A stretch of 64,000 nt of DNA, taken from the IMG/VR virus record IMGVR_UViG_3300045988_102364, one strand, 5' to 3'. The position numbers were made by a program, and so were the translations under genes. Every line of letters starts with the position of its first letter. Within the stretch, counting starts at the first letter, position 1. The DNA comes from a virus. Under the pieces are notes generated by a model. The model did no database searches, was not told where the DNA came from, and worked only from the letters and a program-made list of their open reading frames with translations. Shown here piece by piece: positions 1-64,000 of the stretch.

Positions 1-29
1 TACATATCGCTTGTATCGAAATATAAAAA

Positions 30-545
30 GTGGAAAAGAAATTGTACGTCTGCGAAAAATGCGGACGAAAAGTAATGATAAGAAGTCATGGCTTATGCCA
101 GGCTTGCAGGAGCAAAGAGTTGACTCCGAAGAAAAAAGACAGAATTACATCCATTAAAAACAGCAGCAAGAAGAAAAAGTTAGAGAACCCGGATTTATCC
201 GGGTTTTTTCGTCTTATGTTGGAGGAGTTGAGTACTATTCGAATGTCTATGACCGGTAAGGCTATTCATTTTCCTACAGTATGTAACGTATGTCACATAC
301 TTCCGAAAAGGATATATAAGTCGGTTGCTACTTGCAGGGATAATATAGTTTTCCTTCATGAATCGGAGCATACGGTATTCGACATGTATCTTGACCGGAT
401 GGAATTTGATAAACTTGAAACAGAATTTCCTTTTGTGTGGAAGTATGCGGTAAAGAAGGTACTGGATATGGAAAGCAGGGGAATGATTAAAGAAAGAGGT
501 AGATTAATTATTGAAATAATTGACAGATATGAGAAAACTTTATAA
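30..545 (+). CDS. hypothetical protein with N-terminal CxxC..CxxC zinc ribbon
   Basis: 171-aa ORF; N-terminus CEKCGRK...CQAC resembles a zinc ribbon; no other recognisable motif. Confidence 0.35.
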   Translation: MEKKLYVCEKCGRKVMIRSHGLCQACRSKELTPKKKDRITSIKNSSKKKKLENPDLSGFFRLMLEELSTIRMSMTGKAIHFPTVCNVCHILPKRIYKSVATCRDNIVFLHESEHTVFDMYLDRMEFDKLETEFPFVWKYAVKKVLDMESRGMIKERGRLIIEIIDRYEKTL

Positions 546-701
546 AATAAGAATAGAAGCTGACGATGAAACTATCTTTTATGCTCACATACGAAGAGAG
601 AGTTATGGCAAGGATATAGCTATCGCAGTGAAAGATAGAGATAAAGATGAAGTGGAAACAGTGTTACATTGTATTAAAGAAGAATTGATTAGAGGAAGAT
701 C

Positions 702-2018
702 ATGAAAGAGAAAATAAAAATATTGACAGATTTAGGGTTTGCGCCTATGGTAGAAGGAGAAGGAAATACGTTGTTTAGAATGAACGATGTTGTGATGTCG
801 GTGTCAGATCCTAACCAAACACCAGAGCAGTTGAAGAAGGAGGTTATGTCTTTAATAAAGAACAGAGACATAGCGGAAAGAGGTGGACAGGTTCCAGTAG
901 TTGAAGAGCCGGCGCCTGAGCCAGAGCAGGCCCAGAAGGAGGAACCGGAAGCTCCGGCGGAGGAAGCCGCTCCTAACCCTGGAGAAGAGGATTCGAATCC
1001 GTTTACAGAAAATCAGGAAACGTTAGAGCCGTTTTATATCTGTGATGAGTTAAAGAAGATCGAGACTCCCAAATTCGTAAGATTGACATTAGACGGTAAT
1101 CGTTTTTATGTAAGAAAGATGGACGATGGGACAGCCAAGATATATGCTTCGGTAACAACCATGATCAGAGACGGATTCGTAGATGACAAGACGGCTCTTC
1201 AAGAATGGAGACAGGAGATGAGGATGATTGGTCGCAATCCGGAAGAAGTATCAGAATATGATGCAGATAAAGGAACGATCATGCACTACCTATACGGATT
1301 GTACTTGACAGGTAGAGATATGGTCTTAAATCGAAGTTTTATAGTTAAGACAGTGCAAGAAGGCAAGCTTAAGATATCGAAAAAGAATCTTGACAAATTC
1401 TTTGGTAGCATAGATGATCTTGACGATATGATTGTTAGGGTTATGAAGTTTGCTAAATTTTGTTCGGAGTATAAGGTTAAGCCGATGATGATTGAAAGAA
1501 TATTATCATTAGAAGATTATTTGGTAGCTACGCCGATAGATGCGATGGTTAAAATGACATTCAAATACAAAGAAGAAGGTTATTTTGGAGCCGTGTATCA
1601 AAGGGCTACGGGGCAGTTCAAAAAAGGAGATCCGAAGAAGGAAGTGAGAGAAGTGGAGAAAGAAGAGATTGTTATCTTAGATTTTAAATCAGGTGACATA
1701 CGAAATGAACATGCTTTTCAATTGGAGGCTGAAAGGAGAATGGTTAAAAATTGGTACGGAATTGATGCACGTATTATGAATTTTTCTCCAAAAAGCACGA
1801 ACAGTAAAGGTTATACGCTAAAAGAATGGTCTGATAAAAATGCTGCTATGGAGAAGGCAGACTGTGTGTTCCAACAAGGTATGTTGAATCACCTTAGAAA
1901 AGATAAGAAGTTTAAAGTGAGAAAAGGAGTGCTGAATATCAATAAGCCGTACAATGAAGAGGATCATATTGTCGTATATGATATTGCTGAGGAAATGTCT
2001 AAAAGATTCATAATATGA
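702..2018 (+). CDS. PD-(D/E)xK-family nuclease-like protein with acidic Pro/Glu-rich linker
   Basis: 438 aa; VILDFKSGD...EHAFQLE resembles the D-x-K / E motifs of PD-(D/E)xK (PDDEXK_1-type) nucleases; low-complexity PEPEQAQKEEPEAPAEEAAP segment. Confidence 0.4.
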   Translation: MKEKIKILTDLGFAPMVEGEGNTLFRMNDVVMSVSDPNQTPEQLKKEVMSLIKNRDIAERGGQVPVVEEPAPEPEQAQKEEPEAPAEEAAPNPGEEDSNPFTENQETLEPFYICDELKKIETPKFVRLTLDGNRFYVRKMDDGTAKIYASVTTMIRDGFVDDKTALQEWRQEMRMIGRNPEEVSEYDADKGTIMHYLYGLYLTGRDMVLNRSFIVKTVQEGKLKISKKNLDKFFGSIDDLDDMIVRVMKFAKFCSEYKVKPMMIERILSLEDYLVATPIDAMVKMTFKYKEEGYFGAVYQRATGQFKKGDPKKEVREVEKEEIVILDFKSGDIRNEHAFQLEAERRMVKNWYGIDARIMNFSPKSTNSKGYTLKEWSDKNAAMEKADCVFQQGMLNHLRKDKKFKVRKGVLNINKPYNEEDHIVVYDIAEEMSKRFII

Positions 2019-2248
2019 GTGATATTGTTATTCCTAAAGGAGATTATGTGGAAATCGTAAAACCGATATGTATCAATCCTTTTGGTAATTGTTTTATTAA
2101 CATCAAAAGGGGTTCAAGATTAAGATTATCGAAAGATTTGAAAATAGGGGATAAGTATGCAATATGCATACTCACATCTTACGAGAAATATGGCAAGACT
2201 GTTAATGTGACAATGCCTATACTGGTTAGAAACACAAGAATAGTATGA
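2015..2248 (+). CDS. hypothetical protein
   Basis: 77-aa ORF translationally coupled (overlapping stop/start) in plus-strand operon. Confidence 0.25.
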   Translation: MSDIVIPKGDYVEIVKPICINPFGNCFINIKRGSRLRLSKDLKIGDKYAICILTSYEKYGKTVNVTMPILVRNTRIV

Positions 2249-2595
2249 AAAGAAAAATTAGAAGAACCGGGGAGATAATAGACGTAATCACCTTCAGTGG
2301 TTCAACTATAAGAAGCGACTATGACCAAATACAATTCTATGACAGCAACGGAAGTGTGATAAATGAGAGTTTAAATTATTATCTCGATACCCTTCCTGTG
2401 GATGATGAGAACAAAGATGTAGACTGGGAACAACGTAGATTCGATCTTGTTAAGGCTTATTCTATTGAGTTCATTAAAATGCAAGATAGAAAAGGAGAAA
2501 TAGATTGCGGAGTATATATACCAGATGTGGTGTCATGGTCTATAACTATAGCGGATAGAATCATAGAAGCAATGAGAGGAGTTAAAAATGCTTGA
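2245..2595 (+). CDS. hypothetical protein
   Basis: 116-aa ORF overlapping neighbours by 4 nt. Confidence 0.25.
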   Translation: MKRKIRRTGEIIDVITFSGSTIRSDYDQIQFYDSNGSVINESLNYYLDTLPVDDENKDVDWEQRRFDLVKAYSIEFIKMQDRKGEIDCGVYIPDVVSWSITIADRIIEAMRGVKNA

Positions 2596-3601
2596 TTTCA
2601 GAAGATACGAAAACGTACCCCGGTTTCAACTTGACCGCAGGCCCGGAAGGAGCCGGCTGAAGCTAACCTGCCCGGCTTGCGGAAAAAGCCGGTGCCTCAC
2701 TCCTTATATTGATGTGGCAACAGGTCAGGTTGTTGGCAACGAGTTCGGAAGATGCGATCATGAACGGACTTGCGGTTACGATAAACGACCTACTGGTAAG
2801 GATGTAGGTGACAAAGATCTTTGGATTTCGGGAAACAAGTGTATAAGAGCTTATCGTCCTCCTGTAAATCCTGACGTTGTAAATTACATACCTTTTAGCG
2901 AGTTTGAGAGGACTGTGGTTCCAGACGACAGAAACACCGTATTTAGATTTTTATCGTCTCTATGGGGAAAAGAAAGGGTATCTGATGTATTCAGGAGGTA
3001 TCATGTCGGAACAATGGACTTATGGGGATGGAAAGGGTGTTGTATATTCTGGCAGATAGACAAAGATTTTGTATGTAGAACCGGCAAGATCATGGACTTT
3101 TATATAAAGACCGACAGCCAGGGGAATGAGATTGATGTAAAAAGAGTGAAGGAAAAAGACGGTGACAATGAGCGACCTCATGTCATGTTTTATCACTCGT
3201 TGCATGCAAGAGACTTCTTGTTTAGACAATGCCTGTTCGGAGAGCATCTTTTAAGCCAGTATCCGGATAAGGTAGTTAATTTGGTGGAGTCAGAGAAGAC
3301 GGCTATTATATGCGCCGTGAATAAACCGGATGAGTTATTTGTAGCTACCGGTGGGTTGCAGAACTTAAGACCGGAAGTGATAGATGTTTTAAAAGATAGA
3401 AAGACTGTAGCTTTTCCGGACAAAGGACAAGCATTTGACACATGGAGTAAAAAGATAGATGGGATGATGATGAAGTCAAGGATAAAAGTATCGGACTATC
3501 TTCAGAGTGTTGAGAATGTAGGGGACGGAGATGATGTGGCAGATTTGATAATTAATAACAAAGTAAAAGAGAAATATTATGAGCCTGGACGTTTATATTA
3601 A
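2588..3601 (+). CDS. putative DNA primase (Cys-rich Zn-binding N-terminus plus Toprim-like core)
   Basis: CPACGKSRC...CDHERTCGYD cysteine cluster; VVNLVESEKTAIICAV and VAFPDKGQAFD resemble Toprim E and D motifs; lies next to helicase genes. Confidence 0.35.
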   Translation: MLDFRRYENVPRFQLDRRPGRSRLKLTCPACGKSRCLTPYIDVATGQVVGNEFGRCDHERTCGYDKRPTGKDVGDKDLWISGNKCIRAYRPPVNPDVVNYIPFSEFERTVVPDDRNTVFRFLSSLWGKERVSDVFRRYHVGTMDLWGWKGCCIFWQIDKDFVCRTGKIMDFYIKTDSQGNEIDVKRVKEKDGDNERPHVMFYHSLHARDFLFRQCLFGEHLLSQYPDKVVNLVESEKTAIICAVNKPDELFVATGGLQNLRPEVIDVLKDRKTVAFPDKGQAFDTWSKKIDGMMMKSRIKVSDYLQSVENVGDGDDVADLIINNKVKEKYYEPGRLY

Positions 3602-3932
3602 GAGCAAGAAGAAAGAAGAGGATCGTAAATGGGTTGCAAACATCACCCACAACATGAACAAGATGGCACAAAAAATATTCGTATCAGAAAACAAAGAAAC
3701 ACTATACGATTATGTTTGGAGACCGGAAGAATTGGGCAGGGAAATAGATACTAAGGAGATGGTGAAGATACTCACAAAAGGTATATATATTATGATCTCC
3801 AAGAGAAAGAGTCTTTTGAGATACGAACCAGAAAACGGATGGGGGTCTTATGATTCATTTCTTAAGTTTCTTATCGAATACAAAGAGGCATGTGAAGATA
3901 ATCCAGGGTGTGTAATTGAAGCAAGCAGATAA
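3579..3932 (+). CDS. hypothetical protein
   Basis: 117-aa ORF in operon. Confidence 0.25.
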   Translation: MSLDVYIKSKKKEEDRKWVANITHNMNKMAQKIFVSENKETLYDYVWRPEELGREIDTKEMVKILTKGIYIMISKRKSLLRYEPENGWGSYDSFLKFLIEYKEACEDNPGCVIEASR

Positions 3933-4191
3933 TATGGAAAATTACAAAAACACTTTAAATGAGGTAGTGGTGATCGAATCGTCACCAGAAACGTATTTTG
4001 TTTACGCTATTCGTAATGCTATTCGTATCTCTAAATGTGCATATCCGACAGCCAAGAAAGTAATTTTCAAAAGAGAGGACGTAGAGGTAGAGATTTCGGA
4101 AATGGAAACTGAAAGCAGTTTGTATGAAAAGTTTAAAGAAAAACAAAAGAATAGGGTATGGAACTTAATGAGCGCCAACAACGGGTTTTAA
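3916..4191 (+). CDS. hypothetical protein
   Basis: 91-aa ORF in operon. Confidence 0.25.
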   Translation: MKQADNMENYKNTLNEVVVIESSPETYFVYAIRNAIRISKCAYPTAKKVIFKREDVEVEISEMETESSLYEKFKEKQKNRVWNLMSANNGF

Positions 4192-4724
4192 GAGGCGAAA
4201 TTTGTCCTTATTGCGGAAAAGAAACCGAGCTGGTCAATGCCGATAAAATATATAACAGAAAAGGATTAGGGATGGTTATGATGTGTAAACCATGCAATGC
4301 TTATGTCGGTGTTCATGAATCAGGGCCGAATAAGGGAAAAGCTAAAGGCCGGCTTGCGGGGCCATCACTGAGGACTCTTAAGATAAGAGTCCATGCCGAA
4401 CTTGACAGACTATGGTCTACGCCGGAGGAACGGGAAAGGATGTATAAAGATTTATCCGAATTTCTCTCTATACCGGAAGAGTACACACATATAGGTATGT
4501 TCGGAGAGAAGACGATGGGGAAAATCTTTCAGTTCTGTCATGTAAACAAAGAGCGATCAGGTTCGAGAATAGAATGGCATAAGCCTGGAGATAAGTGCCC
4601 TAACAAAAACAATCAAATAGTGTCAGGCAGTAGCGCATGCAGAGGATGTCCTGAGTATCTTCATGATGAGAAAGACGGGTATGTCTGGTGTGATCCCGAC
4701 ATGAGCTACGGTAGGTTGAAATAG
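4158..4724 (+). CDS. zinc-finger domain protein (DUF3268-like)
   Basis: CPYCGKETELV...CKPCNAYVGVH pattern typical of phage zinc-finger-containing domain proteins. Confidence 0.4.
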   Translation: MELNERQQRVLRGEICPYCGKETELVNADKIYNRKGLGMVMMCKPCNAYVGVHESGPNKGKAKGRLAGPSLRTLKIRVHAELDRLWSTPEERERMYKDLSEFLSIPEEYTHIGMFGEKTMGKIFQFCHVNKERSGSRIEWHKPGDKCPNKNNQIVSGSSACRGCPEYLHDEKDGYVWCDPDMSYGRLK

Positions 4725-4775
4725 GGCGCGAATTGCCTATCTTTGTGCTATTATTAATCAAAAAAATATAAGCAC

Positions 4776-5054
4776 ATGGGCAGATCAACAGAGTACTACA
4801 GGACTCATCCCGAAGCCAGGAAGAAAAAGGCTAAAAAGGACAAGGAGATAAATGCCAGACCGGAACAGAAAGCCAAACGCCGAGAGCTTGGTCGTAAAAA
4901 CTACGAAACGGACAAGAAGAAGGGTAAGGGCTGGAGAAAAGGAAAGGATTGTTCTCATACCAAGAACGGTCTTAGGTATAAATCAGTAAAAGCTAATAGG
5001 GGATCCAAATCGGATACAAAAGGTGACAAAAATGCACGAGGAGATAGCAAATAG
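4776..5054 (+). CDS. highly basic Lys/Arg-rich small protein (possible nucleic-acid binding)
   Basis: 92 aa, about 40% K/R, low complexity. Confidence 0.3.
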   Translation: MGRSTEYYRTHPEARKKKAKKDKEINARPEQKAKRRELGRKNYETDKKKGKGWRKGKDCSHTKNGLRYKSVKANRGSKSDTKGDKNARGDSK

Positions 5055-6156
5055 GATAGATATAAGAAGGATATTCAAGACCTCTAAACAGGTTATGGAA
5101 GAGGCGTATGAGAATATCTTGAAATACAGGCGGGGAGAGCTTATCCCCGCTAAAACCGGATACGATTATATTGATGAGGCTTTGCTTGGAGGTATTTTTC
5201 CTCAGCATGCTATTGCCATAGGAGCCCGCCCGTCTGTAGGTAAATCGTATGTGGCCCAAAAGATATTGGAAAATGTGATGAATCCGATGATTAACCCGCA
5301 AGCAGAAGATTATTTTCTTGTCAATTGCGAGTTCGAAATGAATCCTCAAGATCTTCTTCTTCGCAGAATGAGCCAGGATATGAAAAAACGGGCTCCTGAA
5401 ATATTAAGAAGGCAAGATTCTAATACAGTAGAAGAGATGAGGATGTTTGAAATCCTTCAAGGTGAAATCAGAAATAATATAATATACATCGATGCTCCGT
5501 GTACGGTAAAAGAGTTTGAGGCGGCTGTGTATCATATAGCGACCAAACACAAAGACAAACGTCTTATAATATTTAAAGTCGATCATATTGCTTTGATAAA
5601 AAGAATGGGATTGGATCCTAAGTCGGCTATAGATGATTTGGTGGCGGTTATGAACGAGGCTAAATTAGTATATAAAAACATATTTTTCCTCATCATATCC
5701 CAATTCAACAGAGAGATAGAAGGAAGGATAAAAAGCCCCCAAGAGCAGCCTCCCCGTCTTTCTGACTTTTATCAGTCTGATACGCTGGGTCAGTTATGTA
5801 CGTTAATGATAGGTTTGCATAATCCTCGTAGATACGGGCTGGATAAGTATATGATATTTGGGAAAGATTGGTATCAGACTCTTGATAGGTTTAAAACCGA
5901 AAACAAAACATCATTCAGGACAGCCGGACTGGTGTTTCATCATATACTGAAGGTAAGGCAAGTTAGTATGGAAGAGCTTACTAATACAATCCACCCAGAG
6001 ATCCTGCCGGGGCATGGATGGATGTACGGGGAGGGCGGGACGAAGTTCGTGAACCCCAACCAGCCGCCGACGCCGCCCAAGCTCTATACTGTGGAAGACG
6101 TTACGGACAATCAGGAACAAGAACAAGAGGTAAAGGAAGAACAGTCATTGTATTAA
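5023..6156 (+). CDS. DnaB-like replicative helicase / RecA-fold ATPase
   Basis: Walker A IAIGARPSVGKSY matches the DnaB-type GARPxMGKT; Walker B-like IIFKVDHIALI; 377 aa. Confidence 0.6.
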   Translation: MTKMHEEIANRIDIRRIFKTSKQVMEEAYENILKYRRGELIPAKTGYDYIDEALLGGIFPQHAIAIGARPSVGKSYVAQKILENVMNPMINPQAEDYFLVNCEFEMNPQDLLLRRMSQDMKKRAPEILRRQDSNTVEEMRMFEILQGEIRNNIIYIDAPCTVKEFEAAVYHIATKHKDKRLIIFKVDHIALIKRMGLDPKSAIDDLVAVMNEAKLVYKNIFFLIISQFNREIEGRIKSPQEQPPRLSDFYQSDTLGQLCTLMIGLHNPRRYGLDKYMIFGKDWYQTLDRFKTENKTSFRTAGLVFHHILKVRQVSMEELTNTIHPEILPGHGWMYGEGGTKFVNPNQPPTPPKLYTVEDVTDNQEQEQEVKEEQSLY

Positions 6157-6171
6157 AAAAAAATAAGAACC

Positions 6172-6774
6172 ATGAGACTAACAGTAGAAGAAAACGAATA
6201 CCTGATAAGTAAGTTCCTTTTGGTTCTTACTGAATTTGCAGGGGATGAAAGAGAGATGTTTTTAATCAACTCCATACATGATAAGGCGGTGGCGGATATG
6301 AATTATCGTCTTCCGTCTTTAATAAGCAGAGAACGCAAAAGACGAGTCATTGAGCTCCTTAAAGAAGGAACCAGAATAATCAAGGACTTTTCCGGCTATG
6401 CAGGTGATATGGGTATGATTAACGAATACGATCGTCTAAAGAAAGAAATAGGAACCGTCCAAGACCAGCTTGGTGACGTAGAAGGTCAACTTCGGGCAGC
6501 AGGAGAAGTTATTAAAAAAGAACTTGATATGATTGCTGACCGAATCAAAGAAGATCTTCTTGACCGAGAGCTGGCTAAAAGTAATGCCGAGGCCGAAAGA
6601 AAAGCCAAAGTGGATCCGAGATACGAAGTAGCTTTAGGTGATTACAAGGAGATGCTGGAAGTGATTTTTACAACCAGAAACAAGTATTCTACGGTAGATT
6701 CTGTACATGACGATCTTCGTCAGTCGGTGTCTACCGGTAGAAATTCGATTATCAAAGAAGGGTACAACAGTTAA
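6172..6774 (+). CDS. hypothetical coiled-coil protein
   Basis: 200 aa with charged heptad-like segments. Confidence 0.3.
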   Translation: MRLTVEENEYLISKFLLVLTEFAGDEREMFLINSIHDKAVADMNYRLPSLISRERKRRVIELLKEGTRIIKDFSGYAGDMGMINEYDRLKKEIGTVQDQLGDVEGQLRAAGEVIKKELDMIADRIKEDLLDRELAKSNAEAERKAKVDPRYEVALGDYKEMLEVIFTTRNKYSTVDSVHDDLRQSVSTGRNSIIKEGYNS

Positions 6775-6789
6775 AAACAAGGAGGAAAT

Positions 6790-6999
6790 ATGGAAAAGAA
6801 GGAATTTAAAGTAGGAGAAGTGTTTGATGCCGGACTTGTGAGATTAAAATGCGTGGAACCTACGGCACCAGATGCAGGATGTGAAGGATGTATATTTAAC
6901 GACCACATTACATGCGGGTCGGTAGATGTAGTCGCAGGCCCGTGTAGTCACGCGGAGAGGGAGGACAACAAGAATGTTATTTTTATTAAAGCTGATTAG
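6790..6999 (+). CDS. small Cys-rich hypothetical protein
   Basis: 69 aa; preceded by strong AGGAGG Shine-Dalgarno at 6779-6784. Confidence 0.3.
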   Translation: MEKKEFKVGEVFDAGLVRLKCVEPTAPDAGCEGCIFNDHITCGSVDVVAGPCSHAEREDNKNVIFIKAD

Positions 7000-7001
7000 G
7001 C

Positions 7002-7715
7002 ATGTACATCAATTTCAGACAACTTGCAGCATCAGACATGACGCCTAATGATCTTGCTAATCTTCTTGCCATAAGACAGAAGGATACGGTTATGATCGAA
7101 GCCATGCCGGAAGAAGACGCTGGAAGATATATAGAGCTTGGCCTGGTTGAGAAATTAAAATCAGGCGTGATGAGATTAACCAACAAAGGAACGTCTTTTA
7201 TGAATTATATAGAGACACCGGAGATGACAGACGAGGTTCTGGAAACGTTGAAGATTATGATAGGAATGTACGAATCATATTCAAAAGACATAGGTGTCAG
7301 TAGAAAAGAGGCGGAATCCAGATTGTGTTGGTTTATGGGTAACACCTCATTTAAGAAAGAAGTCATACTTCAAGTAACGGAATCTTATATAGCAGAGTCA
7401 GGAGATTACACAATGAGCTTATGTAACTTCATATGGAAACCGCCTTCTCAGGCTTTTTCAGTCCATATGAACCTTAAAAACTCAAAGCTCTTTGACCTAA
7501 TAGCTGAAAAATTTAAGATCGCTACCGAGCCTTATTTGGAGCCTAAGAAGAATAAGGAAATGGATTGGTTGTTTGCCGTATCTAAATTGCCTACGCCGCC
7601 GGCTAAAGGCAATCCGGATTATTTGTTTACCGGAAGTTCGGAAACAGACAAAGAACGATTGAAAAATATAAAAACGTATTTATTTAACAAAATTAGAAAG
7701 CAATGGAAAAAGTAA
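7002..7715 (+). CDS. hypothetical protein
   Basis: 237-aa ORF immediately upstream of the ACP gene. Confidence 0.3.
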   Translation: MYINFRQLAASDMTPNDLANLLAIRQKDTVMIEAMPEEDAGRYIELGLVEKLKSGVMRLTNKGTSFMNYIETPEMTDEVLETLKIMIGMYESYSKDIGVSRKEAESRLCWFMGNTSFKKEVILQVTESYIAESGDYTMSLCNFIWKPPSQAFSVHMNLKNSKLFDLIAEKFKIATEPYLEPKKNKEMDWLFAVSKLPTPPAKGNPDYLFTGSSETDKERLKNIKTYLFNKIRKQWKK

Positions 7716-7954
7716 GAATTAGAAAGATAATAGAGGATATAATTATTACTCAGTTTCTTAATTCGGAAATGGATATAGTTCATGAAGAAGATGTGTCGTT
7801 TGAAGAACTTGGATTAGATTCTCTTGATCAAATTGAACTCGAGATGATGGTGGAACAAAAATTCAATATTGTTGTTAATGATGACAATATTAAATCCATC
7901 AAAGATATGACTGATCTTGTTTACAAAATAAAAACAGAAGGACATGGGAAATGA
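7703..7954 (+). CDS. acyl carrier protein
   Basis: 83 aa; FEELGLDSLDQIELEMMVEQKFNI matches the ACP phosphopantetheine-attachment DSL motif and helix II. Confidence 0.75.
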   Translation: MEKVRIRKIIEDIIITQFLNSEMDIVHEEDVSFEELGLDSLDQIELEMMVEQKFNIVVNDDNIKSIKDMTDLVYKIKTEGHGK

Positions 7955-8438
7955 TATAATTTTATGCATGGCTTTAATAGCATCATTTGCTTTTGTTATA
8001 CAGTTTTTATTGTCGATATTAGGATCTGATTTAGATACGGATATTGACATTGATAGCGCTTCTGATTTAAGTATGTCTTTGTCGGACATCATATCATTCA
8101 AGGGCATAACACATTTCATCCTTGGATATAGCTGGACTACCTACTTTTCGGGTTCTCATTTAGTAGGGGTTGTGATAGGGTCGTTTTTCTTTATCGTTTT
8201 GTTTTACGTATATAAATTACTTCTTAAGTTAAAACAAGAAATGGTGTACGAATGTCCGGAAGATTTAAATGGCAGAGAGGTGGAGATAGTATTTAGATCA
8301 GGTAAGAATCATTATATGGTAAATATTTCGAAAAATGGAAGACAGGAACAGATGAGAGTGAGGTGCTTGTCTGGAAAAAATTACAAAAACGGTGACAAGG
8401 TGAATATAAAATACGAAGAAGGAGAATTAAGTATCTAA
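7944..8438 (+). CDS. NfeD-like membrane protein (flotillin partner)
   Basis: Three hydrophobic segments followed by a C-terminal beta-rich domain (VEIVFRSGKNHYMVN...GDKVNIKYEEGEL); sits immediately upstream of flotillin as in yuaF-floT operons. Confidence 0.55.
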   Translation: MGNDIILCMALIASFAFVIQFLLSILGSDLDTDIDIDSASDLSMSLSDIISFKGITHFILGYSWTTYFSGSHLVGVVIGSFFFIVLFYVYKLLLKLKQEMVYECPEDLNGREVEIVFRSGKNHYMVNISKNGRQEQMRVRCLSGKNYKNGDKVNIKYEEGELSI

Positions 8439-8469
8439 TTTTTTTATCAACAATTAAATTTTAAAAGTT

Positions 8470-10170
8470 ATGACAACAATCATGTACGTGTCAGCTATTT
8501 TAGCTGTAGTGATTATTTTGACAATCATCGGAGTCTTATCAAGGTATCGTAGATGTAAACCTAATCAAGTCTTGGTCGTTTATGGTAAGACAGGTGGGGA
8601 AAAGAAATCGGCGAAATTATATCATGGTGGAGCGGCATTCGTCTTGCCTATTATTCAAAGCTATGATATTTTGTCTATGGAGCCTATGCAAATAGATTGT
8701 AGGCTCACCGGTGCTTTGTCGTCTCAAAATATCAGAGTGGATGTACCTACTACTATTACAGTAGCAATCAGCACAAATCCTGAAATTATGCAGAATGCAG
8801 CAGAAAGGCTTTTGGGGATGGATACTGAATCTACTGAAAATCTTATTACGGATATCGTTTATGGCCAAATGCGTTTGATCATTGCTGAAATGACGATTGA
8901 AAAACTTAATTCTGACAGGGATGAGTTTTTGGATAAGGCAAGAAAAAACATTGATAACGAACTTAATAAGTTAGGCCTTTACCTCCTAAATATCAACATC
9001 AGTGACATCAGAGACGAAGCCGGTTATATTATGAACCTTGGTAAGGAGGCTGAAAGTAAGGCCCTGAACGAAGCACAGGCTAATATCGAAGAACAGGAAA
9101 AGCTGGGTGCTATTAAGATTGCTGTACAGCAGAAGGAGAAAGAAACGGCTGTAGCTAATACCAAAAAAGAACAAGAGATTCAAATTGCTTGTACTGAAAA
9201 AGAAAAGGAAACGATAGTAGCTGAAACGAAGAAAGAAAAAGAAATAGCTTTAGCTTTAACCGATAAAGAGAAACAGATCGGTGTAGCTCAAGCAGATAGA
9301 GACAGGGCTGCGGTTATCGCAAAAACTTTAACCGACAAGGAATCGGCGATCGTAAGATCTAAGGCAGAACTTGAAGTAAATAAAGCCGAGGCTGAAAGGA
9401 TGGAAGAAGTCGGAAAGAATAAGGCTGAAGCTGACAAGGAAGCAGCTATAGCAATACAAGACTCTGAAGCTCAGATTAAGAAGGCTGAGGCTGAGAAAAA
9501 TGCGTCTATAGGATACAACAATGCCCAGAAGGAGGTTGCTGTATCAGAATCAGAGCTACAGGTTATCAAAGCTCAATCAGAAAAGAAAGCCGGAGAAGAG
9601 AGAGTTAAATCGGAAGCGGCTGTGAAAACGGCAAAAGAGCTTGCTGATAAAGAAGTGGAAGAAGCTAAAGCTAAGAAGGTTCAAGCTGCGCTTAAAGCTG
9701 AAAAGATTGTGCCGGCTGAAATTCAGAAGCAGGAGGCTATGTTGCAAGCTGATGCTGAAGCTGAGAAGATCAAACGTCGGGCTGATGCCGAAGCAGCAGC
9801 ACATTTGGCAAAAGCAGAAGCGGAAGCAAAAGCTATTCAGATGAAGCTGGAGGCAGAAGCCGAAGGTAAGAAAAAGTCGTTGATGGCAGAAGCCGACGGA
9901 TTTAAGGCTATGGTGGAAGCAGCAGAATCCAATCCTCAGATAGCCATCCAGTACAAGATGGTTAATCAGTGGAAAGAAATTGCTGGAGAACAGGTTAAAG
10001 CATTTGAGCACATTAATCTCGGAAATATCACGGTATTTGACGGCGGTCAGAACAGTACCGGTAATTTCCTTAACAATGTTGTCAAGACCGTCGCTCCGGC
10101 ATTGGGAGTCATTGATCAGCTTCCGATTGCAGATACTTTAAAGAAATTAAAAGGAGATGACAAAAAATAA
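8470..10170 (+). CDS. flotillin / SPFH (band 7) family protein
   Basis: N-terminal TM helix then SPFH core (QVLVVYGKTGG...NIRVDVPTTITVAIS...LITDIVYGQMRLIIAEMTIEKLNSDRDEF) followed by a long E/K/A-rich coiled coil, typical of FloT/YqiK. Confidence 0.85.
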   Translation: MTTIMYVSAILAVVIILTIIGVLSRYRRCKPNQVLVVYGKTGGEKKSAKLYHGGAAFVLPIIQSYDILSMEPMQIDCRLTGALSSQNIRVDVPTTITVAISTNPEIMQNAAERLLGMDTESTENLITDIVYGQMRLIIAEMTIEKLNSDRDEFLDKARKNIDNELNKLGLYLLNINISDIRDEAGYIMNLGKEAESKALNEAQANIEEQEKLGAIKIAVQQKEKETAVANTKKEQEIQIACTEKEKETIVAETKKEKEIALALTDKEKQIGVAQADRDRAAVIAKTLTDKESAIVRSKAELEVNKAEAERMEEVGKNKAEADKEAAIAIQDSEAQIKKAEAEKNASIGYNNAQKEVAVSESELQVIKAQSEKKAGEERVKSEAAVKTAKELADKEVEEAKAKKVQAALKAEKIVPAEIQKQEAMLQADAEAEKIKRRADAEAAAHLAKAEAEAKAIQMKLEAEAEGKKKSLMAEADGFKAMVEAAESNPQIAIQYKMVNQWKEIAGEQVKAFEHINLGNITVFDGGQNSTGNFLNNVVKTVAPALGVIDQLPIADTLKKLKGDDKK

Positions 10171-10187
10171 ATACAATGGCCCAAGGT

Positions 10188-10256
10188 TACACTTGGGCCT
10201 AATTGAAGAAATAAAAGCAGCATTCATAGATTTCCTGCCGGCAGGAACAGTGCTTT
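10188..10256 (+). terminator. two stem-loops after the flotillin gene (GGCCCAAG..CTTGGGCC and 16-bp palindrome TTCCTGCCGGCAGGAA)
   Basis: Perfect inverted repeats directly downstream of the floT stop; no strong U-run. Confidence 0.35.
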
Positions 10257-10323
10257 ACTAATTACGATATTTTTAACATGGATTTTGGACAAGATTTAGA
10301 ACCAGAAGAACTGACCAAGCATT

Positions 10324-10683
10324 ATGATCAGTGTTATGGAATTGATTTTGAAACAGAAGAAGAGGAGGATGAAGAGTATGACCGATGAGGAATTTGCATT
10401 AGATAATAAGAAAAAGGTTGTTGTAAGAAAAAGAATATCTTATTTAAACAAAGGGGATAAAGTGTGGATCGTGTCTTCCGACGGGTATCTGCTACACACG
10501 GACGTAGTTAGAGCCGAACGCGGACGGTCTTATGTGGATATAGATGGGATTCTGTATTGGAAGCGAGGATTAGATGGCAAGCATCGTAATCGTAATAACT
10601 ACATGCAGTTTGCCATGACACCAGAAGACGGTAAGAAGTATGTCGTATATTACCCGGAAGGATTTAAAGACAATGACTTATGA
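10324..10683 (+). CDS. hypothetical protein (likely start at ATG 10378 after GAGGAGG)
   Basis: ORF with internal SD-ATG. Confidence 0.3.
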   Translation: MISVMELILKQKKRRMKSMTDEEFALDNKKKVVVRKRISYLNKGDKVWIVSSDGYLLHTDVVRAERGRSYVDIDGILYWKRGLDGKHRNRNNYMQFAMTPEDGKKYVVYYPEGFKDNDL

Positions 10684-11699
10684 TGGTCCCGGAAACGCAT
10701 TTGCTATATAAGGAGTTTAATGGTGTAAAACGTCTTGCCATATCTTATTCCCAGATAGATACGTTTCTTACCTGTCCAATGAAATGGTATAAGACTTACG
10801 TAGAGGGCAAAAGGTCTACGGAAAAACAAGAAGCTACGTCTTATGGTACGGTTATCCATAAGACACTGGAATACTTTTTTAAGAACGGAAGACAGCCTTC
10901 TGGTAAAGACCTTGGAGAAGCAATAAGTTACTATGCTTACCAGGAAGACATACCTTGGCAATCACCGGAAAATATGATGATAGCCATGAAGCAATCTGGA
11001 GAGCTTCTTGCTTGGATTATAGATCTATTTAAAAAAGACGGGAATAGGTTTATGATAGCTGATAGTGATCTTAATCCCTGTGAGAAACTCATCAGACACG
11101 GTGCCATAATAGGAGTCGAAGAGGATTTTGTGCTACCGTACCGTCTTCCTAAGCCTGTTAACATAAATGGAGTAATTCATACTCATGTGTACATAGTAGG
11201 ATCGGTAGACCTTCATCTGGCTATAAAAAGCAAGAACGTAGTTCACCATTATGTCATAGATTGGAAATCAGGTAATAAGGTTTTTGATTCTAAGAAGTTG
11301 GAAACAAATTTACAGCATCCTATATATTCATTTTACATCTATAGAAAATATGGTGGAGTTCTGCCAGATATGAACATCTATTTCTTTACCAGGACCAGGC
11401 AGTACCAAAAGGTTAAGGTGGATGAGGAACGTAAAACAAAATCTATAGAGATGCTAAATGACACTTTGTCTAAAATGTATGATTTTGAAGATAATAGTGT
11501 AAAATCATTTCAAGCGTACATCCAGGGAGCAGAAGGAGCCAGGTATAGCAAGCGGCGTGCCACCCTAAGCCAGCCTGTTTCGCAAAACAAGCTACCCTGC
11601 CCGTCAGCACTGTGTTATTATTGCGACTTTGGATTACATAACAAAAACGAATGCCCTTTCTCTTCGGATTGGGATCCGTCTAAAAAGATAAAACGATGA
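10680..11699 (+). CDS. Cas4/RecB-like PD-(D/E)xK exonuclease with Fe-S cysteine cluster
   Basis: N-terminal Cys (FLTCPMKWY), core VIDWKSGNK D-x-K motif, and C-terminal CPSALCYYCDF...C three-Cys cluster characteristic of Cas4-like nucleases. Confidence 0.6.
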   Translation: MMVPETHLLYKEFNGVKRLAISYSQIDTFLTCPMKWYKTYVEGKRSTEKQEATSYGTVIHKTLEYFFKNGRQPSGKDLGEAISYYAYQEDIPWQSPENMMIAMKQSGELLAWIIDLFKKDGNRFMIADSDLNPCEKLIRHGAIIGVEEDFVLPYRLPKPVNINGVIHTHVYIVGSVDLHLAIKSKNVVHHYVIDWKSGNKVFDSKKLETNLQHPIYSFYIYRKYGGVLPDMNIYFFTRTRQYQKVKVDEERKTKSIEMLNDTLSKMYDFEDNSVKSFQAYIQGAEGARYSKRRATLSQPVSQNKLPCPSALCYYCDFGLHNKNECPFSSDWDPSKKIKR

Positions 11700-11838
11700 A
11701 ATACGATGATGTTCAAAAGTTAAGAACAAAATACCGGCAAGATCCGGAAGTTATAAACTTGACATACATGAGAGACGTTGCTGTACGATGCGGGAATTTC
11801 AAGAAAGCGTTTGAGCTTCAGGAGAAGCTGGAGGATAT

Positions 11839-12189
11839 ATGGTTCAACTATTTAAAAGGAGTGTAATGAAAGAAGATCTAATATGTGGAGTAGCGATCCT
11901 TTTGTATTTAGTTTTATTATACTTACTCACGACAGCTTTCATAAAAACAGGTAGAGCAGTAGATCGTTATAAGATGAAGAAGAAAACTGACAAAATCAAA
12001 GTAGGTCAAAGATACGAACATAAGAACTACTTTGAGGATCCATTTGAAAGAGGCAAGCATGTGATTAAGATATTAGACATAAAAGAAGAGTACGCTCTAT
12101 ATGAGTACGAAGAAAAACTATATATACGTTCTTCTGTGAGTCTTGAAGATATTGCTAAAAGATATGTTTTAATTACTGATATAAAATAA
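11839..12189 (+). CDS. hypothetical membrane protein
   Basis: 116 aa with one hydrophobic helix. Confidence 0.3.
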   Translation: MVQLFKRSVMKEDLICGVAILLYLVLLYLLTTAFIKTGRAVDRYKMKKKTDKIKVGQRYEHKNYFEDPFERGKHVIKILDIKEEYALYEYEEKLYIRSSVSLEDIAKRYVLITDIK

Positions 12190-12195
12190 GGGATT

Positions 12196-12582
12196 ATGGA
12201 AAAGAAAGTCACAATCAAAGAAGGGATGGATATTTTTTACAAAAATGCAGGGAAAGGTATATGGGTCTATATTGGACTTTTTGGAAATAAAGTGCTATCC
12301 ATTTTAAAAAACAAAGGTGTTATTGCATGCGAAAACGATGCTGAATATTGCGTGTTGATGGATGGAGAAGATCATTTCATAAGTATAGCAAAAGACATGA
12401 GTCACGACTATTGTTGTGAGTACGTTGTAGAAAGAGCAGAAGCCTACAGAGACTACCCCTCCAAAGGCGCTACATGCAGTGTATGCCTGTTTGAAGATAA
12501 TGAGAATAAAGCAAGGGAGATGTTGAAAGAGGCGATAATAGAACTTTCAAAAAATAATATAATAGATTGTGATGGGCTTTGA
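12196..12582 (+). CDS. hypothetical protein
   Basis: 128-aa ORF. Confidence 0.3.
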   Translation: MEKKVTIKEGMDIFYKNAGKGIWVYIGLFGNKVLSILKNKGVIACENDAEYCVLMDGEDHFISIAKDMSHDYCCEYVVERAEAYRDYPSKGATCSVCLFEDNENKAREMLKEAIIELSKNNIIDCDGL

Positions 12583-13993
12583 ACTTAGACCTTACCAGAA
12601 AGAAGCAGTAGATGCCGGGCTTAAGTTTCTTACAGGAAGATCTAAAAAGCCTGGCATAATAGTAGCCCCATGCGGAGCGGGTAAGAGCCTTCTGATATCC
12701 AAGATAGCACATGAGATAAATAGACCAACGTTAGTATTGCAGCCATCAAAAGAAATTCTGGAGCAGAATTATGCTAAGGCTGTATCGTTTGGCTCCGAAC
12801 CTACTATATACTCTGCCTCATGTGGCGTAAAGGAATTATCGGCTATGACTTATGCTACACTTAAAAGCATAAAGAAAGACGTAGCAAGGTTGAAAGATAC
12901 AGGGATAGATACCTTATTGATAGACGAATGTCATTCAGGATATTCTCCTGAAGAAGGTTCTGAATTTATGGAGTTTATGAGCGAGTTTCCCGAGGCGAAG
13001 GTGCTGGGCTTCACCGCCACTCCCTGCCGCCTCAGAGCCTACAGTTCCATGCTGGAAGGAAACTATAGCAAACTTAATATGCTGACAAAAGACGAGCATA
13101 ACTTCTTCAAGAAGTTAGTTCATGTAATACAAATACAAGAGCTAACTTCTCAAGGTTTTTGGTGTCCACTTAAGTACGAACGATGGTCATTTGATGAATC
13201 GGCTCTGATGTTAAACAGTACCGGAGCCGAATATACCAACGAATCTATTAAAGAAAGCATCGTACGAAATGGCTTAAACAACTCTATCTACAAGCGTCTT
13301 CTTCAGCTTATGAACGAGCGTAAAGCCATTTTGGTTTGTATGGATTCTATCGAATCATGTAATAGAATATCAGAGTTTATGAATGCCAAAATGGGAGCCA
13401 TAACAGGTGTCGTAACATCGCTAACAACCAAAAAGAAAAGAGAGCAAATCATATCAGATTTCAAAGAAGGTAAGTTGAAGGTGGTTTTTAATTATTCAAC
13501 GCTTGCTACCGGATTTGATTTTCCTGAACTTGATTGTGTGATGTTTGGTCGACCGACTTTCTCATATTCAACGTATTACCAAATATTAGGCCGCGCCGTC
13601 CGCATCCATCCTGACAAGAAAGAGGCGCTGATTATTGATTGCTGCGACAACATGAGGCGTTTCGGTCGGATAGAAGACTTGACAATCGAGCAATTCCCTT
13701 CTAAGGGCTGGTGTATGTTTGCCGGCGATCAACTTCTGTCCAATATAAGGATGGGTGATATTATTACCAAAGACGAGATCCTTCGCCGGGCGGCCTCACT
13801 TAAATCTGTGAATGGAGATGGTAGGAGAGAAGACGATCTTGACAGTATAATAATGTGGTTTGGAAAATATGAAGGAATTAGATTCAAGGACATACCGGTG
13901 TCGTATTTTAGGTTCTTGGCTGAGAATATGGCAGTAAAACCGGGAGATAGGAAAGAAAAGATTATCGAATATTATAATAGGATAAAGGCATGA
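12569..13993 (+). CDS. superfamily-2 DEAH-box DNA helicase
   Basis: Motif I GIIVAPCGAGKSL, motif II LIDECH, motif III GFTATPCR, motif VI ILGRAVRIHP; C-terminal FGKYEGIRFKDIP..YFRFL resembles a DUF3820-type tail. Confidence 0.8.
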   Translation: MMGFELRPYQKEAVDAGLKFLTGRSKKPGIIVAPCGAGKSLLISKIAHEINRPTLVLQPSKEILEQNYAKAVSFGSEPTIYSASCGVKELSAMTYATLKSIKKDVARLKDTGIDTLLIDECHSGYSPEEGSEFMEFMSEFPEAKVLGFTATPCRLRAYSSMLEGNYSKLNMLTKDEHNFFKKLVHVIQIQELTSQGFWCPLKYERWSFDESALMLNSTGAEYTNESIKESIVRNGLNNSIYKRLLQLMNERKAILVCMDSIESCNRISEFMNAKMGAITGVVTSLTTKKKREQIISDFKEGKLKVVFNYSTLATGFDFPELDCVMFGRPTFSYSTYYQILGRAVRIHPDKKEALIIDCCDNMRRFGRIEDLTIEQFPSKGWCMFAGDQLLSNIRMGDIITKDEILRRAASLKSVNGDGRREDDLDSIIMWFGKYEGIRFKDIPVSYFRFLAENMAVKPGDRKEKIIEYYNRIKA

Positions 13994-14346
13994 ACAACAA
14001 GAGAAGAAAAAAAATATCGGATGTTATTAACAACGTAAATAAGTATAAAACGGATTTTGAATACATCAAATCAAAGTTGTCGGAGTTGAAGTGCAACATA
14101 AATTCAGCCAAAGATGATGTTGATATGATTTTAGACGAAGAGACTGAGGCGAGAGATAATATACCGGAATCGTTACAAGACTCAGAAAGATATTGGGAGT
14201 CAGATCAGGCTGTAACTGATATGGAGGAGGTGGTTGATGACATGGAAAGTATTATAAATGATATAGATGATGTGATTTCGACCATAGATGGGAGCATTAA
14301 AACCATAAATGGTTCTATTAAAGTAAATTTGGAAGGAATAATATAA
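13990..14346 (+). CDS. hypothetical acidic protein
   Basis: 118 aa, D/E-rich. Confidence 0.3.
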   Translation: MNNKRRKKISDVINNVNKYKTDFEYIKSKLSELKCNINSAKDDVDMILDEETEARDNIPESLQDSERYWESDQAVTDMEEVVDDMESIINDIDDVISTIDGSIKTINGSIKVNLEGII

Positions 14347-14634
14347 ATGGAAACAAATCAATTAAGGGAAATACTTAAATTGTATGGTCTTCAACATGAT
14401 GTTGTTATCAACAAAAGTTCAAGAAGGTATTCTATTATCTTAGACAATAACATAATAGGAACCAATCACGACAAAGAGAGGGTGGTTGTGTTCCGTCCTA
14501 TACCGGAAGGAAAAAACACATTCTGCATGGAGCGAGATAGGTTCTACACGGAGTTTGAAGAAGCTTTTGATGATGATAAAGCCATAGAAGCCGTAAGACA
14601 ATATTTTGAAAACAACAAAAACAGAAAGTCATGA
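14347..14634 (+). CDS. hypothetical protein
   Basis: 95-aa ORF. Confidence 0.3.
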   Translation: METNQLREILKLYGLQHDVVINKSSRRYSIILDNNIIGTNHDKERVVVFRPIPEGKNTFCMERDRFYTEFEEAFDDDKAIEAVRQYFENNKNRKS

Positions 14635-14969
14635 ACGAAAATGAAGTATTTAGATTAAAGGGCAGAATAGCCATATCCAACCTATCACGTGAGGACAAGG
14701 ATATGATAAATAGCATCCTTGATGATATCAATAAAAAGGATGAAGATGAAAAAGGGTATGTCTATACCGTGAGAGTAAAACTAAACAATGGAAAGGTTGT
14801 ACATGCTACTTTATTTTTCAAAGACAAGAAAGGTCCCACATTTGAAGACTTAAAGAAGGAGCTTGATGATATGGGAGTTAAAAGTGATAATTATAGCAAT
14901 AACGGCATAATTATCATTAACCGCATTGTCATGAGCGGAGAAGAATTTGACCGCTTTACAGGAGAATGA
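14631..14969 (+). CDS. hypothetical protein
   Basis: 112-aa ORF. Confidence 0.3.
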   Translation: MNENEVFRLKGRIAISNLSREDKDMINSILDDINKKDEDEKGYVYTVRVKLNNGKVVHATLFFKDKKGPTFEDLKKELDDMGVKSDNYSNNGIIIINRIVMSGEEFDRFTGE

Positions 14970-15013
14970 TGGATTATATTATTATATCAAGCGATTAAAA
15001 CAACGATAAAACA

Positions 15014-15571
15014 ATGGAAAAGATGGACAATAATACTAAAAACATCCTTTATCCAAAAGGATCTATTTTTCGCATGTTGGAAAGTGATGTAATCAGTTCC
15101 GAATTAGAAATAGCCAGAGGAGCTATAGTGGAGGCAGTATCAGACATAGAGGTAGATGATGAATATGCTGAGGTTTGTTGCAATGGAGAGACGTTTATCA
15201 TAGGAACGGACATTATGGGTATTATTCCTGTCAAAGTATCCAGAGAAAACAAATCGGTGAAAAATGACATCATTGACGATAAACTACGATGGGATTTGCT
15301 TCCGATGGAAGAAATTGAGGACATTGTAAAAGTCTATCATGCTGGAGCCAAGAAATATGGGCCTAATAATTGGCAGAATCTTGACAACGGCTTTGAACGG
15401 TATCGCGCGGCAATGTTTAGACACCTGATAGAATACATGAAAGGAGAAAGAGTGGATTCTGATACAGGATGTTTTCATCTTGCACAATGTGCATGGAATT
15501 GTATAGCTATGCTGTGGTATGATAAGCACGGGAAAGGATTAATACCATTAAATAAGGAGGAAAAGAAATGA
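15014..15571 (+). CDS. possible dATP/dGTP diphosphohydrolase-domain (DUF5664-like) protein
   Basis: KVYHAGAKKYGPNNWQN...ERYRAAMFRHL resembles the phage dGTP/dATP pyrophosphohydrolase N-terminal domain; recalled from memory only. Confidence 0.3.
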   Translation: MEKMDNNTKNILYPKGSIFRMLESDVISSELEIARGAIVEAVSDIEVDDEYAEVCCNGETFIIGTDIMGIIPVKVSRENKSVKNDIIDDKLRWDLLPMEEIEDIVKVYHAGAKKYGPNNWQNLDNGFERYRAAMFRHLIEYMKGERVDSDTGCFHLAQCAWNCIAMLWYDKHGKGLIPLNKEEKK

Positions 15572-15876
15572 CAATAGAACAACTAAATTATTTATTAAGA
15601 AAAGAGCTTTATGCTATAAAAAAACATAAAGACAATATTGATAGAATCAAAAAAGAATACTTTGATTCCAATTATGGGTTAAAAGAAGGAGATAAGATCC
15701 GTATTTTACACGAAACAGGAGATGAAATGATAGGCTTCTTGAAAAAAGTTGAAGTATGTGAAGACGGAGATCTGTACTTGACAATCCAAAAACAAAACGA
15801 AAAAGGTGATAGAGGCAGAGGAAAATGGAATATGTATCTATCATCAAAATTAATTAAAATTGAAAAATGTGTATAA
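15568..15876 (+). CDS. hypothetical protein
   Basis: 102-aa ORF preceded by AGGAGG. Confidence 0.3.
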   Translation: MTIEQLNYLLRKELYAIKKHKDNIDRIKKEYFDSNYGLKEGDKIRILHETGDEMIGFLKKVEVCEDGDLYLTIQKQNEKGDRGRGKWNMYLSSKLIKIEKCV

Positions 15877-17060
15877 TGCCATGAGAGTGTTAAGTTTATT
15901 TGACGGAATGTCATGTGGTCAAATAGCGTTAAAAGAAGTAGGGATCACACCTGAAGTATATTATGCATCAGAAATAGATAAGTTTGCTATTAAACAAACG
16001 CAATTAAATTTCCCTAATACGATACAAGTAGGAGATGTAAGGGATTTGAATGTAGAAGATCTTGGACACATAGATCTTATTTTAGCCGGCAGCCCATGTA
16101 CAGATATGTCCTTTTCTGGAAAAAGAAAAGGGTTGTCTACCGTAGAAGGAATAGAAATCAAATCACTTGATGAGTATCTTGAATTAAAAAAAACAAGGAT
16201 TTGAATTTGCCGGTCAGTCTTACTTATTCTGGGAGTTTATTCGTATTTTGAATGATGTAAGAAAAACTAATCCTGATGTGTTGTTTCTTCTTGAGAACGT
16301 TAAGATGGGAAAGAAATGGGAGCCGGTATTCGATGATGCTATAGGGTGTAAAGGCAATCATATTAATTCAGCACTTGTTTCCGCTCAAACCAGGAAACGT
16401 ATTTATTGGACTAATATTCAAGGCGGCATTATCCCTCAGCCTAAAGACGAGGGTTTGACCATAAGTGATATAGAGGAATATGAAGTAGATGAAAAATATT
16501 ACTTATCTGAAAAAGTTTTAAACAATTTAGCTTTTCACTTGAAAAGAAATCACGACAAGGGGAATTATTATGGAGCTAATATTAAAACAAAAGATGAAAA
16601 ATCCAATACTGTTACCGTAAAGGGTAAATACACGTACGATCTTATTTGTGTAGCAATGAGAGGTAGGAATCCAGAAAAACCTACATGTAGAGAATCTGGT
16701 CTTAAAACAGTTCAGATGATTGAATTTAAAAACGATGGAAAATCCAATTGTCTCACAACAGTTCAGAAAGATAATCTTATTTTCCAAATACCAAGAGGAT
16801 TTAACAAAGGTGGATTTCATGAAGATAAGACTCCAACATTATCTTGTAATTCATATGATAGAAACAATTTTATCATACAGAGAACATTACATGGCGATTT
16901 CAGAATAAGAAGATTAACCCCTACAGAGTGCTCCAGGTTACAGACTGTACCAGATTGGTATAAATGGGAATGCAGCGAAACCCAACAGTACAAGATGTTG
17001 GGAAACGGGTGGACTATTAAAGTTATTGAACATATACTTAAAAGAATAAAAGAATCATGA
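15860..17060 (+). CDS. DNA (cytosine-5)-methyltransferase, interrupted by a frameshift in an A8 tract (possible pseudogene or phase-variable gene)
   Basis: Motif I LFDGMSCG and motif IV GSPCTDMS in frame A (15860-16204). After the A8 run at 16186-16193 the other frame continues with QGFEFAGQSYLFWEFIRIL...LFLLENV (motifs V/VI/VIII) and QYKMLGNGW (motif X). Confidence 0.75.
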
Positions 17061-17599
17061 TTAGAGCAAGATTTTACATTAAAAAATCCGACTGCGACAA
17101 CGACTACCGTCCAGTCAAATGGCCTATAAAATATCCATATTGGTGTAGTGCAGAATCCGATAATTCATTTGTATTGGTGGCGTATGCTGAAGATGAAGAC
17201 AGCATAAAAGAACTGTGGCCGGAGGCGTATGATATTAATGTCTTAGAGAAAGATACCGAAATTAAATTCACATTAAGATTTCCTAAGCCTAAATGGTATG
17301 AATTGCAAGAAGAGAGATTAGAAGAGTATGATAAATTATATGGTAAATTCGTATGGGTTACGGACATGTGTCTAAAAGATGGGAAAATAAGAAAGGTAAA
17401 AGCCAGAATAGAAGATTGTGGTGGTCTTTTATTAGCCGACACTCCTGGTCGTTACACCCCTTATCAGATAGGGGATTGTGCTTTTGAAAGCAAGGAAGAG
17501 GCTTTAAAACATGCAGAGGAACAGAGAACGGATTTAATTAAGTCTCTTAGGTTACAAATACTCGAACTTGAAAATCTAAAATTTGAATGCGATGATTAA
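17057..17599 (+). CDS. hypothetical protein
   Basis: 180-aa ORF. Confidence 0.3.
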   Translation: MIRARFYIKKSDCDNDYRPVKWPIKYPYWCSAESDNSFVLVAYAEDEDSIKELWPEAYDINVLEKDTEIKFTLRFPKPKWYELQEERLEEYDKLYGKFVWVTDMCLKDGKIRKVKARIEDCGGLLLADTPGRYTPYQIGDCAFESKEEALKHAEEQRTDLIKSLRLQILELENLKFECDD

Positions 17600-18305
17600 T
17601 TACGCGGCAAAAACCAGAAAAGCTTATTTGATAAACAATTTCGATAAGATTCTTAACAGTCTTAACACGCTTCATTCAACGGTTGAGACCATGACGTTGT
17701 TCGTAAACGACCAGGCTTATAATTACATTCTTAAGCTAAAGGAAGTAATTAAAACCAGTCCTATGTATAAGCACAATATCAAGCGTCTTTTAAATGACAT
17801 GGACAAAGAGATAAAGAGGTACAATGCTTCTATCTACTACATAAATAAAGAGCGTAGTGAGGTTATAGCTGATATAACACAAGCGATGGAAGATTGCCTC
17901 ATGCCATACATAGACGATCTGGCCGGCGCTATAAGGGCAGCCGTGTGGTCGAGGGGTGTGTCCGAGGAGCGGACGGAAGCGGCGGTACTGTCCCTAATCG
18001 TATCCTCCTTGGCCACGACATCAGGCAGACTTATCTCAGGTGGATATCAGATCATGAAAGAAATGGGTGGAGGTCAAGGTGGTAATCCATTTACGTTTAT
18101 GAGCATTGATAAGATAAGACACTTATCTACATCATTATCTGATGCTATTACCGGTGGAGAAATAGCTCTTGAAGAAAAAGAAGCCAATGACATAACTAAG
18201 GCAATGGATGTTTTTATTGAGAAAATGTCTGATTCGGATATTGTTGATAAGGTGATCAGCATACTCGAAGAGGCAGAATCTAAAAATAAGGAGGAGCGAT
18301 CGTGA
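17583..18305 (+). CDS. hypothetical protein
   Basis: 240-aa ORF; contains a GC3-rich codon patch at about 17905-18030. Confidence 0.3.
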   Translation: MNAMINYAAKTRKAYLINNFDKILNSLNTLHSTVETMTLFVNDQAYNYILKLKEVIKTSPMYKHNIKRLLNDMDKEIKRYNASIYYINKERSEVIADITQAMEDCLMPYIDDLAGAIRAAVWSRGVSEERTEAAVLSLIVSSLATTSGRLISGGYQIMKEMGGGQGGNPFTFMSIDKIRHLSTSLSDAITGGEIALEEKEANDITKAMDVFIEKMSDSDIVDKVISILEEAESKNKEERS

Positions 18306-18396
18306 ATTATTTGGATGGGTATGTAGAAGAAGTTCTTTCTGAGCCGTACTATGATGATTATGGCTCTGGAATTTTTAGGTGGTGGGTGGAAGTATC

Positions 18397-18852
18397 TTAC
18401 ATTTGTGTCAGTTGAGGTACTTGATTGGATCCTTCTGTAATAAAGAAATAATAAAAAACGTCTCCAATCGTAAACTGTAATATAATATCACCTGTTACCT
18501 GTCCTTCATTAAAGTAAGCCTGGATATATTGTCCAGAATTTGATATCGTACAACTTATAGGATTACCGCCCATCGTACATACCTTGCTATTATTAATTTC
18601 ATCTAAAACATAGGAAGCCGCCATAGTTGCTCCATTAGATCGGTATCTACAACCAAGAATAGGTACAGGATTTCGCCATGTGGTTGTAGGGGCCGAAATC
18701 GAACAAGCAAAAACAGGGATCTTGACGCCGGCAACTGTCTTAATATTTTCAAATCTTCGTCTCATGATTTTTGTTTGCAAGATAGCAATAATTGACAACA
18801 TAAAAGAAACCGGTTCCCTATCATCTCTGACTGAGAACCGGTAAGAAAACAA
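18397..18852 (-). CDS. hypothetical protein
   Basis: 151-aa ORF; first gene of the convergent minus-strand block. Confidence 0.3.
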   Translation of the reverse strand: MFSYRFSVRDDREPVSFMLSIIAILQTKIMRRRFENIKTVAGVKIPVFACSISAPTTTWRNPVPILGCRYRSNGATMAASYVLDEINNSKVCTMGGNPISCTISNSGQYIQAYFNEGQVTGDIILQFTIGDVFYYFFITEGSNQVPQLTQM

Positions 18853-18979
18853 TTTCAGAAAAAATTAAACCTACATAATCTTTCAAGTAAGAACAAAAAA
18901 ACGTACAATCTACTCTTTGACGATGCTAATATAACATATTGGAATCATACAAAAACAATGCAAGTCCGATATTCTTCGT

Positions 18980-21900
18980 CTATTTGTAACTAACGTCATC
19001 GTCTCCTTCCGAATCAGGAGTAGCGCCGATGAAGAACATCATTGACTTGTTGTTTGTCTGCTGCCACCAATTATAGGCGCGCGCTACGTCTTCCGGCGTC
19101 TTGATATTATACCATTGTTTGATAAACGTCTGTTTGGCGAGTTGCCTAAATAGCTTAGACTCTCCTTTGTATGTACCGGATGTTACTTTATCAAGTGAAT
19201 AATTCCTAAGATCGGTAAGATCCTTCAGCTTCCTTCCCATAACAAACGGGTCGTTAATGATATCTACAACGTTAAGCTCCATAATAAACGGCATCTGTGA
19301 AGCTATTTCGTTTATGGTTCTGAATCCAACGTAAGATCCAAATTGAGTAAGCCAACTTTCTTCGTTTTCATCATCATCACGCCATCCGGCAAGAAGCATG
19401 GATACGGCTTGCATGATAAGGAACGTGCCGGCATAGACACTGAGGCGTTTGAGATTAGTTTTTTCTACCTCATTCATATTGTCTTTATTTTCGTTCCAGG
19501 CATCTATGATGTTTTTCATACCAGACTCGGAAGCCAGGCTAAATGTTTTGGCTATCATATTCTTTAACGTAATTGACAACCCTTCCTCTTCTTGCATTGT
19601 TTGGAAATTGAAGCCACGTCTTTTCCACAGACGTTGAGCCGCCAGCACCAACCATCCTCGGTGGGCGGTCATGAACCTGGCTATCCAGTTGCGCGATGCG
19701 GCAGTTCGGTTTTCTTCATTCAAAGATCCGTTACATATCTGCGACAAGCTACGGACTTGATTCCTGGTTATAGCCATCTGGGTTTCAACTTCCTCAACAG
19801 TAACACCCGATCCTGGCTTTACAACCACCTTCCCATCCACGACGTCTACCATACTCCATAAAGTACGATCTTTTAATGCATTCCATTCTCTTTTTATGGT
19901 ACTCTGTTCTTTATTGCGTTCTTTTTCCATCTTGAAATCTTGGAACGTGTAGAACCGACCTTTGTAATAACGAACATTGTCCATAGTAGCAATCATAACC
20001 TGCGGATCAAGAGGGTAGTTCAGGATTTCCATAAAAGCATACATAGGTGAACGCATTAAGGTCCTGGCCACTCTATTGTATCCGGCACCATACATACGAT
20101 TTCGGATATTGAATATCCCCATTCTCTCACCTATGACATATAATTTGCTTTTCCTATCTATGTCTCCGGTTTCTGCTATACAAGATGGAGCAAGGCGTGA
20201 AAATTCAGCCGATGCGTATTTAAGGGAATCTTTACTTATATACTGTCCTACGGCAGATTCCATGATGAGGTTGATATGACCTGTTAAGGCGCCGGTAGCT
20301 GCCACAAACGGGGACAGTGCCAAGTTCATGACCGACATAAATCTTTCAACAGCCATCATAATTCTTGTAAGGTCTACCGTATATCCTCCGATGTTCACCG
20401 TAAGTTTTTTGGTGTTCATCCTAATGCCATAATAATGATCGTTGAAGAAGTCCCTGAACATCTGATATGCTTGGGTTGCTTCAGCCTTTTTACCACCTTC
20501 AAATTGTTTATTCAGTAACATCTGCTCCAGTCCTTGAGCGAGCTCTATAGACTTCTGCTTTTCGTTGTATAACGATGACTGCATCATAAGCATCGAATAA
20601 GAGTAGCCAAAATCGTGAGATACATCATCCTGGTTCTCCAATTCATATATGTAGTATTTAGGTATAGACCTAAGTCTGTCTTCCGGATCATACACTTCTC
20701 CTTGCCTGGTCTTACCATATAGAGAATCGTCTACTCTGTCCAGGCACAGATCTGATACAAAATTACGAACCGTATTTTTGAAGTTAATACCCAATCCTTC
20801 TATACGTTCTATGTCTTGTTTTGATATCTGTGGAATAGCATACAGGTTCGGGCTCTGCTCTTTGTATAGATCAAGGGATTGTCTTTTTATTTCCTTGAGT
20901 TTTTGAATCATATTCCACTGCTCTACATTTTTAGTAGCAACCTCATTACCGTCAACATCATACTTGATGCCAAAGTCATTGAAATACGATTCATCACGAT
21001 ACAGGCTTTTCTTAGGCATTCGATGACCATACCCATGATCTTTTACATAATCAGGATTACGGCCGCTATTTTCGGCTTCAGATTCAGCCACCCATGCCCT
21101 TGCAGGATCGAAAGAAAGGTACGATATATCCATGCCATAATCTTGGGTGGATGTACCGTTTTGTACGTCCTTAACCATCTGCGCCACATCTATCTCACCT
21201 CGACCGATTTTGTCGATCATAGCCGCATATCCAGTAGGCGCCATGCGTTTATAGTACGAAAAGACCTGGCTCCTGGCAAATTCATTAACAATAGCATTGG
21301 CCTCTTCTATGCCCGCTTTTATGTCAGCTTCTATACCCTCTTCTCTTGTATTATTTAAAAACAAGCTGGCCATCTTAGCATTAACAGCATTCCTAAAATC
21401 TCTACCGTCTAATTCTTTGCTTATACCAAGCTTTTCTGACAGGTAGTTGGTTTCAGATACGGTAAACAGATATCGGTTATCAGCAGCCTTAAACAGCTTA
21501 TCCCTTAAAGCCTGAATCCTTTTTGCTTTCTTCGCCGTAGTATGACGTTGTACGAACTTCCATTCCACTTCCTTGGAGTCAGCAAGAGCATTTAAATAAG
21601 ACTGATTTACTTCGTTTTCAGCCTTATTGCTTTTAGTAAGGTACTTATCAATATCTTCAAGACCCACCATCTTAGCATAATCTATCAAAATAGCGTAATC
21701 GGCTTCAATAGCTTCAGATGCGGCCCTAAAAGCATCTCTTTCGGATGAGGTAAATGTTGCTTCGTTAATTTCTCCGATATCAGCCACATCGCGATTGTTT
21801 CCGATTATTTCCTTGATAATAGCCTTATTTTTTTCTATATCTTTCACAATAGAATCCACGTCAGTCGCATCTCTATCGCTTGTCGTAGAACTAATGATAT

Positions 21901-24900
21901 CATGCGCCATTTTGAGATACGAAGCCTTGTTATTTGATTCGGTGCGCGCTGACTGTTCCGATTCTATATCATTCCAAAACCGATCGTTGAATGACAGGTG
22001 ACCACCCAACATAAGCGTTCTCAATGCAGCTTCCCCTCCTGATTCGCTCTGAATCGCTCTCAATTTTTGCAAAAACGATTCTGATACGGCATTAGTAACA
22101 TTATTTGATTCCTTTCTCCAAACTTCATTTATAGCTTGTATTTCTTTGGCCATCTTAAGTTGGTCGCCGGTTTTTTCCACTCTCCTGGTTCCTACATATA
22201 TGTATTCTGAAGCTGCTTCTTTACGTTGTTTACGAAGCAGTCCTTCTTCTTCGTAATTGCTGCTTTTAAAATAGGCAACTTCATCAAAATTACCACCGCT
22301 ATCAATAAAAGGCTGCCTCAGTATCCGTTTTTGCCTGGATAGAGCATTAAGGTATTCTTTGGTTGTTTGAGAAACTGGATGCCCTAATTCTTCTTCAGCC
22401 TTTTTGTATATGGATTCCATTCTTGTGGCATAACTTTCACTAAATTCCAGTTCCGAATTTTCAGCATCCCACTTTTCCATCTGTTCCGTATAGATCTTTT
22501 CCTGCTCGATGGTAAAAATATCGGTATTAACCCTATCAGACGATGGTTTGAATTTAGCGTTTTCAGTAACCGTATTTCCATCCTTGTCAACTACTTCTCT
22601 TTTAAATACGTAATTACGGTTATTGTCAACCACATCACCAATTTCTTCTTCTGATATCTCTATGTTCATGGCAGTCGCAAACGCTCGCATCTGCGCCAGC
22701 TTCTTATTACGATCGTATTTAGCCATATCAAGAGCACTACGAAGGTAATTAGAAGTTTTTCCGTCTACTTTCTGAAGCAGTTTTTCAAATTCAGATTTGT
22801 TAAAACCATGCTTTTTCGCATATGCCAGGAAATCGGATATGGCGGGCTGGGCATTCACCATCGCATTGTAATTGTCTTTGGCAATCATAGCTCCAAGAGC
22901 GTTATTGAACGGACTGGAAGAATGCTCTAATATACCAAACCACCTACTTATCCAAGAAACATCGTGTTGAACCTTGTCGAAAAATTCTTTTACTCTCTTT
23001 ACCTTATCTGCCGGCACATGAAGTTCGTTCATTAACTTATCAAGCAACGTACTTTCATCAAGGTCTTGTACTGATTTAATATCAGACTGAATACCATTGA
23101 TGTCGGCAATGACGGTGTTGATCCTATTTGTATAATCCTGCTTTTCACGTTCATCAAATTCGGTACTTCTGTTACGGATATATCCTCGAAGATCGTTCAT
23201 GATCGGAAGAACCTGATTGTTGATAATATCTACGTTCTTTCGATCATTGGTATTGAAGTGAAGCTTGCCGTCTTTGGTATCACCATGAAGGATGGTGTTC
23301 ACCACATTGCTTAAGTATCTGACCTGAGCTTCGGCTGTGGAGATCATGCTGTTCATGGCAGCCGCCATCTCATTCTTGTCTATTTCGGTCTCTACCTTAT
23401 TTATCTTATCTTCTATGGTCTTAAGCTGCGCAAGGGTCATAGACGTAGTTACAGCCCTATCAGAGCTTATCTGACGTAAGTCTCTTAATGTTTTTCTTAG
23501 TGATCTGATCTTAGACTCAAGAAACTTGTTCTTGTTCATAGAAGAAAGGGAGTATAATGTAAAGTCATTATCCTTTAACAGAGAGGTGTCAAATCCTTTA
23601 TCTATGTCAGTAATGGCAAGATCACGAATGTTTTTAATAACGTTATTCAAATCTTGTCTTTGGGTTGATAAAGCTGATTTAAGCCAGCTTACGATTCCAG
23701 AGAAAAGCTGCCGGACGCGCCCCAGGAAGGAGGTGGGCTCTACCGGCGCCTGTGCTGTGCCGGCCTGCATCTCCCTGGCGAGGATCTTTCCAAGAATTTC
23801 TCTCCTAACAGCATTATCAAGCTCAGCTCCTTCATACGCTTTACCGTATGTATTATAATACTGACCTGCATACTGGTTCCACTCTTCCGTACCTTCTACA
23901 TCTTGCAGAACAGCCTCAACAGCATTCTGATCTCTGTATGCCTCTACAAGAAAGTGGGCTGTTTCTTCTACTAAATCAGATAAAGTAGCATCTTCACCAA
24001 CTGCTATTACATTATTGGCAATATCCGCCAATGCCTTAGCAGAAGGTTCGTGCCCGTATTTGGTTTGGTACTTCTCTATATAATCGGTCATACCTATGAC
24101 ACTAACGCCAAGAGTTTTCAGTATCTCGACAATAGAATTTCGTTGATCACGTTCCTGCCTGCTATAATCTGATACGATCTTAGCTTTAGTATCAGCATAA
24201 AGATCGTTGTCTTCTAATATGAATGAAACTACAAGCGCATCAAAATGATCGTACTTGGCGTCCAATTCATTGTATCTTCCTGACTTAAGATCGTTCTTTA
24301 TCTGCTCTTTGCTAACCCTTTCCGTTCCTCCGGTGGCGAGCCTCATAGTTACATTACTATTATCCAACGAGCTTATGGTTATCATACCTTGGTCGTTCAT
24401 GGAAACATCGGAACCAAAATGATTACGGAGCTCGGTGTATGATAAGGCTGAATTGAAAAGTCTAATTTGTCCTGTATGACCTTCTCCTGTAAGATAATAG
24501 CTTCTTGTTTCCGGATCGAATATCTTAGATCCTGACAAAAGACCTTTCTTTATAAGGTAGTTAATTATACCACCTTTTGTTGATAAAGAAGTAGAAGCAG
24601 AAGCGGTCATGACCGGTATAAAAGATTTGGGATTATTAAGAACATACTTTCCAGCCTTGTAAGTAATGTCTGCCACGCCATCCACGGTAGATTCTTGAAC
24701 GGTGCCTGATAAGAATCCTATTCTAATATCATTTCCGCCAGAGCGAAGAGCTTCTCCGTAATCTTCAAATAATTGACTACGATCGTTCATGAAAAACAAA
24801 CGAGGCTCTCCGGTCTGATACGTTACACCCACAGGATTAGAATCTGTCTGTGGTAGCTCTTCTGGGCTAAATATCTTAAGACCGTCTTTTATAACCATAT

Positions 24901-25426
24901 AATTAACACCCTTATCCTGTACCATAGATACGGGAGTGAAGTCCGAAGATATAGCATCTTGTAGATACTGGCCGGCGTCTATTCCTGGTCCTTCCGGTAT
25001 GGAAATACCTGACGGAACCATAGCATCCACCAACATAATATTATCACCCAGATCCTGGCTATAGAATCCAAAGCCTGATTCTTGAATCCCATAAGGTGCA
25101 TCTGATTTCGACACAAGAATAGGGTTGCTCATCTTAGAAGCCTTATCCAGCACCCTTTCTCTATAGGCTTCCGGAATAAGGTCGATATTGGATTTTACCT
25201 TATTGTAAGCCTGTTTGTTGATAGGCACATTCCTTCTCCAGTCACCAAAAGCCTTTAAGAACTTATTAGAAAATACGGTTTTAAAAACAGTAGTAGCCCG
25301 TTCCCTATTTTCCATAAGAGGAATAGATGCTATCTTATCGAATAACATAGACCTGTCCCCTGATCTGGTAGAGACAGAAACAACTTTCTTTTTATTATCT
25401 CTTTTAATAATACACGTTGATGTCAT
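18980..25426 (-). CDS. giant virion/tail-associated protein (2148 aa)
   Basis: Single uninterrupted ORF ending with TAG; mixed alpha/coiled-coil composition; no recognisable catalytic motif. Confidence 0.5.
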   Translation of the reverse strand: MTSTCIIKRDNKKKVVSVSTRSGDRSMLFDKIASIPLMENRERATTVFKTVFSNKFLKAFGDWRRNVPINKQAYNKVKSNIDLIPEAYRERVLDKASKMSNPILVSKSDAPYGIQESGFGFYSQDLGDNIMLVDAMVPSGISIPEGPGIDAGQYLQDAISSDFTPVSMVQDKGVNYMVIKDGLKIFSPEELPQTDSNPVGVTYQTGEPRLFFMNDRSQLFEDYGEALRSGGNDIRIGFLSGTVQESTVDGVADITYKAGKYVLNNPKSFIPVMTASASTSLSTKGGIINYLIKKGLLSGSKIFDPETRSYYLTGEGHTGQIRLFNSALSYTELRNHFGSDVSMNDQGMITISSLDNSNVTMRLATGGTERVSKEQIKNDLKSGRYNELDAKYDHFDALVVSFILEDNDLYADTKAKIVSDYSRQERDQRNSIVEILKTLGVSVIGMTDYIEKYQTKYGHEPSAKALADIANNVIAVGEDATLSDLVEETAHFLVEAYRDQNAVEAVLQDVEGTEEWNQYAGQYYNTYGKAYEGAELDNAVRREILGKILAREMQAGTAQAPVEPTSFLGRVRQLFSGIVSWLKSALSTQRQDLNNVIKNIRDLAITDIDKGFDTSLLKDNDFTLYSLSSMNKNKFLESKIRSLRKTLRDLRQISSDRAVTTSMTLAQLKTIEDKINKVETEIDKNEMAAAMNSMISTAEAQVRYLSNVVNTILHGDTKDGKLHFNTNDRKNVDIINNQVLPIMNDLRGYIRNRSTEFDEREKQDYTNRINTVIADINGIQSDIKSVQDLDESTLLDKLMNELHVPADKVKRVKEFFDKVQHDVSWISRWFGILEHSSSPFNNALGAMIAKDNYNAMVNAQPAISDFLAYAKKHGFNKSEFEKLLQKVDGKTSNYLRSALDMAKYDRNKKLAQMRAFATAMNIEISEEEIGDVVDNNRNYVFKREVVDKDGNTVTENAKFKPSSDRVNTDIFTIEQEKIYTEQMEKWDAENSELEFSESYATRMESIYKKAEEELGHPVSQTTKEYLNALSRQKRILRQPFIDSGGNFDEVAYFKSSNYEEEGLLRKQRKEAASEYIYVGTRRVEKTGDQLKMAKEIQAINEVWRKESNNVTNAVSESFLQKLRAIQSESGGEAALRTLMLGGHLSFNDRFWNDIESEQSARTESNNKASYLKMAHDIISSTTSDRDATDVDSIVKDIEKNKAIIKEIIGNNRDVADIGEINEATFTSSERDAFRAASEAIEADYAILIDYAKMVGLEDIDKYLTKSNKAENEVNQSYLNALADSKEVEWKFVQRHTTAKKAKRIQALRDKLFKAADNRYLFTVSETNYLSEKLGISKELDGRDFRNAVNAKMASLFLNNTREEGIEADIKAGIEEANAIVNEFARSQVFSYYKRMAPTGYAAMIDKIGRGEIDVAQMVKDVQNGTSTQDYGMDISYLSFDPARAWVAESEAENSGRNPDYVKDHGYGHRMPKKSLYRDESYFNDFGIKYDVDGNEVATKNVEQWNMIQKLKEIKRQSLDLYKEQSPNLYAIPQISKQDIERIEGLGINFKNTVRNFVSDLCLDRVDDSLYGKTRQGEVYDPEDRLRSIPKYYIYELENQDDVSHDFGYSYSMLMMQSSLYNEKQKSIELAQGLEQMLLNKQFEGGKKAEATQAYQMFRDFFNDHYYGIRMNTKKLTVNIGGYTVDLTRIMMAVERFMSVMNLALSPFVAATGALTGHINLIMESAVGQYISKDSLKYASAEFSRLAPSCIAETGDIDRKSKLYVIGERMGIFNIRNRMYGAGYNRVARTLMRSPMYAFMEILNYPLDPQVMIATMDNVRYYKGRFYTFQDFKMEKERNKEQSTIKREWNALKDRTLWSMVDVVDGKVVVKPGSGVTVEEVETQMAITRNQVRSLSQICNGSLNEENRTAASRNWIARFMTAHRGWLVLAAQRLWKRRGFNFQTMQEEEGLSITLKNMIAKTFSLASESGMKNIIDAWNENKDNMNEVEKTNLKRLSVYAGTFLIMQAVSMLLAGWRDDDENEESWLTQFGSYVGFRTINEIASQMPFIMELNVVDIINDPFVMGRKLKDLTDLRNYSLDKVTSGTYKGESKLFRQLAKQTFIKQWYNIKTPEDVARAYNWWQQTNNKSMMFFIGATPDSEGDDDVSYK

Positions 25427-25478
25427 AGTAAAACATTTTTGTTATGAGACAAAGGTAATTAAAAATCAGGCACATGAT

Positions 25479-25514
25479 AAAAACAAAGCCGTCTAACTTC
25501 CCAGTCTGACGGCT
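25479..25514 (-). terminator. intrinsic terminator downstream of gene 25567-25959
   Basis: 7-bp stem AGCCGTC/GACGGCT with 14-nt loop, followed on the minus strand by UUUGUUUUU. Confidence 0.5.
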
Positions 25515-25566
25515 TAATATAAATATGAAAAAAAATTATAATCTGACGCAAATCGTCAAGTTACGC

Positions 25567-25959
25567 TTATGCATTGTATTTGTACCCATTTCTATGAATA
25601 AACCTTCCTGATTCGAACCTTTCCACATCATCCGGTCCAATAGGTCCGCAGTCTTCCCTCCTTGCCTCATACCACAGCCCAGGCTTACGGAGCCGGCAGG
25701 TTATGACGTATTTAAAGCAGTTGTGAGTAAAATGGAATACGGAGCCTACTGGGAAATACCTGGTAGTTTGAAACACTATTCTTTTTCGTTTAGTATCAAA
25801 CACTATATCTCCTACTACCTTAGTTACGTAATAGCTTCTGCCATTTAACGTTTCATCTGTTTGTGGTATCCAATAATAACCTCTTGCCATGCCACAAATA
25901 TATAAAAAAAGTCGGACAAGATACATGTCCGACTTTATATTACTTTGATTCGTTTTCAA
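25567..25959 (-). CDS. hypothetical protein
   Basis: 130-aa ORF. Confidence 0.3.
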   Translation of the reverse strand: MKTNQSNIKSDMYLVRLFLYICGMARGYYWIPQTDETLNGRSYYVTKVVGDIVFDTKRKRIVFQTTRYFPVGSVFHFTHNCFKYVITCRLRKPGLWYEARREDCGPIGPDDVERFESGRFIHRNGYKYNA

Positions 25960-26099
25960 ACCGCTTTATAAGAGAAGCAATATCATCACCACAAACAAAC
26001 ATCATTCGACGTTCTTCTTTTGGTTTATGAGACACTGGGATGGTTTTGTTTATCTTAATCTGATTCGCCAGACCTCTGCCTAAACGAATATCAACTTTT

Positions 26100-26417
26100 T
26101 TACCTTTCATGAATTATTTGTTTAAAAAGACCAATTCCATCTATTATAATATGACCACTTTGCATACGACCATTATTAGGATTGTGTAGAAAATTGAAAC
26201 CACTTTCTTTTTCCTGTCTTTCAAAAGAACTGATATCCTTTCCTCTACGGGCTCTTTCAAAAGCTTTCTTGAACAACTTGCCTCTAAAGGTCTTGACGAG
26301 GATCTTGGTAGCGTTATTGCCGGCTTTTACCATTGCTTTCCTTGCCTGGTCCTCCGAGACAAAACTGCTTCGGAAAATATACGATGCTGCTGTTTGTATG
26401 TCCTGCTTGGTAATCAT
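26100..26417 (-). CDS. hypothetical protein
   Basis: 105-aa ORF. Confidence 0.3.
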   Translation of the reverse strand: MITKQDIQTAASYIFRSSFVSEDQARKAMVKAGNNATKILVKTFRGKLFKKAFERARRGKDISSFERQEKESGFNFLHNPNNGRMQSGHIIIDGIGLFKQIIHER

Positions 26418-26764
26418 ATGATAAACATTTCTTTCAGAATACTGATCTTTATTCCGTATATCAATTTCATCTCATCTCTATCATATACGTCAAAAAAGGA
26501 TTCACTGGGGTCCTTTGGATTTACGTTCAATTGAATTATGCAATTACCAGTATAAACCTTAAGCCTATAATTATCGGAGTATATATCCTGCATGGTTTCA
26601 AATGTCTCAATTAAATTTTCAACAAGTGCTCTGTTAAATGAAAAAGATTCTTTACCATCACCTTTAAATGTGATATGATCTAAATCCCTGTTGTCAAATT
26701 CATACTTTAATTGATTGCCGTCCATCATATCATAAAATATTGACTTTCTGATTATAAATCCCAT
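26414..26764 (-). CDS. hypothetical protein
   Basis: 116-aa ORF, coupled to neighbour. Confidence 0.3.
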   Translation of the reverse strand: MGFIIRKSIFYDMMDGNQLKYEFDNRDLDHITFKGDGKESFSFNRALVENLIETFETMQDIYSDNYRLKVYTGNCIIQLNVNPKDPSESFFDVYDRDEMKLIYGIKISILKEMFII

Positions 26765-26781
26765 ATTGTTTTATTTTTTAG

Positions 26782-27087
26782 TTAATACAAATCTTCTGAA
26801 TACAATTGTTCTCTAATAGCACTCCTATCTACTACCATTTCCTGATTATTGTTTCTAACAAGTTCAGATGCTTCTTCTCTTGTTAAAAACCGATTCTTGC
26901 TTGTCAAAAATCCTTGAACACTGCGGTTTTTATGAGCTATTCCGTATGCCGCAAGTTGCGATATTATGGAACAGTGTCTCAATCCACAAAATACGGTTCC
27001 AGATGGTATATTTACTGGACCGTGAGGCTTGTTCTTGTGATCTTGAACCCATATAGCTGCACATACAACAATTTCCTTATCACACAT
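26782..27087 (-). CDS. hypothetical Cys-containing protein
   Basis: 101-aa ORF. Confidence 0.3.
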   Translation of the reverse strand: MCDKEIVVCAAIWVQDHKNKPHGPVNIPSGTVFCGLRHCSIISQLAAYGIAHKNRSVQGFLTSKNRFLTREEASELVRNNNQEMVVDRSAIREQLYSEDLY

Positions 27088-27090
27088 AAA

Positions 27091-27381
27091 TCAATAATTT
27101 AAAATACCGTTTTTACCAATATGCTTCTTTTCTTCTTCAGTAGGCCATTCTTTCTTGAACTTACCGTGCCACGTTCCAGGAACTACCACCACTTCGCCTC
27201 CCCTACTATATTCAATAGCGGCACATTCAGAACAAAGAGGCTTGCCTTCATATCCCTTTAGCGACTTATCGTAAATACGATTCTTACAAGGTCTCATAAG
27301 AGCCCAGTAATATGATGTGGCTGTATTATCTATACAGCCACATTTTGAACACACAAACAAACTCATTTCGTAATCTCCCAA
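27091..27381 (-). CDS. small zinc-ribbon protein
   Basis: CSKCGC...CKNR...CSEC four-Cys pattern. Confidence 0.35.
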   Translation of the reverse strand: MGDYEMSLFVCSKCGCIDNTATSYYWALMRPCKNRIYDKSLKGYEGKPLCSECAAIEYSRGGEVVVVPGTWHGKFKKEWPTEEEKKHIGKNGILNY

Positions 27382-28109
27382 TCATTTGACGATATATCTT
27401 CTATACTTGGGTTCCACGATGTCAGCCTCCGTGTTTCTTCATTTATAATTATGATCAATGACTTTTCCACATGAATTGAGCTAACACCACTTCTTCTAAA
27501 AGCATCAAGATGTTCATTTTTCCATCCACGTCTTTTGATCATATTACTATCTTTCAGAAATTTAAAAGCTTCTTCAAATGTTAAACCTGACTTCTTTTGA
27601 TTAAGATACTGTTCAAGTCTGTCGGCGGCTTCATTTGGTGTATGACCATCATATTCGAAAGAGGTTTCTCTCTCTGGAACATCAAACAAATCCCAGTACT
27701 TGCTTTCATAGTGATTAGACACCTGACCAGTGGGTAACATTGCCATCACAATAAACCAATCATCAGAACCGAAGCATTTTTCTCCGTCGCTGTGCCTTCT
27801 TGATTTGCAAACTTCAACCTGTCCGTTTCTGGCTAATAGATTAAAGAAGGCGGCGTTGTACAACATACGGTACCGATACAATTCATTGAAAGTATGGTAT
27901 CCGTCAGAAACTTCTCCCATGTCTACAGGCTTCTTGTTTTGAATACTACCCAAAATATTCTCTACATAGAGCTGTATTTTATACAGACCCATTTCGGTGT
28001 GGCCGTATTTGTTCAAGATCTTATTGACATCGTATTGTATATTAAAATCTTTTTCAAATTCTACTTCAGGATGATTCGGATAGCAGTAGTCCACTGATGC
28101 TTCTAACAC
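27363..28109 (-). CDS. protein with C-terminal DUF2829-like domain
   Basis: C-terminus TFEEAFKFLKDSNMIKRRGWKN...SWNPSIEDISSNDWEI matches the phage DUF2829 pattern (KxxRxxW ... PWxPSQxDxLAEDWEIV). Confidence 0.5.
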   Translation of the reverse strand: MLEASVDYCYPNHPEVEFEKDFNIQYDVNKILNKYGHTEMGLYKIQLYVENILGSIQNKKPVDMGEVSDGYHTFNELYRYRMLYNAAFFNLLARNGQVEVCKSRRHSDGEKCFGSDDWFIVMAMLPTGQVSNHYESKYWDLFDVPERETSFEYDGHTPNEAADRLEQYLNQKKSGLTFEEAFKFLKDSNMIKRRGWKNEHLDAFRRSGVSSIHVEKSLIIIINEETRRLTSWNPSIEDISSNDWEITK

Positions 28110-28279
28110 TGACTTTACGTGTTCTATTATCCTCGCAACATCATCATTTTAAAAAAAATGCTTAAATCTTTCAACGAATTTAATATCTTCGTTGATTGCT
28201 GATTCGAACTCTTCTTTTGTCATCACTCTAACTACATCTTTAAAATCTTTTAATTCCATGATTTGTTTTAAATTAGTTG

Positions 28280-28912
28280 TTATACTTTCTTTATCCTACA
28301 ATACAAACCCCATAAGAACTCGGCAGAAAAACCATTCCATGCATTATTCTGCCAAATATCTACTTTGTTAATAAACCAAGACCATGTAGGACCATCATAT
28401 GAAGAATCAGATGATGATCCCAATCCGATTTTCTCCATTTCATTCGCCACATCAGAATAAGGATCTAAAATGACTCCCCTAATCATGTTAATAATATCAT
28501 CCTTGTCTAACGTGAATTGAAACCGCTCCTTGTTAGTAGGCGGATCTTGATTCAATTTACCAGTCGCAAGCCATTCTCCATCATGATACAATTCGGCAAG
28601 TTTCTTTACCTTATTTTTAAGAAAAGAATACTCTTGTATGACTTCCATAAAATTAGCTTCGTTAGCTTTACCTTCTATGAAGATAACGGTTTTGCTTCCA
28701 AGTCTATGATCGTCTAAGCTTGCCGGGATTCCCAATATCGTCCATCCTTTAAACTCAGCTATCTTAAAACGCATGACATCAAACACCTTATAGAAATCAT
28801 CACAATCTACAGATTCTATTACCTTAATATCCTCTTCTGTGAATTTACCTCGTATTGGAATAACGTGATGACCGGGGCAGCCATCGGTTCCGAAATATGC
28901 GATTCTAACCAT
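28280..28912 (-). CDS. hypothetical protein
   Basis: 210-aa ORF. Confidence 0.3.
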   Translation of the reverse strand: MVRIAYFGTDGCPGHHVIPIRGKFTEEDIKVIESVDCDDFYKVFDVMRFKIAEFKGWTILGIPASLDDHRLGSKTVIFIEGKANEANFMEVIQEYSFLKNKVKKLAELYHDGEWLATGKLNQDPPTNKERFQFTLDKDDIINMIRGVILDPYSDVANEMEKIGLGSSSDSSYDGPTWSWFINKVDIWQNNAWNGFSAEFLWGLYCRIKKV

Positions 28913-28913
28913 A

Positions 28914-29144
28914 TTATATATAATATTTTAGTTGTTCTGAAATCCTATATTTACTTATATCATCGCACAAGTTACACCCTCCCGCACATCCACAAACCGA
29001 ACAATACGAATCTCTTTCTGCCTTCGATTTAGATTGGAAATCTCTTGCAGCTTTAATCCAGGTAGGAGAAATAATATTACCGGAAAATATAGGTACATTT
29101 AAGATTAATATTTTCATTATTTTGGCAAAATATTCATATAACAC
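28914..29144 (-). CDS. small protein with C-terminal Cys cluster
   Basis: CSVCGCAGGCNLC. Confidence 0.3.
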   Translation of the reverse strand: MLYEYFAKIMKILILNVPIFSGNIISPTWIKAARDFQSKSKAERDSYCSVCGCAGGCNLCDDISKYRISEQLKYYI

Positions 29145-29332
29145 GGCACATCTACTACGTCTCTTCTACGGATGCGCTTCTCAAAATAAGAAACCATATA
29201 GGTATTTTTACCTTCGTGATCAGGTCTGGGATCAAAGCATTCAAAAACGAATCTTGTTCTACCTTCAAGATGACCAAACATGAAAACAAATTCGCCACCG
29301 TATCTTTTATTAGCCAATTCTTCTACAGTCAT
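29117..29332 (-). CDS. hypothetical protein
   Basis: 71-aa ORF. Confidence 0.3.
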   Translation of the reverse strand: MTVEELANKRYGGEFVFMFGHLEGRTRFVFECFDPRPDHEGKNTYMVSYFEKRIRRRDVVDVPCYMNILPK

Positions 29333-29556
29333 AATCGGTCCCCTCCTAATCCTGAATTGATGCTAACGTACTTAACACGGACATCATTTCCACGTCCAAG
29401 CTGTCCCCAGCCGGGCGATGGCGTTCCCTTGGCCGGAGCAGGGACAGCCCTAAGCCGAGACCAGTCCTGCTTTTGCCTCATGGCTTCAGCCTCTTTGTAA
29501 TACCGGTTACACAGTTCTTGATCTTCGTAACCAACGTAATCTTCCTTATTTTCCAT
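29329..29556 (-). CDS. hypothetical protein
   Basis: 75-aa ORF with a GC3-rich codon patch. Confidence 0.3.
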   Translation of the reverse strand: MENKEDYVGYEDQELCNRYYKEAEAMRQKQDWSRLRAVPAPAKGTPSPGWGQLGRGNDVRVKYVSINSGLGGDRL

Positions 29557-29624
29557 ATAGAATAGTTTTTCAACAAAAGTACGACATTCATGAATTAATT
29601 AGATTTAAAATAAAACAATATGAA

Positions 29625-29661
29625 TTAAAATAAAAACCCGATACGTTAAAATCGCATCGGG
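29625..29661 (-). terminator. intrinsic terminator downstream of gene 29684-29866
   Basis: 9-bp stem CCCGATACG/CGCATCGGG (one mismatch) followed on the minus strand by UUUUUAUUUUAA. Confidence 0.45.
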
Positions 29662-29683
29662 CCTGGTATTGAAAAAAATAGGT

Positions 29684-29866
29684 TCAGATCTTGGGTAAAG
29701 ACTCGAGCCAATTTTTAACATCTTTATATTTAGGGTCTTTGTCTATTCTATCTTTCAGTTCATGCAATGCTGAGTCCATAACCATATTCGGTACGCCAAT
29801 CAACTCTCCTATTAAATACAATGGGGTTTTATTTGATTTAGATTCGTGTGCCATATTCATATCCAA
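29684..29866 (-). CDS. hypothetical small protein
   Basis: 60-aa ORF. Confidence 0.25.
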   Translation of the reverse strand: MDMNMAHESKSNKTPLYLIGELIGVPNMVMDSALHELKDRIDKDPKYKDVKNWLESLPKI

Positions 29867-29951
29867 AAAAAAGTTATGTGAAACAAACCGGCCACGGGTA
29901 TTCTATTGCCCGCCGACCGGTATAACATTTTTTTTATTCCTTTTTTTCCAA

Positions 29952-29976
29952 ACGGGAAAAACGGGAATGCGGGAAT
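29952..29976. promoter_or_regulatory. three direct repeats of ACGGGAA(T) spaced 8-9 nt, next to an imperfect GC-rich hairpin (29887-29921) and T-runs
   Basis: Seen directly in the intergenic region between the minus-strand genes at 30028 and 29866. Confidence 0.3.
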
Positions 29977-30027
29977 CATATTTTTTACTATGGCTCCCGC
30001 ACCACCGGAAGGGCCTGGGCCTGGATC

Positions 30028-30321
30028 TCAGGTCAGATCCTTCCAGTTTATTTTTTCGCCGAGGTAATCTTGCACGGCAAGCCATCTTATAAAGGCTACT
30101 CCTTCGGGAGCATCCGGATCATCCAAATACATTAACGTAGCTTTCACCAACTCGTTCTCACATTTGAAGACCTTCGGAAAACCATCCGAATAGTACATTG
30201 CAAAGACATATTGGACATCGCCCCATGTCGCTTTATCCGGCTTCTTCGCTCCGCACTTTTCAAAAATATCTTTTATTTCCGGCTGCTTCCAGATCCTCTT
30301 GGATCCATCGACGTTGACCAT
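30028..30321 (-). CDS. hypothetical protein
   Basis: 97-aa ORF. Confidence 0.3.
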   Translation of the reverse strand: MVNVDGSKRIWKQPEIKDIFEKCGAKKPDKATWGDVQYVFAMYYSDGFPKVFKCENELVKATLMYLDDPDAPEGVAFIRWLAVQDYLGEKINWKDLT

Positions 30322-30414
30322 CTTCTTTACCGCCTCATCAGCAAGAGCATTAGAAAAATGGTAGCCGTAAGTATCTACATATTTCTGATAAGCTGGATCC
30401 TCTGCGTCTGCTCC

Positions 30415-30786
30415 TCAATAAGAACGACCTCTGCCACGTCCGCGACCTCTACGCATCTGAGGTCCGTCACCGTAGTATCTGTCGTCTCCATAGTAATCGG
30501 TCGGGTAGGATTCGTAACCCATCCTCCGGTATTCCCGGTCCTCCATTTCATGACGACGTTCGCGCTCCTCAAGCCTTCTTTCCCTTTCTTCCAGCTCGTT
30601 TTCGCGTTCTTCCATTTCCTTCATCTTCTCATGCATACCGTAATGATCATAAGGAGGAAGGAACCCATGTCCGTACTCCATGTACGTTCCATCAGCACGC
30701 CGGCTTCTGCCTCTGCCTCGTCTGTCTTCTATCTCGTCATATCCAGGATATTCTCTGTGTCCTGAATTTAAATCATATACTATCAT
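30415..30786 (-). CDS. Arg/Glu/Tyr-rich low-complexity protein with RGRGRGR and ERERR repeats
   Basis: 123-aa ORF on the strand of neighbouring genes; the overlapping plus-strand ORF 30211-30765 looks like antisense noise. Confidence 0.35.
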   Translation of the reverse strand: MIVYDLNSGHREYPGYDEIEDRRGRGRSRRADGTYMEYGHGFLPPYDHYGMHEKMKEMEERENELEERERRLEERERRHEMEDREYRRMGYESYPTDYYGDDRYYGDGPQMRRGRGRGRGRSY

Positions 30787-30793
30787 ATTATAC

Positions 30794-31288
30794 TTATTTC
30801 AAACGTTCTACAATTAACTTCTTTAAATCTTCGAATGAATCAGTAAGGTCATTCACCTTATTTTCTATACCAGCTATTTTACGATCCTGCTCTCTCGTTT
30901 GTTTGAATGCCGGATTGATGTCTTCTAATATAGATTCACAAGCCTCTATCTTGGCACGATGGGTATCTACGCTGTCTATTATGTCTTGACTGGTGCTTTT
31001 TATAGCATTCAGTTCGTTCATAATCGGATCTATGCTGGTAGATAATGTTATACCCATAGCCTTAGCCACATTCTGGGATTCCGGAACCGTATAGGTCTTG
31101 GTTTCGCCAGTGAGCTCTACCGTCAGATCCACCACGCGGGTCTGCATCGCCTGATACTGACCCGGCTGAGGAGGAAGATACCTGGGTTCGGATACGGCTA
31201 CTACCTTTCCCAATTCGTATTTAGGTACTGTATTAGTATCAAGGGTATGTACCTGAAACCCTTTCTTCAAATCTGAAAACATGATCAA
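30794..31288 (-). CDS. hypothetical protein
   Basis: 164-aa ORF. Confidence 0.35.
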   Translation of the reverse strand: MIMFSDLKKGFQVHTLDTNTVPKYELGKVVAVSEPRYLPPQPGQYQAMQTRVVDLTVELTGETKTYTVPESQNVAKAMGITLSTSIDPIMNELNAIKSTSQDIIDSVDTHRAKIEACESILEDINPAFKQTREQDRKIAGIENKVNDLTDSFEDLKKLIVERLK

Positions 31289-31338
31289 AATATTATTTAG
31301 GTGAAAATAGGGTGATGATCTCCATCACCCTACTGAAA

Positions 31339-31752
31339 TCATTTACCTGCTTTAACTTCAGACGCCTGGGCTGCCGCTACTGGAACACAGCAATCCATTA
31401 ATCTTAACACGCCACGAACTTTATTGAAGTACAGAAGGCGTTCTGTGCCATTTACCATAGCAGCACCCGTTACAGCTACGTTAATAGGGTTCACGACATT
31501 CACTCCCGTAACCGAGCAACAGGTGTCGGCTCCTACTGTTGAAACTGTGCTGTTTGCCGGGACCGCAATCTGTACCGGTAGAGCACTTCCGGCTGTGGGG
31601 ACTACTTGCCTTATCTTAAGAAGGATAAGACCCTCACACGGAAGGGCGATCCAAGCCCGTGGGTTAATACCGAAGATTGTATTTGTCGTACTGACAATAA
31701 CATTCTTCGTAACCATCTCATACAACGATCCTATTTTAGAAACACAAGCCAT
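31339..31752 (-). CDS. hypothetical Cys-containing protein
   Basis: 137-aa ORF. Confidence 0.3.
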   Translation of the reverse strand: MACVSKIGSLYEMVTKNVIVSTTNTIFGINPRAWIALPCEGLILLKIRQVVPTAGSALPVQIAVPANSTVSTVGADTCCSVTGVNVVNPINVAVTGAAMVNGTERLLYFNKVRGVLRLMDCCVPVAAAQASEVKAGK

Positions 31753-31775
31753 ATTAGCCTCCTCTCTTAATAAAA

Positions 31776-32840
31776 TCAGACAGCAGCGTTGTTATTGCAA
31801 CATCCGTTGTTACATCCACATCCGTTATTGCAGTAACCTCCTCCGAATACCTGTCCCCAAGAATAAGCCTGGTAAGGAGAACAAGAGGGGTAGGCTGGGA
31901 CGGCCGTCGGGCGTAATTGACCAACGATATTCTGGGTTTGTTGCTGAGATAATGCCGAAGCTGTCAAAGCCGCTTTTTCTTCACGAAGTTGAGCAATAGT
32001 GTTCTGCATCTCCCTCATTTCCAACTGACAGAATTTGTCGTTGATCATTTGCGTTTGCGCGTCAATCTTTGCCGACAACACATTGAAATGACCAGTCTCC
32101 TGCTCGCGGTTGTTTGTCAAACCCTGGTTGATATTGTTTTGCAGAATGTTGGTCTGCTCCAGCGTTCTCAGCTGATTGTCGAATCCTTGCTGAGTAATCA
32201 TTCCCTGAGTCTGGCAAGTGCTTTGATTGATCAACGAACTCAGATTGCAGCAGCAAGAGCTGATTTGATTTCCTATTTCACAACCTTGTTGTTGAACTGC
32301 GTTGATAACAGCCTGAGAAGTCATACCTACCTGACCAGCTACTTTATCAATAGCACCCTGTACGTTGCAGATAGCGTTCTGAAGTTGAGTAGTAGAACAG
32401 TTCAAAGCAGAAGCGATCTGATCTATGGCACTACGATTACCTTGAATTGCCTGCATCAAAAGTTCACGACCGTAATCGTTATTCAACTGAGCCGGCAAAC
32501 CATTGGCGCAACAATCACCACCATTTCCAAAACCGTTACCGAAGCCGCGTCCACCCCACAGCCAGAACAAAACAATTATCCAGAGCCACCAACCGTTAGC
32601 CCCACCGAAACCGTCCTGGTTGTTACGACCGTTCATCAAAGCCGCTACCAGATTCGGATCCATTTTATTACCACCTATCAAATTAGCAAACATGCCGGGA
32701 ATCATTGAAAGAAGACCGTTAGTGGCTGCACCACCACCGTTAGCCCCGGCTCCATCTAAAAGGACGATTTTATCACCACCCATAATTTTATAGTATTTAA
32801 TTGTTAAACATACGTGCATGAAGCACGTAACAAAGATCAT
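31776..32840 (-). CDS. Gly-rich / Gln-Asn-rich coiled-coil protein with Cys-rich C-terminus
   Basis: N-terminal GAGANGGGAATNG, central Q/N-rich heptads, C-terminal YCNNGCGCNNGCCNNN. Confidence 0.4.
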   Translation of the reverse strand: MIFVTCFMHVCLTIKYYKIMGGDKIVLLDGAGANGGGAATNGLLSMIPGMFANLIGGNKMDPNLVAALMNGRNNQDGFGGANGWWLWIIVLFWLWGGRGFGNGFGNGGDCCANGLPAQLNNDYGRELLMQAIQGNRSAIDQIASALNCSTTQLQNAICNVQGAIDKVAGQVGMTSQAVINAVQQQGCEIGNQISSCCCNLSSLINQSTCQTQGMITQQGFDNQLRTLEQTNILQNNINQGLTNNREQETGHFNVLSAKIDAQTQMINDKFCQLEMREMQNTIAQLREEKAALTASALSQQQTQNIVGQLRPTAVPAYPSCSPYQAYSWGQVFGGGYCNNGCGCNNGCCNNNAAV

Positions 32841-33530
32841 GATTGCAGGGTGGAATACAGGTGTGTTTATTTCCTATAGAAGAGAAGTATTTTCAGCAAA
32901 AACGGAAGTATAATACACAATAATTAATTTTCCCCATTTAAGGTGAAAAACTGATAATCAGAAACTTACGCTTTTCCCATTTTGGGTAAAGCGCTGTAAA
33001 TCAAACCAGGGCCCGCATCACTGCGAGCCCTGATCTCTAAACTAATACCATGAAAAAACTTAAATCTAAAAACTAAAGAATACACAAATGTATGAAAATG
33101 TACGCTTTTCACAAAGAATCTGTATCCTGTTCTTTTGTGTGATTCAAGACATGGGATATAGTTCTGATACTTAATACGGTTTGATTTCGTATCAGATTAT
33201 AAATATAGGATTTTGAAACTACAGTTCTTAATTGACCTAAATCATTCATAATGTTTTTATACATAAGATGAATGCTGTTATTACGTTTGATGGTACTGAT
33301 TCTCATTTCCTACCGTTATTAGTTACGTTCTGTTCTTACCTTCCCTATTTTCTATAATCCCTTCCTGAAACTAATATTGCAAACTTAATAAAAATAATTC
33401 ATAAACAACGAAAATCTAACTTTTCTTGTATGTTATTGATATACGTGCATATATAAGAAAAGTGAGACTTTCACAAGCCTCACTTCCCAAATTATAACTA
33501 TGAAAAAACTATATTATATATATACAAAAA

Positions 33531-35810
33531 TTATTTGCATTCTAATTTGTTAAGATCATCCAATTCAGACTTGCTTATGGTCATATCTTGCGTCAAGCCA
33601 GATCTGTTTTGGTATGGAGCGTAATCGGTTTCTACTGTCTTAGCCTTCTGGGTAGAATCGTATTTCACCTCCGATTCGGTCCCTGTCAGATTTTGGTAGA
33701 TAGAGCCGGAACTACTTTCGCTTACTTTAGACCATATCTTATTACCTACTCTTATAAAATTATCATAAATACCTTCGGCTGTTATAACACCATCTTGCTC
33801 TACGATATTAGGGCCCGATTTTTCTTTTAACAGATACGGGTGCCTGGTGTAAAAATAGTGTTCAAAATCATTCTCGGCATACGAAGGGTCATACCTATCC
33901 AAATAAAACAATTTTGATAAAAAAGGGTCGGTGCTGGTCATGCTATAATCAAACAACATCAACCTGTCTTTTCCAGATAAAGATAATTCTATTGATTTCA
34001 AAATATCAGGATCATCAGAAATAAGGCCCAAAGATGGACCAGGTTTGAAGTCAAGATACTTATAGGCATTATCATATAATTTTGTTTTATGGAGTTTGTT
34101 GTCAAGGTAAGATTGGTATAAATCGAATAAGGATAATGGGTTTTCGCTATCTTGTTTTTTGTTCATGTATCGACTATACTCCCGATCCACATCCACGTAA
34201 GGAACGTCAAGTACCGCCGGGTGTCCAAACGCCATCCTGGTCATTATCATGTCCTCCGTGTTCTGAGAATCCATGAACGATCTGACGTATTTTTTAATGG
34301 AAGCCATGAGCGTATTATTATCTACGTTCCGTACTTTCTCTTTATCCAAAACGCCGTTCTTAAAACAAGATTCAGGATATATTTTAGTAGAAAAATGAGT
34401 TAGGTTGTGCTTGGCTAACACTGTTGATATTTGATACATCTCGTTAATATCGTCTTTGCTGATCCTTTGATATAGATTATCTCCTACCTTAAGCAATGAA
34501 TGTTTCTCAAACGCTTCTACTGGGTCTATATTGGATTCAGAATAAACGATATTCAAATTATCCATATACTCCGGCAATAATTCAGAATAATAATCTGTGC
34601 TATCACCAAGAACATCATCTATAGAAGATGCCAGCGTTGGAGCATAATTTACATCATTATGCCTGGCCACATAAATATCAAGATCCAGCATCAAATTATC
34701 TATCTTATTCAAAGATTCTTCTGTGCCATCATAAGTTTCCGATGTCCCTATTATATCTATGCCAAACCACGTACAAGCCTCTTCTATATCCCATATCATG
34801 CTTCTTAAATCGGATTCGGTGTCGGCATTAGCCCTATGTAAATAAGCTGATATACGAGCTCTTAGGAACTCTATTTTGCCGGGATTGTAATAAGACAGAT
34901 CTTGTAGCTTAGACAAGGATCTTCTCTTGCCTTCTACCACATCATCCCCTTCTATGTTTATTACCGGAATCTTATTCGTAGATGAGAACTCATCAAACAT
35001 AGATTCGGCAAATTCTTTATCAGAAACGAATTTCTCAACCAGTTCAGGATATGAATTTCTCAACGATTCAAAAGCAGATGAAAATTCAGAAAAGTTTTTT
35101 ATGCCGGCTACTGTTTTACGCATAGCATAATAAAGCTCAGAAGGATTATATGGTACCTTTTTACCAAATTGGTTAAACACTCCCTCCTTGTAAACAATAG
35201 GACCATACTGATAGTCAATAGACATAAAATAATTATCTTTTTCCCTATCATGTTCGTTAATAGAAGAATCTATTAACTTTCTCATGGAAGTCGAAACCTC
35301 GTTTAAAACAGAAGGATCGGATAAAATACGACTTATTTCTGTTTCATCATACAAACCAGATCTCCTTAATTTCTGCTCATTCAGTATCAAACTGCCATCT
35401 ACATAAAAATCGAAGAGAATAGCATTAGACAATGAAGACGCATTGAAAAAATAATGAGTAGACAAAAGGAAATCCCTTACATCCTTAACATCCTGAGCCG
35501 TTAAAGGATCAGCAAAATAAGTCTGACGCTTCATATACGACAGCACGTCTTCTAAAAGAGGTTCACCATTGGGATCGGTATTAAACATCTCCCCTGGAGC
35601 CGGGTTATTCCAATGACCGTAATACGACAAAAAACCAGGAGTGTAAGCCTTAGCCCATACCTGAAGAGCCCGCTCGCTGTTTCCTAATACTTTTAAAGCA
35701 CTTTCGTAAAGGACAGAAGGCTCCCCGTTAGGAGCCTTAACCCGTTTTATTTCATTTTCCTTTTTTTCTATCTGACATTTGACACCCATAGTGATAAATA
35801 TTTTAGACAA
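33531..35810 (-). CDS. virion structural protein (759 aa), function unknown
   Basis: Large ORF in the structural block. Confidence 0.4.
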   Translation of the reverse strand: MSKIFITMGVKCQIEKKENEIKRVKAPNGEPSVLYESALKVLGNSERALQVWAKAYTPGFLSYYGHWNNPAPGEMFNTDPNGEPLLEDVLSYMKRQTYFADPLTAQDVKDVRDFLLSTHYFFNASSLSNAILFDFYVDGSLILNEQKLRRSGLYDETEISRILSDPSVLNEVSTSMRKLIDSSINEHDREKDNYFMSIDYQYGPIVYKEGVFNQFGKKVPYNPSELYYAMRKTVAGIKNFSEFSSAFESLRNSYPELVEKFVSDKEFAESMFDEFSSTNKIPVINIEGDDVVEGKRRSLSKLQDLSYYNPGKIEFLRARISAYLHRANADTESDLRSMIWDIEEACTWFGIDIIGTSETYDGTEESLNKIDNLMLDLDIYVARHNDVNYAPTLASSIDDVLGDSTDYYSELLPEYMDNLNIVYSESNIDPVEAFEKHSLLKVGDNLYQRISKDDINEMYQISTVLAKHNLTHFSTKIYPESCFKNGVLDKEKVRNVDNNTLMASIKKYVRSFMDSQNTEDMIMTRMAFGHPAVLDVPYVDVDREYSRYMNKKQDSENPLSLFDLYQSYLDNKLHKTKLYDNAYKYLDFKPGPSLGLISDDPDILKSIELSLSGKDRLMLFDYSMTSTDPFLSKLFYLDRYDPSYAENDFEHYFYTRHPYLLKEKSGPNIVEQDGVITAEGIYDNFIRVGNKIWSKVSESSSGSIYQNLTGTESEVKYDSTQKAKTVETDYAPYQNRSGLTQDMTISKSELDDLNKLECK

Positions 35811-35830
35811 AGATAGTATAAAAATAGAAA

Positions 35831-36418
35831 TTATGAAACTTCTATTTCATAATGCGAAGCCTCTGTCTCAACTATCAATCTTCCCTCTCCTTCGAACTCA
35901 ACGCTATCATTTCCTGGACCAGTAACAAAAGGGAAATCAGATACGGATGTTACATAATCTCCAGAACCACCGGAGAAAGACTGACTTTTACTTTGTTTGT
36001 AATTGATAGTCAATTGTGTTTTACCTATCTGAAGAGTTCCAGATAAATTTTTAGTATAAGTAGTGGTAGTTGTAATATCCCCATTTTTATAACAATACAT
36101 TATAAAGGTGGTAACCGGACTCTTTTTTATATTACTATCCGGACCTGCATGATAAGATTCATTTCCTCCAAATACGCTATAAATGTGACAATAAGGACCG
36201 ACTCTTTTACTTGAAGTTTTAGCCTTATCCTCGACTCCTTTCAAAGATATAGTAACCTTACTCTTGTATTCAATATCCTTCCAATTACAGACTCCTTCAC
36301 TTACGTTTCCAACAAACCTGTCATCAACATAAACCTCTATATTCCCCTGCTGATTGGTCTTCAACTGATACTGAACAAGACTTGAAACATCTTCGTATCT
36401 CCTTCTCATACTTAACAC
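35831..36418 (-). CDS. hypothetical structural protein
   Basis: 195 aa, beta-rich composition, coupled to the giant gene upstream. Confidence 0.35.
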   Translation of the reverse strand: MLSMRRRYEDVSSLVQYQLKTNQQGNIEVYVDDRFVGNVSEGVCNWKDIEYKSKVTISLKGVEDKAKTSSKRVGPYCHIYSVFGGNESYHAGPDSNIKKSPVTTFIMYCYKNGDITTTTTYTKNLSGTLQIGKTQLTINYKQSKSQSFSGGSGDYVTSVSDFPFVTGPGNDSVEFEGEGRLIVETEASHYEIEVS

Positions 36419-39400
36419 TCCTTATTTAACTCATTTATCGAATCCGAATTATCAGAACCTTCTACAAGATTCTTATTCCTATCTATCTCTTCCTGGCTCA
36501 TGTTACTTATCATATTTTGTATTTTTCTACCAGATTGAAATAAAGAACGGATGAATGCGCTGGAACTTATCTTAACTCCAAGATCCGGTTTTGCCCTAAA
36601 CGCTTCACCGGTACTGATATTATACAAATCATACACACCTGAGTTCATATAGAATTTATATATCCAGTTTCCACCAGCTTTTTTGTACCCTAATTTGGTT
36701 AACTCGACTACACTCATACCAAATTTAATGCCATTACGACCCATTATCTTCTCCGGTATAGGTTCTACCTTAGCCGGAACAGATGTATATGCTTCATCAC
36801 CGCCGTACAGGAAATAAGGGGTTGTCACCCTTGATATGTGAGTAAGCGGTTCTTCGGATATACGAGGCTCGTCTTTCGCAGCCTTAGATTCTTTCCTTGG
36901 ATTGGATATTCTAATAAAAGGATCGTATGTCAAAAAGGTTAAGCCGTATTCTACTTTATAACCTGACACGCCGTCAAGATCCCTTATAGCCTTAGTCGTA
37001 TGTGAGTGGTTGATGGTGTCTATCCCGTACCTTGATTCCATATCGGTCATAATACTATTAACCTCATCTCCCTCTACATAAACCTCTTCTCCTTCCGGGA
37101 TAGAGGTTATGCCGGCAGCCCTTCTAAGTAGCCATAAAGTAACTTCAGCAATGTCAGAGAACTTATCTCCGTTCTTCCTATAGTTATCTACTCTTCCTTC
37201 TTCAGATCCAGGTAATTCGACATTTCTTTCAACTTCGACATTTGTTCTGGATTGTCCTTTGCCTTCTCCATCTCCCTTTTTATCGCCATCTTCCTCAGCG
37301 CGTACTGCACCGCCTTCTGCACTTCCTTCTTTTCCATCATTTAAAATATTATCTGATTCTGACTCTATAGACTCCACGACAGCATCATACTCTGGTATGC
37401 CGCTAAGGAAATCTGCTACGTTATTCAAAAACTCTATTTTTTCCTCGTTTGTCATATCAAGGCTTTCCACGGGCTCCCATATGGCAGGCAAGTTGTTTGA
37501 TTTTATTGCAGTAGAAACATCTTCTATAGTTTGGTTGTCCACCGTAGGCAAAACTTTAGAAACCAAACTATTGATATCAGATTCCATTTTTTCTACTTCC
37601 TCTTTTGTGCCATATTCTTTTAGGGTATCCATGCCATTGACTCTAAGGGAATAATTTAAAGCCTTACTTGGAACAAAATTAATATATTTCAAAAAGTTTT
37701 TCAACTCTGATATAATTTGTTCGTCAGATCTTGGCCCAACATAATCAACCACCACCTGATCTGTTTGAGAACGAAGCCAAGAAACGTATTCTTCTAAAGT
37801 TTTACCACCTTTACTGGAAGGAGTGGATATTTTATCACCTACTGTTCCTTTAGGTTCTAATCCCATTTCCTCCTTAAGACTTTTAGGATTACCTCTCTCA
37901 CGAAGAAACCTCAAATCACCTCCTACAATCTTTCTTGCTATAAAATCAAAAATATTAGCATAAGACGGCAATCCTTCTTTTTCTATATGAGATTCTATTT
38001 CGTTTAACATAAGAGAGAAGTTTTTTCTGGAGGTGCGCTTCTTGCCATGTAAGGACTGCGTAGCTTGTGCCGCAGGAGCCGGCTGGGCTGGTGGCGCCGG
38101 CCGAGTCCCCCGGACAGCTCCTTCCTCTGGCATTTCCTCTTCATAAACATCCACATCTTCCTTGGAAGTAACGGTCTTACCATCATCAGAGAAAGGGAGA
38201 TCATCTTCTATAAGTGATTTAGGTCTGGAAGATGATTTACCAAACTGAATCCTGATCTTAGGAGCAACAAACATTTCACCTTCGAAATCTATTCCAGATT
38301 CTACTTCAGACGTCACAATGTCTTTCACGCTCCTACTTTCATCTTCTACCCACTTAACAACATCAGGAACTGTAGATAATTTTTCTATAGCCTCACGAGC
38401 TTTTCTAAGACCTGAAATAGGATTCAAATACGATACTTGATACGAAGCTGGATCAAGACCTAACTTGGTTAGATACGCATTAAGATCTTGTATGTCATCT
38501 TGACCCATCTGTAACAATTCAGAGTCACCGGATTCAAGCAGCATATCTATAAAAGAAATCCATTTCTTTCCTTCCTCTGATTCCACAGAACGTAGACTAA
38601 CCGGGAAAAGATAATTAAGACCGTTTTTGCCTTTGATGACAACTACCGGAACTCTTACATTTTTGTAATTATTCCCCTTGTCATTTAATATAGAATAAGC
38701 AAATGGGAAGCCTGTATATTTAGAGCCGTTCTTAAGCACGACTTTGCCATTTAAGACATACCCCACATCAGATACTTTTTCAGCTCCTTTTTCGGTAATA
38801 GGGAGATTTTCTACCTGACCATATCCTTGACCGTTTACTCTCATGTTAAACACCGGTCTTCCAGGAAGGGTCTGGGCAACAACATGCGTGCCGACGTTGA
38901 TGGTAGCCGACCGGCCGGCATCCTTCTTCCACTTGTTAAAAGCCGTTCTTCTTATTTTACTTATACCATCTATGCCACCCGTGTCAGCTTTAACAACAGA
39001 AACGAATCTGTTTCCACTCATGACCTTGATAACCATATTGGATACCAGCTTATTTTCAGCAGATTCTATTCTTTTTTTATCACCGGACTGAACAGCATCA
39101 TTGTATTCGGCAAAAAGAGACTGATTATAGGTATCATTTGCATCTATCTCAAGATTAACCTTATCTCCTTTCTTCAAAGAAGATAATGCTTCCTGATCTA
39201 TTTTATCTACCTCATTCTCTCCGAACCCAACACCTGTTCTGTACGGAACCAACTCATCTGAATCAAGACGCTTATAAACCAAAGAATATGAATTACCCAC
39301 GTCCTGAATAGACACATCTGTGTAACGGTTGAGAACACGAGCCGATTCTTTGTCTATAGACCATCTCGCATGATAAGGAAGTTCTATCACGGTAGCTGTT

Positions 39401-42400
39401 TCTCCACCTATGTTAAGGAAATACCTTTTAGTCCCATTAGCGTTCGTTTCAGAACTTATTTGAATAGGAACCAATGATTTTATTGAAGATATAAATTTAT
39501 CGGCTCTAAGACCTGCAATTTCATACCTTTCATTGCCGTCATTGGAGATTCTTCTTACCATCAACGTCTCTGGATTCTGGGCACTATCTATGTTGGCTCC
39601 AAGCGTATTATCGGATTCATCTAACTCATTTACAAGAGAATCTATATTGGTATCATCCTCCCCAAAATTACTTAACGTAGATTCGGAAATACGACCTTTA
39701 TCAATAATCCTGTTTTGTTCGATATAAGGAAGGAGATCTGTGATGTTTCCAACCTGGCCAAGATCTTCTATGGTAAATACCGAATCAGCAAGCTTATCTT
39801 CGTCAACTTTCTCCCCTTTGTCCCGTCTGTTCATTATATCCACATACGAAGAAATAGCATCATCAAGTTCCTGCCTTTGATCTGGTTCCAAATTTGATTT
39901 AGCCATATCAATAATAGCTTTATTTTCCTCATATACTGATCTCGGACTTGTAAGTCTGTCAGCCTTTTCAGATAATGATTTTATGAGATTAATAGGGCTG
40001 TCACCTAAAGACGACACATAATCATCAAAATCTTGTTTGTATTTATCATACACATCTTTTTCTCTCGCAGTAAGAAGATCAGCATTCCCTGTATATAATT
40101 TATCAATTATAGACTGCCTTACTACCGGAACCATAATAGGATTATCCATAGCAGCCTCATAATCTTCATCTGATACAGACTCCGTAAGCGGTGACTCTTT
40201 TATATTATCTTCCGCTTCCTTCATCCTATCTTCTCTTACTTTATCAAGAGCATGCATAAATGCTTTGATAGTCCAAGCTTCGTCTTCCGAAATCTTACCT
40301 TCTAACACAGCTTGATCCACTACCTCATCAGTGTCATATTCACCGACTTTATTAGGCTCTGCAAAATCAGGAACCTTGTCATCCCCCTTATAAGGAGTAG
40401 ACCATAGAGAAGACAGCGCTTTTGAAAATCCCCTGTTTTCCTCAGCTAAGAATCTTTTATCAAGCATCTTAGACAAGAAGTTATTCATATTCCTATAGTC
40501 CATCAAACTCCTACGGTATTCATTTACCAAGGATCTCATGGCTTTGTCTTTGGCTGTAAACTTCTTTTCCTGTCTTGATTTTACATTAAAATAATCATCA
40601 AAAGCCACAAGAGTATCATAGGCTTCTATTACATCTTGTGAACTTATGGGAGAAAGAGGAGATGATAAAACAGATTCGGTTTTACTTACCAACTCTTCTA
40701 TCGAAAACTCTTTTCCTATTAACGTTGATAACTCAGACAACGAATTATTGTAATTGGTTCTAAGATCTTCCAATTCTTTGGTTTTTCGTTGTATGGACTC
40801 AGCTTGTGGGTCTTTTCCATCTACGTTACGAGGACGGGTGGCAAGATCTTCTATTTCGGATTCAAGTTCTTCTATTCTTGACCGTATGCCACGAATATCC
40901 ATAGCCCGCTCCCTCGCCCTGCCCGACAGCCGGGAAAACGTACTTAGCGCATCTGCCACGCGAGGCTGTCCTGAAAGCGTTTCTATGACAGAAGCTATGT
41001 CTTTCATTCTTGATTCTGATTGAAGACCAAGGAAGGCATTACGAGCCACGTATTTTCTAAATTCAATCTTAGAGTCATCACCTATAAGATCTTCAGCAAA
41101 ACTCTGGGCAGATCTGAAATCAGAAAGACGATTGTTATAATTATCAATAATAGAATCCTTGTATTTCTTTGCCTCTTCCAAAGACATTCCATTAGCTTCG
41201 GCTATTTCTGAAATAGGCATCATATCAATCATCTGCCTGAAATTTTCAGCCGAATCCTCTAAGGTTCCCATTTGGTTGTCAATAGACATCTTTTCAAACA
41301 TAGCATCATCAAGCTCCTTGCCGGTCATAGACTGAGCATCGGAACGAACTTGAGGCCCTAAACTCATTGACTTTTTCAACGTATTCAAAGCCGCCGTATT
41401 AAGATTAGAAGATGCTTTGTTATATTCATTTACTTGCCTTTCCAGCAATATCCGACTATTACTATACTCTTTCACTCCAAAGAAGCCTTCCCTCATACCG
41501 AACAAAGAACCGATAATAGCACCGATTCCTATCTCAGTCCACCCTTCTTTAGATGTATATTGCTTTTTAAATCCTTCAGAAATAGCATCAAGAACATCGA
41601 CGGCTCCGTTCATAGCCACATTGTCATATCTTGACTTAACATATTCTTCAGCCGTATTCTGTACAGCACCTTGAGACCCTTCTTCCCATAAGCCTTCGGA
41701 CACAGGTCTTTTCATGATATTGAAAACATTACCCGCTATCTTCTGCCCTATATTGGGATTAGTTATTTTAATAGCCATCTCTCCCGGCTTCGCAACTTCC
41801 GTCCCTAATCCAAATAAATGCTTATTAAGTTTCTTTTCCAACCCTGGTATAGCCTTGCCTCCTAACCCTATATACTTGCCAAAAAGAAGCCAGTTAGATA
41901 ATCCTACTATACCCATATTGGCAGCAAATATTGCACTACCTACATCAGCATTAGAATTACGAAAAACAGCCATTTCCTCTGCATTGGGATCACGACCATA
42001 AATCTTACGATAATAATCCTTGAAATCAGACTCGGATTGCTTCATAAAAGAATTTGCTTCAACCGATGACTCGAATCCGGCACTGGTAGCCAACAACGTC
42101 ATGGTCTTAGCCGCCTCCCCTACATTTCTTCCGGTAGCAACTCCTTTTCTTACATAGTCGTTAAACACACCTTTAAGGCTTCCTATGCCCCTATTGGCAG
42201 CTTGCCTTGCTGCTAACTTAGCTCCGATTCTTCCACCTAATTTAGCACCTATATTGCCCAATGATCCAACTCCAAGTCCTCCGGTCATGTACGCTGATAT
42301 CATGGCTCCTACGGTAAAAGACATACCATTACCAAGGACATCATTCCATAAGAAATTACCGGTATCCTTAAAAAGCTTCTGACCAAAATTATAATCTTCT

Positions 42401-43053
42401 ACCTCTTTCTTGTAATAATGAGGAAGAAGCATGTCTATTTGCTGGTCAAGATCACCTACAAACTTATCCATGTTAGTGTTTAACGCAGCTTTATAACTTC
42501 CCTCAGATGCCATATTGATAAGTTTGTCAGGCAATGACACAACTCCTTGTGCACCGTACAATGCAGACTTTAAAGCGAATTTGCCTACACCATTCCAAAA
42601 CTTACTCCATCCGCTCTGTCTCCTGGCATAATAATCCTCATTGTTTATACCCGGAATATAGTTGGGATATTTTGTACGCCATACCCCATCATTACCCATC
42701 TGATGACTTTCACGGATACTTACCTTTGGTCCATAGGGATTAAGAGGCGGCGGGGCAGGTGTAGCCCCCCTGTAGCTGTTACGAGCCAGTGCCTCCGAGT
42801 AGCTGTTGCTTATCTCCTTGGCTATATACGGTTCTTCGTATTCGGCAGCAGCTATCCTTGATGCGTAATCCGGAAATTTAGGTTGGGCATACACACCTTC
42901 ACCAGGCATATAATTAGGAACCAGAGGCGTTGTCGTCTCTGGTAGTGTAGCCGGAGTATAATTCTCTTCTTCGGCTAATTTTCTTTGCCTTGCCACATCT
43001 TCGTAAGTGGTTTTAGCAGCAGGATTATATCTATCTATATTATTGTCAGCCAT
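36412..43053 (-). CDS. giant virion protein (2213 aa) with Gly-zipper hydrophobic segments and a Pro/Ala-rich linker
   Basis: GLGVGSLGNIGAKLGGRIGAKLAARQAANRGIGSLKG-type segments; PAPPAQPAPAAQATQ linker; overlaps the downstream gene by 8 nt. Confidence 0.5.
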   Translation of the reverse strand: MADNNIDRYNPAAKTTYEDVARQRKLAEEENYTPATLPETTTPLVPNYMPGEGVYAQPKFPDYASRIAAAEYEEPYIAKEISNSYSEALARNSYRGATPAPPPLNPYGPKVSIRESHQMGNDGVWRTKYPNYIPGINNEDYYARRQSGWSKFWNGVGKFALKSALYGAQGVVSLPDKLINMASEGSYKAALNTNMDKFVGDLDQQIDMLLPHYYKKEVEDYNFGQKLFKDTGNFLWNDVLGNGMSFTVGAMISAYMTGGLGVGSLGNIGAKLGGRIGAKLAARQAANRGIGSLKGVFNDYVRKGVATGRNVGEAAKTMTLLATSAGFESSVEANSFMKQSESDFKDYYRKIYGRDPNAEEMAVFRNSNADVGSAIFAANMGIVGLSNWLLFGKYIGLGGKAIPGLEKKLNKHLFGLGTEVAKPGEMAIKITNPNIGQKIAGNVFNIMKRPVSEGLWEEGSQGAVQNTAEEYVKSRYDNVAMNGAVDVLDAISEGFKKQYTSKEGWTEIGIGAIIGSLFGMREGFFGVKEYSNSRILLERQVNEYNKASSNLNTAALNTLKKSMSLGPQVRSDAQSMTGKELDDAMFEKMSIDNQMGTLEDSAENFRQMIDMMPISEIAEANGMSLEEAKKYKDSIIDNYNNRLSDFRSAQSFAEDLIGDDSKIEFRKYVARNAFLGLQSESRMKDIASVIETLSGQPRVADALSTFSRLSGRARERAMDIRGIRSRIEELESEIEDLATRPRNVDGKDPQAESIQRKTKELEDLRTNYNNSLSELSTLIGKEFSIEELVSKTESVLSSPLSPISSQDVIEAYDTLVAFDDYFNVKSRQEKKFTAKDKAMRSLVNEYRRSLMDYRNMNNFLSKMLDKRFLAEENRGFSKALSSLWSTPYKGDDKVPDFAEPNKVGEYDTDEVVDQAVLEGKISEDEAWTIKAFMHALDKVREDRMKEAEDNIKESPLTESVSDEDYEAAMDNPIMVPVVRQSIIDKLYTGNADLLTAREKDVYDKYKQDFDDYVSSLGDSPINLIKSLSEKADRLTSPRSVYEENKAIIDMAKSNLEPDQRQELDDAISSYVDIMNRRDKGEKVDEDKLADSVFTIEDLGQVGNITDLLPYIEQNRIIDKGRISESTLSNFGEDDTNIDSLVNELDESDNTLGANIDSAQNPETLMVRRISNDGNERYEIAGLRADKFISSIKSLVPIQISSETNANGTKRYFLNIGGETATVIELPYHARWSIDKESARVLNRYTDVSIQDVGNSYSLVYKRLDSDELVPYRTGVGFGENEVDKIDQEALSSLKKGDKVNLEIDANDTYNQSLFAEYNDAVQSGDKKRIESAENKLVSNMVIKVMSGNRFVSVVKADTGGIDGISKIRRTAFNKWKKDAGRSATINVGTHVVAQTLPGRPVFNMRVNGQGYGQVENLPITEKGAEKVSDVGYVLNGKVVLKNGSKYTGFPFAYSILNDKGNNYKNVRVPVVVIKGKNGLNYLFPVSLRSVESEEGKKWISFIDMLLESGDSELLQMGQDDIQDLNAYLTKLGLDPASYQVSYLNPISGLRKAREAIEKLSTVPDVVKWVEDESRSVKDIVTSEVESGIDFEGEMFVAPKIRIQFGKSSSRPKSLIEDDLPFSDDGKTVTSKEDVDVYEEEMPEEGAVRGTRPAPPAQPAPAAQATQSLHGKKRTSRKNFSLMLNEIESHIEKEGLPSYANIFDFIARKIVGGDLRFLRERGNPKSLKEEMGLEPKGTVGDKISTPSSKGGKTLEEYVSWLRSQTDQVVVDYVGPRSDEQIISELKNFLKYINFVPSKALNYSLRVNGMDTLKEYGTKEEVEKMESDINSLVSKVLPTVDNQTIEDVSTAIKSNNLPAIWEPVESLDMTNEEKIEFLNNVADFLSGIPEYDAVVESIESESDNILNDGKEGSAEGGAVRAEEDGDKKGDGEGKGQSRTNVEVERNVELPGSEEGRVDNYRKNGDKFSDIAEVTLWLLRRAAGITSIPEGEEVYVEGDEVNSIMTDMESRYGIDTINHSHTTKAIRDLDGVSGYKVEYGLTFLTYDPFIRISNPRKESKAAKDEPRISEEPLTHISRVTTPYFLYGGDEAYTSVPAKVEPIPEKIMGRNGIKFGMSVVELTKLGYKKAGGNWIYKFYMNSGVYDLYNISTGEAFRAKPDLGVKISSSAFIRSLFQSGRKIQNMISNMSQEEIDRNKNLVEGSDNSDSINELNKEC

Positions 43054-46000
43054 AAATTTTCTGCAAAAAATCGTTCAACTTACTAAACTTGTCATTCATG
43101 TTGGGCGTGATATTTATTCCTCTCATATACGGATCCCTCATCTGATCAAGACGTTCTTGAACAGCTTCCTTCACGTATTTTACAAAGAAGTACTGAGGAC
43201 ACTTCTGGTGAATGTTATTCCAGTAATCCGCATACTCATCATTACCTGGATCCAAAGGAACAAAATCCGAGAACAACAATGCAGGATTTTTAGAATTTTT
43301 AGTCCTTTTGTCATAGAAATTGACCGCTACCTCTCTTGAACCCCTATCGTCCATTCCCTCCAACTGAACTGATATATTATCAGACATGTCAATAAAATTA
43401 TCAACAAGGGTTTTAACAACATTCATTTCTTCTGGCTTAAGGTAAGAACCATGAACCTTTACTATATCATAAAGATCATTCTTAACATCAGCCTTAGAAG
43501 CCAAACGGGGAAGGCCATTACGTATAAGATACTTATCATAAGAATAACCTTCCTTCTTTCCTGTATCTACAAAATCACAGGTTCCAAAACTTGATTTGTA
43601 ACCATCCACCGGATAATTACGCTCCTCGACCGAAGGATCTATACCTGCCTTAAGAAGTTCATCATTCGTAATCTCAACCCTTTCTGTAACATAAGAATTT
43701 TTACCGGAACCTACTTGAGCAGTCAAGAATCTTCTAACGGTGCCATTATCTATCTCGGCATCCATATTAATGGCATTAATAGCAGTAGGATCCAGATTAT
43801 TTACCTTTCCTGCCATGTAACCAGACAATCTTCTAAACTGAGCCTTCTGCAAAGACTTTTCCGGTGAATCGGCATTCCAATTGTATCTTTTGTAAGAATC
43901 AAGGTAATGATACTGAGATAATTTATCAGAAATCTGATCAGGAGATACAGACATTTTTATCTCATCCTGCATCTGACCCGCTATCATATCAGATACCCTA
44001 CTATTTTTCTCAGCATATCTTAGCTGGGTAATAGTCAATGGCTCCCCTTCCTGATAATCTTTTAGATCTATATCACCGTCCTTATCTATGGTCATATAAT
44101 CAGATATATTAAAATCAGGATCGCCATTCAGTTTCTTCATTCCATTAATAAGAGCCAACGTACCAGTAGAAGAACCATTATCCTCGCTTGTAATAGCATC
44201 AGATATGTTTTTCCCTAACTTGCCGGCACTCGCCTTAGCTCCTAATGACGGAGATATAGCACTAAGAATATCTATGCCTCTTGAAGGGTCCATCATGTAC
44301 TCTCTAAACCCTACGGCATCAGATACACCAGTTGTTATAGCTGTAGCGAGCAGGAAAGCTCCAGCCTTATCATCTGTATCGGTAAGATTTATAAAAGAAT
44401 TTCCTTTCATAAGCTTAGCATTACGAACTTTCCTGATAATATCCTTATTTTTTTCAGTAACTATATTATCTATTTGATAATCAGTTATGTCATTTATAGC
44501 TTTTGTGGCTCCATTTGCCTTAGAATCAGAAAGAAGTAAAGCATCATAAGCTTCAGATAATCTGTTATTGCCTTGTCCGAAATATCCGTTTTTCTGACCT
44601 CCATTATTTTTTAAATAAAAATATATCCGTTCTTCAGGAGTCATATTAGCATACAAACCAGGATCAGACTTTTCTTCTTCGTATGATGCTGCAATGATAT
44701 TGCTTCTATCTGTAGGAGATAATGAATTATATAATTTCAATAAATTTGCTCTACGCTCCGTGGAAGAGGATGTGAGTTGTTCATAAGGGATATTAGCCAA
44801 ATTAATAGACCCAATCTTACCCGTTCCGGAATTGATAGCCGTAGGCCCGTCCATAAGAGCCATCGGCACTCCTACACCGCCTGCTCCTCTTGTGCCTCCG
44901 GATGAGCTTTCAGTACCCATCTTGGAACCGTAAGTACGCATGTATTCGGTTTCAATCTTAGCCTGAGCAAGTTGCTCTTTTGCCAACGATATTTCAACCA
45001 TAGACTTAGCATTGTCAGTCAAAAACTTTTGCTGAGCCCTATCCTCTGCCAACCTTGCAAAATAAAGATCATCTTTCTTCCTTTCAAAACTTGTATTGTC
45101 GTATCTCCATGCATCAGTCATCTTATCGAAAAGATTATTGGTAACAACAAAATTAGCGGCCGCTACCGGATCCGACGAAGCTATTATCATATCTGCCTCC
45201 CTCTTGGCTTCTGCTTTCTGATTTTTAGCTTCCTGTATCTGACTATCAATACGATCAATAATATCCTTATTATCCCCTACTGATTTCTTTTTCGCTTCCA
45301 ATGCTCCTATGTGTCTATCGTATCTTTCGACATAAGACCCAATATATTGACTAACCAAATCCGGATTACTGAACACCGGATTGGTGGCTGCCATATATGA
45401 TGCTTCTATTCTCATCTGATTCCTCATGTTTTCAGATAAGTTAGCAGACACAAAATTCCTTATCTGGGAATCAGTAAGCTCATCTACGTTGACTTCTATG
45501 ATTCCACCAGTAGGATTACCTTTAACATCATATTCTGTTGTCTGAATCTTCTTGCCTTCATTATTTTTCCTAAAGTCACTGACCAGCTTATTTATCTCCT
45601 TAGTATAATCGACATAAGGAGAATAATGAAGACCTCCTAACCTTGATCCAGCTTTACCATCTGACCTCCATTTGTAATAAGGATCCAAAGCATGCCATTC
45701 ATTAATAGGGGAATAAAGTTCAGGATGATTCTGTTTTATAGATTCTATTTCCTTCATAACCCTCTTGCCTTCTTTTGTGCCGGCAATAGCGTTAATGACC
45801 GTATCATCCAACACCGAGCTAATCTCTCCTTGTATGGCTCTTGTAACACCATCAGAAGAAAGATCCACGCCTTTGAATTTTTGATTGATGTTAGCAATCA
45901 CACCTGACATCTTATCTTCCATATAAGCGCGGGCTTCAGGCTTATCTATCTCTTGACCCATAAGATAATCTACCTGGGTATAGATCTTTTCACGAGCAGC

Positions 46001-46105
46001 ATCAACCTTCTGCTGTTTGTACATCATAACGTCCTTAACAAGATCTATGTTGTAAGGACTAACATACGGGGCATATTGCCTTAAAATACTATACTGTGAA
46101 GCCAC
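43046..46105 (-). CDS. large virion protein (1019 aa)
   Basis: ORF translationally coupled within the giant-gene operon. Confidence 0.45.
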   Translation of the reverse strand: MASQYSILRQYAPYVSPYNIDLVKDVMMYKQQKVDAAREKIYTQVDYLMGQEIDKPEARAYMEDKMSGVIANINQKFKGVDLSSDGVTRAIQGEISSVLDDTVINAIAGTKEGKRVMKEIESIKQNHPELYSPINEWHALDPYYKWRSDGKAGSRLGGLHYSPYVDYTKEINKLVSDFRKNNEGKKIQTTEYDVKGNPTGGIIEVNVDELTDSQIRNFVSANLSENMRNQMRIEASYMAATNPVFSNPDLVSQYIGSYVERYDRHIGALEAKKKSVGDNKDIIDRIDSQIQEAKNQKAEAKREADMIIASSDPVAAANFVVTNNLFDKMTDAWRYDNTSFERKKDDLYFARLAEDRAQQKFLTDNAKSMVEISLAKEQLAQAKIETEYMRTYGSKMGTESSSGGTRGAGGVGVPMALMDGPTAINSGTGKIGSINLANIPYEQLTSSSTERRANLLKLYNSLSPTDRSNIIAASYEEEKSDPGLYANMTPEERIYFYLKNNGGQKNGYFGQGNNRLSEAYDALLLSDSKANGATKAINDITDYQIDNIVTEKNKDIIRKVRNAKLMKGNSFINLTDTDDKAGAFLLATAITTGVSDAVGFREYMMDPSRGIDILSAISPSLGAKASAGKLGKNISDAITSEDNGSSTGTLALINGMKKLNGDPDFNISDYMTIDKDGDIDLKDYQEGEPLTITQLRYAEKNSRVSDMIAGQMQDEIKMSVSPDQISDKLSQYHYLDSYKRYNWNADSPEKSLQKAQFRRLSGYMAGKVNNLDPTAINAINMDAEIDNGTVRRFLTAQVGSGKNSYVTERVEITNDELLKAGIDPSVEERNYPVDGYKSSFGTCDFVDTGKKEGYSYDKYLIRNGLPRLASKADVKNDLYDIVKVHGSYLKPEEMNVVKTLVDNFIDMSDNISVQLEGMDDRGSREVAVNFYDKRTKNSKNPALLFSDFVPLDPGNDEYADYWNNIHQKCPQYFFVKYVKEAVQERLDQMRDPYMRGINITPNMNDKFSKLNDFLQKIYG

Positions 46106-48960
46106 TATTTGGTCCTCCTTCTTCTTTTAGTTTCATCATCTTCTTCATTTAAACTTCTCAAGTAAGGTGTGGAATAATCACCCATATTCATCACATCCTG
46201 ATTACCTTGAACGTAAATAATTTGACCACTTGGAAGCATTCTCATATTAGGAGCTATGGAAGCTATGGTATTTAATGAAGTTCGAACATTAAACTTATTC
46301 TGTATCTCGCTGTTTATACTGTCATAATAACGAGCAAGATTTTCATCCCTTATAGCCATAGCCTTCAACAATCCGGATTCATAACGTTGCCTTTCCGCTA
46401 TGTTCTTATCATCTGTTTGAACATAAGCCATTTCATTGAATCTATCAGCTTCGTTTATTTGCCTTGCGTTATTGAAATTTACTTCGTTAATGTACTTGGC
46501 TATATTGCTTCCGGCTATGGCGTTCATATTAGCCAGAATAGCAGAGCGCTGGGAGTCGGGCACGTCACCTACTGCGTCCAACTGAGCCGATGTCGCGCGG
46601 TTGAGCTCGTTGATATACTGATCAGCAGATTGCAGAACCGGATCTATTCTCGGAGCCTGATGCCTTTCCAATCCCTCTATCTCCAAGCCTGTATCGAGCG
46701 TTCTCAGCATCTCCGGGAAGATAGGACCGAACGCCGCCGGTCTGCCCTGTCCTTTAGGTCCGTTGTCTTCAACCACCTCCTCTGTATCGGTGTCGGTTGC
46801 AGTCGTAGGCGTACTTGCTTTCGGTTTTACCTCTATCCTTCCAGGAGATCCAATCTTAGGCGGTGTAAGGCCTGGTGCTATGGGACCGGCCTCAATAGGC
46901 TTCATTTCTGGTTTAACAGACTCAAGAACGAAGTCTATTTCCGGCATTAACCCACTATCTCTTAAAGCAACAAACTTATTATAATCGGAGCCCAGAATCT
47001 TCTTAGCGGCATCAGATTTATCACCAAATAAGTCAACATAATTCTTTATTCCTTTTTCGTTTAACAATCTTTTTTGCTCTGCCGAAACAACGTCCAACCC
47101 ATAATAAGAACGAGTAGCTGTTGTCTGACCAAACTTATCATCTACGGCAAATGAATTATAAGCCTGATTCCCTCCGTAGCTTCCGGCGTCCTGGCCCCAG
47201 AATCCGTATTCATCTCTGAATTTCTTGGCTGCATCAGCATTCGTAATAGCGCCTACATCAGCTAACGCCCACAATGCATTTAATTGCCTGTTGTATCCTT
47301 TCTGGAAACCTTCTGTATCAAAATCACCATCCGTATTGTACTTGTTAGCCCATCGGTTTACGTCGAGCAAATTAGATACCGCCTTATCATTTACCCTGCC
47401 GTATCCTAAATTGCTTCTATGTTGGAGATTCTGGTTGGCATTGACACTGGAATCAGGATTAAGAATCTGCTCACGACCACTAACATCAGATACAGTCATA
47501 TTAAGAGTTCGTCCAAATAACTGATTGATAAGCTTATTGTAGCCGATAGCATTCTTTCTAAGCTCCTCCAGCTCCTTCTGAGTAGGTCCACCTTCAGCCA
47601 TTTTTCTGGTTTGCTTAACATACTCGTCATATATCCAGTTCTTAGCATCTGATTCTGCAATATTAAAAGCCTTAGCTTGTTTCTTTACCTGATTCAGATC
47701 AACAACCCCGCCATCCCTGAAAAAAGCATCCATCTTCTCGTTACGCTTAGATTCTTCCTGTTTGCCATAAACGATTTCAGCGAAAGAACGAAATTGTGCT
47801 TCAAGCTCGTCTATCTCTTTCTGGTTTTCATTGACGTACTTGGAAAGAATAGAAGCATTAAGATTAGATGTGTTTTTGTCTTTTACATCTTCATTTTTCT
47901 CTAATCTCTTATATACACGCTCCTGATCTTCGTACTTATCAGACAAACCAATCTTCTTCTTATATCGATCAAGGAGTGTAGCATACGTATCTTTTGACGT
48001 TGCCTTAATACCATAATTTTCTCTAACGTAAGAGGCAAACTCATCATCTATCTTACGATAATCGGAAACAATATAAGCCTCTGGCAAATCAACCGGAGTG
48101 CCACCATTTTCATGTCTGTTTCCTTTGGCTTCCATAGGCCCTACGGAGTCAGGAGTCAGCACGTACTCGCCTTTCTCTATCTCTACATTCGCAGCATCTT
48201 CCATAGACTTGGGAAGAGGATAAATATATTCGCCGGTCATATCAGACGTATCCATCTTCTGACCGTTACCTAAATTCACACCACCACCTTCACGTTCCCA
48301 CTTGATGAATTGCTGACGACGCTCCTTGGCAAGTTTTTCCCTCGCTGCCTGCTCGTCTCTGCTGGCTGCATACGCAGCAGATGAAGCTCCCATGATATTA
48401 CGGGTAAGACCTAATCCTAAACTAACACCAGACAAGGCAGCTTGAGCCACATTAGCACCGACCTTATTACCGGCTCTTATCCGACCAAGACTTGCACCGA
48501 ACATTTGAGCTCTGCCGGTTAGATCGGGTGAATAATATGGGGTAGTCATAGGATCAAGAGGATTACCATCTTGGGAACGTTTTTCTTTAGAGGAATCAGA
48601 ATCAACACCACCTACATTCATTGCATTATCAACGACTGATTTCTCTACGTTTTTAACCATGCCCCTATTATCAGCGAGATATCCTGCATACACTGCATCA
48701 TTGTTTTCAAAAAACGGATCGGATGTAGGCATACTACTAAATGGATTTATCTCCCCCTCCTCTGTTTCTAAAGTCACATCAGAAGGCATATATATATTCT
48801 GAATATCAGATTCACCCCATTTATTAACAGGCGTTCCATAATCAAGAATAGGCTGAGTAGAGGATACATTAATATCCTGTTTCTTATCCTGAACACTACC
48901 GCCAGGAGCGAATATCGGACGATTTTTTATGATTCGTAATTTCATACTATCTTTTTTCAC
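46105..48960 (-). CDS. large virion protein (951 aa)
   Basis: Stop/start overlap with the downstream gene. Confidence 0.45.
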   Translation of the reverse strand: MKKDSMKLRIIKNRPIFAPGGSVQDKKQDINVSSTQPILDYGTPVNKWGESDIQNIYMPSDVTLETEEGEINPFSSMPTSDPFFENNDAVYAGYLADNRGMVKNVEKSVVDNAMNVGGVDSDSSKEKRSQDGNPLDPMTTPYYSPDLTGRAQMFGASLGRIRAGNKVGANVAQAALSGVSLGLGLTRNIMGASSAAYAASRDEQAAREKLAKERRQQFIKWEREGGGVNLGNGQKMDTSDMTGEYIYPLPKSMEDAANVEIEKGEYVLTPDSVGPMEAKGNRHENGGTPVDLPEAYIVSDYRKIDDEFASYVRENYGIKATSKDTYATLLDRYKKKIGLSDKYEDQERVYKRLEKNEDVKDKNTSNLNASILSKYVNENQKEIDELEAQFRSFAEIVYGKQEESKRNEKMDAFFRDGGVVDLNQVKKQAKAFNIAESDAKNWIYDEYVKQTRKMAEGGPTQKELEELRKNAIGYNKLINQLFGRTLNMTVSDVSGREQILNPDSSVNANQNLQHRSNLGYGRVNDKAVSNLLDVNRWANKYNTDGDFDTEGFQKGYNRQLNALWALADVGAITNADAAKKFRDEYGFWGQDAGSYGGNQAYNSFAVDDKFGQTTATRSYYGLDVVSAEQKRLLNEKGIKNYVDLFGDKSDAAKKILGSDYNKFVALRDSGLMPEIDFVLESVKPEMKPIEAGPIAPGLTPPKIGSPGRIEVKPKASTPTTATDTDTEEVVEDNGPKGQGRPAAFGPIFPEMLRTLDTGLEIEGLERHQAPRIDPVLQSADQYINELNRATSAQLDAVGDVPDSQRSAILANMNAIAGSNIAKYINEVNFNNARQINEADRFNEMAYVQTDDKNIAERQRYESGLLKAMAIRDENLARYYDSINSEIQNKFNVRTSLNTIASIAPNMRMLPSGQIIYVQGNQDVMNMGDYSTPYLRSLNEEDDETKRRRRTK

Positions 48961-49013
48961 AAAGATAAGAGAAACGAACGAGAAAATCCAACGTTATGGG
49001 ATACGTTTAAAAA

Positions 49014-50033
49014 TCAATCATGTACGGCAGACAAACCACCCGAATCAGGGTCGTACTTAAGACCGCATGCCCAGCGATAGTCCTTAAGCGCTCTCTTGTA
49101 CAAAAACAGCACTGTCTTGGAAACTATTTTCTTCATAGATTTGGTTAAAACCTCTTCTGTTGAAACAGACATCAGACAGCTATTCAAGAACGACCTGACA
49201 TTGGAACCGAACAAGGTCTTCACCATTTTTCTAAACGTTCTAAAAAGATATGATGACGAAAGAGCCTTTAATCCATTGCGAGCCAGTCTCTTATTCAAAT
49301 ACGAAACAGCCTTATCAGATAGACATATCCTATTCTTTCCTTCGCTATCTACCTCTGATGAAAACCACGAATATAAAGTGGTAGGATGTTTCTTAAGGTG
49401 ATTGATGAAGGAAGTCATTATCCCTTCTTTTAAAGCCCTTTTGTGAGCTACGCATGCAGCAATCTTCTCTTCTCTTTTTAAAGAGCTATCAAGACACCTA
49501 AACACCGTCCTATCGTCTCCGATGAAATACTGAGGACGTTCTTCCTTGAACTTAGCCCGATAAGCGGCATATCCTTCCTTACGGAGCATATCTATCTGAG
49601 ACCGGATATAGAACCTTACACACTTTTCTTCAGCCTCTTGCACGCTTTTAAGATAAGGAACTGACTTTCTCCCATATCGAAGATAGTCATAAACCATAGC
49701 TTCAATAAAGTCATTATATGGAAAGAATCTCCCAAATCCAAAGTTCCAAACTATGAAACATCGCACTCTATCTTTCCAGTAATCAGATATGAGAAAGTTG
49801 CTACAATATCTCAACCTCCTGTCTTTCTGATAGAAATGATGAGTATGTTTGTCATAAAATAGATTAAAATATCTCAAATTGCCTAAACACTGACCGGCTG
49901 GACGGCGTACTACATTGTACCCTAAGTTGCTGAAGCTATTGTATATAACTTCTATCGGAGAGACCTGCTCTTTCTTGAAGAGCTTGTCGTGTAACTTGTG
50001 AGGATTCATTATTTCAGTTATTTTTGTTTCCAT
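49014..50033 (-). CDS. hypothetical protein, weakly Rep/HUH-like
   Basis: 339 aa, basic; KHTHHFY and YAAYRAK / SYLNKR motifs loosely recall rolling-circle initiator HUH and Tyr motifs; very uncertain. Confidence 0.3.
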   Translation of the reverse strand: METKITEIMNPHKLHDKLFKKEQVSPIEVIYNSFSNLGYNVVRRPAGQCLGNLRYFNLFYDKHTHHFYQKDRRLRYCSNFLISDYWKDRVRCFIVWNFGFGRFFPYNDFIEAMVYDYLRYGRKSVPYLKSVQEAEEKCVRFYIRSQIDMLRKEGYAAYRAKFKEERPQYFIGDDRTVFRCLDSSLKREEKIAACVAHKRALKEGIMTSFINHLKKHPTTLYSWFSSEVDSEGKNRICLSDKAVSYLNKRLARNGLKALSSSYLFRTFRKMVKTLFGSNVRSFLNSCLMSVSTEEVLTKSMKKIVSKTVLFLYKRALKDYRWACGLKYDPDSGGLSAVHD

Positions 50034-50092
50034 ATTGTTTTTGTTGTTTAGTGCAAATATATGATTTTACATAAAAAGAAAAAAATGCACTG

Positions 50093-50138
50093 CCTTGTAT
50101 CCGGTTTGAGAGAAATAGGATACAAGGTTTTTTATTTT
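50093..50138. terminator. bidirectional intrinsic terminator-like hairpin
   Basis: 10-bp perfect stem CCTTGTATCC/GGATACAAGG, T-run downstream on plus (TTTTTTATTTT), A-run upstream (T-run on minus). Confidence 0.45.
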
Positions 50139-50350
50139 ATGACGGTTTGGATAAGAGACGGGAAAATGACCCTGAACGTAACCGTCTGACCGTCAGGAGT
50201 GGGACAACAAATCTTGAATTAAAACTACGCCTATAAATAGTCTCCGTTTTCCTTAATATTAAGACCATTTTCAATGATCTTACTCATTATATTATTTGTA
50301 TTATTTTATATATTTTACCATTTATTCATATAATTGTTTACAGTGAATGA

Positions 50351-50525
50351 ACTTAACGACCGAAGGGAGTTAAGTGAGTGAACGGATTGACAAATTACTT
50401 TTTTCGTCTATTGTATTGTTTGCCTAATTGTGTTAAAAGATTGAGTATCGTGACCGAAGGGAACGATGCGAAAGAACTTATAATATTTAAAAACGACTGA
50501 ACCTATCGACTGAAGGGAGATAGGT
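50351..50525 (+). repeat. three hairpins with covarying 7-bp stems and conserved 11-nt loop GAC(C/T)GAAGGGA
   Basis: 50351-50375 ACTTAAC/GTTAAGT; 50445-50469 GTATCGT/ACGATGC (one G-U on plus); 50501-50525 ACCTATC/GATAGGT; loops gaccgaaggga, gaccgaaggga, gactgaaggga. Confidence 0.6.
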
Positions 50526-50785
50526 GATGGAGTGACGTTAATAGTTATATTAGGTAGCCAGTGAAGAATTAGGCAGGCTGGTAGGCGAGACGAGCGTCCA
50601 TGCCCGTCAGGATAGTAGAAGTACGTAGGTCTGTTCTGTCAAACCAAGGCGATGATAGTTCCATCCTTCACGAAATCGCACAAAAAATCCGGATTATATT
50701 GATATCGTTCTTCAACCTTCGGCATCCGCATAACGAGTCTCAAATCCGGATTCGCTTTATTAATATGAGAAATAAAATAATTGTT

Positions 50786-53188
50786 CTAATTATCAGTGAC
50801 GCCTTTAATGCGAAGTTGTATATTGGGAAGCACGGCATTAATCAAAGCCATTTTCTTATCCTCTTCGCTTTCTTTTTCATGCTGTTTATACATCATGCTG
50901 TAATCACTGTCATCACCATCCTTTTTCCCGTCTAACGTCAGTAAATGATTTACGATGTCCTTACCATACGTTTCAGTCCATGTACGGAATCTATCTTCCT
51001 CGGACTGTCCCTCCTGGGACGGGGCTTCCGGGTTAGGAAGGGCGGCTGCCACTTCTACCTCTGGAAGTGTTACCGATGCTGCTATTTCAGCATCATCTCC
51101 GAATCCCATTTGACCATACGAAGATACGGAATTTTCTTCAATTTCCAAACCAAGATTTTTAGCAACCTCCATAGCATAATTATAACGGTCATCGTTTCTT
51201 ATAACACTCTTATGAGGACGTCCTGCTCCTTGGTTCCAAGCTACTACAGCATCTTTAAGGTTATCGGCGTTCATAAAGTCCTGCCGGCTGTAATTGTAAT
51301 AACCTGGTCCTTCTTTTCCTTTTCTTGTGTATAAGAAATTAGAATATCCGGTTTTCCCTTCGTATTCATCAGCTAAGAACTCAAGTTGGTCTTTGAATGT
51401 TGGTGTAGAATGACCTTTCTTTTTGGCGTGCTTGAATAGCTTATCCATACGCTCATTATGCCATTGCTGTATGCCGTATGATGTTCTGTTGTCTCCGTAT
51501 ATGTCATCTTTAAGACCGGATTCAGCCATGAGGTTACCTATGATGGCGAGCGCCTGTATCTTGGACATGCCGCGCTTATTAGTAAAGTATTCATAAGCTT
51601 CACGCTGCTTGCCAACTACGCCACCTTCCTTCTTGATGTTGGTATTGTATTTCTTTCCATTCCATGTAAATTCCTTAAGACCTCTTTTCCTGGCTTCTTT
51701 AAAGGCTTCACCTCTTGTAGTGGAAATAGAGTCTTGTAGCTCAAGATCATTTTTTATTCCAAGAATAGCATCAACAATAGTATTATCATTTTTATCAACA
51801 TTATCCAAAACATAAGATTGACTTATCAAATTTGATACGCTCTTTCTATTTTCATAAGTTCCTTCTTTATCTGATGGAGCTTCAAAAGCATACACAAGTG
51901 GATACGAATAATCCGTATCTGGATCTTCTGACATAAATTCGTTTACTGCATGAATAGCTTTTTTGTATTTAGTATCTTTTATACTATACTTCCCAGCATC
52001 TTGAACATGATCATAAAATCTGTCTATCATATAGTTGATATATCCACGCTTATCGCTCTTAAATCTCTCTTTATCTCTTTCAAACTCTTTTGGCGGATAT
52101 CTTTTGTAATATTCTTGAAAAAGTCCCCTAAATTTTCCATCCTCAGATACAGCGTAGGGGTTTCCACCAGATTCTTCAATAATATTTCCAAGTACGGCTT
52201 CTATCTGGCGTTGATTAAAACCTTTATCATATAAAGCATCATAGATCATATTCATCCCTTCTACGTCCATAGTACGATGCTTACCCTTACCCACACGCTT
52301 CATATTTTCATATTTGGATTTGAATAAATCCCAATCTATTTCCGGCTTAGAAGAATCCCCTCCTTGTTTTTTGGATCTTATCTCCATCCTTTTATCCAAA
52401 TCATTCTTTGAATCAATAATGGATCTAAACAGGATCTTGTTTGGATCATTCTCTTCGTATGGGATTTTATCTTCTACATAATCCCTTATTTCAAAAGGAT
52501 ATCCTATTGTATCAAGAGTCTTAGTAACAACCCCAACACCAAAAGGTTGATCGCTTCTATAAAAATCGTACTTATCTTTCACAACCATCCTACCTCTATC
52601 ATCACGGTACATGGTAAAACTTGATAAGCCTGATAAATCATTTAAATCTCCGTAAGCATCCGGTATAAAATTATATTCGTTAAATACCTGATGTTCTCCG
52701 GTTCTGGCTTTTTTTAAGAGATCTATCCCCTCTTCCACCATTCCAAGTTTCCTACTTGTTACATCCCTTAACTCCTCCAAATCAGATACGTCCTTGCCTG
52801 CAACTTTTCCATCAATTATCTTATTATCTAAAGAATCAAGCTCCCTTCCATATTTTTTAGCCATTTTCTCCCACCCACCATTTATCCTGTCAGATATAAT
52901 GGATTTGATATTGTCTGGTATTCTGACAATCCCATTTTCTTCTTTCAGATTATTTGGTTGGTTTAAGAATCTAAACCAAAGATTCTGACTAAAATCATCT
53001 ACATTGGCTTTCGGAACATCTTGACCAAAAAATTCCATTATTTTGGTTTTTAATCCTCTTTCATTAGCATACACATCAGGTGTTATATTAGATGCCAGAT
53101 ATTCTCTAAGTTTTACAAACGGACCAATTTTATTCCATAATGTTTTTGGTTGTTTGTCCTTTACATAATTTTTAATTTTCTTTGCCAT
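50786..53188 (-). CDS. tail-associated peptidoglycan hydrolase with two tail-lysozyme-like domains
   Basis: IEAVLGNIIEESGGNPYAVSEDG and QALAIIGNLMAESGLKDDIYG..YGIQQW..QLEFLADEY match the phage tail lysozyme signature (GN..ESG..P ... G..QW). Confidence 0.6.
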   Translation of the reverse strand: MAKKIKNYVKDKQPKTLWNKIGPFVKLREYLASNITPDVYANERGLKTKIMEFFGQDVPKANVDDFSQNLWFRFLNQPNNLKEENGIVRIPDNIKSIISDRINGGWEKMAKKYGRELDSLDNKIIDGKVAGKDVSDLEELRDVTSRKLGMVEEGIDLLKKARTGEHQVFNEYNFIPDAYGDLNDLSGLSSFTMYRDDRGRMVVKDKYDFYRSDQPFGVGVVTKTLDTIGYPFEIRDYVEDKIPYEENDPNKILFRSIIDSKNDLDKRMEIRSKKQGGDSSKPEIDWDLFKSKYENMKRVGKGKHRTMDVEGMNMIYDALYDKGFNQRQIEAVLGNIIEESGGNPYAVSEDGKFRGLFQEYYKRYPPKEFERDKERFKSDKRGYINYMIDRFYDHVQDAGKYSIKDTKYKKAIHAVNEFMSEDPDTDYSYPLVYAFEAPSDKEGTYENRKSVSNLISQSYVLDNVDKNDNTIVDAILGIKNDLELQDSISTTRGEAFKEARKRGLKEFTWNGKKYNTNIKKEGGVVGKQREAYEYFTNKRGMSKIQALAIIGNLMAESGLKDDIYGDNRTSYGIQQWHNERMDKLFKHAKKKGHSTPTFKDQLEFLADEYEGKTGYSNFLYTRKGKEGPGYYNYSRQDFMNADNLKDAVVAWNQGAGRPHKSVIRNDDRYNYAMEVAKNLGLEIEENSVSSYGQMGFGDDAEIAASVTLPEVEVAAALPNPEAPSQEGQSEEDRFRTWTETYGKDIVNHLLTLDGKKDGDDSDYSMMYKQHEKESEEDKKMALINAVLPNIQLRIKGVTDN

Positions 53189-53591
53189 CTTTTTCTTCCT
53201 CTAAGAATCCAAACATTTCATCTGCGCAATTACCAACAAATCCGGCTATGTAAGCTGCGTGTTCATCTTCTCCCACCTTAAAGCCAAGAGACATATTACA
53301 ATGTTGACATACCGACATAGCTGCATGAAATGATTCATGACATATGTTTTGTGTAGTCATATCATTCTCACTTTGAAAATTCCATAATAACTTAAAAGCT
53401 CTATCATCTCTCTTATCACGAACAAGATTCATAAAAGAGACTTCTGAATCTAAATCGCCTTCATCTCCCCATTCTCCTTCATGATCCAATTCTGCATTCT
53501 CAAAACGATCACACAATGTTTTGTAATCTAACCCTATGGTGATAATCAACTTTAGTGGATATATCACAAAATCAAATTCTTTTTCTTTCAT
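53172..53591 (-). CDS. small protein with HExxH motif (possible Zn-metallopeptidase-like)
   Basis: HESFHAAM in a 139-aa protein. Confidence 0.3.
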   Translation of the reverse strand: MKEKEFDFVIYPLKLIITIGLDYKTLCDRFENAELDHEGEWGDEGDLDSEVSFMNLVRDKRDDRAFKLLWNFQSENDMTTQNICHESFHAAMSVCQHCNMSLGFKVGEDEHAAYIAGFVGNCADEMFGFLEEEKDGKEN

Positions 53592-53609
53592 TCTTTTTTT
53601 TCAACAAAT

Positions 53610-53652
53610 GTAAACAAAATAGCCGAAGAATGCCACCATTCATTCTCCGGCT
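53610..53652 (-). terminator. intrinsic terminator downstream of the Ro60 gene
   Basis: 12-bp stem (AGCCGGAGAAUG/CAUUCUUCGGCU on the minus strand, one G-U) followed by AUUUUGUUUACAUUUG. Confidence 0.5.
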
Positions 53653-53697
53653 TGTTATGATAAATCTCTTCTTATGAAAACAGTACGAATGTAAGAT

Positions 53698-55332
53698 TTA
53701 AATCTTAATCTTCTTAATTTCATCAATCATATTCTTATATCCGCAGAACTTGCTGTTAATAACATCGAAGATAGATTCTGACCAGCCAGCTATGTTCAAA
53801 ATATTAGATCCTTTGTAAAACATCTCACTTCCATATCCTTGAATAGAAATAGAAACGATTTTGCAATTTGGATTCACTTTCTTGAACTTTTTCAAAAGTT
53901 CAGCGAATTTACCATATTCATAATTGGAACTTTTTTCCCATACAATAGATTCGCCATCTCCTATCTGCATATCTGAAATAACGTACAAGTTATCTACTTT
54001 TATCTTATCTTTGACGCACTTTTCCAAGAATGCAAAAAGACCGTTTTCAGTAGCATCACCGCATTCTTCTCCGGCAGTAAAAGATTTTTTGTTATTCCAT
54101 AAAACACCTTTACTTCTATCATATTCGTAATTGATAAGTTTGTCACCAAACATACCAATAAATACGTCAGGAAGCACAGAAGCAATCATACAGCCAAATA
54201 AGTTACCAATGACAGCCGTATTTGTTTTGCTAAAGGCAGACACTTCAGAAGACCCTCCCATATCTCCACGTACAGAGCCAGAGTGGTCAATCAGGATAGC
54301 CGACCGCCCCTCCAATACCGGCAGGTTCTTGCAGGAGATGGTTATGGCTTTCTCCAACGCATCTAAAATCTTATATTTGTCACGCGCTGTTAATTTGGCT
54401 CGTTTCTTATCCGACTCAAATACAATATCATTTTCGGAACCATCAGTGCCTATATTTTCAACCTCTTTGAAAGCTGAAGCAAAACGGAAAGGAAGCATCT
54501 TCGAATTAAGCACCTTCTCTTCTATTGTAAGCTGCCTACAAACTTCATCTATTTGATCAGGTGCGTATTTGATTATGTTTACAAGGTTACGAACCATATT
54601 AAAAATAGGCATACCTTTTACATTAGAAACCACGTCCCGAATAGCGCCACCTAAAGCTTCTTTCTTTTCCTTATTGTCTTTCTTATCCTGTCCGGCTTTA
54701 GACATTTCTTTTTCAAGAATCTTGCTTTCGTATAACCCGGACAAAGACCTACCTTCTATAAGGTACTGGAAAGCCGTTTTATTAGCCTGATTGCCTTTAG
54801 GGTGAAATAAGTTTACGAGGTCAACCATAGTAATGACCCTACTGTCCATCTTATACTTATCAATCCGATACGGATCAAGACCCTCCAAAGCCGTCTTAAA
54901 TCCTTTCTTAATAGCGCTGGATATACTTCTTAACTTCTTTGGATTTTTGTCGTTAAGAGCCGCATAGCAGCCAAGGATTTCGCTCATATCATCAGGACGC
55001 ATAACGATCTTGTTATAAAACCTTGAAGCCCATTCCTTACCCGATACTTTGCGGGCAAGGACAGAAGCCATAAGATGCGTTACTGACCTAAGCTTTCCTT
55101 CTTTCCTGACATACAATGCTGTTTGTGCTGCGAAATATGGATCTACTTGATCCATAAGGTCCTTAATCCTGTTCACCTTGTCTTTTTCTTTCTCATAATA
55201 AGAATCAGACAACATGGTAGTCATTACCGTAGATACCAACTCTTCTTCTGCGTTAGGCTTATACGCGTTCTCGCCCATGTGATTCACGATCGTAGGTTTA
55301 ACACCTTCATCCTTTTTGTTAAACTTTCCCAT
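53698..55332 (-). CDS. rsr: Ro60/Rsr ortholog (TROVE domain + vWA domain)
   Basis: N-terminal ENAYKPNAEEELVSTVMTTMLSDSYYEKE...YFAAQTALYVRKEGKLRSVTHLMASVLA matches TROVE; C-terminal vWA with MIDAS AILIDHSGSV; 544 aa as in Ro60. Confidence 0.8.
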   Translation of the reverse strand: MGKFNKKDEGVKPTIVNHMGENAYKPNAEEELVSTVMTTMLSDSYYEKEKDKVNRIKDLMDQVDPYFAAQTALYVRKEGKLRSVTHLMASVLARKVSGKEWASRFYNKIVMRPDDMSEILGCYAALNDKNPKKLRSISSAIKKGFKTALEGLDPYRIDKYKMDSRVITMVDLVNLFHPKGNQANKTAFQYLIEGRSLSGLYESKILEKEMSKAGQDKKDNKEKKEALGGAIRDVVSNVKGMPIFNMVRNLVNIIKYAPDQIDEVCRQLTIEEKVLNSKMLPFRFASAFKEVENIGTDGSENDIVFESDKKRAKLTARDKYKILDALEKAITISCKNLPVLEGRSAILIDHSGSVRGDMGGSSEVSAFSKTNTAVIGNLFGCMIASVLPDVFIGMFGDKLINYEYDRSKGVLWNNKKSFTAGEECGDATENGLFAFLEKCVKDKIKVDNLYVISDMQIGDGESIVWEKSSNYEYGKFAELLKKFKKVNPNCKIVSISIQGYGSEMFYKGSNILNIAGWSESIFDVINSKFCGYKNMIDEIKKIKI

Positions 55333-55361
55333 TTGTTGTTGTTTTCTTTAAAGTGTTATAC

Positions 55362-55391
55362 AAAAAAAGCAGTGATATTACTACCACTGCT
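55362..55391 (-). terminator. intrinsic terminator ending the tRNA-like ncRNA cluster (upstream of rsr)
   Basis: 7-bp stem AGCAGTG/CACTGCT with 10-nt loop, followed on the minus strand by UUUUUUU. Confidence 0.6.
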
Positions 55392-55448
55392 TGAAAAAAT
55401 CTATCAAGATGTTTACTCAATGAGGGAAAAGATGAAGTTAGTGTAAAC

Positions 55449-55522
55449 AATGAAATAATGGATTTGAACCATCGACCTATACTTTAAAAGAGTATCGCTC
55501 TATCCATCTGAGCTAAATTCGA
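55449..55522 (-). ncRNA. tRNA-Lys(UUU)-like element with non-pairing acceptor stem
   Basis: Minus strand: D-arm GCUC-AGAUGGAUA-GAGC, anticodon arm AUACU-CUUUUAA-AGUAU (anticodon UUU), T-arm GAUGG-UUCAAAU-CCAUU; positions 1-7 UCGAAUU versus 66-72 AUUUCAU give only 4/7 pairs; flanked by an 11-bp long-range stem (55431-55441 with 55528-55538). Confidence 0.5.
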
Positions 55523-55670
55523 AGTAACTAACCTCATCACCACTCATTAGTTTTTATGTATTTCAAACAGAGGAAAAACGGAGCCGGAGGTTTAAAATTA
55601 TAATATGGACTAATTTCGAAGTAACCGAACTCCTCACCATCTATATATTTTATTAAAACAGGGAGAACCT

Positions 55671-55795
55671 GGAAGGTGTTTTGATATGAAAGGAGGTTTT
55701 GATCTACCAACTGATCTAATTTTTCTTACATGAAAAATATAGGACTCGAACCTATGACACAAACCGAAGTATCACCTTCCATCACCACTGTCTTG
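55671..55795 (-). ncRNA. YrlA-like Y RNA candidate: circularly permuted tRNA-like module inside a long interrupted stem
   Basis: Minus strand order: T-arm AUAGG-UUCGAGU-CCUAU (55739-55755), closed acceptor-like hairpin AUUUUUC-AUGUAA-GAAAAAU (55719-55738), D-arm UAGAUC-AGUUGGUA-GAUC (55701-55718). Enclosed by stems GGUUU/AAACC and GGAAGGUG/CACCUUCC (55671-55678 with 55773-55780). Confidence 0.55.
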
Positions 55796-55821
55796 CATTA
55801 TAATCTCTCTTGATTACGATG

Positions 55822-55852
55822 CAAATATAGACACTAAAATATGATTTACAAA
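55822..55852 (-). promoter_or_regulatory. Bacteroidetes-type promoter (-33 TTTG, 19-nt spacer, -7 TATATTTG) driving the ncRNA cluster
   Basis: Minus strand reads TTTG-N19-TATATTTG, an exact match to TTTG / TAnnTTTG with consensus spacing; predicted TSS near 55815-55818. Confidence 0.5.
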
Positions 55853-55887
55853 TTAAAATGATTTAAAATATATTAATTTGGATAAAT

Positions 55888-56222
55888 TACTTTAGGGTCA
55901 TAATTGGATTACCCCATCTCTTTTTCCATTCTTTACCTAAATACATTCTTAATTCCTCGAATGAGACATATGCATCCTGTTCATCAATATAATAATGATG
56001 GATATCTTTGTCATAGATTTCCTGCCGTTTGGCATCATGGGCACACTATAGCAGTTCTTCCGGTGTCGGCTGTGGTTCCGGTGTCAGTGCCATATACCAA
56101 CACTCGAGCGGTGATGCCTCCGGATAGGCGTTATGATACTGTTCCTGCTCTTCACTAAGCAGGAGATAAGCGCCATCTTCGTAATTTTCGATATTGTCGC
56201 CAACAAGATAGAAATCAGGCAA
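55888..56222 (-). pseudogene. decayed small acidic ORF with in-frame TAG and no ATG start
   Basis: Minus frame reads LPDFYLVGDNIENYEDGAYLLLSEEQEQYHNAYPEASPLECWYMALTPEPQPTPEELL-TAG-CAHDAKRQEIYDKDIHHYYIDEQDAYVSFEELRMYLGKEWKKRWGNPIMTLK; 110 codons open apart from one amber at 56047-56049. Confidence 0.3.
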
Positions 56223-56277
56223 TTATTGTTACAATTCCAAAAACTGAATGTTTTTTTTGAATATACAGCATATTGTC

Positions 56278-57030
56278 TTATTTATATTTCATGTAACGAA
56301 GTATTATGATACCGGAACCGCCTGCGCCAGAATAGCATCCTCCTGAGACATTGGAACCACTTATATAAAAAGAACCTCCTCCTGAGCCCGTATTGGGTTT
56401 CCCATTAGTAGGGTTGCCTAACGATCCTCCCCCTATACCTATTCCTCCTCCTCCTTGTGACGATCCGGAGCTATATTCTCCGCCCCCTCCACCACCTCCG
56501 GCGTACAATTTATTATTGAACGGACATCTGGTAGTACTCCCTTGACCGATCCCAGGCATATCACCTGCTCCATTAGAACCATCACTTCCACCAATATATC
56601 CTGCTGTCTTTTCTTCAGGTCTTCCACTACCACCACCTGATCCCCCATCGCCCCCTCTTCCGGAATATCGACCTCCATTTCCGCCAAGAGCTTTTATTGA
56701 ATTAGATTTAAACCAGGACTCTGACCCTGGAAGACCATTCTTCTGATCATCGTAAGCAGACATCGAAACTACACGATCTCCCCCTTTCCCTATTGAATAG
56801 CTAACAACACTTTCTGGAGTAACAGGCACATCAAGATATGTTTTAACATACCCCGATCCGCCCCCTCCACCACCTCTTTCAGGGCCTGACGATGCACCAG
56901 AGCCACCGCCACCAACAATGAATACATCAACAAATTTACAACCAGCTGGCACCATCCATGTACCGGATGATTTTAACTCTTCCACAACTTCTACCAATTC
57001 TCTCTTTCCCATCATCACCCTTCTCCTCAT
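56278..57030 (-). CDS. glycine-rich structural protein (possible fibre/appendage component)
   Basis: 250 aa with long GGGGSG / GGGGGG runs after a short N-terminal domain. Confidence 0.45.
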   Translation of the reverse strand: MRRRVMMGKRELVEVVEELKSSGTWMVPAGCKFVDVFIVGGGGSGASSGPERGGGGGGSGYVKTYLDVPVTPESVVSYSIGKGGDRVVSMSAYDDQKNGLPGSESWFKSNSIKALGGNGGRYSGRGGDGGSGGGSGRPEEKTAGYIGGSDGSNGAGDMPGIGQGSTTRCPFNNKLYAGGGGGGGEYSSGSSQGGGGIGIGGGSLGNPTNGKPNTGSGGGSFYISGSNVSGGCYSGAGGSGIIILRYMKYK

Positions 57031-57080
57031 CTCTCACCTCCTTTCATTATACTCTCATGACAATTATCCCATGTTCTTTT

Positions 57081-57190
57081 TTTTTCAGTGATAGACCTGT
57101 GGCTTTTCCGGCTGGCGGTTCGACGCTTGTTTTCTCCGATTGCCAGCCGGATAAAATCACTTATGAAAAAGTTGGAGTTTACCCCCCCCC
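57081..57190. repeat. homopolymer tracts T9 (57081-57089) and C9 (57182-57190) in the 5' region of the Gly-rich gene
   Basis: Seen directly; on the coding (minus) strand they read G9 then A9, with the ATG at 57030 about 50 nt further. Confidence 0.8.
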
Positions 57191-57212
57191 TATGCTAACT
57201 TTCCTTCTCATA

Positions 57213-60200
57213 TTATCTATTCTTAATCTTATCTTCGGAAATCAACCACTGGAATATAATTTTCCGGTTGCTAATTACTTTCTTTATCCTCATCAGCATC
57301 CAACTTCCTCTTAACCTATCCAGCCATGACCGTCTGAAATTAAGAGAATCAGGATTAACTGACTTATTTATATCGTTATCGTCCTTGATCCAAATAGGGG
57401 TTTCTGACCGGTCATCGTCAACCCTGTTGAAGAAGTCATTTAACTTATGTCTTCTATATACCTCAGTATCCAGGACCTCAGTATGGTCGCCTACGATCTT
57501 CGGATACGATATACGTTGCGCTAAATTATTCTTTTCTTCTGGAACAAGATGAATTTCACCTGAGTTGTTTGTGTCGTTGTAGATAATTATCGTATCTAAA
57601 CCTACTTTCCTGTCAAGAGTGTAATTCACATCATCGACGTATTTCCTTGCATCAAGCTCGTATTCTACAGAAGCCAGCGTAGAGCCATTATATTTCTCTT
57701 TTATCGGCACTTCTAATATAAATGGATATGTTGCTCCGTAGAATGTCTGGAAGCTCTTATTCGTCAGCAAATGACTCCATAATCCGCCTTCTTCGTCTGA
57801 TGCTGGGAAGTTTATGCCTGTCTGGAAATATTGTTGCTGTTCTATATAATAGTCAGGACAGAACGAATAATAAGAAATCCATTCTTGCTTCAGACACGAA
57901 TATCCGATAGTGAACGACACGTCTTTAAAATACTGTTCGTCTTTTAAAGATATTTCCTTATCATTTGACAACACCTCTGTTTCATTGTACAAGAACCTTC
58001 CACCATCATATTTGTAATATGCCGGGTTCTTAACAGGTATATAATCTTTTTTCGTGATAAGTACCCTCTTATACCTGTTATCCCATCCAAGAGACAGACC
58101 AAGACCGATAAATTTATTGTCTGTATCTTCTTCTGTCATCTCTGTGCCGGTTAAGATATTAGTTATTCCGTATCTAAGAATCTTAAACGGAAGATGACGC
58201 TTGAGCCAATGTCTGATACCTACACTAAGTTCCTTGAGATTACGTCCGTTCGGATCGGTCATAAACACTTGTGCTCTTTTAGTATCTACCCAGAAGTGAC
58301 CAAATTCTGAACTAATTATTTCAGTGCTCTGGGTTCCAGAATAACCGAGGTCGGTCGTGTTGTACTCCAGAGGCCGGGACGCGAACAGACCGCCGGTGCC
58401 CATCTCAGCCTGCCCCGGGGAGGTGCGCTCCTTGATTACATCTATGGCGTTATGGAGTGAAACCTGATCCTCGAACCTGACAAGAATCTGATCGGATTCA
58501 ATACGCTTCATGTGAATAAGCTTCCCGTTGCTGGTTGGAAACTCATGATAGTCCATAGGCTTGTACGTTAGCCACGGATCTGTTTGACTGTTTTCAGATA
58601 CGTCAGCCCTACTCCATATAACACCATTAGGTCGCTGGTAAGCACAATCATAAAAACGACGTTCGTATGTTGCCGGCAATACATTAGGTGTCAACGTCAT
58701 TCTTGATGAGTAGATAGGACTTATCTTGTAATCATTGTCCCTATGGATAGACACGTTCTTTTCTTGTGTCCACCAAGCAAAATCACCATGAGCCGGATAA
58801 AACCATTCATGAGGCTCTACTCCTTCTAATCGGAAATTGCAGTTTATTTCCGATTCTACGAGGAATTGAGGAATACCATAAGACCACAGATAGAATCTAC
58901 CATCCACGTATTTCTTAGCCTCGTTCTCACCATTTAAATTATACAAACTTTTTCTGTTTGGATAAAAAGAATACGTTCCTTTGCTTGATGATGTCCAGCT
59001 ATTAAAACGTTCGTTGTCAGTATGCTCAAGCATATCTTCTCCAGTATCGTAATTAACGAAATACTTGGGAAATCCGACATTTCGGTAATCATTGTAAGCA
59101 AATGGTATCATATCCCCTATACCAAAAGCAGTATTATAAAAAAATGGGAATTTCCGTTTCATGGAAAACCTCGATATGTAGGTGTCACCGCCAAACAGCG
59201 GTTGTTTCCCTCCTTGGAAGAATCCACATCCTCCGACTGATATCCATTTGATGTCTTCTATAGCTCCATACTGATCGGGCCTGTACCGCATAAGCTTCAT
59301 ATATGGAGAACAGATATAAGACAACATCTTCGTTCTTTCAAAAGATTCTTTAGATCCAGCATCAGAAGCCATGATAACAGGGTCATGGATACGACTTGTA
59401 TCATATACCTGGGCCTGCATAGGATACGATACAAGATACTTTGAATTTAAGATGCTTGTATCAGGATCCTTTTCTCCCGGATCTCCAAAAGACAAGAACA
59501 TGGAGGATTCTCTATCTATGTTATTTATAAACAAGAAATCTTTTGAAGCGTTTTGGTTATCATCACCCACATCTTCTCCAGTAACCCAAGATGATGTCGT
59601 AGACGGGTCGGATATGGGGTACATACCTGATTTAAGACTCTTGGTGTTAGCCAATCCCCTTAATCTGTTTTGTTCGTATGGAGCCGTATCATCGAAGCCC
59701 ATCATGCTATTGTAGTAACCTACAGACGTGTAATAAAAAGCATGGTTTCTTCTTGGGCCATTGTTTATGAATGTCGTGAGCCAATCATATCTATACTTAC
59801 CATACAATACCGGTCTTTTAGCAAGCGTATCAGATATGGTGGCAATCATTGAAGCGAATATCATTGCCATATTGATATTACCTATCACACCTACATACGC
59901 AGACGTAGAACGGTTCATAAGCTCTTCCGCTATCTGATAAGCTATGGTGGCCGTAGATTCGATGTTAGCCAACGTAGCCGCCATCTTATATGATTGTTTT
60001 CCTAAGATCGTCCATTTGGGATGATCTTCAACCTCATCAAAGTTTCCTACAGACATTCCCCTTATAAAACCTTCTATAGCCACCTCCGTAGGGGTTTCAG
60101 GCTTATTGAAATAAATATCAGGAGAACTAAATGCATACCACACGTTTCCTCTTCTGAAAAATGGGTGGGTTATAAACGATACCCTTTTTTCAGTTGCGTA

Positions 60201-63200
60201 ATTAAAAGAGTCATCCGATAAATCATTATACGGATAATTAGGATACAGATTAAGATTCGAGTTTTGACCGGAATACCTGTACATGTCGTAAGCTATTCCG
60301 GTGGCTATAACAGAACGATTAAGACGTCTGTCACCTCTATATATCTCATAGCCTGTAACCATATCTCGCTGCTCTTTGGTTATCAATCCGGAATCTACAG
60401 CAAAATCAAGGAAGACGTTAATCATATCCTCGTCTACTAATATTCCTATAGGATAAATATCGGAAGGAACATCATAAGACCTAACATCCCGGTTCATGAA
60501 AAGCATATGATCGTTGTCCGGGAACTTATAATGCCGGATAGGTTGTTGGCAAAAGACGGTACTGGTATCTACCGTACCATATTTATGACCTTTAAAAGAC
60601 ATCATTCCCTTGTCATCCGTAGAAGGGGAACCGTAGTATTCAGTAAGCTTGGATACGATATTGTCGTAAGCTTTCTTGGAATTGCCTTCATAACCGTGAT
60701 CACTTATCTTAACCTTACTACTGTCATACAGTTCAAAATTAGCAGGATACTTCTCAGACGATTCCCAGTAAGCGAAATCACCGTACTTGTATTTCCTTGG
60801 AGCGCAGTTTATGGGGCGATCCCCGCATATCGTACACTGGCTGGCGTATTCTACTGTGGCCCTTAACGATATTTCTTTTGCCCGTACATTTATCCTGTCT
60901 ATTTCCTTTTCTCTGATACCAAAAATATAGGGGTATATAGTTTTACCAAGGACGTAAGATGTGCCTACCAAACCTCTTGACGGTTTCTTACTGTTCTCCT
61001 CTTCTCCATCGTCTTTAACCTTACAGAAATCAATCTGTCGGACGGTAAAAATCCAAGGGCATGATACTATAGGGCAGTCTATGGCTACATACAATCCATC
61101 AGGGTACTTATCGAAGAAAGATTCGCCTATGTGCCCAAAGTAAGGACGGGATGCTCCAACAATAACATAATTATCGCCTTCATCCATAATCTTCTCCCAA
61201 TCAAAGTTGAGATCATCCTTATCTATCTTCCTATTGCTTCCTTTGTATCTTGGATCTAATGATTTCCAAAAAGAAAGACGGACATATTGTGTGGACACAG
61301 CATCCATAAGACCATCTATTTTACCCAAAGATTCCAGATAAAGAACTTTGTCCTTGGCCGGGAAATCAGGATCATCCCATTCTTTAGGTCTTGTAATATG
61401 GAGGAAACGGGCGTTACGAAGCACGCATTTCGTAAACCTCCATACCAACAACTCTGACGTAAACATCGTAGAACCTTTAACATCTTCAGGAATAAGAGCG
61501 CCTACGTTATTGTCAGCTAAATTAGCATAAGAATCCCAGGTCCATCCATCTCCGTAATCTCCTTCTGGAACGTAACCGGTATCAAGGAAATTATATGAAT
61601 AATCATCTATCTTCTTCTCTATCTCAGGCCAGGTGTCCCTTATCAAGGCTCCAGGCGCTATCCTTGACCTGTAGGCGTCGTTGTGGATAGTGCTCGAAGA
61701 ACGTCCGGCACGCCAATCTGGAAGACATCTTCCATTAAAACAAACCTTCCCCTCTTCATCTTCTTTATCGTTATTCCACACATCATTCATAAGCAGGTAT
61801 GCTCCAAGAAGTGTTGAAGATGACTGGAATGAGTTATAATCGCTTCTGGCAATAGTAGGATTAAGACAAGGCTCTTCTATAAAACATCCGCAAGTACACG
61901 GCATAGAATCCAGAACATAAATAGCTTCGGCTATAGACTGTAATATAACAGACGGTTGTAACAGAGAATCGTACACAGAACACGCCTTAGTCCCATCATC
62001 TCCCGACCAGAATCCAGCCCAATGACCGCCATCTTCGTCATCGGCAAAGAAATACTTGTCCATGAACTCTATCATCTGTTCCTGTAGTTCCCAGTTAAAT
62101 AACACAGAATACTTGTCTTGCTTTTCACCGCCGGTAGTATATAGGTAGTCGGTGGATACGTGCTCCATATCCTCAAGCTCCTTATACGTATATTCTTCAC
62201 GGAAACCCACAATACGATCTACCGGAGCTGTAATAAGCGAATACTGGCGATGCGCATCAGTACACTCGGCTCCAAACTCAGGAGCCTCGATACCATCTAT
62301 AGCTTCTTTTTGTTCCTCCGTATTATGATCGTCAGGTTCTCCGTAGCTGTTGAATATATCGCATATTTCGTTGGCAGCAGCATTATTAGGTTCTTCTGTA
62401 GCGGTATTACATGCGATGTCTTTTATATTAGATGAAAAATAATTAATCACCTCATCTATTATAATCTGACTTCTGAATGTAAAACTAACGTTCGTATAAG
62501 TTTTAAAATCATTTTGCAATGTTATAGTTTGACCGATAGTAGCCGGATTTTTACATTCTTCTTGTCCGGTTTCTTCATCATCAAAATCCTTCGGATCTCC
62601 TGCCGTATTATAATACTGCCACTTGAATTTACGCTCTTGCCCTGAACAAGGTGGAGCATATTGGTTTATGGACTTATATACCCTATCGGTATCCTTATTT
62701 TCTATTTCTGCCGCAGCATCTTTATAAGGGGGAGGTATTAACACAAATGCCGGAGTTTTATAACCGTTGGAGCACTTAAAAGAAATAGCAAACGGATACA
62801 CTTCATTTCTCATATACCCCACATACAATGAACAGGCATTACCATCCTTATACAGATCTTCGTGGGCTACCGATGCCTGCCATTGAAGGAAGTGTCCCAT
62901 GAGGGAAACTACAGGCTGTAAATTCCATTCTTTTTCCGCCGTAAGACCATATTGAAGAAGACGATTCCCGACAGCCACAATCCCCCTTGATGTGTTATAC
63001 ACAGGTTTTTTCAAGGATATGTGTTCGAATGTAGTACGTTTGTTATTAAGATCCGAATAATACAATATAGTCTTTTCTGATACAGGATGGATACCTTCTA
63101 CAAAGTAATCAACAACCGGTTGAGTTTCTCCGTTGTATCCTACTGTATTTTGAATGATAACAACCTTAAAATATTCAACTTGACGATCTATGTTAGATAC

Positions 63201-63977
63201 GACGAATCTAATACCTAAATTAGTACGTTCTCCCCATTTGCCATCTTTTTGAGTAATATACTGTTCATCGAATATAGGTACAGGATTAGTAGGATTAGAA
63301 TAACTTCCAAGCTCATTTCCAAACTCGTCACAAGGAGCCACAGTGGCCTGATAGACGCCTGAGCGCAGGCTGCCCCCGTACTCTATCTGAGCCGGCTCTA
63401 TGCACATGGGTTTGAGTAGCGGAAACACCCTAAGTTTCTCACATGCCAGAAAACAACCATTCTCCTGCATGAACTTTTTCCTATCGTATTCTTTATCGCA
63501 TATCTTATACCCATGATAATGATACCATATATCACCTTCATCATCAGGAGTCAGAGCCTTGTCTACAATAACATACCTGGGAGGATTATAATCGTCAGTC
63601 CAGTAAATACATTTTCCACATTTCTCTGTCTTTATTTCTATGGTTTTTATAGGATGGTAGATAGAGAACTTAAGGCAAGGATCTTGCTCGTTGTCTTCCA
63701 GCAAGGTCTTCATGCCAGAACACAACGACTCCGATCCTTCTACCATAGATTCTATATCGGAATCGGATAAGATACTTGTATCGGATTCAGGCTTGAAATA
63801 AGTTATTTTAGATACGCCTGTTTCAGGATTTGTTATAAAAAAATAGATATTGCCTGAAGTAAGATCATTCTTGTAACCAATAACTTTAAACCCATCGAAA
63901 TCAATGCATTTAAGATTACTATGCTCGTTAGATCTCATCCCAACATTACCATCCTCGGATTCGATGTTGGCATTCAA
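57213..63977 (-). CDS. giant virion protein (at least 2254 aa; N-terminus may extend beyond the window)
   Basis: Uninterrupted ORF rich in W/Y/N/G/D, beta-rich composition suggestive of a tail or receptor-binding structural protein. Confidence 0.5.
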   Translation of the reverse strand: MNANIESEDGNVGMRSNEHSNLKCIDFDGFKVIGYKNDLTSGNIYFFITNPETGVSKITYFKPESDTSILSDSDIESMVEGSESLCSGMKTLLEDNEQDPCLKFSIYHPIKTIEIKTEKCGKCIYWTDDYNPPRYVIVDKALTPDDEGDIWYHYHGYKICDKEYDRKKFMQENGCFLACEKLRVFPLLKPMCIEPAQIEYGGSLRSGVYQATVAPCDEFGNELGSYSNPTNPVPIFDEQYITQKDGKWGERTNLGIRFVVSNIDRQVEYFKVVIIQNTVGYNGETQPVVDYFVEGIHPVSEKTILYYSDLNNKRTTFEHISLKKPVYNTSRGIVAVGNRLLQYGLTAEKEWNLQPVVSLMGHFLQWQASVAHEDLYKDGNACSLYVGYMRNEVYPFAISFKCSNGYKTPAFVLIPPPYKDAAAEIENKDTDRVYKSINQYAPPCSGQERKFKWQYYNTAGDPKDFDDEETGQEECKNPATIGQTITLQNDFKTYTNVSFTFRSQIIIDEVINYFSSNIKDIACNTATEEPNNAAANEICDIFNSYGEPDDHNTEEQKEAIDGIEAPEFGAECTDAHRQYSLITAPVDRIVGFREEYTYKELEDMEHVSTDYLYTTGGEKQDKYSVLFNWELQEQMIEFMDKYFFADDEDGGHWAGFWSGDDGTKACSVYDSLLQPSVILQSIAEAIYVLDSMPCTCGCFIEEPCLNPTIARSDYNSFQSSSTLLGAYLLMNDVWNNDKEDEEGKVCFNGRCLPDWRAGRSSSTIHNDAYRSRIAPGALIRDTWPEIEKKIDDYSYNFLDTGYVPEGDYGDGWTWDSYANLADNNVGALIPEDVKGSTMFTSELLVWRFTKCVLRNARFLHITRPKEWDDPDFPAKDKVLYLESLGKIDGLMDAVSTQYVRLSFWKSLDPRYKGSNRKIDKDDLNFDWEKIMDEGDNYVIVGASRPYFGHIGESFFDKYPDGLYVAIDCPIVSCPWIFTVRQIDFCKVKDDGEEENSKKPSRGLVGTSYVLGKTIYPYIFGIREKEIDRINVRAKEISLRATVEYASQCTICGDRPINCAPRKYKYGDFAYWESSEKYPANFELYDSSKVKISDHGYEGNSKKAYDNIVSKLTEYYGSPSTDDKGMMSFKGHKYGTVDTSTVFCQQPIRHYKFPDNDHMLFMNRDVRSYDVPSDIYPIGILVDEDMINVFLDFAVDSGLITKEQRDMVTGYEIYRGDRRLNRSVIATGIAYDMYRYSGQNSNLNLYPNYPYNDLSDDSFNYATEKRVSFITHPFFRRGNVWYAFSSPDIYFNKPETPTEVAIEGFIRGMSVGNFDEVEDHPKWTILGKQSYKMAATLANIESTATIAYQIAEELMNRSTSAYVGVIGNINMAMIFASMIATISDTLAKRPVLYGKYRYDWLTTFINNGPRRNHAFYYTSVGYYNSMMGFDDTAPYEQNRLRGLANTKSLKSGMYPISDPSTTSSWVTGEDVGDDNQNASKDFLFINNIDRESSMFLSFGDPGEKDPDTSILNSKYLVSYPMQAQVYDTSRIHDPVIMASDAGSKESFERTKMLSYICSPYMKLMRYRPDQYGAIEDIKWISVGGCGFFQGGKQPLFGGDTYISRFSMKRKFPFFYNTAFGIGDMIPFAYNDYRNVGFPKYFVNYDTGEDMLEHTDNERFNSWTSSSKGTYSFYPNRKSLYNLNGENEAKKYVDGRFYLWSYGIPQFLVESEINCNFRLEGVEPHEWFYPAHGDFAWWTQEKNVSIHRDNDYKISPIYSSRMTLTPNVLPATYERRFYDCAYQRPNGVIWSRADVSENSQTDPWLTYKPMDYHEFPTSNGKLIHMKRIESDQILVRFEDQVSLHNAIDVIKERTSPGQAEMGTGGLFASRPLEYNTTDLGYSGTQSTEIISSEFGHFWVDTKRAQVFMTDPNGRNLKELSVGIRHWLKRHLPFKILRYGITNILTGTEMTEEDTDNKFIGLGLSLGWDNRYKRVLITKKDYIPVKNPAYYKYDGGRFLYNETEVLSNDKEISLKDEQYFKDVSFTIGYSCLKQEWISYYSFCPDYYIEQQQYFQTGINFPASDEEGGLWSHLLTNKSFQTFYGATYPFILEVPIKEKYNGSTLASVEYELDARKYVDDVNYTLDRKVGLDTIIIYNDTNNSGEIHLVPEEKNNLAQRISYPKIVGDHTEVLDTEVYRRHKLNDFFNRVDDDRSETPIWIKDDNDINKSVNPDSLNFRRSWLDRLRGSWMLMRIKKVISNRKIIFQWLISEDKIKNR

Positions 63978-64000
63978 GGCAAACGTATAATGCTGATCCG

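Follow-up and report, generated by a model that had tools for sequence, protein, structure and literature searches.

The window, a 64-kb stretch of viral DNA analysed as a whole, contains a human-gut phage cluster of three tandem units. Flanked by a promoter-like site on one side and an intrinsic terminator on the other, they immediately precede a gene for a TROVE-domain (Ro60-like, Rsr) protein; unit 3 comes last. The features of the cluster are as follows.

55797-55825, minus strand: promoter-like site upstream of unit 1 (TTTGCA, 17-nt spacer, TATAAT)
55657-55792, minus strand: unit 1, GACAG-U-GG-UGAU-GGAAGGUG-AUACUUCGG ... CACCUUCC-AGGUUCU-CC-CUGUU
55567-55644, minus strand: unit 2, AUAGA-U-GG-UGAG-GAGUUCGG-UUACUUCGA ... 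UCCGGCUC-CGUUUUU-CC-UCUGU, scaffold intact
55420-55547, minus strand: unit 3, the whole predicted RNA of scaffold plus cloverleaf, 128 nt
55362-55392, minus strand: intrinsic terminator ending the cluster, 11-bp hairpin and U run
53698-55332, minus strand: rsr, 544-aa TROVE-domain (Ro60-like) protein, presumed partner of the RNAs

The promoter-like site has 10 of 12 matches, a weak result in that such sites are no rarer here than in shuffled sequence, and it overlaps what we take to be a Bacteroidota-style TAnnTTTG element (TATATTTG, 55829-55822, with TTTG at 55852-55849). One intrinsic terminator was found where 0.2 are expected in shuffles, and its hairpin also appears in the predicted fold. 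Assignment of rsr is based on matches to Pfam TROVE (E 9.6e-14) and to the PDB TROVE-domain chains 9l5y/9kop (E 4.7e-14); its counterpart in OR575929 is annotated as a 'Ro sixty-related protein'. The 3' end of unit 3 lies 88 nt upstream of the TROVE open reading frame (55332-53698) on the same strand, and the terminator-bounded cluster ends 30 nt before it.

The scaffold common to all three units runs from stem I (5 bp) through a bulged U, 2 bp and an asymmetric loop with UGAN on its 5' side to stem II (8 bp) and the box UUACUUCG(A). Unit 1 carries a YrlA-like apical module, in which a tRNA-like domain is permuted to the order T arm, hairpin, D arm. The Rfam YrlA model (RF02553) matches it at 55669-55779 on the minus strand with 31.2 bits, below the gathering score of 69 (E 8.5e-5 in a 651-nt search), and its scaffold is paired at 15/15 positions in relatives. 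In unit 2, alignment with csAssE-Sib indicates that a 51-nt deletion in this window took out a tRNA-Tyr(GUA)-like cloverleaf that is present in most relatives, where ARAGORN calls a tRNA-Tyr (locus L001 and others).

Unit 3 retains a complete cloverleaf.

55449-55522, minus strand: tRNA-like cloverleaf with D arm, anticodon arm, 5-nt variable loop, T arm and acceptor-like helix (ARAGORN, Rfam tRNA)
55486-55488, minus strand: triplet UUU at the anticodon position (ARAGORN)

A preliminary description of this DNA had reported well-formed D, anticodon (UUU) and T arms above an acceptor paired at only 4/7 positions, and had suggested running ARAGORN. All that it states about the sequence is correct for the minus strand. 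ARAGORN finds a single tRNA in the whole 64-kb window, a tRNA-Lys(ttt) at 55449-55522, and the Rfam tRNA model agrees, giving the same interval 53.3 bits where the gathering score is 29. The anticodon loop, CUUUUAA, has 7 nt with canonical C32, U33, A37, and A38, and conserved tRNA-type nucleotides are present in the D loop (AGAUGGAUA, including GG) and T loop (UUCAAAU). The Rfam alignment flags non-standard pairs at 1-72 (U.U), 2-71 (C.A), and 6-67 (U.U), leaving UCGAAUU/AUUUCAU with the 4/7 pairs first noted. A 7-position acceptor is, however, imposed by the tRNA models; by homology with unit 2 the acceptor-like helix of unit 3 has 6 positions, CGAAUU/AUUUCA (C.A, G-C, A-U, A-U, U.U, U-A). 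Position 73 in the tRNA-model alignment is U. CCA is not encoded after it, the DNA reading on as GUUUACAC, although CCA can be added post-transcriptionally.

The RNA flanking this cloverleaf forms the scaffold.

55540-55547, minus strand: stem I, 5' strand, AUGAG (55547-43), bulged U (55542) and GG (55541-40), pairing with 55426-55420
55536-55539, minus strand: internal loop, 5' side, UGAU (family consensus UGAN)
55528-55535, minus strand: stem II, 5' strand, GAGGUUAG, inner 8 bp of the 11-bp helix described earlier
55519-55527, minus strand: box UUACUUCGA, candidate Rsr-binding motif containing CGAA, common to the three units and distant phages
55434-55441, minus strand: stem II, 3' strand, CUAACUUC
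55427-55433, minus strand: internal loop, 3' side, AUCUUUU, U-rich, 6-7 nt across the family
55420-55426, minus strand: stem I, 3' strand, CC (55426-25) and CUCAU (55424-20)

The preliminary description enclosed the cloverleaf in an uninterrupted 11-bp clamp, GAUGAGGUUAG (55538-55528) with CUAACUUCAUC (55441-55431). That pairing is real, with one G-U, and both the RNAfold minimum free energy structure and the centroid include it, lengthened to 12 bp by a U-A; the chance of at least 12 contiguous pairs between 40-nt flanks 74 nt apart is about 0.006 in this window. The conserved clamp, on the other hand, consists of two stems, of 5+2 bp and of 8 bp, split by the bulge and the asymmetric loop. 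Only the inner 8 bp (55535-28 with 55441-34) are conserved and covary. The first three bases of AUCUUUU bring stem II to 11 bp in this window, and these three extra pairs are missing in most relatives; nearly all close relatives have the strands GAUGGGGUUAG/CUAACUUCAGC with an A.G mismatch. One locus (L242) carries a compensatory stem II variant, GAAGUUGG/CCAACUUC. The outer stem I, AUGAG-U-GG (55547-40) with CC-CUCAU (55426-20), was absent from the earlier account. The box at the start of each unit is likewise common to the units as first reported, but AGUGGUGAUG comprises the 3' part of stem I and the conserved loop UGAN and is thus partly helix; the invariance of UGAN is itself partly owed to the search pattern. 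A second shared box, UUACUUCG(A/G), gives the 5' strand of the would-be acceptor, and the CGA of UUACUUCGA doubles as the top of the acceptor-like helix. Folded alone, unit 3 has an unremarkable z-score of -1.36 and a minimum free energy structure without the cloverleaf, so the real support for its structure is comparative.

Many phage contigs contain this scaffold. A motif search gave 105 distinct 5' strands, of which 26 have a perfect 15/15 downstream partner, compared with 0/105 in reversed and 0/105 in shuffled controls. A threshold of 13/15 pairs is unspecific, since controls reach 13 in about 40% of cases; the covariation claim was therefore confined to 15/15 members, and the helix-by-helix set of 24 cloverleaf units described below also takes 14/15. 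In a comparison of 24 distinct scaffolds, both sides have changed at 14 of the 15 pair positions, GG/CC alternates with AG/CU in the inner pairs of stem I, and exchanging 3' strands between units lowers pairing from 100% to 60%. An Rsr homologue is encoded in the fetched stretch at 52 of 63 perfect-scaffold loci versus 1 of 44 chance motif hits, and the identity of these homologues extends down to 23-35%. The apical modules carried on this one type of scaffold include a hairpin only, a permuted (YrlA-like) domain, and a full cloverleaf. Departures were also seen: some contigs are without the whole cluster (L051), and recombinants (L057/L035) persist without a matched stem II. A search with a 73%-identical Rsr (P0023) returned only the window's own clade and no added diversity. 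A scan of genome contigs gave 4 loci, with a scaffolded unit only in Prevotella sp. CAG:1092 (14/15 pairs), and no scaffold adjoins rsr at the bacterial or prophage Rsr loci L084-L086. In the cultured Bacteroides phage crAss001, a TROVE gene precedes a 900-nt stretch that lacks annotation and contains related boxes (L313 5810-6716).

Upkeep of individual helices was compared in 24 cloverleaf-type units, in an alignment laid out by hand to fit the structure. N-padded fixed columns were used because plain MAFFT shifted the register of stem II in units with UACUUCG instead of UUACUUCG. Pairing reaches 95-100%, with covariation, in both stems of the scaffold and in the D, anticodon, and T helices. 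Stem I is 100% paired with both-sided change at 6/7 pairs and stem II 95% paired with both-sided change at 8/8, percentages that, like the invariance of the box, are partly by construction, as scaffold members were gathered by sequence pattern and pairing threshold. The acceptor-like helix is the only one poorly kept, being 74% paired with its top pair unpaired in 18/24 units. The comparison of clamp and acceptor at homologous loci that had been proposed at the outset thus finds covariation in the inner 8 bp of stem II and an acceptor-like helix that is not kept paired, with the three outer pairs of the original clamp mostly absent.

Unit 3 is the best conserved of the three units in about 190 instances of the locus, and its acceptor mismatches are unchanged across these; one lineage (L004/L070) additionally loses G3-C70. 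Compensatory changes occur in the anticodon stem (L004/L070) and in the T stem (L083). The anticodon is not conserved. Orthologues of unit 3 carry UUU, GUU, or UUC in the 95-98% clade, GUU in L083, and GUG in L082; another lineage has GAU, UUU, or UCU, and there L173 and L185 differ in the anticodon alone. Hypervariability of the anticodon was considered and rejected: a minimum-spanning-tree count gave 3 events in the 3 anticodon columns versus a mean of 0.57 per column, and with so few events the claim is limited to a lack of conservation. Some constraint is nevertheless suggested by the canonical anticodon loop and by unit 2, which retains GUA over three different anticodon stems. In this phage clade the units have U at position 73 irrespective of anticodon, and this position sits in the conserved 3' box, making the nominal discriminator a scaffold U. 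Bacterial tRNA-Lys uses A73, and bacterial tRNA-Tyr carries a long variable arm, which unit 2 does not have. Measured against an elongator tRNA-Lys, unit 3 is detected as a cloverleaf and lacks the 7-bp acceptor, the conserved anticodon, and A73. The tRNA-model bit score was also tried as a separator of the two classes and discarded, with rsr-linked units at 53.3 and 43.0 bits and canonical tRNAs at 47.6-67.9.

The closest parallels are found among Y RNAs. Unit 3 lies near rsr on the same strand, has a bulged stem formed by its 5' and 3' ends, and at 128 nt compares with about 80-130 nt for Y RNAs in general. Like the YrlA RNAs of Salmonella, Mycobacterium, and mycobacteriophages (RF02553), it is modular, with a terminal 5'/3' stem, a 5'-strand candidate for the CGA(A)-type motif, and a tRNA-like domain whose D and T arms are conserved. 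In YrlA the tRNA is circularly permuted: the Rsr-binding stem exits at the position of the anticodon stem, a closed hairpin forms the acceptor, and an anticodon loop is missing (bioRxiv 10.1101/312249). Unit 3, in contrast, is unpermuted, with D, anticodon, and T arms in order, a 7-nt anticodon loop, and the scaffold exiting at the acceptor end; an Rfam search of unit 3 gave no YrlA match even at E up to 10. The order of its arms is that of Deinococcus radiodurans Yrn1, where a Ro-binding stem is followed by a D-like region, an 'anticodon arm' whose stem is 5 bp long, and a T arm (PMC4201824). Yrn1 differs in that the D arm is incomplete, the 'anticodon' loop has 6 nt, and a variable region is lacking; its Ro-binding helix is similar to metazoan Y RNAs on both strands. 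The likeness rests on arm order, Rfam giving no Yrn1-type match for unit 3. The motifs compared were the metazoan GGUCCGA and the bacterial GNCGAAN0-1G, a CGAA-type motif described for Y RNAs (PMC4201824, PMC12135203). Unit 3 has the CGAA core but not the strict bacterial form: in its box, UUACUUCGAA, U replaces the first G of the motif and no G follows CGAA. The corresponding triplet in unit 1 is CGG.

Phage precedents exist as well. Thermus phage phiLo has the Y-RNA-like genes Yrl1 and Yrl2 upstream of a phage Ro60 gene, with a 5'-3' stem flanking an internal bulge that contains a CGAA motif (PMC12135203), comparable to the stem, bulge and candidate motif here. For phiLo, experiments showed binding to the phage Ro60 and also a complex with the host's PNPase (PMC12135203). 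The phiLo RNAs are not described as having a tRNA-like module, and phiLo Ro60 is about 25% identical to this Rsr. In coliphage Bas63, the Ro60-like gp130 adjoins annotated tRNA genes, and one sentence of that report conjectures, without sequence analysis, that some may be Y RNAs; gp130 is reported to counter the Ppl defence system (10.1101/2024.10.10.617714). A literature search found nothing on csAssE-Sib and nothing relevant joining Ro60 and crAss.

The favored interpretation, to which we assign a probability of roughly 0.7, is that unit 3 would be a Y-RNA-like Rsr partner of about 128 nt (55547-55420, minus strand) carrying an unpermuted tRNA module, as one of three partners that are transcribed together. 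Among the readings first offered was a second Y RNA-like mimic, enclosed by a stem of the Y-RNA type, and the TROVE gene downstream and the YrlA match of unit 1, although below gathering score, favor it. It is further backed by enclosing stems that covary and co-occur with Rsr genes, while the acceptor-like helix alone is not kept paired. Because unit 3 sits inside a conserved scaffold common to Y-RNA-like neighbors, it is most likely a Ro60-bound tRNA mimic and not a working tRNA. The three units may be transcribed as one precursor. The ends of the unit 3 RNA would pair into the scaffold and hold a complete, unpermuted tRNA-like L-shape as an apical module. Rsr would bind the scaffold, the best candidates for contact being the CGA-containing box and the bulge and loop of the 5' strand, as in other Y RNAs. 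Tethering of the module by its acceptor end would leave no free CCA end and so preclude aminoacylation. The exposed elbow and anticodon loop could then recruit or occupy a putative tRNA-binding factor for the Rsr particle.

An improbable alternative, in line with the unusually processed tRNA suggested at the outset, is that unit 3 is a genuine, if odd, phage tRNA-Lys(UUU) whose flanks serve as a precursor scaffold, with RNase P, a 3' nuclease, and CCA addition releasing a decoding tRNA that might, for example, substitute for host tRNA-Lys lost to an anticodon nuclease. The textbook D, anticodon, and T arms, the canonical anticodon loop, and a bit score inside the canonical range all suit such a tRNA, as does the presence of Pnk/3'-phosphatase and CCA-adding-type genes in a relative. 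In more distant relatives the acceptor is paired at 7/7 (L082, L246, L292) or 6/7 (L176), so that RNase P could free a tRNA there, comparable to the cutting by RNase P and attachment of CCA seen for YrlA of M. smegmatis (PMC4201824). In the window's clade, however, an acceptor with two mismatches in six positions has stayed constant or worsened, U73 persists whatever the anticodon, and the anticodon varies among near-identical orthologues. The phage's canonical tRNAs are located elsewhere: the four of csAssE-Sib (Cys/Arg/Gln/Met) share with unit 3 the cloverleaf, the D- and T-loop nucleotides, the 7-nt anticodon loop, and comparable scores, but have 7/7 acceptors and the expected discriminators, with neither scaffold nor rsr linkage. 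Moreover, flanks of this same type also enclose modules that are not tRNAs. A decaying pseudogene, that is, a former phage tRNA losing its acceptor within a fortuitous flanking helix, would explain the mismatches, the degenerate unit 2 here and in other relatives, and the loss of the cluster from some contigs. It is highly improbable, being largely refuted by covariation of the flanking stems over lineages of unrelated sequence; compensatory changes maintain the anticodon and T stems, the linkage to rsr spans very distant Rsr proteins, and unit 3 is the best conserved of the units.

The position of the cluster 30 nt before the rsr start codon, with a terminator in between and no separate rsr promoter identified, also suggests a structured leader of the rsr mRNA, in which Rsr might bind its own leader and govern read-through of the terminator (55392-55362). 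This too is very unlikely as the main role. In other phages, scaffolded units are placed either 0.6-1.6 kb upstream of rsr or on its downstream side, in some cases with genes between, and at L040 an open reading frame is inserted between cluster and rsr; known Y RNAs are stable, trans-acting RNAs, and roles in cis and in trans are compatible. More speculative, and given low odds, is an extension of the Rsr-partner interpretation that takes up the decoy suggested at the outset and in which the scaffold is a display stand for swappable anticodon stem-loops and the tethered look-alike acts as a decoy or sensor for anticodon nucleases or anticodon-modifying enzymes, Rsr bringing in a nuclease or repair. 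The scaffold anticodons UUU, UUC, UUG, UCU, and GUN are typical targets of anticodon nucleases and fit this proposal, as do anticodon switching between near-identical orthologues and the Pnk/3'-phosphatase and CCA-adding-type genes of the related genome.

What is new here is a probable Y-RNA-like Rsr partner carrying an unpermuted tRNA module; the Y RNA kind itself is known. A natural tRNA module tethered by its acceptor and bearing a switchable anticodon loop would narrow the partners of Y RNA tRNA-like domains to readers of the anticodon arm or elbow, and speaks against factors that require a free CCA end. Such units are labeled tRNA-Lys, tRNA-Tyr, or tRNA-Gln in OR575929 and NC_055880 (GenBank/RefSeq), and where rsr is present these labels would inflate both the number of tRNAs and arguments from codon usage in crAss-like and other gut phages. 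Ro60 is an autoantigen in lupus and Sjogren syndrome, and its orthologues in commensals have been suggested to trigger autoimmunity; a gut-phage Ro60 particle that is abundant and has RNA partners may bear on this idea. The scaffold pattern N5-U-RG-UGAN-N8-(U)UACUUCG ... N8'-N6-7-CY-N5' retrieves Rsr-linked RNAs that the YrlA model leaves below gathering score. Separately, the genome of a relative encodes a CCA-adding-type nucleotidyltransferase, which was counted against the Y RNA reading.

The last of three tandem Y-RNA-like genes upstream of rsr (units 1-3, minus strand), unit 3 contains the sole tRNA that ARAGORN calls within the 64-kb window, a tRNA-Lys(ttt) at 55449-55522 on the minus strand, and its cloverleaf scores 53.3 bits against the Rfam tRNA model (gathering score 29). 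As the preliminary description held, the acceptor strands UCGAAUU/AUUUCAU are paired at four of seven positions, the Rfam alignment containing three non-standard pairs (U1.U72, C2.A71 and U6.U67). Position 73 is a U, and CCA is not encoded. The 11-bp helix claimed to enclose the cloverleaf, GAUGAGGUUAG (55538-28) with CUAACUUCAUC (55441-31), is present on the minus strand and grows to 12 bp in both MFE and centroid folds of unit 3. At least 12 contiguous pairs between 40-nt flanks at this spacing have a P of ~0.006 in the window. Because the folding z-score of unit 3 alone is only -1.36, the window sequence by itself makes a suggestive rather than conclusive case for an enclosing helix.

Side-by-side reading of the three units and comparison with relatives yielded a common scaffold frame. 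From the ends inward, it runs through stem I (at least five pairs), a bulged U, two further pairs (GG/CC or AG/CU), an asymmetric loop with 5' UGAN facing a U-rich 6-7 nt, stem II (eight pairs) and the box (U)UACUUCG(A) to the apical module, after which the return strands follow.

Scaffold elements of unit 3
55547-43, minus strand: stem I, 5' strand
55542, minus strand: bulged U
55541-40, minus strand: GG
55539-36, minus strand: loop UGAU
55535-28, minus strand: stem II, 5' strand
55527-19, minus strand: box
55522-55449, minus strand: cloverleaf
55441-34, minus strand: stem II, 3' strand
55433-27, minus strand: loop, 3' side
55426-25, minus strand: CC
55424-20, minus strand: stem I, 3' strand

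Within this frame, eight of the 11 proposed pairs stand as stem II; the other three are formed by loop bases, and in nearly all close relatives GAUGGGGUUAG/CUAACUUCAGC places an A.G mismatch at this point. The box described as shared consists of the tail of stem I together with the UGAN loop. Relative to unit 2, unit 3 lacks one position on each strand of the acceptor-like helix, which thus has six positions in reality, two of them mismatched.

The frame recurs with unrelated stem sequences, such as AGAUAGAG/CUCUAUCU and AGAAU(A)UGG/CCAAUUCU, at protein-anchored loci of phages whose Rsr, the Ro60-like product of rsr, is 50-90% identical. A pattern scan of IMG/VR with TRGTGA-N9-TTACTTCGA gained many contigs, and the invariance of the box is partly a product of searching with boxes. 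Among 105 distinct 5' strands, the downstream partner pairs at 15/15 positions in 26 and at 14/15 in 29; reversed and shuffled downstream controls gave 0/105 at 15/15, and 12 and 6 at 14/15. Two-sided changes occur at 14 of the 15 pair positions in 24 distinct perfect scaffolds, and pairing falls to 60% when units trade their 3' strands. An Rsr homologue lies in the fetched stretch at 52 of 63 perfect-scaffold loci versus 1 of 44 motif hits without the partner strand, and the linked homologues include proteins only 23-35% identical. The strict scaffold is found at only 8 of 22 protein-anchored loci, and therefore other Rsr phages use scaffold variants or none.

In the window, the rsr ORF of 544 aa (55332-53698) is on the same strand as unit 3 and opens 88 nt downstream of that unit's last scaffold base. 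Its product, a Ro60/Rsr homologue, matches the Pfam TROVE domain (E 9.6e-14), and its PDB sequence matches are TROVE-domain proteins only. The one close GenBank relative, the human gut phage csAssE-Sib (OR575929), labels the protein 'Ro sixty-related protein'; its Rsr is 96% and its RNA region 84.7% identical. The cluster has a promoter-like site ahead of unit 1 and ends, after unit 3, in a clear intrinsic terminator (55392-55362).

Three kinds of apical module occur on the one scaffold. One is a short hairpin, resembling YrlB or Yrl, another is a tRNA-like domain in permuted order, and the third is a full cloverleaf. Unit 1 (55792-55657) has the permuted module, with T arm, hairpin and D arm in the order of YrlA; its local-search score against Rfam YrlA is 31.2 bits (E 8.5e-5), the gathering score of 69 being far above. 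Unit 3 has the complete unpermuted cloverleaf. In unit 2 (55567-55644, minus), a 51-nt deletion has removed the tRNA-Tyr(GUA)-called cloverleaf present in csAssE-Sib and most relatives. In that cloverleaf (locus L001, from csAssE-Sib, 4186-4318) C1 and A72 are mismatched, position 73 is U and the variable loop is short, and the unit 2 population includes three very different anticodon-arm alleles, all GUA, as well as GCA, GUU and odd-loop variants. The cluster is structurally variant among near-identical phages: L057 and L035 (~2787-2937) carry a unit 2/unit 3 recombinant with its junction in the T arm and mismatched stem II strands, L040 (1-3000) has an inserted ORF, by eye resembling an HNH-type endonuclease gene, that separates the RNA cluster from rsr, and L051 (2400-3000) has unrelated sequence in place of the cluster.

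In bacterial Y RNAs, Rsr is bound by a terminal stem with GNCGAAN0-1G on its 5' strand, and most have a tRNA-like module (PMC4201824). In the YrlA crystal structure this module is a tRNA in circular permutation, its acceptor a closed hairpin and its anticodon loop absent (bioRxiv 10.1101/312249), whereas unit 3 has a complete, unpermuted cloverleaf. The Ro60 of Thermus phage phiLo has as ligands two Y-RNA-like hairpins that lie upstream and bear a CGAA motif, and it forms a complex with host PNPase (PMC12135203). In Bas63, some annotated tRNAs beside a Ro60-like gene were conjectured to be Y RNAs, and the gene was reported as a counter-defence factor (2024 preprint, 10.1101/2024.10.10.617714). 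Within the literature covered, which includes only a minority of subscription papers, no description of an unpermuted full-cloverleaf Y RNA or of the present scaffold was found.

Whether unit 3 behaves as a tRNA or as a mimic was approached by counting pairs per helix in a fixed-column layout of 24 cloverleaf-type units. Paired cells amount to 100% in stem I, 95% in stem II, 74% in the acceptor-like helix, 98% in the D stem and 100% in both the anticodon and T stems; because filters and ARAGORN had pre-selected the stems and arms for pairing, the contrast and the covariation bear the weight, not these percentages. Every helix shows two-sided changes, and the overall covariation score is 0.861, compared with 0.246 for shuffles and 0.13-0.19 with partners slid. 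The conserved box supplies the 5' strand of the acceptor-like helix, which is not maintained, its top pair being unpaired in 18/24 units and its second in 7/24. Decay of unit 3 is ruled against by double changes that keep the anticodon stem of L004/L070 (two) and the T stem of L083 (one) paired.

The anticodon of unit 3 is not fixed among orthologues. The 27 distinct sequences of the 95-98% clade comprise UUU (23), GUU (2) and UUC (2); L083 (89% Rsr) combines the same body with GUU, while the triplet of L082 (73% Rsr) is GUG. In another lineage the orthologous unit has GAU, UUU or UCU, and L173 and L185 differ in the anticodon alone. Irrespective of anticodon, units of the window's phage clade have U73, which is at odds with bacterial identity rules for Lys, Tyr, Asn and His. 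Bacterial tRNA-Tyr also has a long variable arm, which the Tyr-like unit 2 lacks. By contrast, the four tRNAs that csAssE-Sib carries in a cluster apart from these units all have 7/7 acceptor pairs (discriminators: Cys U, Arg A, Gln A, Met A).

Release of a real tRNA by some family members is possible, since distant units have good acceptor helices (7/7 in L082, L246 and L292; 6/7 in L176), the anticodon loop is canonical, csAssE-Sib has genes for a Pnk/3'-phosphatase and a CCA-adding-type enzyme, and M. smegmatis YrlA is known to be cleaved by RNase P and to have CCA added (PMC4201824). Retention of GUA in unit 2 across three different anticodon stems points the same way. For the window's unit 3, such release is unlikely. 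We favor, with a probability of roughly 0.7, a model in which units 1-3 would be made as a single transcript and trimmed to scaffolds, Rsr would bind the scaffold, and the tRNA-like L-shape, held through its acceptor end and uncharged, would expose its elbow and anticodon loop to a partner that binds tRNA. That the cloverleaf acts as an anticodon-loop decoy or sensor aimed at host tRNA-targeting defences seems improbable.

The complete csAssE-Sib genome encodes a polynucleotide kinase/3'-phosphatase, an NrnA-like phosphodiesterase and a polyA-polymerase/CCA-adding-type nucleotidyltransferase (3537-4409, 2615-3571, 137063-137725), and the RNA-end-healing genes are consistent with an RNA-repair or counter-defence theme around Rsr. 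A diversity-generating retroelement (TR/VR/RT) is present as well, together with two TnpB genes (45751-47816, 58986-60125, 64190-65413).

Public records label scaffolded rsr-linked units as ordinary tRNA genes, including a tRNA-Gln in RefSeq cr111_1 (NC_055880; L314 2896-3030) and the tRNA-Tyr and tRNA-Lys of csAssE-Sib (L001 4207-4425). A 235-kb jumbo phage (IMGVR_UViG_3300021431_004524; L246 1793-2500) has at least five tandem scaffolded units of mixed kinds, in the order hairpin, permuted tRNA-like domain, hairpin, GUU cloverleaf and UGG cloverleaf; in the close relative L292, UUG stands in place of UGG. The sole named bacterial genome matching this Rsr lineage, Prevotella sp. CAG:1092 (HF994194; L311 10760-10870), has one scaffolded unit (14/15 pairs) embedded among seven clustered tRNA calls, ~4 kb downstream of rsr; the locus is probably a prophage and hints at host range. 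In the cultured Bacteroides phage crAss001, a related box, UAGUG.A ... UUAC(U/A)UCAA, occurs five times in an unannotated 900-nt stretch directly after the TROVE gene gp96 (L313 5810-6716, NC_049977 95964-96870). The stretch also contains a D arm and T arm with a perfect acceptor, GGAGGGA/UCCCUCC, and a long insert between; tRNA-like RNAs linked to Rsr may thus have a third topology here. In L084 and L085, ARAGORN calls an 87-nt 'tRNA-Asn(GUU)' at 8255-8341 whose variable arm is long and class II-like, an unusual feature for Asn; the call lies 2.6 kb downstream of an Rsr gene of prophage-like character, and the contig is of bacterial size.
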